Below are positions 1-64,000 of a stretch of DNA of 64,000 bases, piece by piece. Both the position numbers and the translations under genes were made by a program. Source of the stretch: Planctomycetota bacterium (GTDB lineage: Bacteria > Planctomycetota > UBA8108 > SXIK01); assembly GCA_965223265.1 (NCBI GenBank), contig OZ244999.1:2720001-2784000 (forward strand), written 5' to 3'. The first letter of the stretch is position 1. Each line of letters begins with the position of its first letter. The notes beneath the pieces were generated by a model. The model was not told the origin of the DNA, searched no databases, and saw only the letters and a list, made by a program, of their open reading frames with translations.

Positions 1-72
1 CGGAGTCTTGGGGCTGCGCCGATGTCGGCACGACGCTGCAGTGCCGTACCGAGTTCGCGAACGCTCCTCACT

Positions 73-1854
73 TCATTGACACGTCGTGCGCTCACACCCA
101 AGACTCGCTCCAGGTTCGGGGTCCGCGCCGCAGTTTGGATGCGGCGCTGGTGGGACCTCGCTGCCAGCGAGGAAAAGAAAGTTGAAGATGAAGACGGCGT
201 CGGCGATATCGCTCGAAGCATCGTCGTTGGCATTGCATGCCTCGACGCAAGAGGGTAGCTCGGAACCGGCGACGAACAGTGCGTTGAGGTGAAAGATGCC
301 GTCGGAGATGTCGAGGAAGAGGTCGCCGTTGCAGTCGCCACGGAGGAACGCCGAGTTGTCTTTCTGGTTGCCGAAATTGATACCTTCGACGATTTCTCCG
401 GATGCGAGTTTGACGACATGGGCACCACTCGTTGGTGCCTGCGGCGTCGGAAACGTCTGCCGAAAGCCATCAGGGGCGACTTCGCGGACGGTGTGAGTCC
501 CAGGCTGAACGTTCAACCAGTAAAGTCCAGTTTCGTCGAAAGCGGTGACTGGGCTGTCGTCCATGGTGATGGTCAACGGCTCGCCGGCGTCGAGGATTCC
601 ATTGTCGTTGAAGTCGAGAAAGATGGTGACGCCGGCGAGGCCAGGCTCGTTCTGATCACGCCGGCCGTTACCGTTACGATCGAGCCACTTGACGCCGTGA
701 ACGCTTGCGGGCTGGACTTCGTGGTTGCCAAAGTTGAGCCCCTCGACGACGACGCCCGAGGCAAGAACGACGCTATGAAAACCATTCACTGGGAACGTCT
801 GTGCGAAGCCGTCGGGAACAACTTCGCGTATGGTGTAGGTCCCGGGCTGCGCTTCGAGCCAGTAGAGTCCCGACTCGTCGAACTGAGTGTTGGGATTGTC
901 GGTCATGGAGACGGCCGATGGTTCGGCAGCGTCGAGGAAGCCGTTGTCGTTGAGGTCGAGGTAGATGGTGACGCCGGCCAGGCCAGGCTCGTTCTGATCA
1001 CGCCGACCGTTACCGTCGCGGTCGAGCCACTTGACGCCGTGGACGCTTGCGGGCTGGACCTCGTGGTTGCCAAAGTCGAGCCCCTCGACGACGACGCCGG
1101 AGGCAAGAACGACGCTATGAAAACCATTTGCCGGGAACGTCTGTATAAAGCCGTTGGGAACAACCTCGCGGATGGTGTAGGCTCCGGGCTGCGCTTCGAG
1201 CCAATAGAGACCGGTCTCGTCGAACTGAGTGTTGGGATTGTCGGTCATGGAGACGGCCGATGGTTCGGCAGCGTCGAGGAAGCCGTTGTCGTTGAGGTCG
1301 AGGTAGATGGTGACGCCAGCCAGGCCAGGCTCGTTCTGATCACGCTGGGCGTTTCCGTTACGGTCAAGCCACTTGACGCCGTGAACACTGGCCGGTTCGA
1401 TCTTCTGAAGTCCGAAGTTGATACCCCGAACGTTCGTTCCCGCACTGACTTTGATAAGATGGGCGCCACCGTTACTGGTCGGAAATGTTTGACTGAACCC
1501 GTCAGGAACGATTTCCCGCACGACGAAAGTTCCTGGCCCGGTAACGAACTGAAAGATTCCAGTTTCGTCAACGCCGGTCGACGGATCGTCGGACAAGCTG
1601 TTGATGGCCGGCTCGCCTCGGTCGAGAAAGCCGTTCTCGTTCAGATCGAGGTAGACGACGACGCCCGCAAGGCCTGGTTCATTCGCGTCACGATTTCCGT
1701 CACCGTTGGCGTCCGACCACACGGAGCCGCGTATGCTTTCACTCGGAAGTCCGCCGAGCAAGACTCGTCGATCCTGAACGGGGTGTCGTGACACCATCGG
1801 TTCGAAGAATATACAGACCAGCGTGATCGACAGAACGAGCGCCGTGCGGTTCAT
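73..1854 (-). CDS. Secreted SdrD B-like repeat protein (4 repeats) with C-terminal Cys-rich dockerin-like tag
   Basis: Signal-peptide-like N-terminus and GGAGG RBS. Four ~114-aa repeats of G.KW.D.NGNG.RD.NEPGLAGVTIYLD.N.NG..D..EP...YTIREV.P.GF.QT.P. C-terminus FLRGDCNGD..LDISD...C..ACNANDD..SDIAD...FLF...PP.P.P.CG. Confidence 0.9.
   Translation of the reverse strand: MNRTALVLSITLVCIFFEPMVSRHPVQDRRVLLGGLPSESIRGSVWSDANGDGNRDANEPGLAGVVVYLDLNENGFLDRGEPAINSLSDDPSTGVDETGIFQFVTGPGTFVVREIVPDGFSQTFPTSNGGAHLIKVSAGTNVRGINFGLQKIEPASVHGVKWLDRNGNAQRDQNEPGLAGVTIYLDLNDNGFLDAAEPSAVSMTDNPNTQFDETGLYWLEAQPGAYTIREVVPNGFIQTFPANGFHSVVLASGVVVEGLDFGNHEVQPASVHGVKWLDRDGNGRRDQNEPGLAGVTIYLDLNDNGFLDAAEPSAVSMTDNPNTQFDESGLYWLEAQPGTYTIREVVPDGFAQTFPVNGFHSVVLASGVVVEGLNFGNHEVQPASVHGVKWLDRNGNGRRDQNEPGLAGVTIFLDFNDNGILDAGEPLTITMDDSPVTAFDETGLYWLNVQPGTHTVREVAPDGFRQTFPTPQAPTSGAHVVKLASGEIVEGINFGNQKDNSAFLRGDCNGDLFLDISDGIFHLNALFVAGSELPSCVEACNANDDASSDIADAVFIFNFLFLAGSEVPPAPHPNCGADPEPGASLGCERTTCQ
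352..1737 (-). repeat. Intragenic tandem repeat, ~342-nt unit
   Basis: GGGCTGCGCTTCGAGCCA occurs at 844 and 1186 (342 nt apart). An ~100-nt identical block lies at about 876-975 and 1218-1317. Outer limits are approximate. Confidence 0.85.
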
Positions 1855-2172
1855 GATGCACCTCCTGATCGCACGCGCTCGGAGCGGCGCGAACAGGGGA
1901 GGTGTTCACACCGTGCCTTGGAACGTCCGACCTCGATCCCTAAAATGCCTCGCCACCCTAACGGACGACGATGCCTCTTTTTCCCTACGTTACGCCCCTA
2001 ATATATCAACCCCGGGAGTTTTCGCCTCGTCAATTGTAGCTGATCGGATGTCGTGACGCGGAGCGGCAGGCACCCAAAGTAGCAGACACACTCCTTGTGT
2101 TCTTTTGGCTGCGAAGCGCAGAGCGCGCCCGCTACTTCGAACGAAGCTTCGCGGGTAGCGAAAAGTGTGCCT

Positions 2173-3276
2173 CTAATCCAGGGACGCCGCTTGCGGATCC
2201 CATATGGTCGCGGCGATCGTGCGGATCGGCTCGCCTTCGGTGTGGTAGTAGTACACCGTGACGCACTTTCCGTCGGGGCGCTCGACCGTGCGCGGATAGC
2301 CGATATCCCAGCTGCCACCATCGCGACGCAGGACGATTTCGTCGCCCCAGGTTTGACCTTCGTCCTGCGACAGGCGTGCGCGCAGGCCGTACGGGGCGCG
2401 GCGCCAACCGTAAGTCATCGCAAGGGCGCCACTCTTCAGACGCGTCAGCGTCGCAGGATTGCCGGCATTGTCGATCCGCGGCCTTTCCAAGAGATACCAC
2501 GAGCGGCCGTCGTCGGGTGAGACAAACGCCTCGAGCCACCATCGCCTCTCACCGTCGAACACGCCGCCGCGCCGAATCATGCTCAGATAACCGTCGCCCC
2601 GCAGCCGCACCGTCGCCGGCATGATGGCGTAACCGTATCTGGCAGGAGGCTGCTCGCCGATCCAGCCAACGAGATTCCAGGTGCGCCCTCCATCGGTCGT
2701 GCGCATGCACAATGGCTGACCCTCCTTGCCGCCTTCCTTCTGCGCCGCCACAAATGCCGTCACGCGGTCGGCGCCTTCGACGATGTAGTCTGTACGGCAG
2801 AGCAGGCCGGGACGTCCGAAGGTTGGCAAGCTATAGGGTCCCTCCCACGTCTTGCAGCGGTCGTGCGAATAGTAGAGAGCGCCGCCGTTGAATCTCAACG
2901 CGAGATCGGACGCGCTGAAATCTATGCCGTTGCGTAAGGTGTTCGGCGCGTCCGCGGAGTTGGGACTGCCGGCGTTGCTCGCCGTCTCCAGCGTCCACGT
3001 CTCGCCGCCGTCGAGACTACGCGCCTGCCGCTTTTCCGACGGACGATCACGGTCGATATCATGTCCGCCGGTGGGGTTTTTCTTGTAGTGGCCGAGCGTG
3101 AATCCGACGACGATTTCGTTCTCCCACGACCAAATGCCGTAGTTGGCAGGCCAGCCGGCAAACCGACCGGACTCCGTGCAGACGTCGACGTGGCGCGTCG
3201 GTGTTGCCGTCGTTTGATTGTGAGCTGCGAACGTGATGGCCGCTGCGACGGTAACGATCACGGATGTGCGAAGCAT
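2173..3276 (-). CDS. Secreted BNR/Asp-box beta-propeller protein (sialidase-like family)
   Basis: Start moved to MLRTSVIV (AGGAGA RBS, signal peptide). Asp-boxes SLDGGETW, SHDRCKTW, TTDGGRTW, SPDDGRSW, SQDEGQTW. DIGYP motif near the C-terminus. Confidence 0.85.
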   Translation of the reverse strand: MLRTSVIVTVAAAITFAAHNQTTATPTRHVDVCTESGRFAGWPANYGIWSWENEIVVGFTLGHYKKNPTGGHDIDRDRPSEKRQARSLDGGETWTLETASNAGSPNSADAPNTLRNGIDFSASDLALRFNGGALYYSHDRCKTWEGPYSLPTFGRPGLLCRTDYIVEGADRVTAFVAAQKEGGKEGQPLCMRTTDGGRTWNLVGWIGEQPPARYGYAIMPATVRLRGDGYLSMIRRGGVFDGERRWWLEAFVSPDDGRSWYLLERPRIDNAGNPATLTRLKSGALAMTYGWRRAPYGLRARLSQDEGQTWGDEIVLRRDGGSWDIGYPRTVERPDGKCVTVYYYHTEGEPIRTIAATIWDPQAASLD

Positions 3277-3609
3277 GGGGTCTTTCTCCTTTGTTGAGTG
3301 TCGTTCGAACAGTCTCGCCCAGCACCAACACTTTGACCACGAAGAAACAGGCAGTTCGTAGAATCGTGGTCGATCTCGTCGCTCTGCCGCCGACGCTCTC
3401 CCTGCCGGTGCATACTTGTCTCGCGGCTTGGGGCGCGAGTTGCTCTCGTGCACGGTGGTGAGGGGCCGTGAAAGATTTCCGATTGCCGAGCGATCCCCGG
3501 GCATCGGGCGAACCATTCTGAAGCGCTGTCGTGACTGGCCAACGGCCTCCTATCCGTTGCCGCGTGTTGGAACAGACACTTTGCCAGCTTTTGAGCTCGG
3601 CGTACGAGA

Positions 3610-6600
3610 TTGAAACTTGAACACACTTGCGCCGCTCATGAGCTGCGAGGAAGATGGAGGCAATCTTCTGCGCTATTCCCTTTGTCTTTTTGCGCTCCTC
3701 TGATTTCCGTGCTCAGAACGTACACACTCGTCGCGCTTGTTTGGCTCTTCACGCCCGCCCTGATGGCGCAGGAGTTGGTGATCTCGGAGTTTCTAGCCTC
3801 GAACCAAGGCGGGCTTCGAGACGAAGACGGCGACAGCGCAGACTGGGTCGAACTCTTCAACCCCGGCGCCAACGCAGTCGACCTCGCCGGTTGGGCGCTG
3901 ACGGATGATCGGGCAGCGCTTCGCAAATGGGTTTTTCCGGCGCGCCAGATTGGACCGCGACAGCACCTCCTCGTCTTCGCGTCCGGCAAAGACCGAGCAC
4001 CGGATACCGGCGAGCTGCACACGAACTTTCAGCTGCAGTCAGGCGGGGAGTATCTGGGGCTCGTGTCTCCCACCGCTACGGTTGTGCACGAATACGCTCC
4101 CGAGTTTCGCCCGCAGAGGGAGAACATCTCGTACGGCCTCGCGGCGCGAGACCTCTCGCTGCTGCCAAGCGATGCAGCGGTCACTTGGCACGTTCCTTCG
4201 GATGGCACGCTCGACGCCGTCTGGATGCTACCCGAGTTTGATGACTCGGCCTGGTTTGAGGGCGCTCTACCTGTTGGGTTCGAGTCGGAGACTCCAAACG
4301 CCGCCAATTTCTACGCTGCCGTGATCGCTGACGAACCTGAACTCGCGGCGTACTGGCGGTGCGGCGACAGCGACACTGTCGTGCGCGACGAATTGAGGCG
4401 GCGCCAGGGCGAGTACGTCGGCGATTTCTCGCTCGGAGCTCCTGGTGCGATCATTGGTGACGACGACACAGCCGTCGATTTCGTCGTCGGCTCGGTCGTG
4501 TTTCCACCGGAGCCGCCCTTGCGTCTGACCGAGGCCTCCTTCAGCATCGAAGCGTGGGTGCAGCCGGATCTGAGTGGCCCGTTCCAGTGGATTGCGTCGA
4601 GAGACGACAGCCTGTCTCTCGTTGACTACATGGTCGGGTTTTCTCCCAGCGGCCGCGTGCGCTTCGTAACGCAGGGCGGACGCAACACGCTCAACACGGA
4701 GGCGCTGACTCTGGATGGTGAGCAGTGGTACCACATCGTCGCCGTGCAGGATGCTGCCGCGAGGACGAAGACGATTTACGTCAACGGCGAAGTCGCTGGG
4801 CAGCGCGAGCTCGGGGTCGGGTTACCACCGACCTCGCTCGAGAACGGTCTTCGTCTTGGCGCACGTTCGGATCGCGGCGGTCGCCAGCACCTAGATGGAC
4901 GTCTGGACGAAGTCGCGCTGTACCGGCGTGCGTTGACGGAGACCGAAGTGCGACGTCATTTCGATCTCGCTTCGACGCCTAGAGGCTTCGAGCCGCTCAT
5001 CGCGACGAATCTGCGTGCCGCAATGAGAAATCAAAACTCCTCAGTTTATCTGCGCATCCCATTCGACTTGAACACTCAGCACTCGCTCGACACCCTCGAG
5101 CTGCAAGTGCGCTACGACGACGGCTTCATCGCCTATCTCAACGGAGTGGAAGTGGCGAAGCGCAATGCGGATCTGGCCGTGTGGAATGCCGCTGCCAACA
5201 CTGATCGCCCGAAGCGGGCGAGCCTGCGCGCTGAGGTCATTGATCTGTTGGGCGCGCGCGAGCTCTTGCGTCCGGGCGGAAACGTTGTCGCGATTCACGG
5301 CTTCAATGACGCCGTTGACGGCAGCGATTTCATCGTTTCGGCGCGGCTGGACGCACGCACGGTGCCGGTACCTGGGTATTTTCCGGAGGTGACGCCGGGA
5401 CGCACAAACTCTGCGAACTTCGTCGACTTCGTCGGTGACACGAGATTTAGCCGCGATCGAGGCTTCTACGACGAAACGTTCGAGGTTGTGATCAGCACGT
5501 CGACGCCGGAGGCCGTCATTCGCTACACAACGAATGGGTCTCCACCCATGGCGGACACTGGTCAAGTGTACGACGGTCCGATTTTGATCGACCGTACGAC
5601 CATCCTGCGAGCTGCTGCGTTCAAGGGTGGATACATTCCGACGAATGTCGACACGCACACTTACATTTTTCTTGATGACGTCCTTGTCCAGGATGGGAGC
5701 GCTGCCCCGGCGACCTGGGGCCCGACTCCGGCGGACTACGCCATGGATGCGACAGTCGTCAACGACCCGCGGTACTCGGGGCAGTTCCGTGACGCACTCA
5801 CAGCCCTGCCAACGTTGTCGATCGTCATGCCGCAGGCCGATCTTTTCGGTGCTGATGGCATCTATTCCAACCCGACGCGAACCGGAATCGTTTGGGAGCG
5901 TGCGGCGTCCGTCGAGTACTTCGGTGACGGCGCGGCGGGATCATTTCAAGTCGACGCCGGTGCCCGCATGCACGGCGGCAGCAGTCGGCGGCCGGACATC
6001 ACACCGCAGCATTCTCTGCGTCTGCACTTTCGCGGCGAGTACGGCACCCCGCGTCTGAATTTCCCGCTGTTTCCGGATTCTGACGTCGAGAGCTTCGACA
6101 CACTCGTGGTGAGCGCGAGCTCGAGCGACAATTGGACGAGTGCCAACACCGCGACCGGAGCCGTGGCGCAGTTCATCCGTGACCAGTGGGCACGGGACGT
6201 GCAGCGACAGATGGGGCACGAGTGGGTGCCAGGTCGTTTCGTGCACCTCTACCTCAATGGGCTCTATTGGGGGCTCTACAATCTTGTCGAGCGCGTCGAC
6301 GATGGGTTTGCTTCGACGCACTTTGGTGGCGAGAAACTTGAATATGATGTCATCGTCGACGGCGAAACGAGAAGCGGCAATTCGATCGCTTGGCGAGAGC
6401 TGCTCAGCAGCGCACGTGCGGCAGACTTCGATGCGGTGTCCAGGCTTTTAGATGTGGACAACTTCATCGACTACATGCTGATCAACATGTTCACAGGCAA
6501 CTGGGACTGGCCCGATCACAACTGGGCCGCGATCCGTCGCCGCGTACCCGATGGTCGATTTCGTTTTCCGGTGTGGGATGCCGAAGTCGGCCTTGGCCTC

Positions 6601-8094
6601 GACGTCAATGTTCCTGGCCCGATCGTCGCCAATGTTCTGGACGTCGATTTGACTGGAGAGCGCGCGGACGTCGCCAGCTCTGATGTGGCCAACGGTCCAG
6701 GTGAGATCTACAACCGACTCCGTGGAGATCCTGAGTTTCGCTTGTGGTTCGCGGATCGGCTGCAAGAGCATCTCGTCGGTGACGGCGCTCTGGCTGCAGA
6801 ACAGGCCACTGCGCTTTACGAGGTGCGCGCCGGTGAAATCGAAACCGCACTTCTCGGCGAGTCGGCGCGTTGGGGCGACGTGCGTCGCACGCCGCCAGAC
6901 GTGCCGGACGGGCGCTGGCTCACTGAGCGGCGGTGGATTGTCGACACGTTTTTTCCCGCACGACCGTCGATCGTGCTGGAGCAGTTTCGGCGTCACGATC
7001 TCTTTCCAGCAGTGGCTGCGCCGCTCTTCAATCATCCCGGTGGTGTCGTCGACGCAGGTTTTGCTTGGCGGGCTTCGACTGCGTCAGGAGGAGACGGCAG
7101 GATTTTCTACACGCTCGACGGCGCCGACCCTCGACGTATTGGTGGCGGCGTCTCGGGGGCTGCCCTGGCGTTTGACGTCTCAGGCGAGCAGCCGCTCAGG
7201 CGGACAACAAGGATCAAGGCCCGTACGCTTCAGAGCGGCGTTTGGAGTGCCGCGAACTCCGCGACGTACTACGTTAGCACTCCGGCCCTTCGCATCTCGG
7301 AACTCATGTACCATCCTCTCGAGCGGATCGACGAAAGCGAGTTCGACAGCGACGAGTTCGAATTCATCGAGCTGCTGAACATCGGGCCGCAGCCGATCAA
7401 TCTGACGGGCGTGCGTTTCACCGCGGGAATTGACTTCGTGTTCCCTGAGGAGCCTCACCCGGACGCCGACTTGGCGCCCGGCGAGGTCGTGCTCGTCGTG
7501 CGCAATTTCGAGGCGTTTGCCAGTCGTTATGACACGACAGGGCTCTATGTCGCGGGCGAGTTCACCGGCAACCTGGCGAACAACGGCGAGCGGGTCGCGC
7601 TGCACGATGCGACGGATCGAATCGTCTTTGAGTTCACCTATGACGATGCATGGTTTCCGGCGACGGATGGCGGCGGTCGCTCGTTGGTGCCTGACGAGGT
7701 GAGCGGTGATTCGGTCATGCTACGTGAGCGGTCCGGATGGCGTGCGGGTGCGGAGACCGGCGGTTCACCCGGAGTTGTCGAAGGTGAGAGCATCCTCGAC
7801 GGCTTCCAGCTGCCTGGCGATGTGAATCAAAGCGGCACGCTCGACCACTCTGATGCGATTTCACTTTTGAGGTACCTGTTCGCAGAGAACGGCGGTGCGC
7901 TCCCGTGCTTAGGCGGGTCGATGGCATCCCGCGCCAATGTGGCGCTCGCTGACGTCGACGGTAGCGCTCGCGTGAACGTCACGGACGCTATCTATGTACT
8001 GCGCCATCTTTTTGTCGGTGGACCGCCTCCGGCCTTGGGTACAGAGTGCGTGCCGCTCGCCGGGTGTCCCTCAATTTGCGCGGGCGCTCAGTAG
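3610..8094 (+). CDS. Lamin-tail / jelly-roll / LamG / Fn3-associated / CotH kinase / lamin-tail protein with C-terminal dockerin-like tag
   Basis: LTD motifs VISEFLASN...DWVELFN and ISELMYHP...EFIEL. LamG motifs FSIEAWV...WYHIVAV...LDEVALY. IRYTTNGS.P and IFYTLDGADP. CotH motifs HLYLNGLYWGLYNLVER, NWDWPDHNW, WDAE. QLPGDVN tail. The true start may be somewhat downstream. Confidence 0.9.
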   Translation: MKLEHTCAAHELRGRWRQSSALFPLSFCAPLISVLRTYTLVALVWLFTPALMAQELVISEFLASNQGGLRDEDGDSADWVELFNPGANAVDLAGWALTDDRAALRKWVFPARQIGPRQHLLVFASGKDRAPDTGELHTNFQLQSGGEYLGLVSPTATVVHEYAPEFRPQRENISYGLAARDLSLLPSDAAVTWHVPSDGTLDAVWMLPEFDDSAWFEGALPVGFESETPNAANFYAAVIADEPELAAYWRCGDSDTVVRDELRRRQGEYVGDFSLGAPGAIIGDDDTAVDFVVGSVVFPPEPPLRLTEASFSIEAWVQPDLSGPFQWIASRDDSLSLVDYMVGFSPSGRVRFVTQGGRNTLNTEALTLDGEQWYHIVAVQDAAARTKTIYVNGEVAGQRELGVGLPPTSLENGLRLGARSDRGGRQHLDGRLDEVALYRRALTETEVRRHFDLASTPRGFEPLIATNLRAAMRNQNSSVYLRIPFDLNTQHSLDTLELQVRYDDGFIAYLNGVEVAKRNADLAVWNAAANTDRPKRASLRAEVIDLLGARELLRPGGNVVAIHGFNDAVDGSDFIVSARLDARTVPVPGYFPEVTPGRTNSANFVDFVGDTRFSRDRGFYDETFEVVISTSTPEAVIRYTTNGSPPMADTGQVYDGPILIDRTTILRAAAFKGGYIPTNVDTHTYIFLDDVLVQDGSAAPATWGPTPADYAMDATVVNDPRYSGQFRDALTALPTLSIVMPQADLFGADGIYSNPTRTGIVWERAASVEYFGDGAAGSFQVDAGARMHGGSSRRPDITPQHSLRLHFRGEYGTPRLNFPLFPDSDVESFDTLVVSASSSDNWTSANTATGAVAQFIRDQWARDVQRQMGHEWVPGRFVHLYLNGLYWGLYNLVERVDDGFASTHFGGEKLEYDVIVDGETRSGNSIAWRELLSSARAADFDAVSRLLDVDNFIDYMLINMFTGNWDWPDHNWAAIRRRVPDGRFRFPVWDAEVGLGLDVNVPGPIVANVLDVDLTGERADVASSDVANGPGEIYNRLRGDPEFRLWFADRLQEHLVGDGALAAEQATALYEVRAGEIETALLGESARWGDVRRTPPDVPDGRWLTERRWIVDTFFPARPSIVLEQFRRHDLFPAVAAPLFNHPGGVVDAGFAWRASTASGGDGRIFYTLDGADPRRIGGGVSGAALAFDVSGEQPLRRTTRIKARTLQSGVWSAANSATYYVSTPALRISELMYHPLERIDESEFDSDEFEFIELLNIGPQPINLTGVRFTAGIDFVFPEEPHPDADLAPGEVVLVVRNFEAFASRYDTTGLYVAGEFTGNLANNGERVALHDATDRIVFEFTYDDAWFPATDGGGRSLVPDEVSGDSVMLRERSGWRAGAETGGSPGVVEGESILDGFQLPGDVNQSGTLDHSDAISLLRYLFAENGGALPCLGGSMASRANVALADVDGSARVNVTDAIYVLRHLFVGGPPPALGTECVPLAGCPSICAGAQ

Positions 8095-8412
8095 GACGCA
8101 GTTTTCGGTGAAGTGTCGGGACTTCGTAACCGGCTTTCGGTCCTGGACTCGCCTGTCGAGCGTCTGACGGCTTGCGGTCACGGACGCCTCTCGTAGTCGG
8201 AGTGAAATCACCGCTCAGGCTTCGGGCTCCACCGCCGCACGAAGAACGCCGCATGTCCATAGCAGCCCTGTGCGCCATGGGGACACCTCGCCACCGAGTT
8301 CTCGGGGCAGGCGCGGTTCCGAACAGCGTTTCATCGATTGTGGAGCGTTTATCGTCGAGTCAACGACGAGTCGTCGAACGCTCGGAACTCGACCAATTGG
8401 AAGGGGGTCAGC

Positions 8413-11169
8413 ATGTCACTCCGTCAGACTGTCAAGCACAACAAGTCTGTGGTCGCTCGCGCTGTGGCGCTCGGATCGGACTCGGGATTCTGTCCATCGC
8501 TCCGCCGACGCCGCACGAGCTTGTTCTTCCTTGGGCTCGTGTGCACGTTGACGTTGAACGCGTCAGCGCAGGAATCTTTTGTTCGTGGCGATATCAACGG
8601 TGACGGTGGCGTCGATGGCGCTTCAGATTTCGTCCAACTGCTCGGCATCTGGTCAAGTGCCTTCCCGGAGGCTTCCATGAGCAACTGTATCGGCGCGCGC
8701 GAGATAGAGGTGGGAGATGTGAACGACAACGAGTCCTTTGGACTCGGCGACCTCATGAGCTTCGGCTATGCGTTCTTTGAAGGTGGCCCGACGTATCCGC
8801 CGCTGTTTGGTTGTGGTGCCGACCCCACGGACACAACGCGCGGTTTCGACGAAGCGGATACCGACTACGTTCTTGCGATGCCGTGCATCACTTCGACGGA
8901 CGACAAAGTCGAGATCCCGGTGTTCCTCAAGTCGCCGCAAGACGTTCAAGGTATCAGCTTCGCTCTTCGCATCGGTGAGAACATGGTGCCTCAGGAAGAT
9001 CGACTCGCTCAGTTCGACTCCACGGTGAATCTGGATCCTGCGACGTCGGTCAATTGGCAAATCCTGGAAGACGATGTTTTGTCGATTCACATCGGGAAAT
9101 TCACCGACTTCGCGGGCGAGCCGGTACTCGCGGGGACGAACGGTGAGTTCGTCAAGATTGGGACGTTGCGCTTCGCGCTCGTTGATCCGCCAACCGAAGC
9201 TTCCTTTGAGTGGCTTCCAGACTTCACGCTCAATACTTTCCCGATGCGTGCGACGGTTGCCACGGTGAGTGAGGTTGGGGCTCCGGTCGTGGACCATCAC
9301 CCGCTATTCACGACGAATCCTGATGTCTGCACGGATTGCTGCGTGTCGCAGGATTTTATCCGCGGCGATGTCAGCGGGGATGGAAGCGTCGATATCCAGG
9401 ACTTGGTCGCTTTCCTCAACGCTCTGTCGTCTCCAGCGAGTCCGTTGGCGAACACGTGCGGCCCGAGTCTTGAGGGAGCCGACGTCAACGACAACGAGTT
9501 TCTCAGCTTCAACGATGTGCTGCTGATCGGCGGCATTCAGTTTGGTGGCCTTCCGGTGCCGCTGTCAGAGCCCCATGTGTGTGGCCCTGATCCGACGGAC
9601 ACGACACGCGGCTTCGACCAGGTCGACCCTCGCTTCGAGGTCTCCATACCATGTATCTCACGCAGCGGCACCGAGCTCTCGATCCCTATCGACGTTCAGA
9701 GTCCGACTTCGATTCAAACGGTCAGCTTTGCACTTCGAGTCTCGCCCAATATCGTGCCGTCGCCGGGTCAGGAGCTTCTCACCCTCAATCCCTCGATCGA
9801 TGAGTCGACCCTCGCCTCGGCGAGGTTTCACGACGACCTTATAGTTGTCGACGTTGCCGGCGAGTACACTGTCGCGACGACGAACGGAATCCTTCCGCCA
9901 ACGGGCGCGACGCCGACGCATCTCGGCACTTTGCGCCTCGCCCTCGTCGACCCCGAAGGCGACGCGTCGATCGAGTGGGTGCCCGACTTCGAGATTCATG
10001 GGATTCCTCTACGCGCCACGGTTGTCAGCGGCCTGGACTCCCCAGAGCCGTTTGAGGATCATCATCCCAGTTTTTCGAGAACTGACGCCGAGTGTGCCGG
10101 CCTGTCGCTGTTCCGCCGTGGCGATCATGACGGTTCGGGTGCGGTGGATCTAGCAGACGGTAACGAGATCCTTGCTTTCCTCGCGTCCGGCAGCGCCGCC
10201 CCCGAGAACTGCGTGGGCGAGGTCGATCTCGATGTTCCCGACGTCAACGACAACGAGCACGTTACCATCGGCGATTTCCTCAAGCTGCGGAGTTCTCTCT
10301 CCGGGTCCTCGCTTGAGCTCTCGAACCTCTGCGGTCGGGATCCGACCAACGACCCTCGCGGATTCGATGCAGCGGATTCTGACTACGTGCTGACGGCTTC
10401 GCGTGTCCAGGTGATCCTGCCGCCGCCGCCTGCGAATCAAAACGAAAACCGCGACGTTTGGATCCCGTTGAGCTTGATCGCGCCCGGGCCGGTCACCGGG
10501 CTGCAGCTCATGATCGAGTACGATCCTCGAGCGTTGACGCCTCTGGGAGACGCCGAAGGCGGTGTTCTCTTGACGAGCTTCGGCGACAGCTTTTCGCGCG
10601 TCGTGCCGGTGGGGCCTAGCCTGTCGATTCTTATCGTCAGCCTCTATGCTGCTGAGGATGGGAGCTTCGTCGTGTCGGATGACACGGGCGGCGCCTTCTT
10701 TCCCGTCGGGACGCTCCGCTTCCACTTAACGGATAATGCAGTTTTTCGACCTCTTCTTTGGCGCGACGAGCTCTCCCTGCCAGGCGAGGATCTACGCTAC
10801 CACGCCTCCGTCGTCGACGCAGAGTTCGACGACCACCGTCCACTTCTGCGCACCGGCGAGTTCGAGTTCGTCCGCGGCAACGCTAACTCGGACGCCCAAG
10901 TCGATATCTCCGACGGCATCTTCACGCTCAACTTCCTCTTCGACGAGTCGCTCAACGAGGACTTTCCGAACTGTTTTGCCGCGATGGACGTGAACAACGA
11001 CGAGGTATTGGATATTTCCGATCCGATCTTTCAGCTCAACTTTCTCTTCGCCAACGGCCCTGTCATACCGCAGCCGTTTCCTCAGTGCGGCCTCGACCGC
11101 GGCGGAATCCCCATCTTCTCGTGCAATCCGCCGGTGGAAGAAGACGCCTGTTTTGACCCGAGTTCGTGA
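8413..11169 (+). CDS. Putative scaffoldin-like secreted protein: 3x(dockerin-like + cohesin-like) + terminal dockerin-like domain
   Basis: AAGGGGG RBS before ATG 8413, and a hydrophobic signal ending ASA-Q. F.RGD/N units start at 8578, 9355, 10111 and 10867. The intervening beta-rich units read V.IP..L.....V.G..F/L.....GTLRF.L. Confidence 0.7.
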   Translation: MSLRQTVKHNKSVVARAVALGSDSGFCPSLRRRRTSLFFLGLVCTLTLNASAQESFVRGDINGDGGVDGASDFVQLLGIWSSAFPEASMSNCIGAREIEVGDVNDNESFGLGDLMSFGYAFFEGGPTYPPLFGCGADPTDTTRGFDEADTDYVLAMPCITSTDDKVEIPVFLKSPQDVQGISFALRIGENMVPQEDRLAQFDSTVNLDPATSVNWQILEDDVLSIHIGKFTDFAGEPVLAGTNGEFVKIGTLRFALVDPPTEASFEWLPDFTLNTFPMRATVATVSEVGAPVVDHHPLFTTNPDVCTDCCVSQDFIRGDVSGDGSVDIQDLVAFLNALSSPASPLANTCGPSLEGADVNDNEFLSFNDVLLIGGIQFGGLPVPLSEPHVCGPDPTDTTRGFDQVDPRFEVSIPCISRSGTELSIPIDVQSPTSIQTVSFALRVSPNIVPSPGQELLTLNPSIDESTLASARFHDDLIVVDVAGEYTVATTNGILPPTGATPTHLGTLRLALVDPEGDASIEWVPDFEIHGIPLRATVVSGLDSPEPFEDHHPSFSRTDAECAGLSLFRRGDHDGSGAVDLADGNEILAFLASGSAAPENCVGEVDLDVPDVNDNEHVTIGDFLKLRSSLSGSSLELSNLCGRDPTNDPRGFDAADSDYVLTASRVQVILPPPPANQNENRDVWIPLSLIAPGPVTGLQLMIEYDPRALTPLGDAEGGVLLTSFGDSFSRVVPVGPSLSILIVSLYAAEDGSFVVSDDTGGAFFPVGTLRFHLTDNAVFRPLLWRDELSLPGEDLRYHASVVDAEFDDHRPLLRTGEFEFVRGNANSDAQVDISDGIFTLNFLFDESLNEDFPNCFAAMDVNNDEVLDISDPIFQLNFLFANGPVIPQPFPQCGLDRGGIPIFSCNPPVEEDACFDPSS

Positions 11170-11377
11170 CTTCGGATCATCGAGCTTCGTTGCGACGCCG
11201 CGTACTCGACTCATTGCGGCTCATTGCGGCCTACAGAAGAGAGCTCGACTGGAGACCTGAGTTCTTCGCGGCCGGATCGATCAGCGCCGTGTATCTTCGA
11301 GACACTCGAAGATTGCGTGGTCGAGCTGGCCGGGAAGAATTTACGTCTTTGCGAATGACTCGCTCTGCAAGCTGACG

Positions 11378-12955
11378 CTAAGGTCGAGTCGGGCCAAGTT
11401 TGATGACGGAAGCGTTCGCGTGGGTCGCGACGTTCAAGGCCACGTTTGTGCCGTAGTAGAAGAGAATCGAGGTGCCCATCACCGAACCCGTCAGCGAGGA
11501 TCCAACATCCATGTTGAGAGTCGCCTTGCTGAAACCGTCCACATCGATGTTTGCACTCCCGATCGGGTGAGAGTCACCGAAGTTGAGTTGACTAAGGCCA
11601 ACCACGCTCGCCGTCAAATCGTCAACCTTCAGGGCGTCGCCTCGTAGCTGGCTCACGCCGGCAACGTCGACGCTGAGCTGCGCCTGGTCGAAGCCGTTGA
11701 GAGTGACATCGACAAAACCCTGCAGTTGGAGGGCATCGAGGGCGGGAAGCGTGACAATCGCCTTGAGCGTTTGGATGTCGTGGTCGCCGACGAGCAAACC
11801 CATGTTGAGCCTGGATCCACTCTGCGTGATGTCCAGTTCGTCCACAACTTCCTCGTCGATCGTGATCTCAACTAAGAATTCCGGTGCTTGAGCGACTGTG
11901 ACTTTGAACACACTGAAGACAGACATCTCGGTGAAGTTCTCGAAGTCAAACGTCACTGTCTCAGTCGGCTCGACGAAGCGGCCAAAGAGGATCTCGCTGG
12001 CTAGGATGCTTCGACCGTCGGCGGCGACTCTCCCATCGATCGTGATTTGCACATTAGCTTTGAGGTCACTTACGGCGCCGTTGCCAAAATCAGTGTCGGC
12101 GTCGGTCGTCACCGGAAGGCCGTTGAGGTCGAAGTCGTTCGTCGAGCCAAAGCGCGTGACCCACCCTTGAACCTGAGCCCGCTCGTCCGGAACTCCACCC
12201 GCTGAGTCGTAGAGGCTTTCCAGTTCGTCCGCCAGCAGGATTCCGTTTGCCAAGGTGCCCCTCACGACAACGAGAAGGTCGGCGACCGGTGCGCCGGTCG
12301 GCAGGTCGACGATCGTTGCTGCGCTGTAATCGATACTCAATCCGTTCACGGTGAACAGCATGTTGGAGAGGTCCAATCCGGCGACGCGTCCGATGATCTG
12401 CACACCGACGGTTGCGGTATCGAATTCCACCAACGTTGCGACGATTTCTCCATCGGCGTTCAGAAAACCGCTAACCTGAACGATGGACCCCATGACCAGG
12501 GGCGCAAAGTTGTTCGGATCGAGCCTTGAATCGAACAGGGTCTCCGCATCTGTCAAAACTGTTTGCCCCATGACGACGAGCCGGCCGAGCCCTGCGTCGA
12601 TGCTTTCCACCGGACCGATGACCGTGGCTTGGTACTCGATGAGATCAGTGGTGCCGTTGGCAGCGTTGACTTCGATCGTCCCTTCCAGCGAGACAACCTG
12701 ACCCGGTTTCAGATCGAGGAAGCTTCCAGGCTGCCCGTTGATCGTCACTGTCGTTGCGGGTGTCTCGTAGCGCACTCCGTTGACCGTGACCTCACCCAAC
12801 ACAGCTGTGATCACGCCGGTGGCAGAAATCGGCTCGGTGATGGGCGGCATGGCGGGTGCCGGGGAACTTCCGCTGCTACCTCCACTGCTGCAGGCCCAGA
12901 GTAACGTCAAGCAAAGCAAGCTCAAGTTGGATGCCGGACGGGTGCGAGGGTTCAT
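11378..12955 (-). CDS. Lipoprotein with DUF5666 repeats and C-terminal GIN/DUF2807-like beta-helix
   Basis: Lipobox LWAC and Ser/Gly linker. Repeats of the type GPVESID....LVVMGQTV...T.F...G..V.V.G. Tail FENFTEMSVFSVFKVTVAQ...LDALQLQG...SILFYYG. Confidence 0.75.
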   Translation of the reverse strand: MNPRTRPASNLSLLCLTLLWACSSGGSSGSSPAPAMPPITEPISATGVITAVLGEVTVNGVRYETPATTVTINGQPGSFLDLKPGQVVSLEGTIEVNAANGTTDLIEYQATVIGPVESIDAGLGRLVVMGQTVLTDAETLFDSRLDPNNFAPLVMGSIVQVSGFLNADGEIVATLVEFDTATVGVQIIGRVAGLDLSNMLFTVNGLSIDYSAATIVDLPTGAPVADLLVVVRGTLANGILLADELESLYDSAGGVPDERAQVQGWVTRFGSTNDFDLNGLPVTTDADTDFGNGAVSDLKANVQITIDGRVAADGRSILASEILFGRFVEPTETVTFDFENFTEMSVFSVFKVTVAQAPEFLVEITIDEEVVDELDITQSGSRLNMGLLVGDHDIQTLKAIVTLPALDALQLQGFVDVTLNGFDQAQLSVDVAGVSQLRGDALKVDDLTASVVGLSQLNFGDSHPIGSANIDVDGFSKATLNMDVGSSLTGSVMGTSILFYYGTNVALNVATHANASVIKLGPTRP

Positions 12956-13018
12956 GGGTGCGACCTCCGTTGAGCGGAAGACGAAACGCGCGAGGATGGT
13001 AGCTGTAGCAAGACTTAC

Positions 13019-13034
13019 AGCAAACCGCGTTCCT
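13019..13034 (-). promoter_or_regulatory. Putative sigma-54 promoter (DUF5666 lipoprotein gene)
   Basis: AGGAAC-GCGGT-TTGCT on the minus strand with GG-N10-GC spacing, ~65 nt upstream of the ATG. Confidence 0.5.
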
Positions 13035-13350
13035 TTGGACGCGCACTTGATCGGGCGCTAACCCCATGGCGTCACAGCCATTCGAGGTCAGGGATGCGGC
13101 GCTCTACGAACTCGAGACCATCGGCGGAAAGTCCGAAGAAAGAGTCAGCTTCTCGCGTGCACGGGCGTTCTGTTGTGCTTGAGACGGCCTCGCACAGAGA
13201 GAAAGTCAGCGTTCCTGTGGAAAATCCCATGACGCGAGTGAACAAGCGGATGTTCTTCTGGAAGAGTTTCGTGTGCTGTTTTAGGTTTCTGGATTCGTTC
13301 AATGACGTCGATTCCCGACCTTGTAGGCTGACGACAACTGAGAAAGCGCG

Positions 13351-14322
13351 ATGATTGAACTGATCGTCCTTACCCTGACCTTCATCTTCTTTTCGGGACT
13401 CGTTGCGATGGTCGACGCAGCAGTTCTCAGCGTGTCGAGAGCCGAGACCGAAGAGATGGTCATCAAGAAACTGTGGGGAGCTGTCCACGCTCGGACGCTG
13501 ACGAAGCGTCTGACTCGCGCTCTCGTCGTGATCGTCATTGTGACGAACACCATCAATATTCTCGGTCCGATCCTCGTCGGGCAGAGCGCCGTCTCCACGT
13601 ACGGGAAAGCCGCGATCGGCTGGGTGACCGTCGTTCTCGCTTTCGGGACAATTGTCTTTTCCGAAATCGTTCCCAAGTCGATCGGCTCGCACTACGCGCC
13701 CCAGATCGCCCGCTTCGCCGCGCCGCCTCTTCTCGCGCTCATGTACATCCTCTATCCGCTGGTGCTCGTCTTGGATCGTTTCTCTCAGCTCTTCAGAAGG
13801 GGAAGGCGACGAGTCGGAACGGAAGAGCAAATTAGAGCCCTCACCACGCTCGGGCGACGTGCTGGCTACATCGAGCCGGATGAGGGCTTGCTGGTGCACA
13901 AAGCGTTCATCCTCAACGATCGCACTGCCGCCGACATCATGACCCCACGCGGCAACGTCGTCGGGTTCACGAGCGCATCGACCCTGAGGGATGCCGCGAA
14001 GGAGGTTCTTGAGTCCGGCTTTTCGCGTTATCCCCTTTGCGGAGAGTCCATCGACGACTTCAAGGGCGTCGTGCTCGCACGCGATATCCTTCAAGAGCTC
14101 GTTCGTGGAGGAGAGGAGAAGCCGCTGAGCTCCATCGCGCGCAGAGGGTTCACCGTCGCAGCTGATCGTCGCTGTGATGATCTTCTGCTGCTCTTTCGAC
14201 TGAAGCGACTCCACCTCGCAGTCGTCGAGGACGGGGGACGAGCGGTTGGAATCGTCACGCTCGAGGACGTACTCGAGGAGCTCGTGGGAGAAATTAGCGA
14301 CGAGAAGGACATCGCCTTCTGA
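13351..14322 (+). CDS. CNNM (DUF21) + CBS-pair membrane protein, hemolysin/TlyC-CorC family
   Basis: FFSGL...AVLS, NTINI, FSEIVPKSI, DIMTPR, FSRYP, GIVTLEDVLEELVGEI.DE.D. Confidence 0.92.
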   Translation: MIELIVLTLTFIFFSGLVAMVDAAVLSVSRAETEEMVIKKLWGAVHARTLTKRLTRALVVIVIVTNTINILGPILVGQSAVSTYGKAAIGWVTVVLAFGTIVFSEIVPKSIGSHYAPQIARFAAPPLLALMYILYPLVLVLDRFSQLFRRGRRRVGTEEQIRALTTLGRRAGYIEPDEGLLVHKAFILNDRTAADIMTPRGNVVGFTSASTLRDAAKEVLESGFSRYPLCGESIDDFKGVVLARDILQELVRGGEEKPLSSIARRGFTVAADRRCDDLLLLFRLKRLHLAVVEDGGRAVGIVTLEDVLEELVGEISDEKDIAF

Positions 14323-14531
14323 ATCTCAGTGCGAGATCAGCTTCCGGTTCGCGGTCTCGTCGTCCCGCGAGCTCGACGGGAGGAGCGCGCCGAAAATCCC
14401 CGCCGGTGTGACATTTTCCAGCGTCGTCCGTAGACCGGCGGCCGCGCGGCCGATGGGTCGCGCCACACGGCGAAGGAGTCCAAGCTGCCCAAAGCTTCGC
14501 GGACACTTTGTCTAGCCCGTGGGGAACGCTA

Positions 14532-14547
14532 CGGTACGCCGTTTGCT
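14532..14547 (+). promoter_or_regulatory. Putative sigma-54 promoter (hpf-like/usp/PAC2/glgP unit)
   Basis: CGGTAC-GCCGT-TTGCT, ~77 nt upstream of ATG 14624. Confidence 0.65.
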
Positions 14548-14623
14548 GCGCATGTACCCCCATGACGTGCACTCACTATGGCGGCGTGACGACGTTAATA
14601 CGGGCGAGACTAGAGTAGGAAGC

Positions 14624-15301
14624 ATGACCTTTCGAGACGAAAAGCACGAGCTCAAGGTAGAGATTCGGACGGACAGCTACCATCTGAGCGAGAGAGAAAA
14701 GCAGGACATCGAAGCCGACTTGGGCAGCTTGCGAAAGGTGGCCAGGGATTTTCCAGTTTCGCAACTGCATCTCGACATTCGCAGGCATCCGCAGCGACGA
14801 GACTTTCACGTCAGGGCGAACCTACACGTCTCGAAGCACAATTTGTTCACGGGTGAGCGCGGTGCGATCGTCACCCAAGCGGTGGAGAGCTGCGTCCGCA
14901 AGCTCGTCAAGAAGATCAAGTGCTTTAAGGAGAAGCATCGAGGCAGACCTGGCGAGACCTGGGAACCTACGGAGCCGACGATGGAGCTACCTCAGGACTC
15001 GGAGACAGATCCAAGGGTGCTGGCACGTGCAGTGCGGGAAGCCGACTTTCCACAGTTTCGCGACGCGATCGGCGGTTGCGACGATTCCCTCAGTCGGCAG
15101 GTCGAAAGTCAGATCGCGGAGAACCCAGAGCTGGAAGCTCTGCGTGGCGAGGACCTCGTGACGTCAGAGATTTTGGAGGAGATCTACTTGCGTGCCTTTG
15201 AACGCTTTCGCGACAGAGACTCTGCCGCAGTCAGCACCTGGATCGAAGATTTGATCGATCCATGCATCCAAAGCGTCGCGAAGCGTCGCAAAGGGTCATG
15301 A
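14624..15301 (+). CDS. HPF/RaiA-family ribosome-associated protein with C-terminal sigma-region-2-like extension
   Basis: AGGA RBS. The N-terminal ~105 aa follow the HPF pattern (VEI......LS....IE..L..L.K...F...LHLDI...FHVRANL....LFTGE......AVESCVRKLVKKIK.FKEK). Helical C-terminal domain. Confidence 0.7.
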   Translation: MTFRDEKHELKVEIRTDSYHLSEREKQDIEADLGSLRKVARDFPVSQLHLDIRRHPQRRDFHVRANLHVSKHNLFTGERGAIVTQAVESCVRKLVKKIKCFKEKHRGRPGETWEPTEPTMELPQDSETDPRVLARAVREADFPQFRDAIGGCDDSLSRQVESQIAENPELEALRGEDLVTSEILEEIYLRAFERFRDRDSAAVSTWIEDLIDPCIQSVAKRRKGS

Positions 15302-15442
15302 CATCTTGCAGTTAGGTTGACTCGTCGACGACCGAAGTGGCGTCCGACTCACAACGTGGCGCGCGACGGTTTCGAGTCTTGAACGGCCTGACTTCCTCAT
15401 CGCAACTCAAGAGTGCCCGTACCCCACTTTGAGTTACACGGT

Positions 15443-16354
15443 ATGATTCGCTCCGTCGCTGTTACCACCGACTTTTCTGATCTATCTGTGCAGCCCTTCG
15501 AGGCTGCAGCCACGCTTAGCCGAAAGTTTGGAGCTGGACTTGTTGTCGTCCACGTCCTACCAGAACCAGAGATCTACACCTCGTGGCAGGTTGTCCGTGA
15601 GTCGTCAGCTGCGAGACAAAATCGCCTCGAGAAATCGAAAAAGAGGCTCCAGCAAATCGTCCAAGAGCAAAGCTGTCTCGCATCCTTGGATGTCCGTACT
15701 GCCATCCTAAGCGGGCCACCCGCTGAATCGGTGGCAGACTTCGGCGACAGCGAAGGGATCGATTTGCTGATTGTTGCTTCCCATGGTCACACGGGGATGA
15801 CGCATTTTCCGTTAGGAAGCTTCACAGCGAGAGTGCTCGAGTTCAGCCGCTGTCCCGTGCTGGTCTTCAGAACGCGAGAGTCCGCTGGCGCGCCGTTTGA
15901 GCGTGCATTCACGTGCGAAAGGATTCTTGTAGCACACGACTTTTCTCCTGCATCCACTTTGGCCGTGCGAATGGCACGAGAATGGGCAAAGGCCTTTGAA
16001 GCCGATACCAGAATTGTGTTCGTCATGAATCGGTCTGAGGGACGAATGCTAGGCGACGACGGTGAATGCGAACGTCTGACAGCGGAGGAACTGCGGTCAA
16101 AGGCACTGCACGAGATCGAACGGATCGCCGATTCGGAATGGAGAGGGCTGCCGCTCCGGCCGGTTATCCGAACAGGGCATCCCGCCGTCGAGATCTTGAA
16201 GGAAGAGAAGAGCTGCGCTGCGGAAATGATCATCATGGGAAGCCGCGGACTATCGCCTTTTGGCAGACTCGAAATGGGTAGTGTGGCTGAGAGAGTCGTT
16301 CAGGGAGCCCGCTGCCCCGTCCTCGTCAACAAGGCAGCAGCTCGTCGCACCTAG
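15443..16354 (+). CDS. Tandem universal stress protein
   Basis: Two USP domains: VAVTTDFS...DLLIVASHG...LGS...CPVLV and ILVAHDFS...IIMGSRG...MGSVAERVV...CPVLV. Confidence 0.93.
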   Translation: MIRSVAVTTDFSDLSVQPFEAAATLSRKFGAGLVVVHVLPEPEIYTSWQVVRESSAARQNRLEKSKKRLQQIVQEQSCLASLDVRTAILSGPPAESVADFGDSEGIDLLIVASHGHTGMTHFPLGSFTARVLEFSRCPVLVFRTRESAGAPFERAFTCERILVAHDFSPASTLAVRMAREWAKAFEADTRIVFVMNRSEGRMLGDDGECERLTAEELRSKALHEIERIADSEWRGLPLRPVIRTGHPAVEILKEEKSCAAEMIIMGSRGLSPFGRLEMGSVAERVVQGARCPVLVNKAAARRT

Positions 16355-16397
16355 TGAGTGAACCCTTTGTTTTCCCGCCCTGCAATTGAATCTAAAG

Positions 16398-17333
16398 ATG
16401 CAAGACCCACACGACGCGAAACTCAACAATCCGTGGCTCGTCGCTGTTTGGCCTGGTATGGGCAATGTGGCGCTAAGCGCTGGCTACTACCTGATGGCCA
16501 AGCTTGGCATGCACGTGCTGTCGGAATACTCACCCAACGAGTTTTTTGACGTTGAACACGTTGAGGTCAAGGGCGGTCTGATCCGTCCTGCCGCCCGGCC
16601 TCGGAGCCGGTTTTTCGTCTGGACCGACCCGAAGGAGCATCGAGACATCGTTGTCTTCATCGGTGAGGCTCAGCCGCCGACCGGAAAGTACGCGTTCTGT
16701 CGTAAGCTCATGGAGTTTGCCACCAACGTGGGAGTCGAGCGCGTGTTTACCTTTGCGGCCATGGCAACTCAAATGCATCCGGATCATGACTCGCGCGTGT
16801 TCGCCGCTGCCACCGACGGCGAGACGCTCAAGCGTTTGCAGCAGTTGGAGATCGATATTCTGCAGGATGGCCACATCGGGGGCCTCAACGGCGTGCTGTT
16901 GGGGGCGGCTGCAGAAGCCGAGCTGCCGGGCACCTGCTTGTTGGGCGAGATGCCTCATATCTTCTCCAATCTCCCTTTTCCTAAGGCATCGCTGGCGGTG
17001 CTTAAAGTGTTCACGACGATCGCGGGAGTCGAGCTCGATTTCACGGAGTTGTCAGCCCAGGCTGAGGCCATGCAGGAAAAACTTGCAGAGGTGATGTCTA
17101 GCGTCGAGAGTGCACTCGATCAACGCAGCGAGGAGAAAGAAGGGGGCTACCAACCAGATACCACTGAAGAGGAACGACTCGATCAGGAAGACGAGGCACG
17201 CATCGAAGAACTCTTCAGGCGAGCCGCGGTGGATCGTTCGACCGCCTACGAGCTCAAACGAGAGTTAGATCGCCTCGAGGTCTTCAAGGAGTATGAGGAT
17301 CGTTTTCTTGATTTGTTCAAGAACTCGTCATGA
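16398..17333 (+). CDS. PAC2 family (proteasome assembly chaperone-like) protein
   Basis: WPGMGNVA...Y, FIGEAQP, VFTFAAM, IGGLNGVLLG, GTCLLGE.P, PKAS..VL, and an acidic C-terminal tail. Confidence 0.85.
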   Translation: MQDPHDAKLNNPWLVAVWPGMGNVALSAGYYLMAKLGMHVLSEYSPNEFFDVEHVEVKGGLIRPAARPRSRFFVWTDPKEHRDIVVFIGEAQPPTGKYAFCRKLMEFATNVGVERVFTFAAMATQMHPDHDSRVFAAATDGETLKRLQQLEIDILQDGHIGGLNGVLLGAAAEAELPGTCLLGEMPHIFSNLPFPKASLAVLKVFTTIAGVELDFTELSAQAEAMQEKLAEVMSSVESALDQRSEEKEGGYQPDTTEEERLDQEDEARIEELFRRAAVDRSTAYELKRELDRLEVFKEYEDRFLDLFKNSS

Positions 17334-17523
17334 TCTGTATGCTCGGAGACAAAACGATGCTCATTCGATCGAAATCATGTCTCTGGACTGTGTCGCGCCA
17401 AAACAGATGGCGGTCGGAGTGGAGGGTTGGTTTCACTCGGCGTGCCGGCTCGGAGTCAACGTGGACGGACAACATCGTTTCGTGTCTTTGAGGAGATCGG
17501 AATAGACCTCGGTTCTGCGCTGC

Positions 17524-19287
17524 ATGAAGAATCGAAGAAGCATCGCCTACTTTTCGATGGAGATCGGTCTCGACGTGCGCATGCCCACGTACAGTGGTGG
17601 GCTTGGGATTCTGGCTGGAGACACGGTCCGAGCTGCGGCTGATCTCGACGTACCCATGGTGGCCGTGACTCTCGTGCACCGGAGGGGCTACCTGTACCAG
17701 AAAATTGATGCGTCTGGGGCGCAGCGGGAGGCCCCTGCCGAGTGGGTCGTCGAGGACTACCTCTCAGAGGAACCAGCGCGCGCTGCGGTTTCGATCGAAG
17801 GACGAGACGTGATCGTTCGAGCCTGGCGGTTCGACGTGGTGGGGGTGCACGGATTCTCTGTTCCCGTGTACCTCTTGGATACGGATCTTCCCGAAAACGC
17901 GACAGCAGACCGAACGCTGACGCATTACCTCTACGGTGGCGATCAGCGTTATCGACTGTCGCAGGAGGTTGTGCTCGGAATCGGTGGCGTTCGCATGCTT
18001 CGAGCCCTCGGCTTCTCCGAGCTCGAACGATTCCATATGAACGAAGGGCATGCGAGTCTACTGACTCTTGAGCTGCTTCAAGAGGAGGTGAGAAAGGAGG
18101 CGAGAACCTCGATCACTTGCGAGGACATCGAAGCCGTCCACGACAAGTGCGTCTTCACGACGCACACTCCCGTGCCTGTCGGACACGACCAATTCTCAAT
18201 GCAGCTCGTCGCCGATGTCCTGGGAGCGCGCGATCAATTCGTCGACATGAAAGACGTCTTCTGCATCGACGTCGTTGGCCGTGTGCTAAGACAAGACATC
18301 GAATGGGCCAGCAAGTTCGGCGACCTTGTCCGCCCCGGGGTCAACCTCAACTTGACGTATCTAGCGCTCAATCTGAGTCGATACGTCAACGGCGTCGCGA
18401 AACGGCATGGTGAAGTCTCCCGGCACATGTTCGCGGATTATCTGATCGATTCGATCACCAACGGAGTTCACACGGCAACCTGGGCAGCTCCGCCGATCGC
18501 GGCCCTCTTTGACCGTTATATTGCGAGTTGGCGCGAAGACGGCTCGAGCCTCCGGTATGCGCTGGCGATTCCAGACGACGAACTTTGGGCAGCACATCAG
18601 GAGGCGAAGCGAGAGCTCGTTGACTACGTCAATCGCCAGACAAACTCAGGATTGGAGTTGAATGCGTTTACAGTCGGGTTCGCAAGGCGCATGACGGGCT
18701 ACAAGCGGCCGCTCCTTGTATTCGAGGACCTGAACCGCCTCCGAAGGATCTGTAAGGACGTGGGAAACATTCAGTTTGTCTTCGGAGGGAAGGCGCATCC
18801 GCGGGATCAGCTGGGGAAAAAACTCATCAAGCGGCTTCACGCACTCAGGGAAGAACTGCACGGCGAAGTTCGCATCGCGTATGTCCCGAACTATGACATC
18901 CGAGCTGCAAAACTCATGACTGCAGGCGTTGATCTGTGGTTGAACACTCCCGAGCCACCGAGGGAGGCGTCGGGTACGAGTGGAATGAAGGCTGCCCTGA
19001 ACGGAGTACCCTCTCATAGCATTCTTGACGGCTGGTGGATGGAGGGGTGCGTGGAAGGGATCACCGGATGGGCAATCGGCGAGAGCCGTATGCAGGGCGA
19101 ATCGCCGAATGATCGGCGCCTCGATGCCCTCGATCTCTATGACAAGTGGGAGCAGGTCGTGGTACCTACATACTACGGGGACCGATCCGCCTATGTGACG
19201 GTCATGCGCCACGCGCTCGCTCTCAACGGGTCGTTCTTCAACACGCACCGCATGATTCAACAGTATGTTCTGAAGGCGTACCTCTGA
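17524..19287 (+). CDS. glgP: Alpha-glucan phosphorylase (short form)
   Basis: [50 protein letters not shown] motif EASGTSGMK. Confidence 0.95.
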
Positions 19288-19364
19288 AGAGCGGGTCGGG
19301 CCAGACCGCAGAGGGCGAGTTCACGGTTTGCTTGAGTCGGAACTCGGCGGTACATCTGTCGAGA

Positions 19365-20636
19365 TCAACGCCGTTTGAGGTGAGCTGCAACCAAGAGCAA
19401 CCCCAGCGCAATGATCACGGCGCCGGAGAGCAAGGTTGCAGGGGGCAAGAAAGGAAGGATCGCCAGGCACGAGAGTGCACCAGCCAGCGGCACACCCACG
19501 TGCACCTTAAAAACTCCGCTCGGTGTACCATCCCGTCGCTTGATGACGAATAGTGACGTGTTCACCGCGATAAAGACTAGCAACAGTAGCACGCTCGTCG
19601 TTCCGGCGAGGTAGACGAGTGTCCCAGAAAACGCCAGCACGGCGGTGACAAGAAAGACGCTCAAAATCGCCCAGTGTGGGGTGCGCGTCGAGGGGTGGAC
19701 GGCACCGAGCCAGGCGGGAAGCAGTTTTTGAGTCGACATGCCGTAAAGAAGACGCGAAGCCATTATGGAATTCGCCAAGCCGGTGTTGGCCACGGCGAAG
19801 AGCGCGATGGCGGTGAACAACCATGTTGGGATTGCGGGCGACGCTCGCTGAACGACTTCCACGAGCGGTGCGTCTGTTGCCTGCAGGTCCTGCGGCGACA
19901 CAACCGACGTGGCGAGCAGAACCACGGTGATATAGAGCAGCCCAGCGATCGCCATAGCCGTCACAATCGCAGCCGGAAGATTCCGACGCGGGGATCTGAC
20001 TTCTTCGGCGACGTTCACCATGTCCTCAAAGCCGATGAATGCAAAGAATCCCAGCGCCGCTCCTTGCACGATCGCCACGAGCGACCTGGGCTCTGCATCA
20101 GCCACCACCGGGGGCGGTTTCGCCTGCCCGCCGAGAAAGATAGCGCTGACGACGATGACGATCAGCAAGCCAGACGTCTCGATCACTGTACAGGCCATGT
20201 TGGTCAGCGAAGACTGCCGGATTCCCGAGAAGTTAATGCTCCCCAGAACGAGGAGAAAGCCGAGAAGCATGATGCCGTGGTGGCTCTGCGGCAGAACTGC
20301 GCTGAGATAACCGGCGAACGCTCGAGAGACGGTGGCGAGAGACACGACCCCGGAGCACAGCACAAGCCAGCCGACGAGTAATGGAAGCTCTCGACGCCGG
20401 ATAGCTTGCTGGGTGAAGTAGGCTTCGCCGCCGCTTTTCGGGAACCGACTGCCCAGCTCTGCGTAGGACAAACCGGTCAGCCCAGCGACCCCGAGCGCAA
20501 CCGAGAATGAGAGCCAGGCGTCGTGACCAGCGACGCCGGCGACTTTTCCTACCATGGCGTAGATCCCTGCGCCGAGGATGTCGCCGACTCCGTAGACGGT
20601 CAGAGCCCAAAAACCTAGCGATCGCTGCAGTTTCAT
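19365..20636 (-). CDS. APC-family amino acid permease
   Basis: GVG.ILGAGIY, SYAELGSRFPKSGGE, FFAFIGFED...AEEV..P, multiple TM segments. Confidence 0.92.
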   Translation of the reverse strand: MKLQRSLGFWALTVYGVGDILGAGIYAMVGKVAGVAGHDAWLSFSVALGVAGLTGLSYAELGSRFPKSGGEAYFTQQAIRRRELPLLVGWLVLCSGVVSLATVSRAFAGYLSAVLPQSHHGIMLLGFLLVLGSINFSGIRQSSLTNMACTVIETSGLLIVIVVSAIFLGGQAKPPPVVADAEPRSLVAIVQGAALGFFAFIGFEDMVNVAEEVRSPRRNLPAAIVTAMAIAGLLYITVVLLATSVVSPQDLQATDAPLVEVVQRASPAIPTWLFTAIALFAVANTGLANSIMASRLLYGMSTQKLLPAWLGAVHPSTRTPHWAILSVFLVTAVLAFSGTLVYLAGTTSVLLLLVFIAVNTSLFVIKRRDGTPSGVFKVHVGVPLAGALSCLAILPFLPPATLLSGAVIIALGLLLVAAHLKRR

Positions 20637-20726
20637 TCGAGCCTACGCCGACAGGCGCGCTCCGAATCCGTCGTGTCAGTAGGTCCTTCGAGTGCACGTT
20701 CTTCGTTGTGACGCACCTCTGTTCTT

Positions 20727-21959
20727 TTAGTGCTTGCGACCGCCTTCTTGCTTGGTGAGCACGACTCTCACGGAGGCGCCGTCGGTCACCTCGTCGGTGG
20801 GGTGCAGCACGGTGACGTCACCCAGACTCAATCCCGTCAGGACTTCGACTTCTAGTCCGTTCGTTTTGCCGACCTCGATTTGCCGAAGTCGAGCTTTGCC
20901 ATTCTCGACGTGATAGACGTGCCAGGCGCGTGCCTGTCGGAAGAGAGCACCTGTCGGTACCTTGACGACATCGTCGGCTGTGTCGACCACGATCCGTGCT
21001 TCGATGCGGAAGCCATCTCCGAGGCTCTCGCGATCCTCCGGCGGACTGCGGAAATCCGCGATGATGTTCACCCTCTTCTCCTCGACGCCGAGTGCCGATA
21101 CTTTCAAGAAAGCAGCCGGTTCAACGACCCTGACGACTCCTTCCAGAGTGCCTTCCCCTCCCCAATGGTCGACGTAGACCGTCGCGCCTGGCTTGATGCG
21201 CACCGCCTCGCTCGAAAGCACGTCGATCTCCACTTCCAAGTCGCTCGGATCACCTAATTCGAGTATTCTCATTCCCCTTTGAACGATTCCTGCGTCCTCG
21301 GTGAAGACGCGCAAGACCTGACCGTCGATCGGCGACACGAGGGTGAATGTCGCAGCTGCTTCGTCATTAGCGCCGCCTCCTTGGGCGCGGATCAGCGCGG
21401 CTCGAGCGACATCGCGCTCGAAACCTGCAACTCGAACCGCGAAGTCAGCTGAACGCAAACTGGCTTTGGCCATTCGGAACTGATGTTCCGCCCGGTCGAA
21501 CTCACCTTGCGATAGCGTTCCTTCTACGACCAGACTGCGGGCGCGGTCGTACTCGTGTTCTGCGAGCTCTAATTCTTCGCTCGACCGTTTGCTGCGTGCG
21601 GCGGCCGACTCGCACGCGGCCTCGGCAGCGCGGACTCGGGCCTCGGCCTCCGCCTGGGAGCGTGCGTCGAGAGGCTCTGGCTCTCCGGGAACAAACCGTG
21701 CCAACACCGTTTCACCTCGTCTGACTACGTCGCCGGCGTGCAGCTCGATGCGGAGCATTTTTGCCGTGACCGGAGACGTGACGACGTATCGTTCTCGGAT
21801 TCGCGTCTCACCGTCGTCGCTCACTGTGATGTCAAATGAGCCGCGATCGACCACGACCCCATCGACGTCGACCGGCTGCGGCCAGAATCCATAGACGATG
21901 AATCCAGCGAGCAGTGCCGCGACAGCGAACAGCGGAATCTTGCGCCAGGTCTTCTTCAT
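20727..21959 (-). CDS. HlyD-family periplasmic adaptor of ABC exporter
   Basis: N-terminal TM, lipoyl-like halves flanking a coiled coil, SPIDGQVL, VSALGVEEKRV. Confidence 0.92.
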   Translation of the reverse strand: MKKTWRKIPLFAVAALLAGFIVYGFWPQPVDVDGVVVDRGSFDITVSDDGETRIRERYVVTSPVTAKMLRIELHAGDVVRRGETVLARFVPGEPEPLDARSQAEAEARVRAAEAACESAAARSKRSSEELELAEHEYDRARSLVVEGTLSQGEFDRAEHQFRMAKASLRSADFAVRVAGFERDVARAALIRAQGGGANDEAAATFTLVSPIDGQVLRVFTEDAGIVQRGMRILELGDPSDLEVEIDVLSSEAVRIKPGATVYVDHWGGEGTLEGVVRVVEPAAFLKVSALGVEEKRVNIIADFRSPPEDRESLGDGFRIEARIVVDTADDVVKVPTGALFRQARAWHVYHVENGKARLRQIEVGKTNGLEVEVLTGLSLGDVTVLHPTDEVTDGASVRVVLTKQEGGRKH

Positions 21960-21966
21960 CGGTTCC

Positions 21967-24330
21967 TTACTCTTTCACCTTCAAAACGGCGATCAGATCA
22001 AGCTTGTCCAGCATCCGGCGTACGATCAGAGAGGAGACGACGGCGCTGGTGATCACGACGACGACCGCGTAGGTCAAGGTCGCCCGTGTCAGCACCAACG
22101 GGAAACGATGTGTTTCCGTATCAAGAGCCAGCGTCGCAAGCCACGCAAAAAAAGAGCCGATCGGTAGGCCAACGGGGATCGCAACGAGCGTGATCACAGC
22201 CAGTTCGCCTAAGAGAACGGTTGAAACCTCCCAGCGTTTAAACCCCATCACGCGCAGTGTAGCTAAGTCGCGGCTGCGTTCAGCTAGGGTGACCAATGCA
22301 CAGTTGTAGATCACGCCGAATGCGATGATGAACGCAAAGGTGGCGTTGGTGATACGCATTCCGCGCAGGTTTTCCGCGATCGTCTCGTTGAAGTTCTGGA
22401 TGGCCGCTTTCTTGACTGTGACGCCTGCGACGGCGGGAGTTTCCTTGAGAGCAGCGTACAGATCAGGGATTCGTTCCTGATCCGCGGCAACAAAGGCGCC
22501 GGAATAACGTTCACCTTCCGCCAGCAGCTTGTGTAGTTCGCGCAAGTTGAGATACGCGCCGGGATCCGTGTAGTCTGGGAAAATCGCCTTCACGCGGGTG
22601 GCGTAGTGGCCCCGGCGGCCCTCCATTAACTCGACCGACAGCTCGTCGCCGATCTTCAGGTCCAGCACTTCAGCGAGCTTTTCTGAGATCGTCACTCCTG
22701 GTCCAGTCAGATCGACCTCCTTCTCTTCCTCGTCAAGGACGCGAAACAAACGGGGCTGCTCTTCGAGGGCCATTAGGCTCAGACGGCGCCGGAGTTGTCC
22801 ATGCCTCAAGTGAACAGGCACAGCGCGAAACGGTTCTGCTCTGAAGATTCCAGGTAGATTGTGGACGTCATGAAGCACGTGGGTGGATGCATTTTCGTTG
22901 AATGTCAGAAGAACGTCCTGTCTTTGCGCTCTTTGAAACTGTACGTCGATGACATGGTCTACGGCGTCCTCCATGAACGTTCCGACGACCAGAACGGACA
23001 CGCTGGCCGCCATCCCGAGCACCGAAAGGGCGGTCGAGCGTGGATTGCGCTCCAACCGTCGCAGGACCATGAGCGCCATAGGAGAGAACATTTTCTGTAG
23101 CCCGACTTTTTCTGCGAGCGATCGCCCGGTGGACTGTGGCGCTTCGGCGCGCATGGCAACCGCAGGCTGCATTCTGATCGCTCGCCTGAGGGCTGATCCA
23201 CTGCCTGCCAGCGCGCCCGCCATGCTGACCGCGACGGCGAGCGTCGCTTGACTGTAGGCAAATTCTTTGTGGACGATTGGGAACCGGAAGAATCGCACGT
23301 ACTGCTCCGTCATCCAGCCCGCCAGGAATGATCCGAGAGCGCATCCTGCCGCCGCACCGATGATGACGAGCAAGAGAACGAACTTGAGGTAATATCGTCC
23401 GATCTCCCACCGCGAATAGCCGAAGGCCCGCAGGGTGGCGATCTGCTCTTGTTGGTGGTGGACCATTCTCGACAGGACGATGTTGAACAAGAACACGGCG
23501 ACTGCGAGGAAGATCGAAGGAGTCACCAGCGCCATTCCCTTGAGTTGATGTAGCTCGTCGGCCGCGCGACGGTCAGACATCTGGTCGCTGCGATCGTATG
23601 CACCTCGTCCTCCGTAACGCTCGGTCAATCGATCTACATGCAAGATAACTTCTTGAATCGAAGTGCCTGCGAAGAGGGCGAGCGTAGCATCGTTGAACGC
23701 GCCTTCCATGTTGAACGCTGCAGCCATCTGGCGATACGGCATCCATAGCACCCCGAATCGCCGATCGTCCGACAGCAGTTGGCCGGGCTGCACGGCGTAG
23801 ATGTACTCGGGAGAAATCGCGATCCCAACGATTTCCAGCTCCTCCTTGAGGCCACCCATAATGACTTGAACTTTGTCGCCAGGCCTCCAGCCATTCGCCT
23901 CGGCAAACCTCTCGCTGGCCAGAACCTCGCCTTGCGTGGTGGGATTCGGCAGCCGGCCACGGCGTAGATAGATCCCATTGAGGTCTCTCTCCGGGTCGTC
24001 CGCCAGTGAGATTAGCCGACAACTCGCGGGTTCCATCATGCCAGGGACATCCAGGATCACGTCGCGAACGACGCGAGTCTGAACACGTTCGACGCCGGGA
24101 ATCGCCGCCAGACGGTGCGCGAGTTCATTTGGGGAGCGAACCAGGCGCACGAACACGTCGCCGAAATGAAACCTGCGATAGTACTCGGCGCGTGTTGTGT
24201 CGAGTGACCGCATGGTACTCGTCGACATAACCGAGGTGCCAATACCGCAGGCGAGAACCGCGCAGATGGCGAGACCCTGGCCCCACATGCGTCGGAGATC
24301 GGAAATCAGCAGTCGATCAAGGGGGCGCAT
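21967..24330 (-). CDS. ABC transporter permease with two MacB-PCD/FtsX modules
   Basis: [11 protein letters not shown] and [14 protein letters not shown] FtsX motifs, each preceded by a periplasmic domain. Confidence 0.92.
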
Positions 24331-24336
24331 GGTGTG

Positions 24337-25092
24337 TCACCAAACGATGTCTTTTGCGGGCTTTCGTCGTTCGTTTGTCTCGACGTCGACGATGCGGCCA
24401 TCCGACAGGCGCACGACTCGGTCCGCCATGTCGGCGATCGCGGCGTTGTGCGTGATGACCGCAGTCAAGGTCCCGAGCTCTGCGTTGATGCGGGCGATCG
24501 CGTCGAGCACCAAAACGCCCGTCTTGACGTCAAGGGCGCCCGTCGGTTCGTCGCAAAGCAGGACGTCCGGCCGCTTACCGATGGCGCGCGCAATGGCGAC
24601 GCGTTGCTGCTCACCGCCCGAGAGCTGCGCTGGATAGTGCGTGCTTCGCTCCGAAAGTCCGACCAGCCGCAAGGCTTCGGTAGGCTCCAGAGCGTTCGGT
24701 GCGATGTCAGCCACGAGCTCGACGTTCTCCAGCGCCGTCAGTCCGGCGATCAAATTGTAGAACTGAAACACGAACCCTACGTGCTCTCGGCGGTAAACGG
24801 TCAGCTGCTCCTCGTCGGCGTCCGTGAGGTCATGATCGCGATAGATGACCGCGCCGTCGGTTGGAAGGTCCAGCCCACCTATGATGTTCAGGAGAGTCGA
24901 TTTTCCGCTTCCCGACGCTCCTAAAATGACGACGAATTCGCCGGCGTAGAGCTCGAGGTCGACCCCGCGAAGTGCGTGCACGTCCACTTCACCCATTCGA
25001 TACATCTTGGTGACGCCACGCACTCGAAACACGGGCTCTCCGCGCTCCTCAGGAGGACATGCCAAATGGGAGGTGTTGTTCTGTGCAGTCAC
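24337..25092 (-). CDS. ABC transporter ATP-binding protein (MacB/LolD type)
   Basis: [45 protein letters not shown]. Start set at GTG 25092 after GGAGGA. Confidence 0.95.
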
Positions 25093-25103
25093 CGGTCCTC
25101 CGT

Positions 25104-26870
25104 TCACGCAGGCTGGTTCGGTTTGAGAGACGGATCCTCCAACCACTTCGCCACAGTCTCGCGGATCCGGAACTTTTGGATCTTTCCTGTCACCGTGACG
25201 GGGAACTCATCGACGAGCCAGATATAGCGCGGAATCTTGAAGTGAGCGATGTGTCCCTTGGCGTATTCGCGCAGCTCGTCGGCTTCCGCCTTCGCACCTT
25301 CGTGCAGCTTGATCCAGGCGCCGACCTCTTCGCCGAGACGCGCGTCAGGCACGCCGAAAACCGCCACTTCGGCGACTTTGGGGTGTTCGAAATAAAACGC
25401 TTCGATTTCAGCGGGGTAAATATTCTCCCCGCCGCGGATGATCATATCCTTGAGCCGACCGGTGATTCGAAGATAGCCGTCGTCCTCCATGATTCCAACG
25501 TCGCCGGAGTGGAGCCAACCCGCCGCGTCGATCGTCTGTTTCGTTGCATCGGGGTGACCGAAGTATTCCCGCATGACATGGTGGCCACGGAAGCAAACTT
25601 CACCGGGCTCGCCGACGGACAAGAGCGCGCCCGAGTCGGTGTCGACGATCTTGACTTCTTGGTGCGGGAGGTTGACACCGACTGTCGTGACCCGTCGTTC
25701 GCGACTGTCATCGGGGCGCGTCAGATGAGTTATCGGCGACGCTTCAGTCTGCCCGTAGCCGATGAGGAGGTCGTGGCATCCCATGTCGTCGATGACTCGG
25801 CCAACGAGCTCGGGCGCGCATGGAGCACCGGCCATGATGCCGGTCCGCAGCGTCGACAGGTCAAAAGAGCGGAACTTGGGGCACTCCAGCTCGGCGACAA
25901 ACATCGTCGGTACACCGTGCACAGCGGTGCATCGTTCGCGTTCGATCGTCTCTAGCGTTGCTGCTGCGTCGAAGTGTTCGGCTGGGATGATGATCGTGGC
26001 GCCGTGCGTCAAGGATGCAAGGTTGGCGACGACCATCCCGAAACAGTGGTAGAAGGGCACGGGCACGCAGAGACGATCTGCTGCAGAGAAACGCATGGCT
26101 CGAGCAGTGAAAAACCCGTTGTTGAGAATGTTGTGGTGGGTTAAGACGACGGCCTTGGGAAACCCGGTCGTTCCAGATGTGAACTGAACGTTGATCGCGT
26201 CGTCTGGGTCGAGGGTCTGAGAGCGTTCTTCAACCTCCGTGCCGCCGACGCTGTTGCCGCGCTCCAGCATCTGCGGCCAGGTGAGAAACCCGCTGGCGGG
26301 TTGCGCGGTGGAGTCTGGGGCCGCCGGATCAAACACAATGACGTCGCGAAGTTCTGGCAGTCGTTGCGCTTCGAGTCGTGTGCCTCGTTCTCGCTTGAGC
26401 TCAGGGCAGAGCGCGCAGCTCATCTCGACGTAGTCTGAAGTTCGGAAGGCCGGAATCAAGAAGAGAATCTGCACGCGCGCTAAGCGCAGCGCATGCTCCA
26501 GCTCGGAGACTCGGTAGGCGGGATTGATATTGACGAGCACCGCCCCAATGCGTGCGGTGGCGAGCTGCAGTAGCACCCATTCGACGTTGTTCGTCGACCA
26601 AACGCCGACCCGGTCTCCAGGTTCTACGTCGAGGGAGAGCAGCCCTTTGGCGACCAGGTCGACCTGGGCGTCGAGCTGCGCGTAGGTCAGACGTCGCGAT
26701 TGCGCCGCCGACACCAGAGCTTCGTTTTCGGCGTGGGTCGCCGCGACCTGGCGCAAAAACGCGTCGATGGTCGCACCGATGAGCGGCGTCACGCCACCTT
26801 CGTGGTGGTACGCGGGCCGTGCGTGCGCTGCTCGGCTCGCGTCGGTGAGGTGGGAGCCACGATGTGCCAT
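25104..26870 (-). CDS. AMP-binding acyl-CoA synthetase (ACSF2/FadD-like)
   Basis: [49 protein letters not shown]. Confidence 0.93.
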
Positions 26871-26883
26871 GGGCGTACCGTCT

Positions 26884-26899
26884 AGCAAGCCCTGTACCA
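26884..26899 (-). promoter_or_regulatory. Putative sigma-54 promoter (acyl-CoA ligase/ABC exporter/APC unit)
   Basis: TGGTAC-AGGGC-TTGCT on the minus strand. Confidence 0.65.
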
Positions 26900-27049
26900 G
26901 TACCCAAAGTGGCGCGTCGACCTGCCGGCGTCGCATCCCGCTGCGCGTCAGCGTTGGTTGAGAGGCGGACGCGCGGGGGAGAATTCCGCGGTTGCGAGAA
27001 AATCCCCTCCTGATTTCCGCGCCATCCGGAGGAGTTGGCGTCGCCGCCG

Positions 27050-27065
27050 TGGAACGGGCTTTGCT
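27050..27065 (+). promoter_or_regulatory. Putative sigma-54 promoter (oxidoreductase operon)
   Basis: TGGAAC-GGGCT-TTGCT, ~43 nt upstream of ATG 27108. Confidence 0.7.
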
Positions 27066-27107
27066 CCTCCTTTCGTGTTCACGAATCGTTCCGGAAGGAT
27101 CTCACCG

Positions 27108-28001
27108 ATGATTCGCATTCGCTTTCATGGTCGCGGTGGCCACGGCATCAAGACTGCGAGCCGCATCGTCGGCTCGGCTGCGTTTCTAGCCGGCTATCAG
27201 GCTCAGGATTGCCCTGTCTACGGTGCCGAGCGACGGGGCGCCGCCGTCGCTGCTCACACCCGGATCGACCACGAACCGATCCTTGAGCGTGGGGTCATCG
27301 ATCGTCCCGACCTGATCGTCGTCGGCGACGACACGTTGCTGACCGAGCCGAGCGCTGCGGTCTTGACGGGGATCGAGGGCGCCTCTGCGGTATTCGTCAA
27401 CACGGACAAAAGTGCGGAGCAGCTAGCGCAGCACACTGCGGGTGCTCGCTCCATCGCACTTGATCTCACGGGGCGTGCGCTTTCTCAACTCGGTAGAGTC
27501 TCGACGCTGAGTGCGCCACTTGCGGCAGCGGCGCTACGTCTTTCGGGAGTCGGCGAAGTCGAGAGCTTGCGGGCGGCAACACGCGAGGAGCTCGAAGAAT
27601 TGCGGCTTGGCAGCGAGGTGATCGATCAAAACGTCGCGCTGGCGGAGGAGGTTTTCGCCGCTCTGCCTGTCGTCGAGATGCACTCCGCTGGGGCGGCGCA
27701 GAAGACGTCTGTCGTGTCGGTTGAAGATGACGGTTCGTTCCTTGGCACGCCGAGCATCCTGGCGACAGGAAACAGTGCTGCACGCCGCACAGGTTCGTGG
27801 CGCGTGGAGCGTCCGGAGGTCGATCTGGACCAATGCACGCGCTGCGGAATCTGCTTCCTTCGATGTCCGGACGGCGCTATCGCACTCGACGAGCATGGTT
27901 ACCCGATCATCGACTACGACCAGTGCAAGGGCTGTATGATCTGTCTACAGCAGTGCCCGCTGAGCGCCATCGAGCGCCACAAGGAGGTCCGTGCGTGGTG
28001 A
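27108..28001 (+). CDS. porC: 2-oxoacid:ferredoxin oxidoreductase gamma-delta fusion
   Basis: IRFHGRGGHG.KTA, YGAERRGA, TGSWR..RP, and two CxxCxxCxxxCP motifs. Confidence 0.93.
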   Translation: MIRIRFHGRGGHGIKTASRIVGSAAFLAGYQAQDCPVYGAERRGAAVAAHTRIDHEPILERGVIDRPDLIVVGDDTLLTEPSAAVLTGIEGASAVFVNTDKSAEQLAQHTAGARSIALDLTGRALSQLGRVSTLSAPLAAAALRLSGVGEVESLRAATREELEELRLGSEVIDQNVALAEEVFAALPVVEMHSAGAAQKTSVVSVEDDGSFLGTPSILATGNSAARRTGSWRVERPEVDLDQCTRCGICFLRCPDGAIALDEHGYPIIDYDQCKGCMICLQQCPLSAIERHKEVRAW

Positions 28002-29239
28002 CGAAGCTGCTCACCGGTAATCAAGCGGCTGCCTGGGGAGCCCGCCTGGCACGCGTCGACTACGTGCCGGCGTTCCCGATCACGCCGCAGACCGAAATCA
28101 TCGAGAAACTCGCCGATTGGTTCGCCGCAGGCGACATGCGTGGAAAATTTGTAACACTCGACGGTGAGCACTCGATGGTGACATCGGCGGGCGCCGCGGC
28201 GGCTACGGGCGTGCGTACTTTTACGGCGACGTCGAGCCAAGGCCTCCTCTACGCTCTCGAGACTCTTTATACGGTGGCGGGGTGGCGTGTGCCGTTTGTG
28301 CTCGTCAACGTCTCGCGTGGTCTTGCCGCGCCGATCACTTTAGGTCCTGATCACAACGATGTCCTTGCGGCGCGCGACACTGGTTTCGTGCAAATCCACG
28401 CCGAGACGTGCCAGGAGGTTCTCGATTCTGTTTTGATGGCGTACCGCATTGCTGAGGACACGCGGGTGATGCTGCCAGTACTCGTCAACCTCGATGGCTT
28501 CTATCTCTCGTTCACGCGAGAGCCAGTCGAGATTCCGAATGCTGAAGTTGTCGCCGACTTTTTGCCGCAGTTCGAACCGACGGCCTCGGTCTTTCGCGCG
28601 TCACGCCCGATCGCGCAGGGGGCAGCGGTGCTCGACGGAGCGACGTACAGCTACTTTCGCTATCAGATGCATCACGCCGTTTGCAACGCCCTCGCCGTGC
28701 ACGACGAGGTCGCGGCAGAGTTCGAGCGTCTCCTCGGGCGTCGCTACGAGGCGCTCGACCTGTACCGAATGGACGACGCTGAGATCGCCCTGGTGATGGT
28801 CGGCTGCTTTGCGACCAAGGGGCGAGAAGCGATCAATAGGTGGCGAGCAGAGGGGCATCGAGTCGGACTCTTACGAGTGCGCCTCGTGCGCCCGTGGCCG
28901 GCTGAACAGTTGGCTGCAGCTCTCAGCGGGCGGCGCGCCGTTGGCGTGATCGACCAGAACCTATCGCCAGGGCTCGGTGGAATTCTTTTCCAAGAAGTGG
29001 CTGGTGCGCTGGTGTCGTGCCCGGAATGCCCACAAACGCTGCGTTCCTTCGTCGGCGGCCTCGGTGGCAAAGACATCAGTCAAGGTGAATTTGATTACGT
29101 GCTCGATGCCTTGACACACCCTCAGCCGCGCGCCGAAGTGACTCGCTCGGAGCTGCTGATGACCCGAACTCAGCAGCAGCGCGTTCGAGGTCATCTCGCT
29201 GCTGCGGGCAAGTCTGGCGCTCCGGAGAAAGAGTCATGA
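27995..29239 (+). CDS. porA: 2-oxoacid:ferredoxin oxidoreductase alpha subunit
   Basis: LTGNQAAA, AFPITPQTEIIE, EHSM, TATSSQGL, NLDGFYLSF, GGLGG.D. AAGGAGG RBS before GTG 27995. Confidence 0.93.
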   Translation: MVTKLLTGNQAAAWGARLARVDYVPAFPITPQTEIIEKLADWFAAGDMRGKFVTLDGEHSMVTSAGAAAATGVRTFTATSSQGLLYALETLYTVAGWRVPFVLVNVSRGLAAPITLGPDHNDVLAARDTGFVQIHAETCQEVLDSVLMAYRIAEDTRVMLPVLVNLDGFYLSFTREPVEIPNAEVVADFLPQFEPTASVFRASRPIAQGAAVLDGATYSYFRYQMHHAVCNALAVHDEVAAEFERLLGRRYEALDLYRMDDAEIALVMVGCFATKGREAINRWRAEGHRVGLLRVRLVRPWPAEQLAAALSGRRAVGVIDQNLSPGLGGILFQEVAGALVSCPECPQTLRSFVGGLGGKDISQGEFDYVLDALTHPQPRAEVTRSELLMTRTQQQRVRGHLAAAGKSGAPEKES

Positions 29240-30192
29240 GAGTCAAGCGAGAGTTCTACAAGAACATTAAGGACTTGCCGCAAGCCGAGTACCTCGCACC
29301 AGGCTCGCCCCTCTGTGCCGGGTGCGGTGGGTTGACGACGCTGCGGCTTATACTCAAGGTGCTCGGGGAAAACGTTGTGATCGTCAACGCAGCCGGCTGC
29401 ATGACGCTCATGGCCACGTATCCCTTCACGCCGCTGAAGACATCTTGGCTCTACACGACGATGGCGAGCGCCGCTGCTGGTGCCCAAGGGATTCGTGACG
29501 CGCTCGACGTGCTGCGGGGAACGGGACGATTGTCCGAGGCTGATGACCTCAAGGTTGTCGTCCTTGCAGGCGATGGTTCGACGTACGACATGGGGCTGTC
29601 TGCGACCTCCGGCGCAATCCACCGCGGGCTCGACTTTTGGTACCTGTGCTACGACAACGAAGCGTACGGCAACACGGGTTTTCAGATGTCGAGCTCGTCG
29701 CCGTTTGGATCTCGGACGACGACGTCGACGACAGCCGCTGCGGCAGCGGAAGAGTCGACGCAGAAGAAAAAAGACATGTTCGAGATCTGGCGAGCGCAGC
29801 ACCCAGCGTTCATCGCCACCATCAGTTCGCACCAGCCCGTAGACCTGGCGGAGAAAGTACATCGAGCGCTGGATTTGAAGGGCCCGAAGCTGTTTCTCGG
29901 TCTCGCGACCTGCCCAACCGGCTGGGGATTCAATCCCGAGCTCAGCGAGGAGCTCGCGGGGCTGGCGGTGGAGACTGGCATCTGGCCGCTCAAGGAAGCG
30001 CTGCACGGCAAGGTGCGGCATACGTACATTCCCAATCGCTTCTTGCCCGTCGAGGATTACCTCCGGCCACAGCGGCGGTTTCGCCATCTATTTCAACCAC
30101 AGCGTCAGGAGGATGCGCTTGGGCGAATCCAGTCCAGGGTCGATCGATATTGGGCGCACGTCCGGGAGGAAGAAACACATGAGCGGAGGTGA
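29236..30192 (+). CDS. porB: 2-oxoacid:ferredoxin oxidoreductase beta (TPP-binding) subunit
   Basis: CAGCG, GC, GDGSTYDMG...YDNEAYGNTG.Q, CPTGW. ATGA overlap with the alpha gene. Confidence 0.93.
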   Translation: MRVKREFYKNIKDLPQAEYLAPGSPLCAGCGGLTTLRLILKVLGENVVIVNAAGCMTLMATYPFTPLKTSWLYTTMASAAAGAQGIRDALDVLRGTGRLSEADDLKVVVLAGDGSTYDMGLSATSGAIHRGLDFWYLCYDNEAYGNTGFQMSSSSPFGSRTTTSTTAAAAAEESTQKKKDMFEIWRAQHPAFIATISSHQPVDLAEKVHRALDLKGPKLFLGLATCPTGWGFNPELSEELAGLAVETGIWPLKEALHGKVRHTYIPNRFLPVEDYLRPQRRFRHLFQPQRQEDALGRIQSRVDRYWAHVREEETHERR

Positions 30193-31291
30193 GTGCGTGC
30201 TGGATCAGTACACCGACGAGCTGGGACCAGAGAAAATCGTCTACGTCCACGATGCACGGAGCGGGCTCCGCGGCATCGTCGTGATCGACAACGTCGCCTG
30301 CGGCCCGGCCATCGGCGGCGTCAGGATGGCTTTGGATGTAACGACCGAGGAGGTGTTTCGGCTGGCGCGCGCGATGACACTGAAGAACGCCGCAGCTGGC
30401 CTACCTCACGGGGGCGGCAAAGCCGGGATCTTGGCAGCTAACCGCACGCCGGACAAAGAGGATCTCATCCGCGCCTTCGGCAGAGCCATTCGCGAGCTCA
30501 CTGACTACATTCCCGGACCGGACATGGGAACCGACGAGACCTGTATGGGGTGGCTGTTCGATGAAACCCGACGAGTCGTTGGTCTGCCTCGGGCGCTTGG
30601 CGGCATCCCTCTCGACGAGATTGGCGCGACCGGCTACGGTCTCGCGCAGTGCGCTGAGGTGGCGGCGCCGTTTTGCGGTTTGAAGCTCGATGGCGCGACG
30701 CTTGCCGTCGAGGGTTTCGGCAACGTTGGTAAGCATGCGGCGCGCTTCCTTGAGGAGGCGGGTGTCAAGCTGGTTGCAGCGAGCGACACTGGAGGGGCGG
30801 TTCACGACCCCAGGGGGATTCCAGTGGCCGCTCTCATCGCTGCGAAATCCGCCGAGGGAAGCGTTACGGGCTACGAGCAGGGACAGCCACTCAAGGCCTC
30901 GGAGATTTTTTCGATCCCGCACGACATCTTGATTCCGGCGGCGAGACCGGACTCGATTCACTCTGGCAACGTGGACTCCGTGCAGGCAAAGCTGATTCTC
31001 CAGGGTGCGAACATTCCCGCCACGGCGGCGGCTGAGGCGGCACTGCACGCGGCCGGTGTGCTTGTCGTTCCAGATTTCATCGCTAATGCGGGCGGCGTGA
31101 TCTGCGGAGCATTCGAATACCATGGTGGTGCCGAGGCAAACGTTTTCGACGAGATTGCTGGGCGCATCCGCCGCAATACCGAGGCAGTGCTCGCACGCTG
31201 CAGCGAGGAAGGCGTGGAACCTCGGCGCGCTGCGATCGATCTCGCGCGCGAGCGGGTCGAGGAGGCCATGAAGTTTCGGCGCGCGCGGTGA
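30179..31291 (+). CDS. Glu/Leu/Phe/Val dehydrogenase
   Basis: GPAIGGVRM, LARAMTLKNA, GGGKAG, PGPDMGT, ATGYG, EGFGNVG, GAN.P, PDFIANAGGV. Confidence 0.93.
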   Translation: MSGGECVLDQYTDELGPEKIVYVHDARSGLRGIVVIDNVACGPAIGGVRMALDVTTEEVFRLARAMTLKNAAAGLPHGGGKAGILAANRTPDKEDLIRAFGRAIRELTDYIPGPDMGTDETCMGWLFDETRRVVGLPRALGGIPLDEIGATGYGLAQCAEVAAPFCGLKLDGATLAVEGFGNVGKHAARFLEEAGVKLVAASDTGGAVHDPRGIPVAALIAAKSAEGSVTGYEQGQPLKASEIFSIPHDILIPAARPDSIHSGNVDSVQAKLILQGANIPATAAAEAALHAAGVLVVPDFIANAGGVICGAFEYHGGAEANVFDEIAGRIRRNTEAVLARCSEEGVEPRRAAIDLARERVEEAMKFRRAR

Positions 31292-31393
31292 ATCGATCGG
31301 CTCTTGACTTGAACCTTTGCCCCCCGGAGGGGCACACCGATTGTTCGAAAGACGGAACGGCACACGGAGTCGTGCCTACTACCTTGGCCTGAA

Positions 31394-32842
31394 ATGAACG
31401 TCGATCGCAAAGACCGCCTCAAGCTGTCTCGCCAGCACATGCCCGCGCAGCACCCCGAGGTGAGGAAGCGCAATTTCGAAGAGGTGAACTTCGGCCTTCC
31501 CGTTCTCATGGCGAAGCGCGAGGCGCAGCGCTGTCTTGAGTGTGCGCAGCCAGCGTGCGTTCGTGGCTGCCCGCTTGGCGTCAAGATTAGAGAGTTCGTC
31601 GAGCTCGTTTTGCAAGGCGACTACCTCGGGGCGGCGGCGAAGATTCGTGAAGACAACGCGCTACCCGCCATCACATCGAGGGTCTGTCCGCAGGAAAAAC
31701 AGTGCGAAGGAACGTGCGTTCTTGGTAAGCGCTTTGAACCGCTAGCGATCGGCTATTTGGAGCGCTTCGTTGCCGATTACGAGAGACGAACCGGTCGCGT
31801 CGGCTTGCCGCAGCGGGCACCGCGAAGCGGCCAGCGCGTAGCCATCATCGGGAGTGGGCCGGCGGGCCTCAGCGCCGCTGGCGATCTCGTGCAGAAGGGT
31901 CACGAGGCGAAAGTTTTTGAGGCTCAGCACGAAATCGGCGGCATGTTGACCTACGGCATTCCTGAATTCCGCCTGCCGAAGGAAATCGTGCGCGAGGAGG
32001 TCGAGAACTTGCGGCGGATGGGCGTTGAGTTCAAAACTGATTCCGTGATCGGCGAAGACGTCACCATTGACGAACTCCTCACAGAGGGACACTTCGATGC
32101 GGTATTTGTCGCAACTGGTGCCGAGGTGCCTCGGCGCCTGGAGATTCCCGGTGAAGATCTTCATGGCGTCTACTCGGCGCACGAATTCCTCGCGCGCGTG
32201 AATCTTTCCGGGGCCTACCTGGGCGCGTCTTCTGATCAAAAAGACTACGACTTTCTTGGTGAGCGAGTCGTCGTCGTCGGCGGCGGTAACACGGCGTTTG
32301 ATGCCGTGCGCTGCGCAGTTCGCTTGGGTGCGACGGAGCCGCAGATCATTTACCGGCGCACGGAGAAAGAGATGCCGGTATGTCAGGAGGAGTTTGAGCA
32401 AGCCGAAGACGAGGGGGTCCACGTGATGAGTCTGGTGACTCCTCTTGAGTTTCTCGGTGACAAGACGGGGAGTTTGCATCAAATCCGATGCGTCAGGACA
32501 CGGCTTGCCGAGCCGGACGATTCCGGACGCCCGCGTCCGTTGCCGATCGAGGGATCTGAATTCCTCGTCGACGCGGATGTTGCCATCACCGCGGTTGGCA
32601 CGCGTGCCGACCCGCTCGTTCGCAGCGGGACTCCCGATCTCGAGACGGATGTCACTGGATATCTACGAGTTGATCCGGAAACGCATCAGACTTCGAAAAA
32701 GGGGGTATTTGCGGGTGGCGACGTCGTCACTGGGACGGCGACCGTCGTATTGGCCATGGCGGCGGGGCGCAGAGCCGCGAAAGCGATCCACCGTTACTTG
32801 CGCAGTGGTGAGTGGTCCGGGCCGCGCGCATCGGATCCGTAG
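31394..32842 (+). CDS. GltD-like NADPH oxidoreductase (homotetrameric glutamate synthase GltA / NfnB / SudA type)
   Basis: RCLEC..P.C..GCP, RVCPQE.QCE..C, IGSGPAGL, YGIPEFRLPK, GGGNTA.D, VFAGGD.VTG.ATVVLAM. Confidence 0.9.
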   Translation: MNVDRKDRLKLSRQHMPAQHPEVRKRNFEEVNFGLPVLMAKREAQRCLECAQPACVRGCPLGVKIREFVELVLQGDYLGAAAKIREDNALPAITSRVCPQEKQCEGTCVLGKRFEPLAIGYLERFVADYERRTGRVGLPQRAPRSGQRVAIIGSGPAGLSAAGDLVQKGHEAKVFEAQHEIGGMLTYGIPEFRLPKEIVREEVENLRRMGVEFKTDSVIGEDVTIDELLTEGHFDAVFVATGAEVPRRLEIPGEDLHGVYSAHEFLARVNLSGAYLGASSDQKDYDFLGERVVVVGGGNTAFDAVRCAVRLGATEPQIIYRRTEKEMPVCQEEFEQAEDEGVHVMSLVTPLEFLGDKTGSLHQIRCVRTRLAEPDDSGRPRPLPIEGSEFLVDADVAITAVGTRADPLVRSGTPDLETDVTGYLRVDPETHQTSKKGVFAGGDVVTGTATVVLAMAAGRRAAKAIHRYLRSGEWSGPRASDP

Positions 32843-32844
32843 CA

Positions 32845-32858
32845 TTGAACGTGGTCAA
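32845..32858. promoter_or_regulatory. Possible FNR/CRP-family box
   Basis: TTGA-ACGTGG-TCAA, ~90 nt upstream of the malic enzyme start. Confidence 0.35.
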
Positions 32859-32945
32859 CGATTGCAGTTGCTGTGGATGATTTCTCTGGATGACAGTCGC
32901 TGCGCTTGAGTTGTGCAGTCGGAGCCGGTAGGAGGAGGCATCATC

Positions 32946-34334
32946 ATGTGTCGACCGAAACGAGCGATGGCGTCGAAGGCCGAGTCGTCCGGAGCGGATC
33001 ACGAGCGTCTCGCGCGCGCGGAACAACCTGCCCAGGATGCGATGCGGCTGCACCCGTTCTATCGAGGCAAGGTGCAGACGATGCTGAAGTGCCCCGTTCG
33101 CGACTACAGTGATTTTGCCGTCTGGTATACGCCCGGCGTGGCCGCCCCTTGTAAAGCGATTCAGCGAGACGGGAGCTTAGTTTATGAGCATACGAACAAG
33201 GGCAACACGATCGCGGTTGTCTCTGACGGCTCGCGTGTCCTCGGCCTGGGCGACATAGGACCGGAAGCTGGGCTTCCCGTCATGGAGGGGAAGGCGCTCC
33301 TGTTCAAGTTCCTTGGCGGCGTTGACGCCGTACCGATCTGTATAGGAACGCGTGATCCCGACGAAATCATTCGCACCACGAAGCTCCTGGAGCCATCGTT
33401 CGGTGGGATCAACCTTGAGGATCTCTCCCAGCCGAAGTGCTTTGATGTACTCGACAAGCTGCAGGAGGAGATGAACATCCCAGTCTGGCACGATGACCAG
33501 CAAGGGTCAGCGACTGTGCTCGTCGCCGGACTCTTGAATGCGCTCAAGCTGACTGGCAGAACGATCCGCGATGTGAAAGTCGCTATGGTCGGCATGGGGG
33601 CGGCGAACGTCGCGACGTATCGTTTGATCACGCGCCTTGGAGTTGATCCGGCCGGCGTCGTCGCCTGTGATAGCAAAGGGGTGCTCCACCAAGGTCGAGA
33701 CGACATCGAAGCGGCTCAGGACCGTTACCGTGACAAGTGGAATGTCTGTCGGGAAACCAATGCCGAGGGAGTGGTCGGTGGCATTTTGGAAGCGCTCCGT
33801 GGCGCGGATGTTTGCATCGCTTTCTCCAGTCCGGGACCGCGGACCATCGAGCCGGAGTGGATTGAAGGGATGGCGAAGGACGCGATCGTGTTCGCGTGCG
33901 CCAACCCCATCCCGGAGATTTGGCCGTGGGAGGCGAGCCAGGCGGGTGCCAGGATCGTCGCCACGGGACGAAGCGATTTCCCGAACCAGGTGAACAACTC
34001 ACTGTGCTTTCCGGCGATCTTCCGCGGAGCTCTGGACGTTCGGGCGCGCACCATCACCGACGAGATGGCCCTCGCGGCTGCCGAGCGCCTGGCGCAGTGC
34101 TCAGCAGCAGGTGATCTGAACGAGGAGAGTCTCCTGCCACGCATGGATCAGTGGGAAGTGTTTCCCCGGGTCGCGGTGGCGACTGCGATGAAGGCTCAGG
34201 CCCAGGGTGTGGCTCGCTTGGAGAAGACGGAGGAGCAGCTCAGCCTCGAGGCGCTGGAGATCATCGGTGAGGCTCAGAGGGCGGTGCGACTGCTCATGGA
34301 CCAAGGGCTGATCAAGGATGCACCGTCGACTTAA
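32946..34334 (+). CDS. NAD(P)-dependent malic enzyme (no PTA domain)
   Basis: YTPGVA, DG.RVLGLGDIG...PVMEGKALLFK, INLED, HDDQQG, FACANP.PE, TGRSDFPNQVNN. GGAGGAGG RBS. Confidence 0.95.
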   Translation: MCRPKRAMASKAESSGADHERLARAEQPAQDAMRLHPFYRGKVQTMLKCPVRDYSDFAVWYTPGVAAPCKAIQRDGSLVYEHTNKGNTIAVVSDGSRVLGLGDIGPEAGLPVMEGKALLFKFLGGVDAVPICIGTRDPDEIIRTTKLLEPSFGGINLEDLSQPKCFDVLDKLQEEMNIPVWHDDQQGSATVLVAGLLNALKLTGRTIRDVKVAMVGMGAANVATYRLITRLGVDPAGVVACDSKGVLHQGRDDIEAAQDRYRDKWNVCRETNAEGVVGGILEALRGADVCIAFSSPGPRTIEPEWIEGMAKDAIVFACANPIPEIWPWEASQAGARIVATGRSDFPNQVNNSLCFPAIFRGALDVRARTITDEMALAAAERLAQCSAAGDLNEESLLPRMDQWEVFPRVAVATAMKAQAQGVARLEKTEEQLSLEALEIIGEAQRAVRLLMDQGLIKDAPST

Positions 34335-34561
34335 CGTTAAAGGTAGCCGCGAGGAAAGAACCGTTCAGCTAAGCTCGAGGCCTAGCCTAGCAGGCCGTTG
34401 AGAAGGGAATTTGCGCAACGAGCGCCGAGACGTCCCCCTCCGTTGCCTCTGTTCCACGAGCCTCAACGTGGCGGGCATCCTGACTTGGCACCGCGATTCG
34501 GCTTGGCGTTTTGGCATTATGGGCGTTCACCAGAGGGCGGTTCACGGTCAGTGAATCGGCG

Positions 34562-35227
34562 TTACTTGCACCCGTATTCAATCCTCAACCTCAGCGACGC
34601 AGGCGGGGGAATATCATTCGGGTTCGGAACGACAACACCTGTCGGGCAGGTCTCATCGCTGCGCAGGCGCGTCGAGATACTCCAGGTTCCTGTGGGTGAT
34701 TGACCGTTGAATACCGAGGTTGAAGAATTCGCGGCGATTGGCGATGTAAATGCATGGCTCACAGTAACGTTTCGACTGTTGGGATTGTGGACGTTCTGGA
34801 TCACCTCGTTCTTCGCGAATTTTCTCGGCGCACCATCTTTGACCTCGGTCTCATAGGTCGCGTGAGTGCTCGAGCAGCTTTTTTGCAGGAGCACCAGATT
34901 GAGTACTTGTCCGGATCGACCCACTTCGACAGTTGCAGAGTCTTGCTTCAATCCCACCGACGAATGTCCCGTGATGACGAATTTGGTCGTACCGTCTACT
35001 GTGATCTTTCTAGATCCGGACGCTCCATTCACCGGAGTGATGAATTGCCCGATTTCCGGGGCGACTTCGTAGTTACCGACGCGAGACACTTTCCAAGAGA
35101 CGGTGACCTCACCTTTGTCGCAGATCAAGCTTGGATTTACGGAGATTTCGACGGAGGGTTTCGGACATCCCAAGAGGAATGACGACGAGACGAGCGCAGC
35201 CAGCTTCAGAAGAGTGTAGGTATGCAT
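34562..35227 (-). CDS. Hypothetical lipoprotein, beta-rich
   Basis: MHTYTLLK...FLLGC lipobox, Ig-like strands, FNGQSPTGTW motif. Confidence 0.7.
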   Translation of the reverse strand: MHTYTLLKLAALVSSSFLLGCPKPSVEISVNPSLICDKGEVTVSWKVSRVGNYEVAPEIGQFITPVNGASGSRKITVDGTTKFVITGHSSVGLKQDSATVEVGRSGQVLNLVLLQKSCSSTHATYETEVKDGAPRKFAKNEVIQNVHNPNSRNVTVSHAFTSPIAANSSTSVFNGQSPTGTWSISTRLRSDETCPTGVVVPNPNDIPPPASLRLRIEYGCK

Positions 35228-35846
35228 GTGACGACCTCGGCTTATCAAACTACCTGGCCCAGTGTGTCGAGTTCGAAATCGTCGAAAGAATCGACGTCGC
35301 ACGCTCTCGTGGGAAGAGCGCTGCGCGGCGACAATTCGCGAAATGGAAGAAACGAGCGTTCCGGCTTTGTTACCTGAATTTCAGACTCGGCACACCTGGA
35401 GACGAGCTGCGTTGATCACGCAACTGACCATCCACGACGCGAATGAAGCAAAAACGAAACCGGGCTCGTCCATCACGCACCCCTTCAGGCTTTCCTCTGT
35501 AGGTTTGCGGGACCAAGCTGCAAACGTTGTTCCATTTGCACGCGTGACGTGGTGCTCAGGGGAATGCTGGTCTATGTCCTCGGTGTGTGACCGACGGACG
35601 ATAGACGAGCGGAGGAGAAGGCGAGGAATTCAGCCCGATATGGGAAATTTCCGACAGCCGATGAGCTCGATTGTTGGAGGGTGTCGACCCTCGCGCACGA
35701 GAACGGTGGGAGGACCCTGGATTGCCGCTGCGTGGGACGATGACTTTCGCGAGACAGTGCAGAGCTCGGACCTCTCCGTTGTCAAAGAGGTGAGCGGAGA
35801 GTTCGTTCAATGAGACCGTCGGGTCGACCCGGTGTTGGCGATCCCC

Positions 35847-38108
35847 TCAGAAGACATGCGGGCGCCGTGGACCCCGATACGGCTCGGCGCCGTGCTGCGC
35901 TTCGCGCTCTTCGACGGTGAGAAGACTTGGGTCAGTTGTGGTGGGCGCCTTGATCAAGCCGTAGTAGCGGCCCATCCAGTAGGCATCCAGATAGCTGGAT
36001 GGATCGAGGATGTTGCGGCTGCCACCGCCGTCGAGTTCGAGCGGATTGCGATCCCAGCGGCGGATGCCTTGCTCGCGCGGCCCCATGGCCTTGGTGTCCG
36101 TCACGTAGTTGGTGTAGCCCGCTGGGACGTCGAGATCGTGGCGGTGTGAGTTGGTGAAACGATAGTCGGTGCAGTCGAGCGGGTAGTCGCGCAGGTGCTG
36201 GACGGCCTCCTCGTTCTGACAGGCGTTTCCCGTGAGTGCGCCGTAGATATAGTTGAACCAAGTCTGGTTCTCGAAGCGTTTGATCTCCCAGCTGCGCTGC
36301 AGGCTGCGCATGTACGTGCCGCGCAGCTTTCGATCCTTCTCGTAGCGCAGCAGCGGATAGTAGGCCAGGAACGCCAAGCGATCGTCGAAGTGCGTGTAGC
36401 CGGGGAAAACGATCTTCGTCCGCAGCACGTTCTCAGGGTATTGCCATCCGAGCAGCTGCTCCTTGGCTCGCGCGTACTTGTCACTGCCGACGATGTGCTG
36501 CGCGGTGGCGATCATGCTCAGCGCTTGGCATGAGTTCAGGCCGCGCTCGTCCGTGTGGTACGGGCTGAAGATGAACTCCGGCTCCCAGCGCGCCCACACG
36601 GTCGGCTTGCCATCGAGGTCGCGCAGCACCCAACCACTATCGATGATGTGATCCATGATCCGCTGGATGTGCTCGACGACAGCGCGCTTGATCTCACCTT
36701 CTGCGACCAGTTCGTAGAAGATTGAAGCTGTGTAGTAGTGGGCGATGACCTCGTCGCTCGACGTATCTCCCTTCCACTCCCACTTGCCGTCCTCTGTCGG
36801 ATTCCACTCGGCGGCGCGGCCTGCCGAGCCGCCGGTCGCCTTGATGGCTTCCTCGCCGACGGCGTAGATCGCGCGAGCGGGAAAGCCGCGCATGGGGGTG
36901 ATCTCTTCCAGCCATTTGATCGTCTTAAAGACGTCGATGGCTTCGTCCCGCACCGTGGGGTCGCCGGTAACGGCCCACTCAAAGCAAAGTGCGTCGAGGT
37001 AGTGGCACGCCCAGCCGCCGTCGTTGTCACCGAGGAATCGAATGTACGTGCCATCGGGGCGAGGGAGTAGAGTGTTGACGAAACCCAAACGCTTCATACC
37101 CCATTCCTTCATCCAGCGTTTGTACCAAGCCGCCTTCTTCTGCAAGGTGTAGGGCTCGTAGCGGACGATGCCTAGACCGCCGTCGGTCGCGATGTAGGCG
37201 ACGTTGTCACCGCACGCGATGGCGTTGACGCTCTCATGCGGGATCCAGCGCTCGTGGCCGAAATAGTGAAACTCGCCTCCGACGACACGAACGGCGCCGC
37301 GCCGCGTGCCCACCCAGTAATCGCGATCGAAGCCTGCTGCCGTGCAGGTCGTCTCTTCATAGCACAGACCGTCAGCGCCAGTGATCGTGTTCCACGACAT
37401 CCCTCGCAGCACGGCGAGTCCCTTGTCGGTGGCGACGAAGAGTTCGCTGTCGCGAGCAAGCAGGTCTTGGGTCACTACGCTGCGAGGCAGGTGCCCCCAG
37501 TCTTCGACGTCGTCGTATTCGTAGCGGTCGCCATCGAAAAAGCCAACGCGGTCAGCGTGGCGCACGTACAAAGTCTCGCTGTAGGAAGCTACCCCCTCGA
37601 TGGGCCAGCGGCTCGGACGATCGTGAAGTGGCTTGAGTCCGTCGTCCGTGACGCGATTAAGGCGGTCGCGGGCTGCGACGACGATAGCGCCAACGTGTGA
37701 ACAGACGTCGACGAAGCCATTGCGCGCAGCGTCGTCTCCGACCTTCGCCACTTGCGACCAGCCGTTGTTGGCGGTGTAGCGCCACAACTCACGTTCGGTG
37801 ACTGCCCACAGACTATTATCTAACGTGCGCAGTCGACGGACCTCAGCTCGAGGTCCGTCGGCACCGACGAGTCGGTCTCCTTCGACCCTCTGCACTCCCT
37901 CGGGCGAGCCGACGTACGCAACACCGTTGAGCACAGCGACGCTGAGGAGTGGGCGTTCGGTCGCAATCTGAGAACCGATCTCTTGCAGGTACACCTCGTC
38001 GACGAGAGGTTTCCACCGCGGATTCGGGGGAATCGGAAGCTCCGCGAAGGCCGAGCTCGAAACGCCGGCCAGGGTGAAGGCCGCTATCAATGTGAAGATC
38101 CGTGACAT
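35847..38108 (-). CDS. Secreted hypothetical protein: beta-propeller + helical (alpha/alpha barrel-like) domain
   Basis: GGAGAGG RBS and signal peptide ending AFA. Propeller motifs VATDKGL, ITGADGL, WVGT..G, IATDGGL. DNDG.W and WKGDTSSDE motifs. Confidence 0.8.
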   Translation of the reverse strand: MSRIFTLIAAFTLAGVSSSAFAELPIPPNPRWKPLVDEVYLQEIGSQIATERPLLSVAVLNGVAYVGSPEGVQRVEGDRLVGADGPRAEVRRLRTLDNSLWAVTERELWRYTANNGWSQVAKVGDDAARNGFVDVCSHVGAIVVAARDRLNRVTDDGLKPLHDRPSRWPIEGVASYSETLYVRHADRVGFFDGDRYEYDDVEDWGHLPRSVVTQDLLARDSELFVATDKGLAVLRGMSWNTITGADGLCYEETTCTAAGFDRDYWVGTRRGAVRVVGGEFHYFGHERWIPHESVNAIACGDNVAYIATDGGLGIVRYEPYTLQKKAAWYKRWMKEWGMKRLGFVNTLLPRPDGTYIRFLGDNDGGWACHYLDALCFEWAVTGDPTVRDEAIDVFKTIKWLEEITPMRGFPARAIYAVGEEAIKATGGSAGRAAEWNPTEDGKWEWKGDTSSDEVIAHYYTASIFYELVAEGEIKRAVVEHIQRIMDHIIDSGWVLRDLDGKPTVWARWEPEFIFSPYHTDERGLNSCQALSMIATAQHIVGSDKYARAKEQLLGWQYPENVLRTKIVFPGYTHFDDRLAFLAYYPLLRYEKDRKLRGTYMRSLQRSWEIKRFENQTWFNYIYGALTGNACQNEEAVQHLRDYPLDCTDYRFTNSHRHDLDVPAGYTNYVTDTKAMGPREQGIRRWDRNPLELDGGGSRNILDPSSYLDAYWMGRYYGLIKAPTTTDPSLLTVEEREAQHGAEPYRGPRRPHVF

Positions 38109-38328
38109 AGACGTTGCACCTCTCCTGGCTCGCTGCGAGGTTGTTCGACCGGCGTGCGACACGCGCGGCTGTTTCTCTGATCGTTGGTTGATTTGCGGAG
38201 CGTGTATCGTACCCTCTAGCCGTGGTGAAGCGAACGCTTCGTCGCCGAGAGAGCGCTCAGCGAACCAGTGAGCTGACGTTCTCGTGCACTCGAGTGCTCT
38301 AGCGTCAGCATTTCGTATCGGTGCCGGC

Positions 38329-38411
38329 GCACAACGACTAGCGCGCAAGCGGGAACGCGACTGGGCATGGTCCCAGGCTACGTTCCCGCCTGCACGTGGT
38401 CACGAGTGTGC
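38329..38411. repeat. Long imperfect palindrome (REP-like hairpin)
   Basis: GCGGGAACG (38349-57) pairs with CGTTCCCGC (38381-89). Inner CTGGG/CCCAG, outer GCACA/TGTGC. Confidence 0.6.
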
Positions 38412-38443
38412 TCGGAGTCGATGCCGTCGACGCTGCGCTCGCG

Positions 38444-41400
38444 TTAGTCGCATGCGAACCGCTCGCATGCTAGCTCGCTCTCTGCGTCTTCAACACTACC
38501 GCACTCTGGGTACGGTGCGGCAGGCGCGTCGCCGCTGACGAAGAGAAAGTTGATGACGAGGATCGGGTCCGAGATGTCTTCGCCCAGGTCGCCGTTGGCG
38601 TCGCAGGCCGCTGGGCAATCGGAAGCCGCGCCGCTGGCAAAGAGCGCGTTGAGATGGTTGATCGCGTCGGAGATGTCGACGAAGCGGTCGCCGTTACAGT
38701 CGCCGCGAAGGAACTGCGGCACCTCCTCGCTGGGCGGCTCGACCTCGCGACCGCGGATGGCGCCGACCTGCTCGTCTGCAAACAGGCGCTCGTTCATCGA
38801 TAGGTCGATGTCCGTCTCCGTGATTGTGTGTTCGGTGAAACCGTACGCCTTGGTACCTTCACTGACGGCGGTCCAGTTGTAGCCGAGATCGGGATCGTCG
38901 AGCTTGGGGCCGGAGCGCGGCTGTGCGTAACGCGTCAGCATGTTTCGGCTCGCGTCGTATTCGAGTCGCCCTTCCAGCGGCAGCTTTTGATAGAGGACTG
39001 CCGCTTGACCGGCAGGTAGATCCAGTCCGAAAAAGGAGCTCGAGACGCCAGCCACCAAGATGCCGTCCTCGATGACGTCGACGCCGGTGAAGGATTCGTT
39101 GAAGATCCCAGAGAACGTCGTCATCCACTGGACGCCGAAGTTAGAGTCGATCTGAACCGCGATTGCGTCGGTCGCGTTTCCAAGGCCCGTACTACCGACG
39201 ATCACAGCGCCGCCCGGGACCGGGGCCACCGCATAGCCCGTGTCGTAGGCCGTTGCGTCGCTCGGGTTGCCGACGTACGTGTCTTGATCACGGTCGTTGA
39301 TGCTGTCGAGGTGAAGTTCCCATTGCTCGTCGACGCTGATGATGACGTTGTCGCCGTCGCCAGTCTCAAGGTCCAGCTGGGCGACCCAAATCGCGGCGTG
39401 CCCTTCGGAGACTGTGGGCTGGACGTTGCCACACGCCCACACCTTGCCTTCTGGACTCGATGTGACGGAGTAGAACGCGCCGCCGCGGTAGTTCTGCATG
39501 AGCGAGCGCCAGATCGCGCTGCCGTCCGGAGCGATGCGAAAGACCAGGCCCTGCTCCTCCCACGGATCTTCGCTGGCGAGTCTAAACTTCCTCCAGCCGC
39601 ACACGAGCAAGCTGCCGTCCGCGAGCGCCGTGGCGTCTGTGGGAACGTCTGCGTTCGGGGCACCATACTGTTTCGCCCACAGAAGTTCGCCGACCTCGTC
39701 GAAGCGGAGGATGAACGGCTCGCGGTCGAAGATCGATTCATGCGTGACGAAACCGATGATCGAGAGAGCTACACCGCCTTGTCCGTCGGGGCCCGCCGCA
39801 AAGTCAACGGGAGTCCAGAACGAACCGATTTCGAATGCGCGGTGCCACAGCAAATTGCCGTCGCCATCGTACTCGGCGACCCAGACGGTCTTGCCGGCGT
39901 AGCCGCCTGCGAAGATGCGGCCGCCCGGAAGCTCGATGGCGTCGAGAAGCGTCGAATAGCCGGTGCGTCGTTGCCAGATCACACCTCCTTCGCGTTCGAC
40001 GCGCGCAAGTTGACCGATTCCGCTGCCGCGCACGACGATGAGAGCGTCGCCGTTCTCCAGAGAATGGATGCGAGGTTCGCCTGAGACAGGCCGATCGCCA
40101 TCGCGCAGAGTTGATGCCCAGCGAGCATTCGCGTCATGGACGGACGGTGCTTCCTCGTCGAGCGCGTTTGGATCCAGCGCGAGCCCGCCTCCGCTGCCGC
40201 CGCCAGACGCCGGCCCATGTGATTCCATCGGGAAGTTCCAATCGACCGATTGCGTGCGGTCGAAGTTGATCTTGATGCCGAGGAAGTTCATCTTGAAGCC
40301 AGCTTTTACGCCGGTGACGAGGTCCAGACCGCGCTCCATCTTCCAGGAGCGATCTTTGAGCGGTGTCACGTCAATGCTGCCGTAGCCGGTAGCACGGACG
40401 AACGGCCCCGCCACGCCGTTGATACGGAGCGTCGACTCAACGCCAGCCCACGCCTTCAAGTGGAGCCCGCTGGACTCTTCGACGTGCGGCGCTGTGAACT
40501 CGAAGGGCACATGAGATTCGTAAGGCTCGAAGACGGCTTCTCCGTCAGCGAAACCGATGTAAACACCGATCTTGGCGTTCTGGTTGATACTCGTGGTGCC
40601 GGTTGCGAGGAGCTCCGCTTTGGCCCCAGCCAGAAAGACGATGTCCATCGAGATGGTCACCGGCACGCCACCGACGTAGACGGTGAAGATCGGCAGATTG
40701 ACTGAGTAGAGGTTTTTCTCTGTGCGGGCAGCGGGCGGCCCGATGCGCGACTTGAGCTCCAAACTCGCGGAGTACGACAGTTCGAGGTCAACGACGACAC
40801 GCGTTGGCAGGAGCTTTCGAAAACGGATCTGCACCGACGCGATGCTGGCGCCGAAGCGAATCTCGCCGCTGAGCTTCACGTTGTCGCCGAGATCCAGTTC
40901 GTTGAAGCGGATAGGAAGGCCGCGTGCCTCGCACTCGGTGTACTCCTGGTCCAGAGGGTCCAGAGGATCTTCTTCGGTGTGGGTCTCATCGACGCAGCCG
41001 TCCATCAGTTTCTGAAAATCCTCCAGGGTGAAGGTCTCCCCGAGTTTGGTGCCATAGCCGAGGCCGACTTTCATCGAGCCGGTCTCATAGTCGTCTTCGG
41101 AGAGAGCTTCGCAGACAAGTGTGAGCGGTCCCGACTCGTCCGCAGATTCGTCCTTGCGAACAACTTTCAACGGCAAGATGCTAGCTAAGTGGCCTTCGGC
41201 CTGGAAGCCAGAGGGGTGCGGATCTTCAGCGAAGATGTTTCCCTTGTCGAGCGCGTCGAGGAGGTCTGTCGGGTAGGAAAACCGCAGATGAAAGTAACCA
41301 TCCGAGACTGGTATCTGTCGGTCATAAGCGACTTGCGTAGCAGAGTCGAGATAGCGAGTCGTGCCGGCGTAGACGTTGATTTCTTCTCCAATCACACGAT

Positions 41401-41803
41401 AGGGGATGCGCCCCTCTTCGAGAGCGAACGGCAGCTCGGCGACTTCGTCGGTCGGTGCGTTCACGGTCCAGACGGTGTCCGGGCTCACCGACCCGGTGCT
41501 CGGCACCGACGAGAACGACATTTCATTGTGGATCACCTCGACGCCGCGGCCCGCGCTGCGCAGCTTCGCTTTCGCGCTTGCCCAGACCGCGGGGCCGACA
41601 TTGCTCAGGTCGGCCGCGATGTCGACTTCACTGCGCCGCTGGTTGATTTCCCGCACGGCGACGATGCGGAAGCCGTGCAGGTTGAGCTCGTCGCTGTCGT
41701 CAAGTTGCGGGTTGGTTTGGGCGCGTGCGGGAACGGTTCCCGAAAGTAGAAAAGCTACGAGCGTGAGAAGATAGATGGGCAGAGAGCTCTGGCGCGAGGT
41801 CAT
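38444..41803 (-). CDS. Large secreted protein with beta-rich core, beta-propeller and C-terminal dockerin-like tag
   Basis: Signal peptide ending ARA-Q. Blade motifs G..IWQR, GNLLWHR, GELLWAK.YG, G..IWR, GVQW. FLRGDCNGD..VDISD...C.AACDANGD..EDISD...FLF tail. Confidence 0.85.
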   Translation of the reverse strand: MTSRQSSLPIYLLTLVAFLLSGTVPARAQTNPQLDDSDELNLHGFRIVAVREINQRRSEVDIAADLSNVGPAVWASAKAKLRSAGRGVEVIHNEMSFSSVPSTGSVSPDTVWTVNAPTDEVAELPFALEEGRIPYRVIGEEINVYAGTTRYLDSATQVAYDRQIPVSDGYFHLRFSYPTDLLDALDKGNIFAEDPHPSGFQAEGHLASILPLKVVRKDESADESGPLTLVCEALSEDDYETGSMKVGLGYGTKLGETFTLEDFQKLMDGCVDETHTEEDPLDPLDQEYTECEARGLPIRFNELDLGDNVKLSGEIRFGASIASVQIRFRKLLPTRVVVDLELSYSASLELKSRIGPPAARTEKNLYSVNLPIFTVYVGGVPVTISMDIVFLAGAKAELLATGTTSINQNAKIGVYIGFADGEAVFEPYESHVPFEFTAPHVEESSGLHLKAWAGVESTLRINGVAGPFVRATGYGSIDVTPLKDRSWKMERGLDLVTGVKAGFKMNFLGIKINFDRTQSVDWNFPMESHGPASGGGSGGGLALDPNALDEEAPSVHDANARWASTLRDGDRPVSGEPRIHSLENGDALIVVRGSGIGQLARVEREGGVIWQRRTGYSTLLDAIELPGGRIFAGGYAGKTVWVAEYDGDGNLLWHRAFEIGSFWTPVDFAAGPDGQGGVALSIIGFVTHESIFDREPFILRFDEVGELLWAKQYGAPNADVPTDATALADGSLLVCGWRKFRLASEDPWEEQGLVFRIAPDGSAIWRSLMQNYRGGAFYSVTSSPEGKVWACGNVQPTVSEGHAAIWVAQLDLETGDGDNVIISVDEQWELHLDSINDRDQDTYVGNPSDATAYDTGYAVAPVPGGAVIVGSTGLGNATDAIAVQIDSNFGVQWMTTFSGIFNESFTGVDVIEDGILVAGVSSSFFGLDLPAGQAAVLYQKLPLEGRLEYDASRNMLTRYAQPRSGPKLDDPDLGYNWTAVSEGTKAYGFTEHTITETDIDLSMNERLFADEQVGAIRGREVEPPSEEVPQFLRGDCNGDRFVDISDAINHLNALFASGAASDCPAACDANGDLGEDISDPILVINFLFVSGDAPAAPYPECGSVEDAESELACERFACD

Positions 41804-41996
41804 GACTCTTCCTTTCGCCGGCAACCGGCGTGGGGGCTGGTGGGGCCTTTCGCCCCTTTGGGTGGGTTATTCAGCCAAGGAAGAAGTCGGTGCTCGGTTC
41901 AGACCTCCGAATTTTGGAAAAAGGAGTCGCCCAGCGGCTGAGCCTGGCTGCGGTCATCACGGATTCCCTGGCGGCACACGACGTTGGGGCGCGGCG

Positions 41997-42677
41997 TCAC
42001 TCGGGCAGCGTCGCCGACCGGATTCCGGGAGGCAGCGGCGGTGCGCTCTCAGGGACGCCGATCATGACTCGGAGTTCTTGCACGTACTTGCTGTGGCACG
42101 GGAGGCCCAGTTCAGAGCGCCGGCGTAAGAGATTCGCAGGGTCTGAGATCGGAGTCCGTGGTCCGAAGTGGACCACCCCGTCGACGGAGACGGCAATGTA
42201 CTGCGTGCCGTAAAGTTGTGGTTTCCCCGCAGCCACAAGAGTGCGATCTGTGAGCATGGCGAAGCGGTCCGCTGAGACATCTCCCGTGCGGACGAGAGGG
42301 GTGATCAACTCGAGAACGTGACGCTGGAAATCTGGAGCCGCGTCGCCGTGTTGAACGAGCAACCATGCGGCCTCAGAAGCTGTGGGACCCACAAGGCGGT
42401 GCGTCGGCCACCCGTGCTCCGCGACGATCTCTTTCATGCGGGCGAGGTTGCGCGAATCGATTTTGTGGAGACGCTGCTGCAATTGCGACGGCACTTCGAC
42501 AGCGCCACTTTCTTGAAGATGCCGGGCCAGCTCTTTCCTGACCTGTTGGTCGTCTGCCGCCATCTCGATCAGCTCGCGCGCCAGCGCACTCGAGACTGAA
42601 CGATCGACATCTTCTGGTTGGCTGCAGCCGGCGCCAACCAGAGCGAGAATCAGGAATGCGAGGCGTCGCCGGTTCAT
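41997..42677 (-). CDS. DUF6624-like lipoprotein
   Basis: Lipobox GAGC. DQ.VR, ID..N..RMKEI...GWP...VG...AWLLVQH, LTDR......PQLYGTQ. Confidence 0.85.
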   Translation of the reverse strand: MNRRRLAFLILALVGAGCSQPEDVDRSVSSALARELIEMAADDQQVRKELARHLQESGAVEVPSQLQQRLHKIDSRNLARMKEIVAEHGWPTHRLVGPTASEAAWLLVQHGDAAPDFQRHVLELITPLVRTGDVSADRFAMLTDRTLVAAGKPQLYGTQYIAVSVDGVVHFGPRTPISDPANLLRRRSELGLPCHSKYVQELRVMIGVPESAPPLPPGIRSATLPE

Positions 42678-42810
42678 GTTGGCTTCGAAGGCGATGAAAG
42701 AAGATAGAGAATCAGAAGGAATCAGAGGGAACGAAGATGGAACGACGATTCTGAGAATCGCTCATTGCTTGAGTCGTCTCCGATCTTGATCAGCTCTTGT
42801 CAGCCTTACG

Positions 42811-45702
42811 CTATCTCGGTTCATTCTGTGGCTCGAGTTTTACGTTCAAATCGGTCACATCTCGACCGCGTTGAACTCGGATCTCCCCGGGGCCGGACGG
42901 TTGCCAGGTTGCCGAGAGCTCTGGTTCTTTGAAGGAAAATGGGGAGTCAGGGTCTTCACGCTCTGACTCTAGAATTTCCATTCGATACACACCGTGATGC
43001 AGCGACTGCGAGAAAGTTCCGTTCGAGCCGAGCTCAGCCGTGACGGCCTCCAGGTCCGACTCACCCGCAGGCTCGAAGTGTAGCCATGCGGTTTTCTGTG
43101 GATTCCATGTCACCGGCAAGAAGACTCGACCACTCACTACAGGGAATGGCTCGAAAGCAACTTTTACCGTGCGCTCTCGGCCTTGTTGGAGGTTGGTGAC
43201 GCGTCGACGAAAAGCGTAGTACCCATCAGGCGCCTCGATCTCGAGCCAGCCGGCTCCGCTCGGAAGTCCGCGAATTCGTTCTCCCGTGGGTGCTAAAGCA
43301 ACGAATACTACCTCTGGTCCTCCGCCGGATTCGCATGTGAAAGCGAATTCGAACCAAGAGTCCTTACCGTTCTGTGGACGATTCGTGAATGTGACGACCA
43401 GCGTTGCCCCCTCGACGAGCTTGCCGACTCGAACCTCCGTGGTCCGGTGGGGGGCCACGACGACACGGTCAATCGAAATGGGTAGGAAGGGGCCCAGTCG
43501 TTCTATCCGAAGCTTGTACTCACCCGGGAGCACTCGATCCAAGAGGATCAAGTCGTCGACCGGTCGTTCGCGAAAGCTTGGTGAGTCATAGCGTCCGTCG
43601 CGTTCGACAGAAATCGTTCGGTCGTCGGATGGCGTCAGAGCACCGAGTGATCCCGGGGGAAGTTGAACACGAACCGATCCGGTCCGGGGGACGACGAACG
43701 TGTTCCTCCCAGGTACTAACCGGTACTTTGAGGTGTCAATGAACTCAGTCGAGAAGTATGAGTTTTCCTTCTCCACAGTCATGTCGAGGTGCCCTGGAGT
43801 ATCGATTTCGACACGGTCCCACTCGGCGACGAACAGCTCTCCTTCGTGGTTTGATACCTGTCCGTTGTTGACGGCGCCGACGACGGGGTTGCCTTCGTCG
43901 TCGACTAAGCGCACTTGATACTTGGTATCGCGACTCAGAGTCACATCGAGGTTGTGTCCCGTCAGCTGCGGTGAGATCTCCAAATCTGTGGACAACAATC
44001 CTTGGGAGTAGATCCATGCGCTGTCTCTCGCAACGACATTGGGAATAACAAAGACACCGTCTGAGTCGCTGAAGAACGTAGTTCCGAGAACAGCGATGCT
44101 TGCCCCGACGATCGGACTTCCCGCCTCATCGAGCACTCGTCCTGTGACCTGATCGGGTCTTATCTCGAAGATCACAGCCTCGTCACTGATGCCGTCGGGC
44201 ATAGTGCGCCATCCATACCCCATGCTGCCAGCGAACAGCGAGACGCCACGGAGAATGTGTTTTCGCGAGGCTTCGCCTAATCGCACTCGGCCGTTGGTGT
44301 CCGTGATGCCTCTTGAATAGGCATGGGAAATATCAGTCGTGCCCACGAACACTGACACAGGTACGTTCGCCACCGCATCCCCGTCTGTCGACTGTACGAT
44401 GATGTCGACCGTGTCGATTGCCTCGAGACGGTAGCTTTTTCGAAAGGGAGTCGACGTGAGCACGACGTCGTCGAATACCGGTTCGTAGCCGAACGCTCGG
44501 ACGGTGAGGAGATACTCAGACCCTGGCCAGAGATTGGCGACCTCGAAGGCGCCCGTCTTTCCGGTTGCGCTACCGATCTCCGAGTGTTTACTGTGTCCCG
44601 GAGGCCACAGCTCGATTTGAGCTCCCTTGATGGGACGTTCTGTCTTTGCGTCGAAGACTTGACCAACGAATCGTGCCGAGAATTGGTTTCGATCCACCTC
44701 CTCGCGTGCCTTCAGCGACTCCCATGAGACGACGACAGTGTGTTGACCTTCCGGTGCAGCCCTGCCGGGCTCGCTGTGGGATGGCCAAAGAAAGCCACGA
44801 ACGGCAAAATCTGCCAGAATCCGGTAGGAAGACGTGGGAGAAAGACCGGTCAAGACAAAGCGACCGTTAGTCGCCGATCGCGCCCGCGGGAGAGCGGCAG
44901 CCAAATTCGGTCCAGACGATACAAACGCGTAGACGCTGACCCCACGGACTGGATCTCCGTCAGGGTCTACGACTCGCCCTTCTACCGACACGCCGGCCTC
45001 GAGCTGTACGGTCAGCGGCTCGGCGTTCCTGCGAAGCACTACGGTCTTCCGGGCGAACCCGCGACCCGAGACCTCGAGGAGCCCCTCTGCCTCAGTCACC
45101 GGTCGCCACACCGAGAACCGCCCTTTGTTATCGGTGGCGCAGTGCGATATAGGAATCGGCCGACCAGAACCCTGAAACCCGAAGAGGGCGTCTGGGTGCG
45201 AGAGCTGCCTCACAGCAAAGAGTTCCGCGATGACACCGACGACAGGCTTTCCAGCCGAGTCGACAACGAAGCCCTCGTGACAGACGCCTCTTGGAACACT
45301 GAGTGGGCGAAGCTCCCGGGCCTCGAGACCAGTAGCGATGAGTTCAAGCGGCTGAAAACGAGGAAGAGACGGGCCGCTTGCGCTAAGAAGAAAAGTGCGG
45401 CGGGCAGGTAGGGCCGGGAACATGAACTGGCCGAAGTCGTCAGTCCTAGCGCGCCATGAAATCTGCTCTTCACCAGGAAAGATCCCTTTCAGAAACAAAC
45501 TCACCTCGGCGGCCGCAACGGGACTTTGATCGTCAGAGTAGCGAAGCGACCCGAGCAAGCCTACAGTTTCCTGACCTGCCAGTGGCGCGCTGGTGTTCAC
45601 GATCAGAGCGACAATCGTCAATCGGAAGATCAATCGTCTGATTGGTGTCCTGTGGCGTGTAGTCCGACGTGCAGGCTGCTGACCAACGGCCGAGAGAATC
45701 AT
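42811..45702 (-). CDS. Carboxypeptidase-regulatory-like (prealbumin-fold) repeat protein
   Basis: Repeated GRVVD..G.PV.G..V....TD..GRF motifs and an N-terminal hydrophobic segment. Confidence 0.8.
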   Translation of the reverse strand: MILSAVGQQPARRTTRHRTPIRRLIFRLTIVALIVNTSAPLAGQETVGLLGSLRYSDDQSPVAAAEVSLFLKGIFPGEEQISWRARTDDFGQFMFPALPARRTFLLSASGPSLPRFQPLELIATGLEARELRPLSVPRGVCHEGFVVDSAGKPVVGVIAELFAVRQLSHPDALFGFQGSGRPIPISHCATDNKGRFSVWRPVTEAEGLLEVSGRGFARKTVVLRRNAEPLTVQLEAGVSVEGRVVDPDGDPVRGVSVYAFVSSGPNLAAALPRARSATNGRFVLTGLSPTSSYRILADFAVRGFLWPSHSEPGRAAPEGQHTVVVSWESLKAREEVDRNQFSARFVGQVFDAKTERPIKGAQIELWPPGHSKHSEIGSATGKTGAFEVANLWPGSEYLLTVRAFGYEPVFDDVVLTSTPFRKSYRLEAIDTVDIIVQSTDGDAVANVPVSVFVGTTDISHAYSRGITDTNGRVRLGEASRKHILRGVSLFAGSMGYGWRTMPDGISDEAVIFEIRPDQVTGRVLDEAGSPIVGASIAVLGTTFFSDSDGVFVIPNVVARDSAWIYSQGLLSTDLEISPQLTGHNLDVTLSRDTKYQVRLVDDEGNPVVGAVNNGQVSNHEGELFVAEWDRVEIDTPGHLDMTVEKENSYFSTEFIDTSKYRLVPGRNTFVVPRTGSVRVQLPPGSLGALTPSDDRTISVERDGRYDSPSFRERPVDDLILLDRVLPGEYKLRIERLGPFLPISIDRVVVAPHRTTEVRVGKLVEGATLVVTFTNRPQNGKDSWFEFAFTCESGGGPEVVFVALAPTGERIRGLPSGAGWLEIEAPDGYYAFRRRVTNLQQGRERTVKVAFEPFPVVSGRVFLPVTWNPQKTAWLHFEPAGESDLEAVTAELGSNGTFSQSLHHGVYRMEILESEREDPDSPFSFKEPELSATWQPSGPGEIRVQRGRDVTDLNVKLEPQNEPR

Positions 45703-45790
45703 GAGTCGTCTGTTCCAGGTTCTGGGTTGAGCTCACTTGCGGAATTGACGCATGCCTCGAATGCGCGTTCTTGCTGGTGCGCGAAAGGAC

Positions 45791-46039
45791 TCACTCGCGC
45801 CCGACGTGAGACGTGGCGTCGTACCGCTCGATTCGCTCGGAGCTGATCCACGGCTCTTCCTCGAGAACCCACGTCTCGAGTGGTGTATCGAAGGCGCCAG
45901 ACCGGACGAGATAGATCCCTACCGCTGGTCCTCGGTAGAGGGCGATCGAGACGGCGATCGCGATCGCGACCGCCACGCAGGCGCAGAGAATAGCGATGAG
46001 TTTTTGTCTTGATCGCACGGAGAACGACTCCGCCGCCAA
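45791..46039 (-). CDS. Small membrane-anchored hypothetical protein, possibly truncated
   Basis: TM helix followed by protein-like IYLV...LEEEPWISSERIERYD. Lies immediately downstream of the permease. Confidence 0.4.
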   Translation of the reverse strand: MAAESFSVRSRQKLIAILCACVAVAIAIAVSIALYRGPAVGIYLVRSGAFDTPLETWVLEEEPWISSERIERYDATSHVGRE

Positions 46040-46042
46040 AGC

Positions 46043-47548
46043 TTACGACCCCTGACCGAGCTCACGCTCTGCCTCGGAAATCAGTGCGACTTCTTCCTCG
46101 GGAGCCTGAGCAACGAGGTACCTGCGACTGTGGAGAAGGTAATAAACGAGGCCGACAACAAGGAAGATCATAACGCCGTAGATTCCCGGGCGCATGTCCT
46201 TGTTCGCGAGCGTCGCACCAAGCGCTACGAGCGACAACGCCGCACCGAGCGCGGCTCCGGGAATCCCGAGCGGGCTTCGGTACGGCCGCGGGAGCTCCGG
46301 CCGCGTCAGCCGCAGCCGAATGAAGCTGAACATCACCATGGCGTACGAGATCACCGCTCCAAAGACTGCCATGTTGAGGAGCACCGCACCGACCTTGCTC
46401 TTCTCGCCGCCGGCGAGGTGAATCGCCAGCGCGCAACCGATTCCCACCACGGCACCGAGAATCAGGGCGACGTGAGGTGTGTGGTGTCGTGAGGTCGGCG
46501 AGATCCAGCGTGGAAAGTAGCCAGCGCGCGACAGAGCGAAGAGGACGCGGCCGTATGCATAGATAATCGTATGGAAGCTCGCGATGAGGCCGGTGAGCGT
46601 CAGCAGCGTGATCAGAACGGCGAATTCGGTGTGGTCGCTCAGCACCGATTGGAAGCCGTCGGCCAGAGGTGCGCCTGAGGCTCCGAGAGCCGCCGCACCG
46701 CCGCCCACCCCTGTATTGAGCACGAGCGTCAGAGCGGAAAGAAGGAGAAGCGTCCCCATGCCGAAGATCAGCGCTTTCGGCATGTCGCGGACGACGTCGT
46801 GCGTCTCCTCGGCAGCAAGGGGGAGTTGCTCGATCGCCAAGTAGAACCAGATCGCGAAGGGAAGCGCTGCGAACACGCCCATCCAGCCCATCGGCAGCCA
46901 GCGGGAGCCGCCCGATTGTGGTTCGATGTTCACCAGCTTTTCGGCGTCGAACGAACCGGTCAGCAGAACGCTCGCATAGAAGATAGCGAGGACTGCGATC
47001 GCCACCACCGTGACGACGAGACCTACCTTGAGCGTCAGTTCAACACCGCGCACGTTGATCCAGAGAAAAATGCCGTACGCGACCAACCACCAGAGCGGCG
47101 CCCAGCGCGCAAGCTGGCTCGAGTCCATCCCGAAGATGCTCGCGAGCAGCTCGTTGAAGTATCCCGCGATGCCGACGACCACGACCGCGGGTGTGACGAC
47201 GTATTCGATGGTGTCGGTGAGACCGCACACGTACCCGGCGGTCGGCCCCATGGCTTGTCGAACGAACGAGTAGAAGCCACCGGCGTGCGGCAGCGCCGCG
47301 GAGAGCTCGGCGATAGTGAAGACCATGCAGATGTACATGACGGCCATCAGCAGCGTCGCGATGCCGAGTCCGCCGAACCCGCCCTCAGCGAGGCCAAAGT
47401 TCCAGCCAAAGAAATCACCGGAGATCACCGCGCCAACGCCGAGTGCCCAGAGCAGCTTCCACCCGGCGCTCTTGCGGAGCTTCCGCTTCTCGAGATAGCC
47501 ATCCGAGACGTTTTCGTAGCGTGCGAGGCCCGACTTCTTTTCCGTCAT
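46043..47548 (-). CDS. eat: Ethanolamine permease-like APC transporter
   Basis: YLEKRKL, LWALGVGAVISGDFFGWNFGL, AELS...PHAGG.Y, LPFAIWFYLAIE..PLAAEE, RPYRSP, APEEE. GAGGAG RBS. Substrate unproven. Confidence 0.8.
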   Translation of the reverse strand: MTEKKSGLARYENVSDGYLEKRKLRKSAGWKLLWALGVGAVISGDFFGWNFGLAEGGFGGLGIATLLMAVMYICMVFTIAELSAALPHAGGFYSFVRQAMGPTAGYVCGLTDTIEYVVTPAVVVVGIAGYFNELLASIFGMDSSQLARWAPLWWLVAYGIFLWINVRGVELTLKVGLVVTVVAIAVLAIFYASVLLTGSFDAEKLVNIEPQSGGSRWLPMGWMGVFAALPFAIWFYLAIEQLPLAAEETHDVVRDMPKALIFGMGTLLLLSALTLVLNTGVGGGAAALGASGAPLADGFQSVLSDHTEFAVLITLLTLTGLIASFHTIIYAYGRVLFALSRAGYFPRWISPTSRHHTPHVALILGAVVGIGCALAIHLAGGEKSKVGAVLLNMAVFGAVISYAMVMFSFIRLRLTRPELPRPYRSPLGIPGAALGAALSLVALGATLANKDMRPGIYGVMIFLVVGLVYYLLHSRRYLVAQAPEEEVALISEAERELGQGS

Positions 47549-47869
47549 GAACTCCTCGTAGGATGGAAAGTGTGCTGTGTGAAACGCCCCATCATAGGTA
47601 GGGGACAGCGGCTGACAACCCTGGCAGACGGAAAAGTGACCCTGCTGCAGAGCACTTGCGTAGATCTACGTTGTGTTCGTACGCGAGAAACTATCTTTCA
47701 GGTCGACGTGAAATATTACGTCGAGTGCGAAGGAGTTCGCCTTCGCAGCTTAGTTTTTTTCGACCCCTCCGGGCCGGCCGATCGACTGCGGCGATGTCTC
47801 TTCCTGGAAGAGCGAGGGCGGCTCCGCGTGAGGCTGCCGCCGAATCATCTCAGGAGAAGTCTTCGAGGC

Positions 47870-47885
47870 TGGCACCGGATTTGCT
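47870..47885 (+). promoter_or_regulatory. Sigma-54 promoter (second usp)
   Basis: TGGCAC-CGGAT-TTGCT, near-consensus, ~54 nt upstream of ATG 47939. Confidence 0.75.
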
Positions 47886-47938
47886 CCACTCTTCAGTATC
47901 ATTTGATTCCGTGTTCGATTGAGGCGAAGGAGACGGCC

Positions 47939-48859
47939 ATGGCTCAGTCTAAGATCGCCGTGACGACCGACTTTTCCGAAGAGTCGATCCGTAGCTTTCC
48001 GATCGCAGCGTCGTTAGCTCGAACCTTTCATCGTGATCTGATGGTCGTGCACCAGGCTCGGTTTCCCGACGTCGGACAGATCATGAAACTGCAGGGTGAA
48101 ACGCACCGTGTGGACGAAATCGCTGAGAAACACTGCGCGGCCCTTGAAAGTCGTCTTTCAGAGCTCACCGGCGAAGCTGTGTTTCACGATGTCACGGTGA
48201 CAGGTCGACTGATCCGTGACTGGGGGGTCGATTTTCTCAGGAAGTGCTTGCACGACGAACAGGTCTCGCTGCTCGTCACATCCACCCATGGCTACACGGG
48301 CACGAAGCGTCTCTTCCTGGGCAGCTTTGCCGCCAATGTGGTGCGTGTAGCCCCTTGCCCGGTCCTTGTTTTCAGATCGGATGGATCGCAGGGTTCGAAG
48401 GCCGCGGAGGAATACCGTCCGCGCTGCATCTTGAGTCCGACAGACCTCTCGGAGAACAGCGTGTCCGCTCTCGACCTCGCCACGTCGTGGGCCAGGACCT
48501 TCGCTGCACGTTTGGTGCTACAAAGTGTCATCGAGAAGCCGACGGGCTTCTTGGGGTATGCGAAAAACATGTTCGAAGGGTGGTGGGCTCACGAGCAAGA
48601 AGCCCGTGTAGAGACCACAGCCCGATTAGACCAGATCATCACAGAAAAATGCAGCGACATCGACGCTCGCTATATGATCGGCGTGGGCGACCCGTCGAGC
48701 GAGCTCTTCTCAACTCTCGAAGAGACGGACGCCGACCTTGTGGTTATGGGGACCCACGGGAGGTCTGGATTTCAGGAGTTCTTTTTGGGCAGCGTGGCGC
48801 ACAAGCTTGTCGCCGGCGCGCAGTGTCCCGTCCTTCTTGTTCCTCCGTCAGCGAAGTGA
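47939..48859 (+). CDS. Tandem universal stress protein
   Basis: AAGGAG RBS. IAVTTDFS...STHG..G.KR.FLGS.A...CPVLV and PTDLS...DLVVMGTHGRSG...LGSVA...CPVLLV. Confidence 0.93.
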   Translation: MAQSKIAVTTDFSEESIRSFPIAASLARTFHRDLMVVHQARFPDVGQIMKLQGETHRVDEIAEKHCAALESRLSELTGEAVFHDVTVTGRLIRDWGVDFLRKCLHDEQVSLLVTSTHGYTGTKRLFLGSFAANVVRVAPCPVLVFRSDGSQGSKAAEEYRPRCILSPTDLSENSVSALDLATSWARTFAARLVLQSVIEKPTGFLGYAKNMFEGWWAHEQEARVETTARLDQIITEKCSDIDARYMIGVGDPSSELFSTLEETDADLVVMGTHGRSGFQEFFLGSVAHKLVAGAQCPVLLVPPSAK

Positions 48860-49424
48860 CGGCGCACCGAGGTCCCAACAATCTGACGAGAAGAGCGCGT
48901 CCTATAATCCTTCCCCGAAGAGAATGATCTTGGAGAACACTCGGCGTTTACGGATCGCACCAGCGCTCCGCGAAAGAATTCTAATTGGGGCTCCTTGCTG
49001 GAAGTTTGACGGACTCAACTCCCGAGGACTCGCTGGTTCTGACCAGCGAATGATTCATGATCCAGCAATACTCGATGGCGAAAGCAGCGATGACACTTGA
49101 ATCGGTCCTGCGCGCGTCCGACACGTACGATCCCGCGATCCACCTGGCGGTAGTAGCGCCAGGCGCTGATCTTTCCCACGAGGCCCAGACGCTAGCTGCA
49201 GCAACGAACAGCGTCGACACCGCGGCGACAGCCGCTATCTTCACTTGGACGTTCCGCATGGCGTGATCGTACCGCGGTCGGGGCATGCGGGCAACGCCGA
49301 GGGGAACGTCGTGGGGGCAATTCCTGTTCATCCGACTTCGCGATCGTGGACCTACAACTCTACTCACACCGACATCTATGAGACACCTTCTTTGTCGTGT
49401 CGGCTTGACCCTAGTGAAAAGAGA

Positions 49425-49730
49425 TCAAAAGGCCGCGAGCCACCTGCACACATGAAACGCCAGGTACGAGAACGGCACGAGCCCATAGGAAAGGAGCGCC
49501 CACTCCCGCCCTGTGACAGCCGTGACGACCAACCCGGTGCAGAACAGAAAGCAGCCCGTTTGCAGGAGCAAAAGCTGGGGTAGGAAACGGATGCCGTACG
49601 GAATGAATTGTTTTGCCTCTGGATAGAAAATCGGAACCAGAATCCACTCTGTCCAGGCGATCAATCCCCAGATTGTCGAAAGGACGCCGACCGCGTGAAC
49701 TGACCTGTGCACCTGTTTTCCGGCTTGCAT
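49425..49730 (-). CDS. Small hypothetical membrane protein
   Basis: About three hydrophobic segments. Start uncertain. Confidence 0.4.
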   Translation of the reverse strand: MQAGKQVHRSVHAVGVLSTIWGLIAWTEWILVPIFYPEAKQFIPYGIRFLPQLLLLQTGCFLFCTGLVVTAVTGREWALLSYGLVPFSYLAFHVCRWLAAF

Positions 49731-50257
49731 GTGTGGCTCAAATCCGGAGGTACATCCACTCTTCGTTCCTCTTGCCACCATGGACGAATGTAAAGTATGC
49801 AGTCCGCGCAAACGCCGTCAACCACTTGGTCTCTGACGTAGACTCTCCCGGCTCAATCGGTCGTTGTACAATGGAGAGTTAGAACAAGTGGAACGAATCG
49901 ATGCTCGGCGCAGACGCGTGGATTCCTTCATACTCACCTTTCTCGCCTCATCATCCGCGTCGCGATCACGAGGAACTGCCGGCGTCAGAGTGGCCTCGTT
50001 GAGAGCCTCAAAAGCAAGTTGGGCATGATCGTCTGACGCGCCTTCAGTTTTCAAAGCGCTTCGCTTTGATCGCGACTCTTTCTCAACAGCGGCGGTATCC
50101 AGCTTGCCCGTCCGCTGCTCGGAATCTACCGACTCGGACTGAGGAGATTTCTTGCGGTCTCCGGGGGCGGTTTGCGCAGGAGAGGACGTCTGGACGCCAT
50201 CCGTCGTCCGGTGAAAACGTCACCCTGTTGGAAAGGAGTCGCCGCATGTGTAGCCCG

Positions 50258-51901
50258 ATGACTCTCGTTCGTTCCTTCCGTATCCGTGCCTTGGTCGCTC
50301 TGGCCGTCTCATTGGTCAATTGCGGTCAAATCACGGCGGCGGACGACGGCTTTGACTGGAATCTCCTGAGCGAGCATCACCTGCCGCGGAGCCGCGCCGT
50401 CGACGTCCTTGCGAAATTTTGGGAGGCAAAGGTTATTCAGGCCATCGTCGACGGTCTCGACTCGCGCAGGGACAGCATGACGCTCCAATTCGAGCTCGAC
50501 GTCTTCGCTGGCGTCTTCGACTTTGGCGACGCGAACGGAGATTTCGTCATGGAACTCAACGTTTCCTACCTCGATGGCGGCGGTTACGAGGTGATTCTCG
50601 GATACGACTTGTCGGGCGGTGTGGCGGTCGGAGTTCCAGCCATCGTCGACGCTGGAGTCGGGGCCGGGCACGACTTTCGCACCGTTTTCCAGTTTCCCTC
50701 CGTGGAGCAAGCGGTTGACGGGATTCAGGCACTTGTGCTCAACGAAGCTCTGGGACCAATCAGTATGGAGCTTCTCGCTCAAGCGGAGGATCTCGCAGCC
50801 GAAGCGGAAGACCTCGTCGACGCCCTGTCCCGGGCTTTGGAAAACACCCGCGGTGTTGTTCGCGAAATTTCGGCTCGCGTGAGCAGCACGGAGCGGCGCT
50901 TCCACCGGTCGAGTCGGTGGGGGCGGCGGATTCTCCACGGGGCGTTGTGGGCACTTCGCAGCGCCCGCGCGGCTGCCATCAACGCGCTGAACGGTGTCGA
51001 ACTCCTGCTGTCGGCGGCTCAGACCCGTGCTGCTGAGGCTGCCGCCGGTGTGAGCGGAACGCGAGCGCTCTTGAGCGAACTCTCAGCAGCGCAGATGCTC
51101 CTTGAAAAGACAGCTGTCGGCATCCAGTTTCGCGTGAAGACTTTCGGCGAGTTGGAGCTTCTTGAGGTCTTCGGTGTCCGCCTCGAGTACTTGCAGCTCC
51201 TTCCGTGGCCGCACTTCGAAGTGAAGGCAAGCCCAGAAGTCGATCTCCGCGCCATCCTCGGCGGCGACGGCACCGTGGAGATTTCGGCGGAAGCCGCGTA
51301 CGATCTGAGCGGCGCGGCGTACTTTCCTCCGGGCGATCTACCCAGCTCTTTCGAAGCCCAGGGCACCATCAAGATCGGCTACCGTGCCGACCTCACCGTC
51401 GACTTGACGACCGGCGAGCTATCCGAGCACTTGTCTCTCGCACTCGAATTCAATGGGGAGACCCTCGATGCGTACGGCGATTTCATTGCGGAAAAGTTCG
51501 GGGACGGTCGCCGGATGAGAATCGAGCTCCTCGGTGGCTGGAGTCTCTCGCTGCCGGATCTCGAACTACCCCAGAACCTGGACGAGGCCTTCGCTGCGCT
51601 GCTGAATCAGCTTCTCGAGCTCGTCCCGGACGAAGGTGGGCTCCGCGTCTCGAGTCAAGATCGATGGGTCACGGAGATCGCCGCTTCCATGGCTGTGGAT
51701 GTCATCGTCGCAGGGATCGGCGTCGGCCTCTCCGGCACATGGGTCGACCAGGGCGCAGACGTCGTTCAAATCTGGACTCCCGCGGGCGGCTGGAGAGTCG
51801 AAGGTCTCCCCGACGACGGCTTCGTCGACAAACGTGCGCGGGCCGTCGTCGTCCAAGAGGCGAAGCACGCGGTGTTCGACTGGCTACGCGCGACGCGCTA
51901 G
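50258..51901 (+). CDS. Secreted hypothetical protein: beta-rich with central coiled-coil insert
   Basis: Signal-peptide-like N-terminus, long ORF with genome-typical codon usage, acidic beta strands flanking an Ala/Leu/Arg-rich helical hairpin. Confidence 0.75.
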   Translation: MTLVRSFRIRALVALAVSLVNCGQITAADDGFDWNLLSEHHLPRSRAVDVLAKFWEAKVIQAIVDGLDSRRDSMTLQFELDVFAGVFDFGDANGDFVMELNVSYLDGGGYEVILGYDLSGGVAVGVPAIVDAGVGAGHDFRTVFQFPSVEQAVDGIQALVLNEALGPISMELLAQAEDLAAEAEDLVDALSRALENTRGVVREISARVSSTERRFHRSSRWGRRILHGALWALRSARAAAINALNGVELLLSAAQTRAAEAAAGVSGTRALLSELSAAQMLLEKTAVGIQFRVKTFGELELLEVFGVRLEYLQLLPWPHFEVKASPEVDLRAILGGDGTVEISAEAAYDLSGAAYFPPGDLPSSFEAQGTIKIGYRADLTVDLTTGELSEHLSLALEFNGETLDAYGDFIAEKFGDGRRMRIELLGGWSLSLPDLELPQNLDEAFAALLNQLLELVPDEGGLRVSSQDRWVTEIAASMAVDVIVAGIGVGLSGTWVDQGADVVQIWTPAGGWRVEGLPDDGFVDKRARAVVVQEAKHAVFDWLRATR

Positions 51902-51948
51902 CTTCGTGGGAGACTGTCGGCAAGGAACGCAGACGAGGAAGATAGGCC

Positions 51949-52167
51949 GTGGACCTCATCATGGGCATCATCGAGGTTGTTCTCATCATCTGCGAACTCA
52001 TTGTGGCCTTTCGCAGTCGTGCCAACCGAAAAGCAAGGCGCGACGCGAAGAGTGCTGGACAACCCATACCGAAACGAGACGTCTGGGCCATTCTCTACCT
52101 TGTTCTCTTTTTTCTCATTTTCACCATTGGCGCTGCAATGTTGGCATTTTGGCTATCTCTGACCTGA
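51949..52167 (+). CDS. Small two-TM hypothetical protein
   Basis: Two hydrophobic helices around a basic loop. GAGGA upstream. Confidence 0.55.
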   Translation: MDLIMGIIEVVLIICELIVAFRSRANRKARRDAKSAGQPIPKRDVWAILYLVLFFLIFTIGAAMLAFWLSLT

Positions 52168-52505
52168 CCGACGCAGGTGTCATTCGTACGGCGTGATCAC
52201 GCGACCTGCGGAGTTCCCTGGGGAGCGCGCTGCAGCTGCCGCTAAACGGCTTCCCTTCAGGTGCGCTGCGATCTTCCAAGAACTCGGCTGTAAGAACGAA
52301 TCAGCCTCAACGCTCTAACCACCGGGCGCAGTGAATGAAGAGCACAACGAGAACCATGCGAAAGGAGACGAAACGGCCTCGTTTGGATTGGCGTTTCGCC
52401 TTTCCCCACGACAGAATCGTAGAGTAGAGTCGCGCAGAGGCCTGCGGCCGCCGTTCGCAGCGATCTTCACATTCCCAAATGTGGGTCCTCAAAAAAGGAG
52501 GGAAT

Positions 52506-55500
52506 ATGTCGGTTCGACGTTGTGTGCTCTCATCTTTGGCGAGACGGATGGTCACCGTCTCACTTGCCTCCGTCTTCGCCGTCGCCTCCCTGTTCGTCCT
52601 AACCGATTGCGTCGTTGCGCAAGAGCGCGAAAACACACGCAGCAAGACGGATGGTCGTGCAGACGACGCGAGCGCGTCCGCTCGTGCGAACGAGAAGGCT
52701 CTGAGGTACTTTCAGGTCTTGCAGCGAAGGCCTCGCCCCGGGTATCTGTTCGACCGCTTCTACAACGCGTGGCTCGACACCGATTCGATCGCGGGACTTG
52801 AGCGTTTTCTGAGCGCCACCGTCGAGAAAGACGAGACGACACCGAACCGTCTCCTTCTCGCGTTCTTCTACGCCAAACAGGGCCAGAATGTCCGTGCTTT
52901 GGAACAGTTTCGCGCCGCTTTGAACAAAGATCCGGGCAGCGCTGAGGCGTGGTATCACAAGGCTCTCGTGGAGCAGCGCACGCTCGACTTTGACACCGCG
53001 ATCGAGGATCTTAGGCGCGCGCTCGATGCGGAGCCGAGCGCGGACCTCGAGCGTGACATCCTGCAGCTGCAAGGACGCCTCTATGCCCGAAGTGGTGACG
53101 CGTCAGCCGCCGCGCGCGTCTGGAGTCTCCTCCTCGAGAAGAATCCCCGCGACGAGGAGCTGCAGGAGGACTTAATCGAGCTGCAGATCTCCGAAGGGCT
53201 CTTTGATGTGGCGCTGGCGACTGCCGAGTCTCTCGTTGAGATGACGAAAGACCCATACCTCAGCGTCGTCCGGCGCCTTCGGATCGGTGACATTCATCAG
53301 TTGGCGGGCGCGCGCGACAAGGCTCTCGCCGCCTACGCCAGTAGTCTCGAGAGAGTCGGGAGCGACACGTGGCTCGAACGCGAGATTCTTCGGCAGATCG
53401 CCCAAGTTTTTCGCCGCGAAGATGACATCATAGGCTTGAAAGCGTACTTCGGGAAACTGCTCGAAGTCCACACGAAGCGGATCGGCCTCAGACGTCAGTA
53501 CTCCGAGACGCTCGCCGAGCTCGGGGAGAAGAAGGCTGCGAACAAGGCGTTCCTCGAGGTCTTACAGTTGACTCCCGGTGACCGCTCTATCCGGGAAGAT
53601 TACGTCGACATGCTCTCTCGCCTTGAGCTGCGCAGTGAGGCGATCGAGCAGCTGCAGCTGCTCGTTAACCAGTATCCCGACGACGGCGAACTTCTGATCA
53701 AGCTGGCCAAACTGCAGCATGAAAATGACGACAGTGGTGCCGCGAAGACGACGCTCGAGCGCTACCTTGAGACGTCGGACGGCTCTGAGTATTCGTACCT
53801 TCGTGCAGCACAGCTCATGGAGCAGTTTCAGCGCCAAGAGGCCGCCGACGCTGTCTTTCGGGAGTTGCTTGCGAAGTTTCCGGAGAGCGAAGGAGCACGC
53901 GATGCTCACGCGGCGTATCTTCACCGCCAGGGCCGGAAAGACGAAGCGATCGACGTCTGGCGAGGGCTCGCCCACGGAGCCGACCGAGAACGACTCGTCC
54001 GGGTGGCTCGCGCGCTGTCGTCGCGCAGTGAGCTCGTAGCTGCGTTTGAAATCCTCTCCGCGCGGTTCGGCGATTTCGGCAACGATCCGATCTACCTCAG
54101 TCAACTCTGCACGGTGGCGATTGGGCTCAAGAAGTTTGACGCGGCGCTACCGTGGGCGCGTCAGCTTGTCGTCCTTGCGCAGAAACCGCTGGACGTCGAG
54201 AACGCCGTCGACCGCGCTGCGCGCATCGTCCAGCGTACGGAAAAAGAGGTGGAGCTCACGCAGGCTCTCGCTCCATCCGAGCTGCCGCAGGAGATCTGTC
54301 TGCTTGCAGAACTTCACGAGCGCGCCGGCGACTCTCGAAGCGCTGAAGCCGCACTCGCTCGACTTGATCTTTCCGCTCCGGTGCTGGCGACCACGCAGAG
54401 AATTCGACTCTTCCGCCAGCGCGGCGAGTTCGAGAAGGCGGCGCGAGAAGCCGCAAGACTCGTCCGGCTTCCGGGCGGGCGACGCGCCGCGAACGTGCAG
54501 AAAGTCGTCGACCTTTTTGGCCGTGCTCACAATCTAAACGAGGCGCTGGAGTGGATCCCAGAATGGAAGAAACTCATCCCTGGGAGCACGGTACCGTGGC
54601 TCACTGAAGCGCGGTTACACCTCGCCGAGGGCCGAAACCATGCGGCAGTTGATGTGCTGCGCCGCGCGGTGCAAGCCTTCTCCGGCGACGCGCAGCTCCG
54701 TGCTACGCTCGCGGCGGCCTACGCGGACGACGGCAAGCTTGCAGATGCTGAACGCCTCTACGTGCAGCTCTACGAGGAAGCACCCAACGCCAGCGAAAAG
54801 ATTCGCTGGGTGCAGGAGCTTGCGCGTGCTGCCGAGCTGCGCGGTGCGACAGAGAGTCTTGTTGAGCAGTTCGAAGAGCGTCGGCGGAGCAACCGCACAT
54901 CCATCGTGCCACTCCTGGCGCTGGCGGAGATCCATCGCGTCGGCGACGACTACGAAGGGCGCCGCCGCGCACTCTTGGAAGCGGCGCGCATTCGTCCACA
55001 GGATCTGGACCTGCTCCTCGAGATCGCGCGCGTTGAGGAAGCGGAGCAGGAGTTCGATCGTGCGCTCGCCACCCTCGCGACGGCCGCTAAGCTAGCCAAG
55101 GGAAAAGAGCGAGACCGCATCCGCGAGCGTGTCGCGAGACTTCACTTCGCAGCCGGCGACGAGGACGAGGGCTTTCAGGTACTCCAGGAGATTGCTCGTG
55201 GCGATGACATCGACGCGCAGGCGGTCGAGAATCTCGCGCAGGCCATTTTTGAAACTGGTGACTGGAGTCGAGCTGCCGACTTCCTGCGGCCGTTTGTCGA
55301 CAAGTTCTCCAAGCACTACGGGATCGGCTATCTCTATGCTGTTGCGCTTGCGGAGAATGAAAGAGAGCTCGATGCTGCTCGCGTCTTCTCAAGCCTTCTC
55401 CGGGTTGACGAGGAGCCACCGAGACTCAGCACAACGGTCCAGAGTCACCATGCCTTGCAGGAGATCGAGAGCCAGCTGCGCGTTCTGCCGCCAGCTGCGC

Positions 55501-58500
55501 TTGAGCTTGTCAGCCTCCAAACAGCCAGTCGTTTTGCGCTGCGTCACAGGCAAATGAGCCGGCAGTACTTCGGGCCTCTGGGATTTTCCCAGACCGCCGT
55601 AGAAGTGCCACGAGACTTGAGGTCACTGCGCAGCTACTGCTTGGCATACCTCTCAGCCATCGGCCAGGAGCTTGAGGGCGATGATCTCGCCGAGGTCAAA
55701 GCGGATCTCGTCAGCGCTGGCGTCTCCTACGCGGACTACTTCTTTGACCTCGACTTCAATTCACTGCAGGACGGCGGCGGCATCGCGGCGCTTTTGGAGA
55801 AGCACCCGCGAAGCGAAGCTCTACTGTCCGTCGCTCTCATCTTCCAGGCAACCGGACAGGGAGTGATGGCGATTGATCAGCTTCGAGTAGCCGTTGAGAC
55901 GTTTGAGCGAGAGTGGCCGGAGCTGGCGTACTTAGGCGCGCTTGGGGCGAGTTTCTCTTTGGACGAAAATGTCCCCGAGGAGCTCAGCGAAAAGGCTTTA
56001 AAGCTTGTCGATTCCATCGACAAACCAGGCGTAGTTACGTGGGTTTCGACCCTCATGGCGGTTGGTGGTGCAACTTTCGGGCGTGACGTCGTCGGCGCGC
56101 TCGACGACAACGACAAGAAGATCCTCACCAGGAAGCTGGTCGAATGGTACCCGAAGGTCAACATTCAAAGTCTTCCGATCCAGTGGGTTTTTTTGAGCGT
56201 CGCCTCGGCGGTCGCCAGCTCTGAGGGCACTGAGGCGTTCCTTCACTTTCTCGACCGGGAAGTGCGCGAACGGATTTCCACACGCTCGAGAAAACCGTCA
56301 CAAGTTGCCATGTTCTTCGGTGGCCAGACTGGAAGTGAGCTTCTCGCTCCTTTGGAGTTTCCACCGCAAGTCCTCACCGACTTTCCGACCGTTGTGTTGA
56401 CGGCGCTCTCGAGCGACCGCAGCGGTTTCGCAGTGCAGCTGTTCGGCGATGGGCTCGAACTTGATGACGACGAGGTGAGAAAGTACATCGCCGAGCTGAA
56501 GTCTCCCATCTTGCGAGTTCTTCTCTTTCATCGCGTCGACGAGATCGACAAGGCAAAGGCTGAGATTGCGGCGCTCATCAGCGCCGAAGAACCGCGCGTC
56601 GACTCGTTTCTTCTGGCCGCAGCGCATTCTGCTCGGGTCGAAGACGACATGCTGAGCGCGATCGAGTATCTCGAGCGAGCTCGGTTCTTGCCCATGACGC
56701 GGGAGACGCGCCGGCGAATCGACGGGTCAATCGTTGCTTGGAGCGTCGACCGGTTGACTGGCGAGCCAGCGAAGGACGAAGAGATCAAGACTGCCGGACG
56801 AGAGGCCGTCCTGCGTCTCCGGCGTGCCTCGCTGACGGCGGAGCAGCGCGACGAGCTGGTCGCTGCGATGGAGCAGCTCGAGTTGACCAAGGAGGCGGAG
56901 AAGCTTCAGGATCGTATCGCATCTGCAGTCAATCAGCTCTTCTCCTTCCCCTCGGGGGGAGGCGCTAACCCGCAAAGCCCAGAGCGACTACAAAAGCTGC
57001 TCGTTTCCGGCGACAGGGATCGGGCCCTGAAGTTACTGGGTGCAGACCTCAAACGCTTCGCCAGCAAAGGCCTTCACGTTCAGACAGCGTTTGACGAGTC
57101 CTACGAGCTTGAGGAGTGGCTTCGCCCGATCGCCGTATACAACTTGGGAGAGGACCTCCTGAGTCTCGTCGATCCGGGGACCGCCGAGAATCCGCGGCGC
57201 TGGGCTCAGTACGGGTTCGCGTGCGAGGTGCTCGGCAAGAGGGAAAGAGCGATCGAAATGTACAAGCAGGTTGCCAGGGAGCGCCCGAAGGAGATGGGCG
57301 TTCGCGTCCGCTTGGTCGCGCTACTCCTTGAGACCCACCCGGAAGCGGCGGTCGGCCCTTTGCGTGAGCTGGACGCCATGGGGCTGGCGGCGGTCGGGCA
57401 GCACGCGACGGGCATGGTCGACGAGGAACAGATTCCTTATGCTGATCGCCTCCGTCTCGTCGAGACCATCGTCGACGCGGTCGCACAGCTGGAGGATACC
57501 TCGAACGTACCGCTATTTTGGGTGCCGCATCTTCTCGACCGACTTGTCAGGTCGAGCGACGCGGACGGTGTCGAGATCGGCTCGCTATATGCTGCGTCGC
57601 GGGCGAGCGCTCCGTCGGAAGCTGCAACGCCTCTTCGTGACCAGATTGCGTCTTTTCAAAAGCAGCGTCGAGAGATCCACGACAAAGTTTGCAACGTCAT
57701 GCTCGGCGTGCCGTCGCTGGCGTCTGACGGATTTCGACGCCTCTCTGGTTTCCTCTCCCTGGAGGGCAGGGAGGAAGAAGCTTTTCAGCTCGCCAAGACG
57801 GCGATTCTGGCGCAAGCAGAATCATCGCCGGGGCCGGTCAACCCCATAACGTTTCTATCGTTCGGCCTCTTCGAGTCAAACTCGGAGTCCATTCAGATGT
57901 GGGGGCCCGAACAATTCGTCGCCCGCTATGCATGGAAGAAGCAGGACCGCTCGCTCATTGAGCGTGACATTGTGCAAGTGGTCGAGAAGCAAAAGGGCCG
58001 CGCCAGGAAAGCGCTTGTCGTGGATCTCCGCGACCGTACCGAGCTTTTTTTCACAGCGCCGGAGGAGTTCCTGGAGCGTGCGAGAAAACACTGCAAGAAG
58101 CGCAGGAGTGGACCGTTTGGACCCATGCTGAGCGCTGGCGCGCTACAGCAGGTCCTGGACGTTTGGGAGCTCAGAGAGCTCGACGTCGAGATCGCTCCGC
58201 TCATCGTGGGGGAGCTCACGAAGACGCAAGACAGAGGTTTCACCGATTCGTTCAGTTTCCTCCACCGGTTCGTTTTGGCGCAATACCGGCGAGGCGGAGC
58301 GAAAGCCACTACGGCGGTGCTCGAAAGGATTGCAGAGGGCTATCTCGGTCCGAAGGAACAGCGCGCGGCGCGCATTGAGAAGCACTACGATCCGAACGAC
58401 TACTCGATTGGAACACCGAACGCGTCGATCCAGGCATACCTTCAGATCCTCGAGAGGCTCGGTCAGGACCACCGGCTCTTCGCTTCGGTCTACAGGCACT

Positions 58501-61500
58501 CTGAAGAACAGATCGAACCGTTTCTAGGTGGACGGCTCGTGGAGATCACGCCCGAAGCTCATCCCCTACTTGAACCCGAGACGTTCAAAGATTTTGACCG
58601 GACGACGCGGCTACTGACAGACTCGTTTTTCTTGGGCGGTAGCGACGACGTTCGCTTCTATCGAATTCACGGCGACGATTTCATCGACAGCATGTTTTTC
58701 CAGATTGGCTACCAGATGCGGCGGAGTGGGGGTGATTTGAAAGAAAAGTACCTCGCATTCCTCGACACAGAGAAGACGCTAGGCCGTGCCCTTCTGGGAG
58801 CGATCGCTGGTGACGAGCCGGAGAGGTGGAGTGGATTCCTCACAGAATTTCGCGATGAACTTAGAGCGCTCGCGCCGACACCTCGAGCGATGTTTGCCAA
58901 GCACGCCCGCGAAGATTTCGCTCGCTTCGTAGACGTCTCGAAGCTCACGGCTGAAGCGAGGGCGATCCTCGAGTGGGCGGAGACGCTCGACGACACCTCA
59001 CGGCAAGGGAAGATTGACGCATTGCTTGCGGCTAAAAGCGTCCGCGAGCTGAAGATCGAGCCCCACGAATTCGAAGATCATTTCGTCGAGTATCTCAGCG
59101 ATCTCCTACCGCAGGAGAGCGAGCGAGCGCTCAAGGTCTTTTGGAAGATCGCGGAGCTTGTGGAAAAGTCTGGACGGGACCGACGTAGTCGATTCTATAG
59201 CGCCGACTGGTCGATTTCCAGCCAACTGCTGCAGAGTCTCCTCTCGTCCGAAGGCAGTCCAGCGACGCTGAGTTTCGTCTACGACGTTTTGACGACGCCC
59301 GAGCCGCCCACGAAAGTGGAAGCGCCGAGCAATCGTGTCTTCGAATTCAGTTTGCAACAGCTCGTAAGCGATGCTCGCGGCGACCAGCAGCCCCGCTTGG
59401 ACGACCGCGCCGCCCTGAAACGCGCCATGGAGCGGTTGGCAGGGGCGCTTGCAGCGAAACACTATCGCTTGGCCGCCGCACCGTTTTTTGGGTTTCTGAC
59501 TGCCCTAGTCGGATCGGACCAGGGGCGCATTCAGGCGCTCCTGCCGCTTTTGCGCGAAGAGATGCAGCGCGATGCATATCCATCGCTCGCGAAGGAACTG
59601 TATGTTGTCGCGGCGCTGCGGGGGCGGAACAGTTCTTCGGATGAAGCTGCGTCTCAAGGCGCTCATCTAGGCGACGAGAACCGTCACGTCTTGGCGCTAC
59701 TCGATGACCAAGAAGTTCCGACCAATCTGCGCCTACGCGTTGCTGCGGCATTCTTGGCCTACAGTGGTGACGTTTTGCCGCTTGCAGTCACCGCCCGCGC
59801 AATCGATTTGCTGGTCGCCGCGTGGGATCAAAAGATGTCCGTCTCCGCCGATGATGTACGGCGCGCGGCGCGAGGCCTGATCCACCATGCCCGTCAACGG
59901 GATGGAGCCTGGGATGCAGCAGCAGCAAATCTTGTGCAGGCTTGGAAGAAGAACGTGCTGCGAGGCGAGGCTTCGCGCCGGCATTCGTCGTTCGATGTCG
60001 GCTACCAGTCGAGGTCGGTGGTTTTGCAACTCTGCATCCTGCTCGGGGACGACGCCAGCATGAATCAGATCCTGGAGAAGTCGGATGGGGAGCCGGGTGC
60101 TGAGTGGATGTTGCTTCTCATTCGTTCGGGCTCCGCTGAGCAAGTGACGCGGGTGCTCATGCGTCGCTGGAAACAATTCGACTGGCGCGGCTTCAATAGA
60201 GATCGGGAGCTCTACCTCTACGACGAAGAGATCGAGCGGAAGGTGCCGGCGATCCTCGAGCGACTCGAAAACCCTGACATGAAGCTCTTCTTCGAGGCCT
60301 TTGTCGCATCGCTTCCGGACCCAAGTGCGCCAGGAGCCGATGTCACGCCGCGCGAAGTGGGTAGCACCAAGCCGAGTCACACGCAGAGTCGCGACGCGGA
60401 AAGCTCGCGTTTGACCCCACGCGACGAGCGCCTTCTTCGGCTCGGTGAGCGGATCCGTCAGCACCAATTCCAGAACATCTCGCTTCGCGACGCGGTGCTT
60501 AGTTTCGTGACGGAGTCACGACCAGCGGCGGCGAAGCTGTACGACGAAATCAAAACTGCGGCGGCTGGAGTGACGCCGCTGATGTTCGCACAGGATCAAT
60601 TCGAGAATCAAAGCGGGTTCGACTCAACCCAAACGAAGACACTCTTCGAGACCTATTTTCGGTTGTCTCTGCAGCGTGGACCGCAGGTTGCGAGCGAGAC
60701 GCTCGCGGCGATTTCGAAGATCCAAATGCGACAACCATATCTCCGTCAGATGGCGTTAGCTCAGTTTCTCGGGATGTTTCATGACGCGTTCAGAGAGGAC
60801 GTCGCAACCTGGACACCGCAAGTACGAAGTGAAAACGTTGGGTTTTGGAGTGAGTTCATCTCAATAGAAAAACCCTACCAAGCGCTGGAGGAAGAGTTGT
60901 TCTCACTCGCGGGGATTGGATTTCTTTACTCCTATTTCGAAGGCGACGGCACCGCGAAGGTGTATGAGGCGGCTTTTTCTCAGCTCGATGCGCCGACGCT
61001 GAGTCGATTCGAACAGAACGTTGAGTTCTTCGAAGCCGCTCTCCGAGAGGTGCCCCATGCTATGCGGAACCGGTCGATCCCACGGGAGCGTCGCGTCGCC
61101 ACGGCGGTCGCGCTGCTTTCCCATCCGGTCGTCGTGGCGTCGATCGAACGGCACGAGGAGTATCGTGTACGTGCCTTTCAGCGGCTGCTGAAGTCACAAC
61201 TACTTTCCACGAGCGAACTCCTGGAGATCGGGCCTGAGCTGATACAGGCAAGCCCACGTGGTGGATTTGCTGCCGGGGAGCTTGCTAGTTACCAAGAGAG
61301 CGCGAAGCAGTTCGAGGCTGCGATCGGATCGTACGACGAGGGGATTCGCCAAGTTCCACCGGCGAGTAGGGGACGCTACTCGCAGTTCCACATTGCCAAG
61401 GCGAAGCTGCTGAAGCAGCTGCAGCGACCGAAGGAGGCGCTTTCGGCTCTCGAAGAAATGGACATTGAGCGCCTCAGCGATTCGCTCGCGAGCGAGTTTA

Positions 61501-62546
61501 AGAATCTTCACCTCGAGCTGGAGCTCGCTACGAAGGTGGTGACGAGCGACGAGCTCGACATCGTTCAAATGCTCGCCAGCGGTTTTGCAGCCGGGGAACA
61601 ATCGGATGGAGGCCGAATCGCTGCGATCGGGGTCGCGTTCCAAGCGCTCGGGGAGCATTGCGCTACCCAACAAAAGCACGAAAAGGCGGCAGCCTATCTC
61701 TACCTCGCTGCGAAAACGTTTCAAAAAGTCGATGCGGAGAAGAAAGGCAGCGTGGGCGAACGCTTGGGGGCCATAGCGCGCGACCTTGCGATCTCCCAGG
61801 CCGCTTTGGCGCGCATCAAGAAGCCGATGGAGATCGTCACGCCAGGTGCTGCCTGGAGATATTTCGACACAGGAGCTGATTTAGGTTCAGCGTGGCGAAC
61901 CCTCGAGTTTGACGACAGTGGCTGGCGCCAGGGGTTTGGAAAGTTCGGCTATGGCGACGGCAACGAGGCGACCACGATTGACTTTGGCGGCGACCCCAGA
62001 AGGAAATACATCACGACTTACTTTCGTAAAGAGATTGGAGTGGACGACCCGGAGGAGATCGAGACAGTCACCGTCGATGTCCTGCGCGACGATGGCGTCG
62101 TTGTCTATATCAATGGCAGGGAGCTCTTTCGCGACAACATTGCAGAAGGCGCGGTGACGGCTCGAACTCTTGCGGTGGAGACGATAGATCGTCGCGATGA
62201 GAACAGGTTCTACAAGCACGAGAACCTCGAGGTGAGTGAGATGATACTGGCCGGCAGAAACGTCATTGCCGTAGAGCTGCACCAGCGGCATCCAGCCAGC
62301 TCGGATTGTGGCTTCGACATGTTCGTGCGCGCTAACGTCGTCAGCCTCGAGGAGCTTCTGAAAGGCGTGCCGGTCGATTCTCTCCCCGCGACCCTCGGCG
62401 ACGACGTCTGGAATGCCATTCCGACGGCGATTCGCCCTGCCGTGCGGAAGGCTCCGCAGGCCGGGCTGCCTGCAGCGTCGGACGGCGCGAAAAAGACATC
62501 CAATGAGGAGCGCGGTGCGCCTGCAGAGAAAGCGGGCGGGCGGTGA
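52506..62546 (+). CDS. Giant (~3350 aa) secreted TPR/helical-repeat protein with C-terminal galactose-binding-like jelly-roll domain
   Basis: AAGGAGG RBS, signal peptide, many TPR-like units (A...F..AL..DP....AW...A). C-terminal WRY.D.G......WR...FDDS.W..G...FGYGD...TTYFRK...LRDDG.VVYING.E..R.N...G.NVIAVELHQ. Confidence 0.88.
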   Translation: MSVRRCVLSSLARRMVTVSLASVFAVASLFVLTDCVVAQERENTRSKTDGRADDASASARANEKALRYFQVLQRRPRPGYLFDRFYNAWLDTDSIAGLERFLSATVEKDETTPNRLLLAFFYAKQGQNVRALEQFRAALNKDPGSAEAWYHKALVEQRTLDFDTAIEDLRRALDAEPSADLERDILQLQGRLYARSGDASAAARVWSLLLEKNPRDEELQEDLIELQISEGLFDVALATAESLVEMTKDPYLSVVRRLRIGDIHQLAGARDKALAAYASSLERVGSDTWLEREILRQIAQVFRREDDIIGLKAYFGKLLEVHTKRIGLRRQYSETLAELGEKKAANKAFLEVLQLTPGDRSIREDYVDMLSRLELRSEAIEQLQLLVNQYPDDGELLIKLAKLQHENDDSGAAKTTLERYLETSDGSEYSYLRAAQLMEQFQRQEAADAVFRELLAKFPESEGARDAHAAYLHRQGRKDEAIDVWRGLAHGADRERLVRVARALSSRSELVAAFEILSARFGDFGNDPIYLSQLCTVAIGLKKFDAALPWARQLVVLAQKPLDVENAVDRAARIVQRTEKEVELTQALAPSELPQEICLLAELHERAGDSRSAEAALARLDLSAPVLATTQRIRLFRQRGEFEKAAREAARLVRLPGGRRAANVQKVVDLFGRAHNLNEALEWIPEWKKLIPGSTVPWLTEARLHLAEGRNHAAVDVLRRAVQAFSGDAQLRATLAAAYADDGKLADAERLYVQLYEEAPNASEKIRWVQELARAAELRGATESLVEQFEERRRSNRTSIVPLLALAEIHRVGDDYEGRRRALLEAARIRPQDLDLLLEIARVEEAEQEFDRALATLATAAKLAKGKERDRIRERVARLHFAAGDEDEGFQVLQEIARGDDIDAQAVENLAQAIFETGDWSRAADFLRPFVDKFSKHYGIGYLYAVALAENERELDAARVFSSLLRVDEEPPRLSTTVQSHHALQEIESQLRVLPPAALELVSLQTASRFALRHRQMSRQYFGPLGFSQTAVEVPRDLRSLRSYCLAYLSAIGQELEGDDLAEVKADLVSAGVSYADYFFDLDFNSLQDGGGIAALLEKHPRSEALLSVALIFQATGQGVMAIDQLRVAVETFEREWPELAYLGALGASFSLDENVPEELSEKALKLVDSIDKPGVVTWVSTLMAVGGATFGRDVVGALDDNDKKILTRKLVEWYPKVNIQSLPIQWVFLSVASAVASSEGTEAFLHFLDREVRERISTRSRKPSQVAMFFGGQTGSELLAPLEFPPQVLTDFPTVVLTALSSDRSGFAVQLFGDGLELDDDEVRKYIAELKSPILRVLLFHRVDEIDKAKAEIAALISAEEPRVDSFLLAAAHSARVEDDMLSAIEYLERARFLPMTRETRRRIDGSIVAWSVDRLTGEPAKDEEIKTAGREAVLRLRRASLTAEQRDELVAAMEQLELTKEAEKLQDRIASAVNQLFSFPSGGGANPQSPERLQKLLVSGDRDRALKLLGADLKRFASKGLHVQTAFDESYELEEWLRPIAVYNLGEDLLSLVDPGTAENPRRWAQYGFACEVLGKRERAIEMYKQVARERPKEMGVRVRLVALLLETHPEAAVGPLRELDAMGLAAVGQHATGMVDEEQIPYADRLRLVETIVDAVAQLEDTSNVPLFWVPHLLDRLVRSSDADGVEIGSLYAASRASAPSEAATPLRDQIASFQKQRREIHDKVCNVMLGVPSLASDGFRRLSGFLSLEGREEEAFQLAKTAILAQAESSPGPVNPITFLSFGLFESNSESIQMWGPEQFVARYAWKKQDRSLIERDIVQVVEKQKGRARKALVVDLRDRTELFFTAPEEFLERARKHCKKRRSGPFGPMLSAGALQQVLDVWELRELDVEIAPLIVGELTKTQDRGFTDSFSFLHRFVLAQYRRGGAKATTAVLERIAEGYLGPKEQRAARIEKHYDPNDYSIGTPNASIQAYLQILERLGQDHRLFASVYRHSEEQIEPFLGGRLVEITPEAHPLLEPETFKDFDRTTRLLTDSFFLGGSDDVRFYRIHGDDFIDSMFFQIGYQMRRSGGDLKEKYLAFLDTEKTLGRALLGAIAGDEPERWSGFLTEFRDELRALAPTPRAMFAKHAREDFARFVDVSKLTAEARAILEWAETLDDTSRQGKIDALLAAKSVRELKIEPHEFEDHFVEYLSDLLPQESERALKVFWKIAELVEKSGRDRRSRFYSADWSISSQLLQSLLSSEGSPATLSFVYDVLTTPEPPTKVEAPSNRVFEFSLQQLVSDARGDQQPRLDDRAALKRAMERLAGALAAKHYRLAAAPFFGFLTALVGSDQGRIQALLPLLREEMQRDAYPSLAKELYVVAALRGRNSSSDEAASQGAHLGDENRHVLALLDDQEVPTNLRLRVAAAFLAYSGDVLPLAVTARAIDLLVAAWDQKMSVSADDVRRAARGLIHHARQRDGAWDAAAANLVQAWKKNVLRGEASRRHSSFDVGYQSRSVVLQLCILLGDDASMNQILEKSDGEPGAEWMLLLIRSGSAEQVTRVLMRRWKQFDWRGFNRDRELYLYDEEIERKVPAILERLENPDMKLFFEAFVASLPDPSAPGADVTPREVGSTKPSHTQSRDAESSRLTPRDERLLRLGERIRQHQFQNISLRDAVLSFVTESRPAAAKLYDEIKTAAAGVTPLMFAQDQFENQSGFDSTQTKTLFETYFRLSLQRGPQVASETLAAISKIQMRQPYLRQMALAQFLGMFHDAFREDVATWTPQVRSENVGFWSEFISIEKPYQALEEELFSLAGIGFLYSYFEGDGTAKVYEAAFSQLDAPTLSRFEQNVEFFEAALREVPHAMRNRSIPRERRVATAVALLSHPVVVASIERHEEYRVRAFQRLLKSQLLSTSELLEIGPELIQASPRGGFAAGELASYQESAKQFEAAIGSYDEGIRQVPPASRGRYSQFHIAKAKLLKQLQRPKEALSALEEMDIERLSDSLASEFKNLHLELELATKVVTSDELDIVQMLASGFAAGEQSDGGRIAAIGVAFQALGEHCATQQKHEKAAAYLYLAAKTFQKVDAEKKGSVGERLGAIARDLAISQAALARIKKPMEIVTPGAAWRYFDTGADLGSAWRTLEFDDSGWRQGFGKFGYGDGNEATTIDFGGDPRRKYITTYFRKEIGVDDPEEIETVTVDVLRDDGVVVYINGRELFRDNIAEGAVTARTLAVETIDRRDENRFYKHENLEVSEMILAGRNVIAVELHQRHPASSDCGFDMFVRANVVSLEELLKGVPVDSLPATLGDDVWNAIPTAIRPAVRKAPQAGLPAASDGAKKTSNEERGAPAEKAGGR

Positions 62547-62649
62547 AAGTGAGCGCCGCGCGAAGAGTCGATGAATGCGAGTGAGTGGGCACTCTCGCTC
62601 TGACGTACTCGAGGTGATTTTCGGCGCGGGCGGTCGCGGAGCTTGAATC

Positions 62650-63078
62650 GTGAAACGATCCAAACAGGTGATTTCCGTTCTTGTCGCGTTTGGCGTAGGA
62701 CTGATCGGCCTGCGCTTGAGGCTATTGGCGGTCGGTGCTGCGGGATACTTCGCCTCAACGCACGAGTGGCAATTGGCTAGCGAGCTGTTGTCGACGTTGC
62801 TGGTCTACACGGCAGCAGGCTTTCTTGTCGGCCGGCGTTGCGCGCGGGTCTGGCTTCTTTGCTGCTGTGTAGCAATCCTGCCCTACGCAAGCTGGCTGCT
62901 GTTGAAGTTCGCCGACTCGGTTGTCGTCGAATCAGTCCATTGGATGGGGTTTTACGTCGCGATCATGGGGACGCTGGCCGGAGCGAAGCTCGCGGTAACG
63001 CTGATTCTCACGCGCGTTCCGCTCACACCGCGGCGCGCCCACCGCCAGATCGTCGACGTATGGATCTTTCGTCCGTGA
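62650..63078 (+). CDS. Hypothetical four-TM membrane protein; 3' end probably derived from the adjacent element
   Basis: Four hydrophobic segments. The last ~22 codons are antisense to the DUF1580-like gene. Confidence 0.55.
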   Translation: MKRSKQVISVLVAFGVGLIGLRLRLLAVGAAGYFASTHEWQLASELLSTLLVYTAAGFLVGRRCARVWLLCCCVAILPYASWLLLKFADSVVVESVHWMGFYVAIMGTLAGAKLAVTLILTRVPLTPRRAHRQIVDVWIFRP

Positions 63079-63140
63079 ACTCGCGGCAACGCAGCCGCTG
63101 CCTCAGAAAGTGTAAGAACTTTCTCGTCGAGAATAGCCAT
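62952..63140 (-). pseudogene. Truncated DUF1580-like excisionase/HTH protein
   Basis: GGAGG RBS. LTLSEAAAALPR..GRK.H.STIWRWA.RG..G.R is present, but the family-like sequence stops near 63010. Confidence 0.7.
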
Positions 63141-63210
63141 GTAATAAAACCTCCAAGAGCGTCATTGCAATCACTGCGAATTGAGTGGAGGATTTACCAT
63201 AGGTGGTTGC

Positions 63211-63240
63211 GCTTTCCGGCAGTTTCCGTCGCTTTCCGGT
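63211..63240. repeat. Three tandem imperfect 10-bp repeats
   Basis: GCTTTCCGGC AGTTTCCGTC GCTTTCCGGT. Confidence 0.7.
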
Positions 63241-63262
63241 GGTGTCAAGGAGGTTGAAACAA

Positions 63263-63808
63263 GTGAAATCGGCACAAACAGCAGAAGCGATTGCGGGGGT
63301 GGCTGGCGCCATTGCCAATCCATGCTCCGCTAGCCTTGGTGAATTGATATTCGAGCACGGTCGGCGAATCCTTGCCGTGATCAAACACGAGTCCGGCGAG
63401 CAAGACACTGTGGATCTCTCCGCAAGAGAGGAGTTCGAACGGCTGGCTTTCGCACTCGGTATAGCGCGATGGGATCTCGAAAGACTCTCACCACAAGACG
63501 TGGAGCGACTGGCTAAAGGTAGATTCGAACTGAAGCTGTTTCAGAACGCGCGGGACGTTCTTCAAGAAAGCGAAACAGAGCCGTATGAGTGCTACGTCAG
63601 ACTGAGTGACATGGCGGCGGTGGTAAGAGCGAGCAAGAGTACGTTGGAGAAACGTCGAAAGAAAAACCCGCTGCCAGATCCTGTCGTAAAAGGAGGGAGG
63701 GGGCGGGCTGCTCTGTGGAAATGGAGCGACGCGAGGGGGTGGTTGGAGAAAGAATTTGATCAGATAATACCGAATCGATTTCCCGGAGATCCATTTTATC
63801 CAAGCTGA
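63263..63808 (+). CDS. Hypothetical protein with C-terminal AlpA/MerR-like HTH
   Basis: VRLSDMAAVVRASKSTLEKRRK..PLPDPVV.GG.GRAALW.WSD.RGWL. AAGGAGG upstream; start approximate. Confidence 0.65.
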   Translation: MKSAQTAEAIAGVAGAIANPCSASLGELIFEHGRRILAVIKHESGEQDTVDLSAREEFERLAFALGIARWDLERLSPQDVERLAKGRFELKLFQNARDVLQESETEPYECYVRLSDMAAVVRASKSTLEKRRKKNPLPDPVVKGGRGRAALWKWSDARGWLEKEFDQIIPNRFPGDPFYPS

Positions 63809-63930
63809 GACTCGGCGTGCGTTCGTGTGGGTGCGCGGCATCAAGACTGAAGCTCTTCCTGGGCTGGTTACGACGATCGCGTTGGCATTTGAGTTCACGT
63901 GAGTGTTACTCGCCAAACGTATGCAGCATC

Positions 63931-64000
63931 TCAACCGATCTGGCTCATCACTTCGATGGCTCTCCGCTCGTCGAGTTCGGCGTACGTCTCGGTCACCATG
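63931..64000 (-). CDS. C-terminal end of a tyrosine recombinase/integrase (partial)
   Basis: Translates ...MVTETYAELDERRAIEVMSQIG*, matching the T..YA catalytic-Tyr tail of integrases. Only 22 codons are visible. Confidence 0.65.
   Translation of the reverse strand, partial: MVTETYAELDERRAIEVMSQIG

Follow-up and report, generated by a model that had tools for sequence, protein, structure and literature searches.

Gene and module organization

An open reading frame occupies positions 8338..11169 on the forward strand of the window (the whole stretch of 64 000 nucleotides that was analysed). Its start was assigned to the ATG at 8413, with the Shine–Dalgarno-like sequence GGAAGGGGG lying 5 nt upstream, giving a gene that encodes 918 amino acids plus a stop codon. 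The product is a secreted, enzyme-free chain in which dockerins strictly alternate with cohesins (Table 1). In the putative signal peptide an RRRR n-region is followed by a hydrophobic core and a cleavage-like site (ASA-Q); a lipobox was absent from residues 1–53 when the translation was read by eye. No cell-anchoring module was visible in the 918-residue protein, which ends in a short cysteine-rich tail after dockerin 4. All Pfam and NCBIfam matches were sub-threshold dockerin and EF-hand matches and no catalytic domain was found with these libraries, in agreement with the preliminary description of this DNA. Scanning for promoters and terminators gave counts at the level of shuffled sequence and was uninformative. 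The stretch was present in four DNA runs of one study, and no RNA run was among the sequencing runs listed.

Table 1. Features of the alternating gene and of its upstream neighbour (window coordinates).
Feature	Residues	Position	Strand	Remarks
Whole gene		8413..11169	+	Signal peptide, (dockerin–cohesin)×3, terminal dockerin; from ORF list, translation and custom-HMM module map
Putative N-terminal signal peptide	1–53	8413..8571	+	Read from the translation
Dockerin 1, internal type	54–133	8572..8811	+	Two 12-residue Ca loops, the second DVNDNE....D; Cys92
Cohesin 1, a-type	134–312	8812..9348	+	Starts with dockerin tail CG.DPT..RGFD; AF2, Foldseek, VIA
Dockerin 2, internal type	313–389	9349..9579	+	Sole Pfam Dockerin_1 match of the protein, 14.3 bits (below cut-off)
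Cohesin 2, a-type	390–564	9580..10104	+	Profile E 1e-48; tree sister of cohesin 1
Dockerin 3, internal type	565–639	10105..10329	+	Custom HMM; model pLDDT 90–94, two helices, one after each Ca loop
Cohesin 3, b-type	640–816	10330..10860	+	Profile E 2e-54; VIA Z 12.6 to 6kgc_A
Dockerin 4, terminal (cargo) type	817–904	10861..11124	+	Conserved Cys brace; alignment, VIA
Upstream co-oriented gene, candidate client	1494 aa	3610..8094	+	Two lamin tail domains, LamG, CHB_HEX_C, CotH, C-terminal dockerin (Pfam)

The motif F.RGD/N occurs at residues 56, 315, 567 and 819 (spacings of 259, 252 and 252), the second calcium loop at 102, 357, 610 and 859 (DVNDNE in three modules, DVNNDE in the last), CG.DPT at 134, 390 and 640, and DH[HR]P at 294, 549 and 807. 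These positions, together with the identity of units 2 and 3 to unit 1 (41 and 34%, respectively), confirm the three motif-bearing units of 252–259 residues that had been described. Chance does not account for the repeats: the three beta modules gave E values of 2e-54 to 3e-48 with the family profile, of which they are themselves part. CG.DPT, which had been taken for a linker, is instead the C-terminal tail of the dockerins of this lineage, the stand-alone terminal dockerins of which share the ending G.DPT.D..L.C.

Cohesin and dockerin modules

The beta sandwiches had been called cohesin-like, and as far as the fold is concerned the structural comparisons uphold this. An AF2 model of cohesin 1 (pLDDT 88, pTM 0.85) was compared with the PDB using Foldseek, a check proposed in the preliminary description, and gave 57 matches at E ≤ 1e-3 with cohesins at the top (4ums, 1e-5; 1ohz, 6e-5). 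With VIA-align, ranks 1–20 for the same model were all cohesins (Z = 12.4–8.4, r.m.s.d. 2.5–4.7 Å over 121–148 residues), the best being 6kgc_A (Z = 12.4) and 1ohz_A (Z = 12.1); the comparison of cohesin 3 with 6kgc_A (Table 1) confirmed this outcome. The models are nine-stranded flattened beta-sandwiches (jelly-rolls) that can be superposed on solved cohesins, at a sequence identity of 7–16%, and by structure prediction the beta units thus have the cohesin fold.

Pfam Cohesin (PF00963) had no match anywhere on the protein at E ≤ 1, and the family profile found three matches in all in the PDB at E ≤ 10, every one of them a cohesin and none significant (E = 0.58–1.4). Homologous modules of the relatives P0041 and P0044 reached 18.8 and 22.6 bits against the Pfam Cohesin cut-off of 24.1, and more distant alternating relatives exceeded it (P0005, 36.4 bits; P0013, 38.4 bits; P0007, 27.6 bits). 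The missing Pfam match would also suit Ig-like or CBM-like sandwiches that bind polysaccharide or another ligand, which would make the protein a calcium-dependent adhesin; jelly-roll CBM and adhesin domains are indeed found further down the ranking (3ndy_E, Z = 8.0; 2okm_A, Z = 7.7; 1exg_A, Z = 6.6). We regard this as very improbable, given that cohesins fill the first 20 ranks with Z values of up to 12.4 against at most 8.0 for any other fold, that the modules of relatives approach or pass the Pfam cut-off and that the beta modules are always flanked by dockerins. The unrelated Ig or CBM fold that had been named as the refuting case was therefore not encountered.

All four dockerins contain two 12-residue EF-hand-like calcium loops, and AF2 places a helix behind each loop (H16–28 and H55–65 in dockerin 3, H268–279 and H305–315 in dockerin 4). 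A cysteine pair, for instance C600 and C640, is conserved in these dockerins. None reached the gathering score of Pfam Dockerin (PF00404; cut-off 22.9 bits), dockerin 2 coming closest. This is a detection limit; profiles of the lineage and of the internal type reach solved dockerins, and scores of up to 97 bits occur among the relatives. In the PDB the family dockerin profile ranked solved dockerins (E = 3e-6 to 1e-3; 5m2s_B, 3e-6; 3ul4_B, 4e-6) above EF-hand proteins, and a profile built from internal-type modules only reached E = 1.9e-4, with 11 of its 12 matches at E ≤ 0.01 being dockerins. Dockerin 4 was superposed by VIA-align on 5m2o_B (Z = 10.2, r.m.s.d. 1.9 Å over 72 residues), 4fl4_A (Z = 9.1) and 2ccl_B (Z = 8.6). 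Dockerin 3 has no separate row in the structural list of the three-module model because the cohesin and dockerin 4 occupy that list. By structure prediction the terminal helical module thus has the dockerin fold, and the internal modules are, judged by their profiles, dockerin relatives, as had been proposed for the EF-hand pairs.

The assignment of the fourth dockerin to the cargo type likewise holds: its identity is 41–45% to the dockerins at the C-termini of three relatives, compared with 24–34% to internal ones. For dockerins, Slutzki et al. (2013; PMC3821032) describe an intramolecular clasp of an N-terminal aromatic residue with a C-terminal proline; in the sequence here, a Phe three residues before the conserved Gly (F.RG) is conserved, as is a C-terminal Pro. 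The NCBIfam GC-type dockerin model NF041540 gave 14.6 bits against a cut-off of 29, and so the protein was not filed under it. The main text of PMC5590126 gave no match to the term 'internal dockerin'.

Family, junctions and genome context

A search of 1.84 billion representatives with the beta unit returned 17 proteins at E ≤ 1e-3 (query counted). The family is small and comes from Planctomycetota MAGs, its members being publicly called 'hypothetical protein' or carrying no name. As a lead only, the nearest clusters in a protein atlas also consist of 'hypothetical proteins' of Planctomycetota without a name; a minority of their members have Dockerin or Cohesin Pfam matches. Among 27 mapped proteins, 20 have a detected cohesin directly between two dockerins and eight are complete (Doc–Coh)2–Doc chains; the strict alternation noted in the preliminary description is therefore kept across the family. 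The layout, (internal dockerin–cohesin)n–terminal dockerin, is conserved, with n usually 2 in the relatives and 3 in the present protein. Cohesins 1 and 2 are sisters in the tree (support 98/95), and cohesin 3 groups with the sole cohesin of P0056 and the second (last) cohesins of P0041 and P0044 (support 98/97). As read from the sequences, n = 3 arose by duplication of the first unit.

The HMM envelopes of adjoining modules abut or overlap, which leaves no linkers between the modules. A three-module AF2 model (pTM 0.80) has a pLDDT of 82–88 across the dockerin-to-cohesin junction and of 69–78 at the junction from the cohesin to dockerin 4. In an 18-row alignment the invariant residues cluster in the second loop of the internal dockerin (D.NDNE....D) and at the junctions (C, D and F of CG.DP...GFD; DH.P; F.RG). 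Since they are short, conserved and confidently modelled, the junctions give room for packing in cis that could block the sockets. Each internal dockerin might then be permanently packed on the neighbouring cohesin, a case that the preliminary description had named as refuting its reading. The chain would be a rigid spacer or fibre stiffened by calcium, with the terminal dockerin as the sole free interaction module of a protein that is itself cargo and not scaffold. The abutting envelopes, the placement of the invariant residues, the confident model and the duplication of dockerin plus cohesin together as a unit are all consistent with such an arrangement. A high pTM, however, denotes a defined arrangement and not the occupation of a binding face, the confidence is weaker at the junction with dockerin 4, and the retention of three complete cohesin folds merely as spacers seems costly; we consider permanent packing in cis to be unlikely.

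The genome-wide count of cohesins and dockerins that had been suggested was carried out. About 354 dockerin domains were found in 333 of 56 268 frames, 272 of them within 60 residues of the frame end, most being C-terminal tags. An iterative profile that had not converged matched, by sequence only, at least 73 cohesin-like modules; these lie in 41 frames, and 39 of the frames contain a dockerin as well. With the family dockerin HMM, a score of 65 bits was obtained for the dockerin encoded by the adjoining gene 3610..8094; its product, the lamin-tail/CotH protein, has no Pfam cohesin. A dockerin-bearing upstream neighbour was seen here and at one related locus (L022), not at two others (L020 and L021). 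Conserved synteny with an LTD/CotH gene was ruled out, as the neighbours at L020 and L021 differ (ChaN-like, FHA, S8 peptidase), and for most of the genome's paralogous alternating genes no dockerin gene lies within 5 kb.

Speculatively, the protein could also, as the preliminary description had suggested, polymerize with itself into a branched lattice. Its terminal and/or internal dockerins would bind the cohesins of other copies, with four plugs and three sockets per chain, and a putative branched calcium-dependent extracellular polymer or surface matrix would recruit tagged cargo. Both partner types are present in each chain and their alternation is kept across the family; 39 of the 41 cohesin-bearing frames also carry a dockerin, as would fit scaffold chains; and because the terminal dockerin matches the type of the genome's cargo tags, any cohesin that accepts cargo could accept another copy. 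An experimental precedent is given in PMC4611034, where the cohesin of Ruminococcus bromii Amy4 binds the protein's own dockerin and multimerization is proposed. Against this, the internal dockerins form a separate subtype whose residues differ at the usual recognition positions and so do not necessarily fit the cohesins of this protein, which are themselves of two subtypes, and an uncontrolled secreted polymer would need regulation, of which no sign is visible. On balance, we give the lattice a small chance of being correct. More doubtful still is its most elaborate form, a natural self-assembling polymer in which the D.NDNE dockerins of the internal type and those of the terminal type would each recognize one cohesin subtype on other copies, so that the chains daisy-chain and branch into a calcium-dependent lattice (a surface coat or matrix) bearing hundreds of dockerin-tagged enzymes.

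Proposed role and comparison with known systems

Our tentative preference is for a secreted, non-catalytic adaptor scaffold within a planctomycete cohesin–dockerin network, the binding being inferred. Cohesins bind dockerins in a Ca2+-dependent manner via their 8-3-6-5 face. With Ca2+ present, the three cohesins would be the sockets into which secreted proteins insert their C-terminal, cysteine-braced dockerins of the terminal type, the lamin-tail/CotH protein of the adjoining gene being a possible client. The terminal dockerin would plug the whole chain into a cohesin of another scaffold protein, and docking sites would thereby be multiplied as with the adaptor scaffoldins of cellulosomes. 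The internal dockerins form a subtype of their own in which the D.NDNE loop is invariant; probably joined rigidly to the next cohesin, they may act as connectors stiffened by calcium and possibly also as plugs with a second specificity. The presence of two cohesin subtypes (1 and 2 versus 3) suggests two client specificities. In this manner the adaptor probably helps to connect the several hundred dockerin-tagged secreted proteins of the genome. A predicted complex of cohesin 1, the terminal dockerin and two Ca ions scored 0.05/0.02 against a mark of 0.32 and speaks neither for nor against binding.

Among natural protein 'plugs and sockets' the cohesin–dockerin pair is the best known, and it is in wide use in synthetic biology; its roles outside cellulolytic Firmicutes are, to our knowledge, almost unknown. 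The layout of this gene and its family, a single chain with rigid joints in which sockets and plugs strictly alternate and the internal plugs are of a dedicated subtype, was not found described in the literature searched. The host genome encodes about 350 dockerin-tagged secreted proteins, and nearly all of its cohesin-bearing proteins bear dockerins too. Mapping of the binding partners would reveal how the very large secreted proteome of a planctomycete is organized, would directly test the planctosome idea and could yield new orthogonal cohesin–dockerin pairs, perhaps even a natural self-assembling scaffold.

Two tandem-cohesin proteins of the same genome (G000:3163859-3167734 and 4090498-4092531) share the terminal-type dockerin, which follows five and three cohesin-like modules, respectively (iterative profile). 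Unlike the alternating protein, they have the classical tandem layout without internal dockerins, and their modules, matched by sequence profile only, are too distant from the present cohesins for the profile of the latter (E = 2.1). The combination of cohesin and dockerin in one polypeptide is shared with R. bromii Amy4 (amylosome) and with proteins of Archaeoglobus fulgidus, the non-cellulosomal cohesin of which (2xdh) is among the VIA-align matches of cohesin 1 (Z = 10.1). Amy4 differs in combining a catalytic GH13 module with a single cohesin and a single dockerin, and it has no repeated alternation or specialised internal dockerin subtype.

The 'planctosome' proposed for freshwater Nemodlikiaceae comprises, in the model of Andrei et al. 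(2019; PMC6461901), a Doc–HYR–Coh adaptor with one module of each kind, an LTD 'anchoring' protein with a cohesin and dockerin-bearing peptidase clients. The fit to this model, with which the preliminary description had drawn a comparison, is loose. A non-cellulolytic system of Planctomycetes with a dockerin-plus-cohesin adaptor and a lamin-tail-domain protein is common to both; the (Doc–Coh)3–Doc chain, however, lacks HYR, and its LTD neighbour carries a dockerin instead of a cohesin.

Cohesin–dockerin pairs assemble cellulosomes in other bacteria, and cellulosomal scaffoldins carry their cohesins on long flexible linkers together with at most one dockerin. The present protein, with four dockerins and abutting modules, departs from that classical pattern. 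Its closer counterparts are adaptor scaffoldins, in which, according to PMC11557425, docking sites are multiplied by several cohesins together with a terminal dockerin for insertion into another scaffoldin; the same source assigns an adaptor role to cohesin and dockerin in one protein. As in the ScaA/ScaB-type adaptor scaffoldins of Acetivibrio cellulolyticus and Pseudobacteroides cellulosolvens, the chain is non-catalytic, has several (here three) cohesins and a terminal dockerin, and is secreted, the latter as read from the signal peptide. The cohesin fold is common to both, with the ScaB cohesins 4ums and 5nrk among the PDB matches. Unlike these scaffoldins, the protein has no CBM or cellulolytic context and belongs to a planctomycete host; it places a dockerin ahead of every cohesin, joins its modules by short conserved junctions in place of long flexible linkers, and has a conserved cysteine pair in its dockerins.

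Cohesin and dockerin modules of the protein

The ATG at window position 8413, the start given in the preliminary description, is preceded by a Shine–Dalgarno-like GGAAGGGGG ending 5 nt before it, and the product comprises 918 aa. All of the sequence elements listed earlier for the alternating protein were recovered by a motif scan (see the table), with spacings of 259, 252 and 252 between the F.RGD/N motifs; identity to unit 1 is 41% for unit 2 and 34% for unit 3. The N-terminus reads as a putative signal peptide (RRRR n-region, hydrophobic core, ASA-Q site), and a lipobox is absent from this signal sequence. Pfam and NCBIfam gave dockerin and EF-hand matches only, all sub-threshold; neither a cohesin nor a catalytic domain was found with these libraries.

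Coordinates of features in the window and of cohesin-like frames elsewhere in the genome
Feature	Position	Strand	Remarks
ORF containing the studied gene	8338..11169	+	
F.RGD/N	aa 56, 315, 567, 819		motif scan
Second calcium loop	aa 102, 357, 610 (DVNDNE), 859 (DVNNDE)		motif scan
CG.DPT	aa 134, 390, 640		motif scan
DH[HR]P	aa 294, 549, 807		motif scan
LTD/CotH protein, 1494 aa, secreted	3610-8094	+	two lamin tail domains, LamG_3, CHB_HEX_C/Fn3_assoc, CotH kinase-like, C-terminal dockerin
SdrD_B-repeat protein	76-1905	-	dockerin-terminated
1126-aa protein	38447-41866	-	dockerin-terminated
Convergent downstream gene	11378-12955	-	four DUF5666 repeats, DUF2807 (adhesin head GIN); lipoprotein-signal-like N-terminus
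Giant ORF, 3355 aa	52479-62546	+	mostly TPR repeats
1292-aa frame	G000:C1:3163859-3167734	+	five tandem cohesin-like modules, one terminal dockerin
Tandem frame	G000:C1:4547203-4549164	-	tandem cohesin-like modules, one terminal dockerin
Tandem frame	G000:C1:4879447-4881651	-	tandem cohesin-like modules, one terminal dockerin
Tandem frame	G000:C1:4542167-4544653	-	tandem cohesin-like modules, one terminal dockerin
678-aa frame	4090498-4092531		tandem cohesin-like modules, dockerin (iterative profile)
Cohesin-like frame	G000:C1:3876097-3877062	+	no dockerin
Cohesin-like frame	G000:C1:572938-574458	+	no dockerin

Beta unit 1 was searched with phmmer against 1.84 billion representatives; 17 proteins, counting the query protein, matched at E ≤ 1e-3. 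The three beta modules of the window were aligned with 14 from phmmer-found proteins (alignment A2); at E ≤ 10 the resulting profile matched three PDB sequences, all cohesins (E 0.58–1.4, none significant). AlphaFold2 run on this alignment reached pLDDT 88 and pTM 0.85. The Foldseek comparison suggested in the preliminary description was carried out on the beta-unit model and returned 57 PDB matches at E ≤ 1e-3 with cohesins at the top, and VIA-align, run against all representatives, placed cohesins at ranks 1–20 (Z 12.4–8.4); cohesin 3, folded within a larger construct, gave Z 12.6. By their modelled fold the beta units are cohesins, as had been proposed. That they are instead non-cohesin adhesin domains of CBM or Ig type is very improbable because cohesins lead these structure searches, the first non-cohesin following at Z 8.0.

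The helical units are identified as dockerins by profile, and dockerin 4 by modelled fold as well. When 14 dockerin modules were combined into a profile (A3), it matched dockerins of solved structure with E values from 3e-6 to 1e-3, ranked above generic EF-hand proteins, the best match being 8x39, described as a cellulosomal double-dockerin module; a second profile restricted to 15 internal modules (A6) gave 12 matches at E ≤ 0.01, 11 of them dockerins. In a three-module model (aa 565–905; pLDDT 85, pTM 0.80) the dockerin 4 portion could be superposed on 5m2o_B (Z 10.2, 1.9 Å over 72 aa), 4fl4_A (Z 9.1) and 2ccl_B (Z 8.6), in agreement with the earlier assignment of the EF-hand-type pairs. Two subtypes exist, internal and terminal. 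The second loop, D.NDNE....D, is invariant in the internal dockerins, and dockerin 4 shares 41–45% identity with C-terminal dockerins in relatives versus 24–34% with internal ones. Its alignment with 15 other terminal dockerins (A4) reveals shared D.SDPI..L..LF helices, a pair of invariant Cys residues and a tail of the form G.DPT.D..L.C, which upholds the assignment of dockerin 4 to a separate terminal (cargo) type. Since terminal dockerins end in this tail too, the CG.DPT segment formerly called a linker is the dockerin's own tail. An 'intramolecular clasp' has been reported for dockerins (PMC3821032), and the conserved Phe of F.RG and a C-terminal Pro would fit as a candidate clasp pair.

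Family, descent and module junctions

Our own HMMs were applied to 27 proteins (24 obtained by searching, plus three ORFs at loci of Planctomycetota or uncultured MAGs). A detected cohesin is directly flanked by dockerins on both sides in 20 of these, and eight show the full (Doc-Coh)2-Doc layout at a length of about 600–650 aa. Envelopes of neighbouring modules abut or overlap, and the modules are therefore joined without linkers. Three more distant alternating proteins (P0005, P0007, P0013) exceed the Pfam cut-offs for both Cohesin and Dockerin; public names in the family are 'hypothetical protein' or none. Among the phmmer-found relatives, the dockerin–cohesin unit is also fused to a weak alpha/beta-hydrolase (DUF676/PGAP1-like) region in P0042 (943 aa) and to seven FG-GAP repeats in P0054 (707 aa); enzymes or propellers therefore carry it as a cassette, too.

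Maximum-likelihood analysis of 38 cohesin modules pairs cohesin 1 with cohesin 2 as sister branches (support 98/95). This pair is weakly associated with the first cohesins of the homologues P0041 and P0044, whose second cohesins cluster with cohesin 3 and the P0056 cohesin (98/97). By this topology the protein has two cohesin subtypes and descends from a two-unit form through duplication of its first dockerin–cohesin unit. The A2-type module is narrowly distributed: it was found at E ≤ 1e-3 in 20 of 61 relatives' genomes (the own genome, 11 strong, eight weak) and at E ≤ 1e-10 in four of 401 genomes of an even phylum sample (best eight candidates per genome scored), all four from the window's class.

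In the three-module model pLDDT is 90–94 for dockerin 3, 82–88 at the dockerin-to-cohesin junction and 69–78 at the cohesin-to-dockerin-4 junction; in an 18-row alignment the invariant residues lie in the second loop of the internal dockerin and at the module junctions. Together, junction confidence and invariance argue for rigid joints, which would suit either a stiff adaptor with open sockets or a rod locked in cis. The locked rod, with which the conserved, confidently modelled dockerin-to-cohesin junctions are compatible, is considered unlikely; an adaptor scaffold, the reading ranked highest, is tentatively proposed.

Potential partners in the genome

The window sits in a single 9.18-Mb contig. 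Pfam Dockerin_1 has at least 137 matches at E ≤ 0.01 (best 150 of 481 candidates scored) and Pfam Cohesin seven, three above cut-off. With a lineage dockerin HMM, 333 of 56 268 stop-to-stop frames were found to hold a total of 354 domains; 272 of these domains lie no more than 60 aa from the end of their frame, and 13 frames carry more than one. Dockerin-terminated frames of 1780–1960 aa number 39. The A2 profile recovered only the studied gene's three modules, its weak matches concentrating in dockerin-bearing frames. An iterative profile (13 rounds, unconverged) detected 73 cohesin-like modules in 41 frames. Profile drift is disfavoured because 39 of the 41 also carry a dockerin, against the background of 333 in 56 268. 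The tandem frames (3–5 modules by this unconverged profile in those with lower coordinate 3163859, 4547203, 4879447 and 4542167) are classical-looking putative scaffoldins; the two dockerin-free frames are candidates for the cell-bound end of a network. Alternating paralogues lie at four further loci (L023, L025, L028, L029).

Three more window genes terminate in a dockerin, encoding the LTD/LamG/CotH, SdrD_B-like and 1126-aa proteins, the last without a Pfam family at E ≤ 0.001. The LTD/CotH dockerin scores 22.6 bits with Pfam, and the lineage HMM gives it 65 bits. Other genomes encode comparable LTD/CotH/dockerin proteins (P0015, P0032); adjacency of the upstream LTD/CotH gene to the studied gene is not conserved at relatives' loci.

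Folds, alternation, conservation and many potential partners are established; any binding by the protein is inferred. A self-polymerising lattice built of it has a precedent in R. bromii Amy4, whose cohesin binds Amy4's own dockerin (PMC4611034), and is judged rather improbable here.

Comparison with known systems

Full-text searches on the planctosome, on planctomycete or Archaeoglobus fulgidus cohesin–dockerin pairs, on Rhodopirellula dockerins and on alternating cohesins or internal dockerins yielded no description of alternating dockerin–cohesin arrays. The closest known kinds include the adaptor scaffoldins of complex cellulosomes (PMC11557425), the hypothetical 'planctosome' (PMC6461901) and, third, single-chain cohesin-plus-dockerin proteins of the Amy4 type. 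The planctosome model of PMC6461901 has a cohesin borne by an LTD protein, unlike the studied system, and an adaptor with a HYR domain, unlike the studied protein. The protein stands apart in its strict alternation of dockerins and cohesins, its four dockerins of two subtypes, its conserved linker-free junctions, its cysteine brace and its host, a non-cellulolytic planctomycete.
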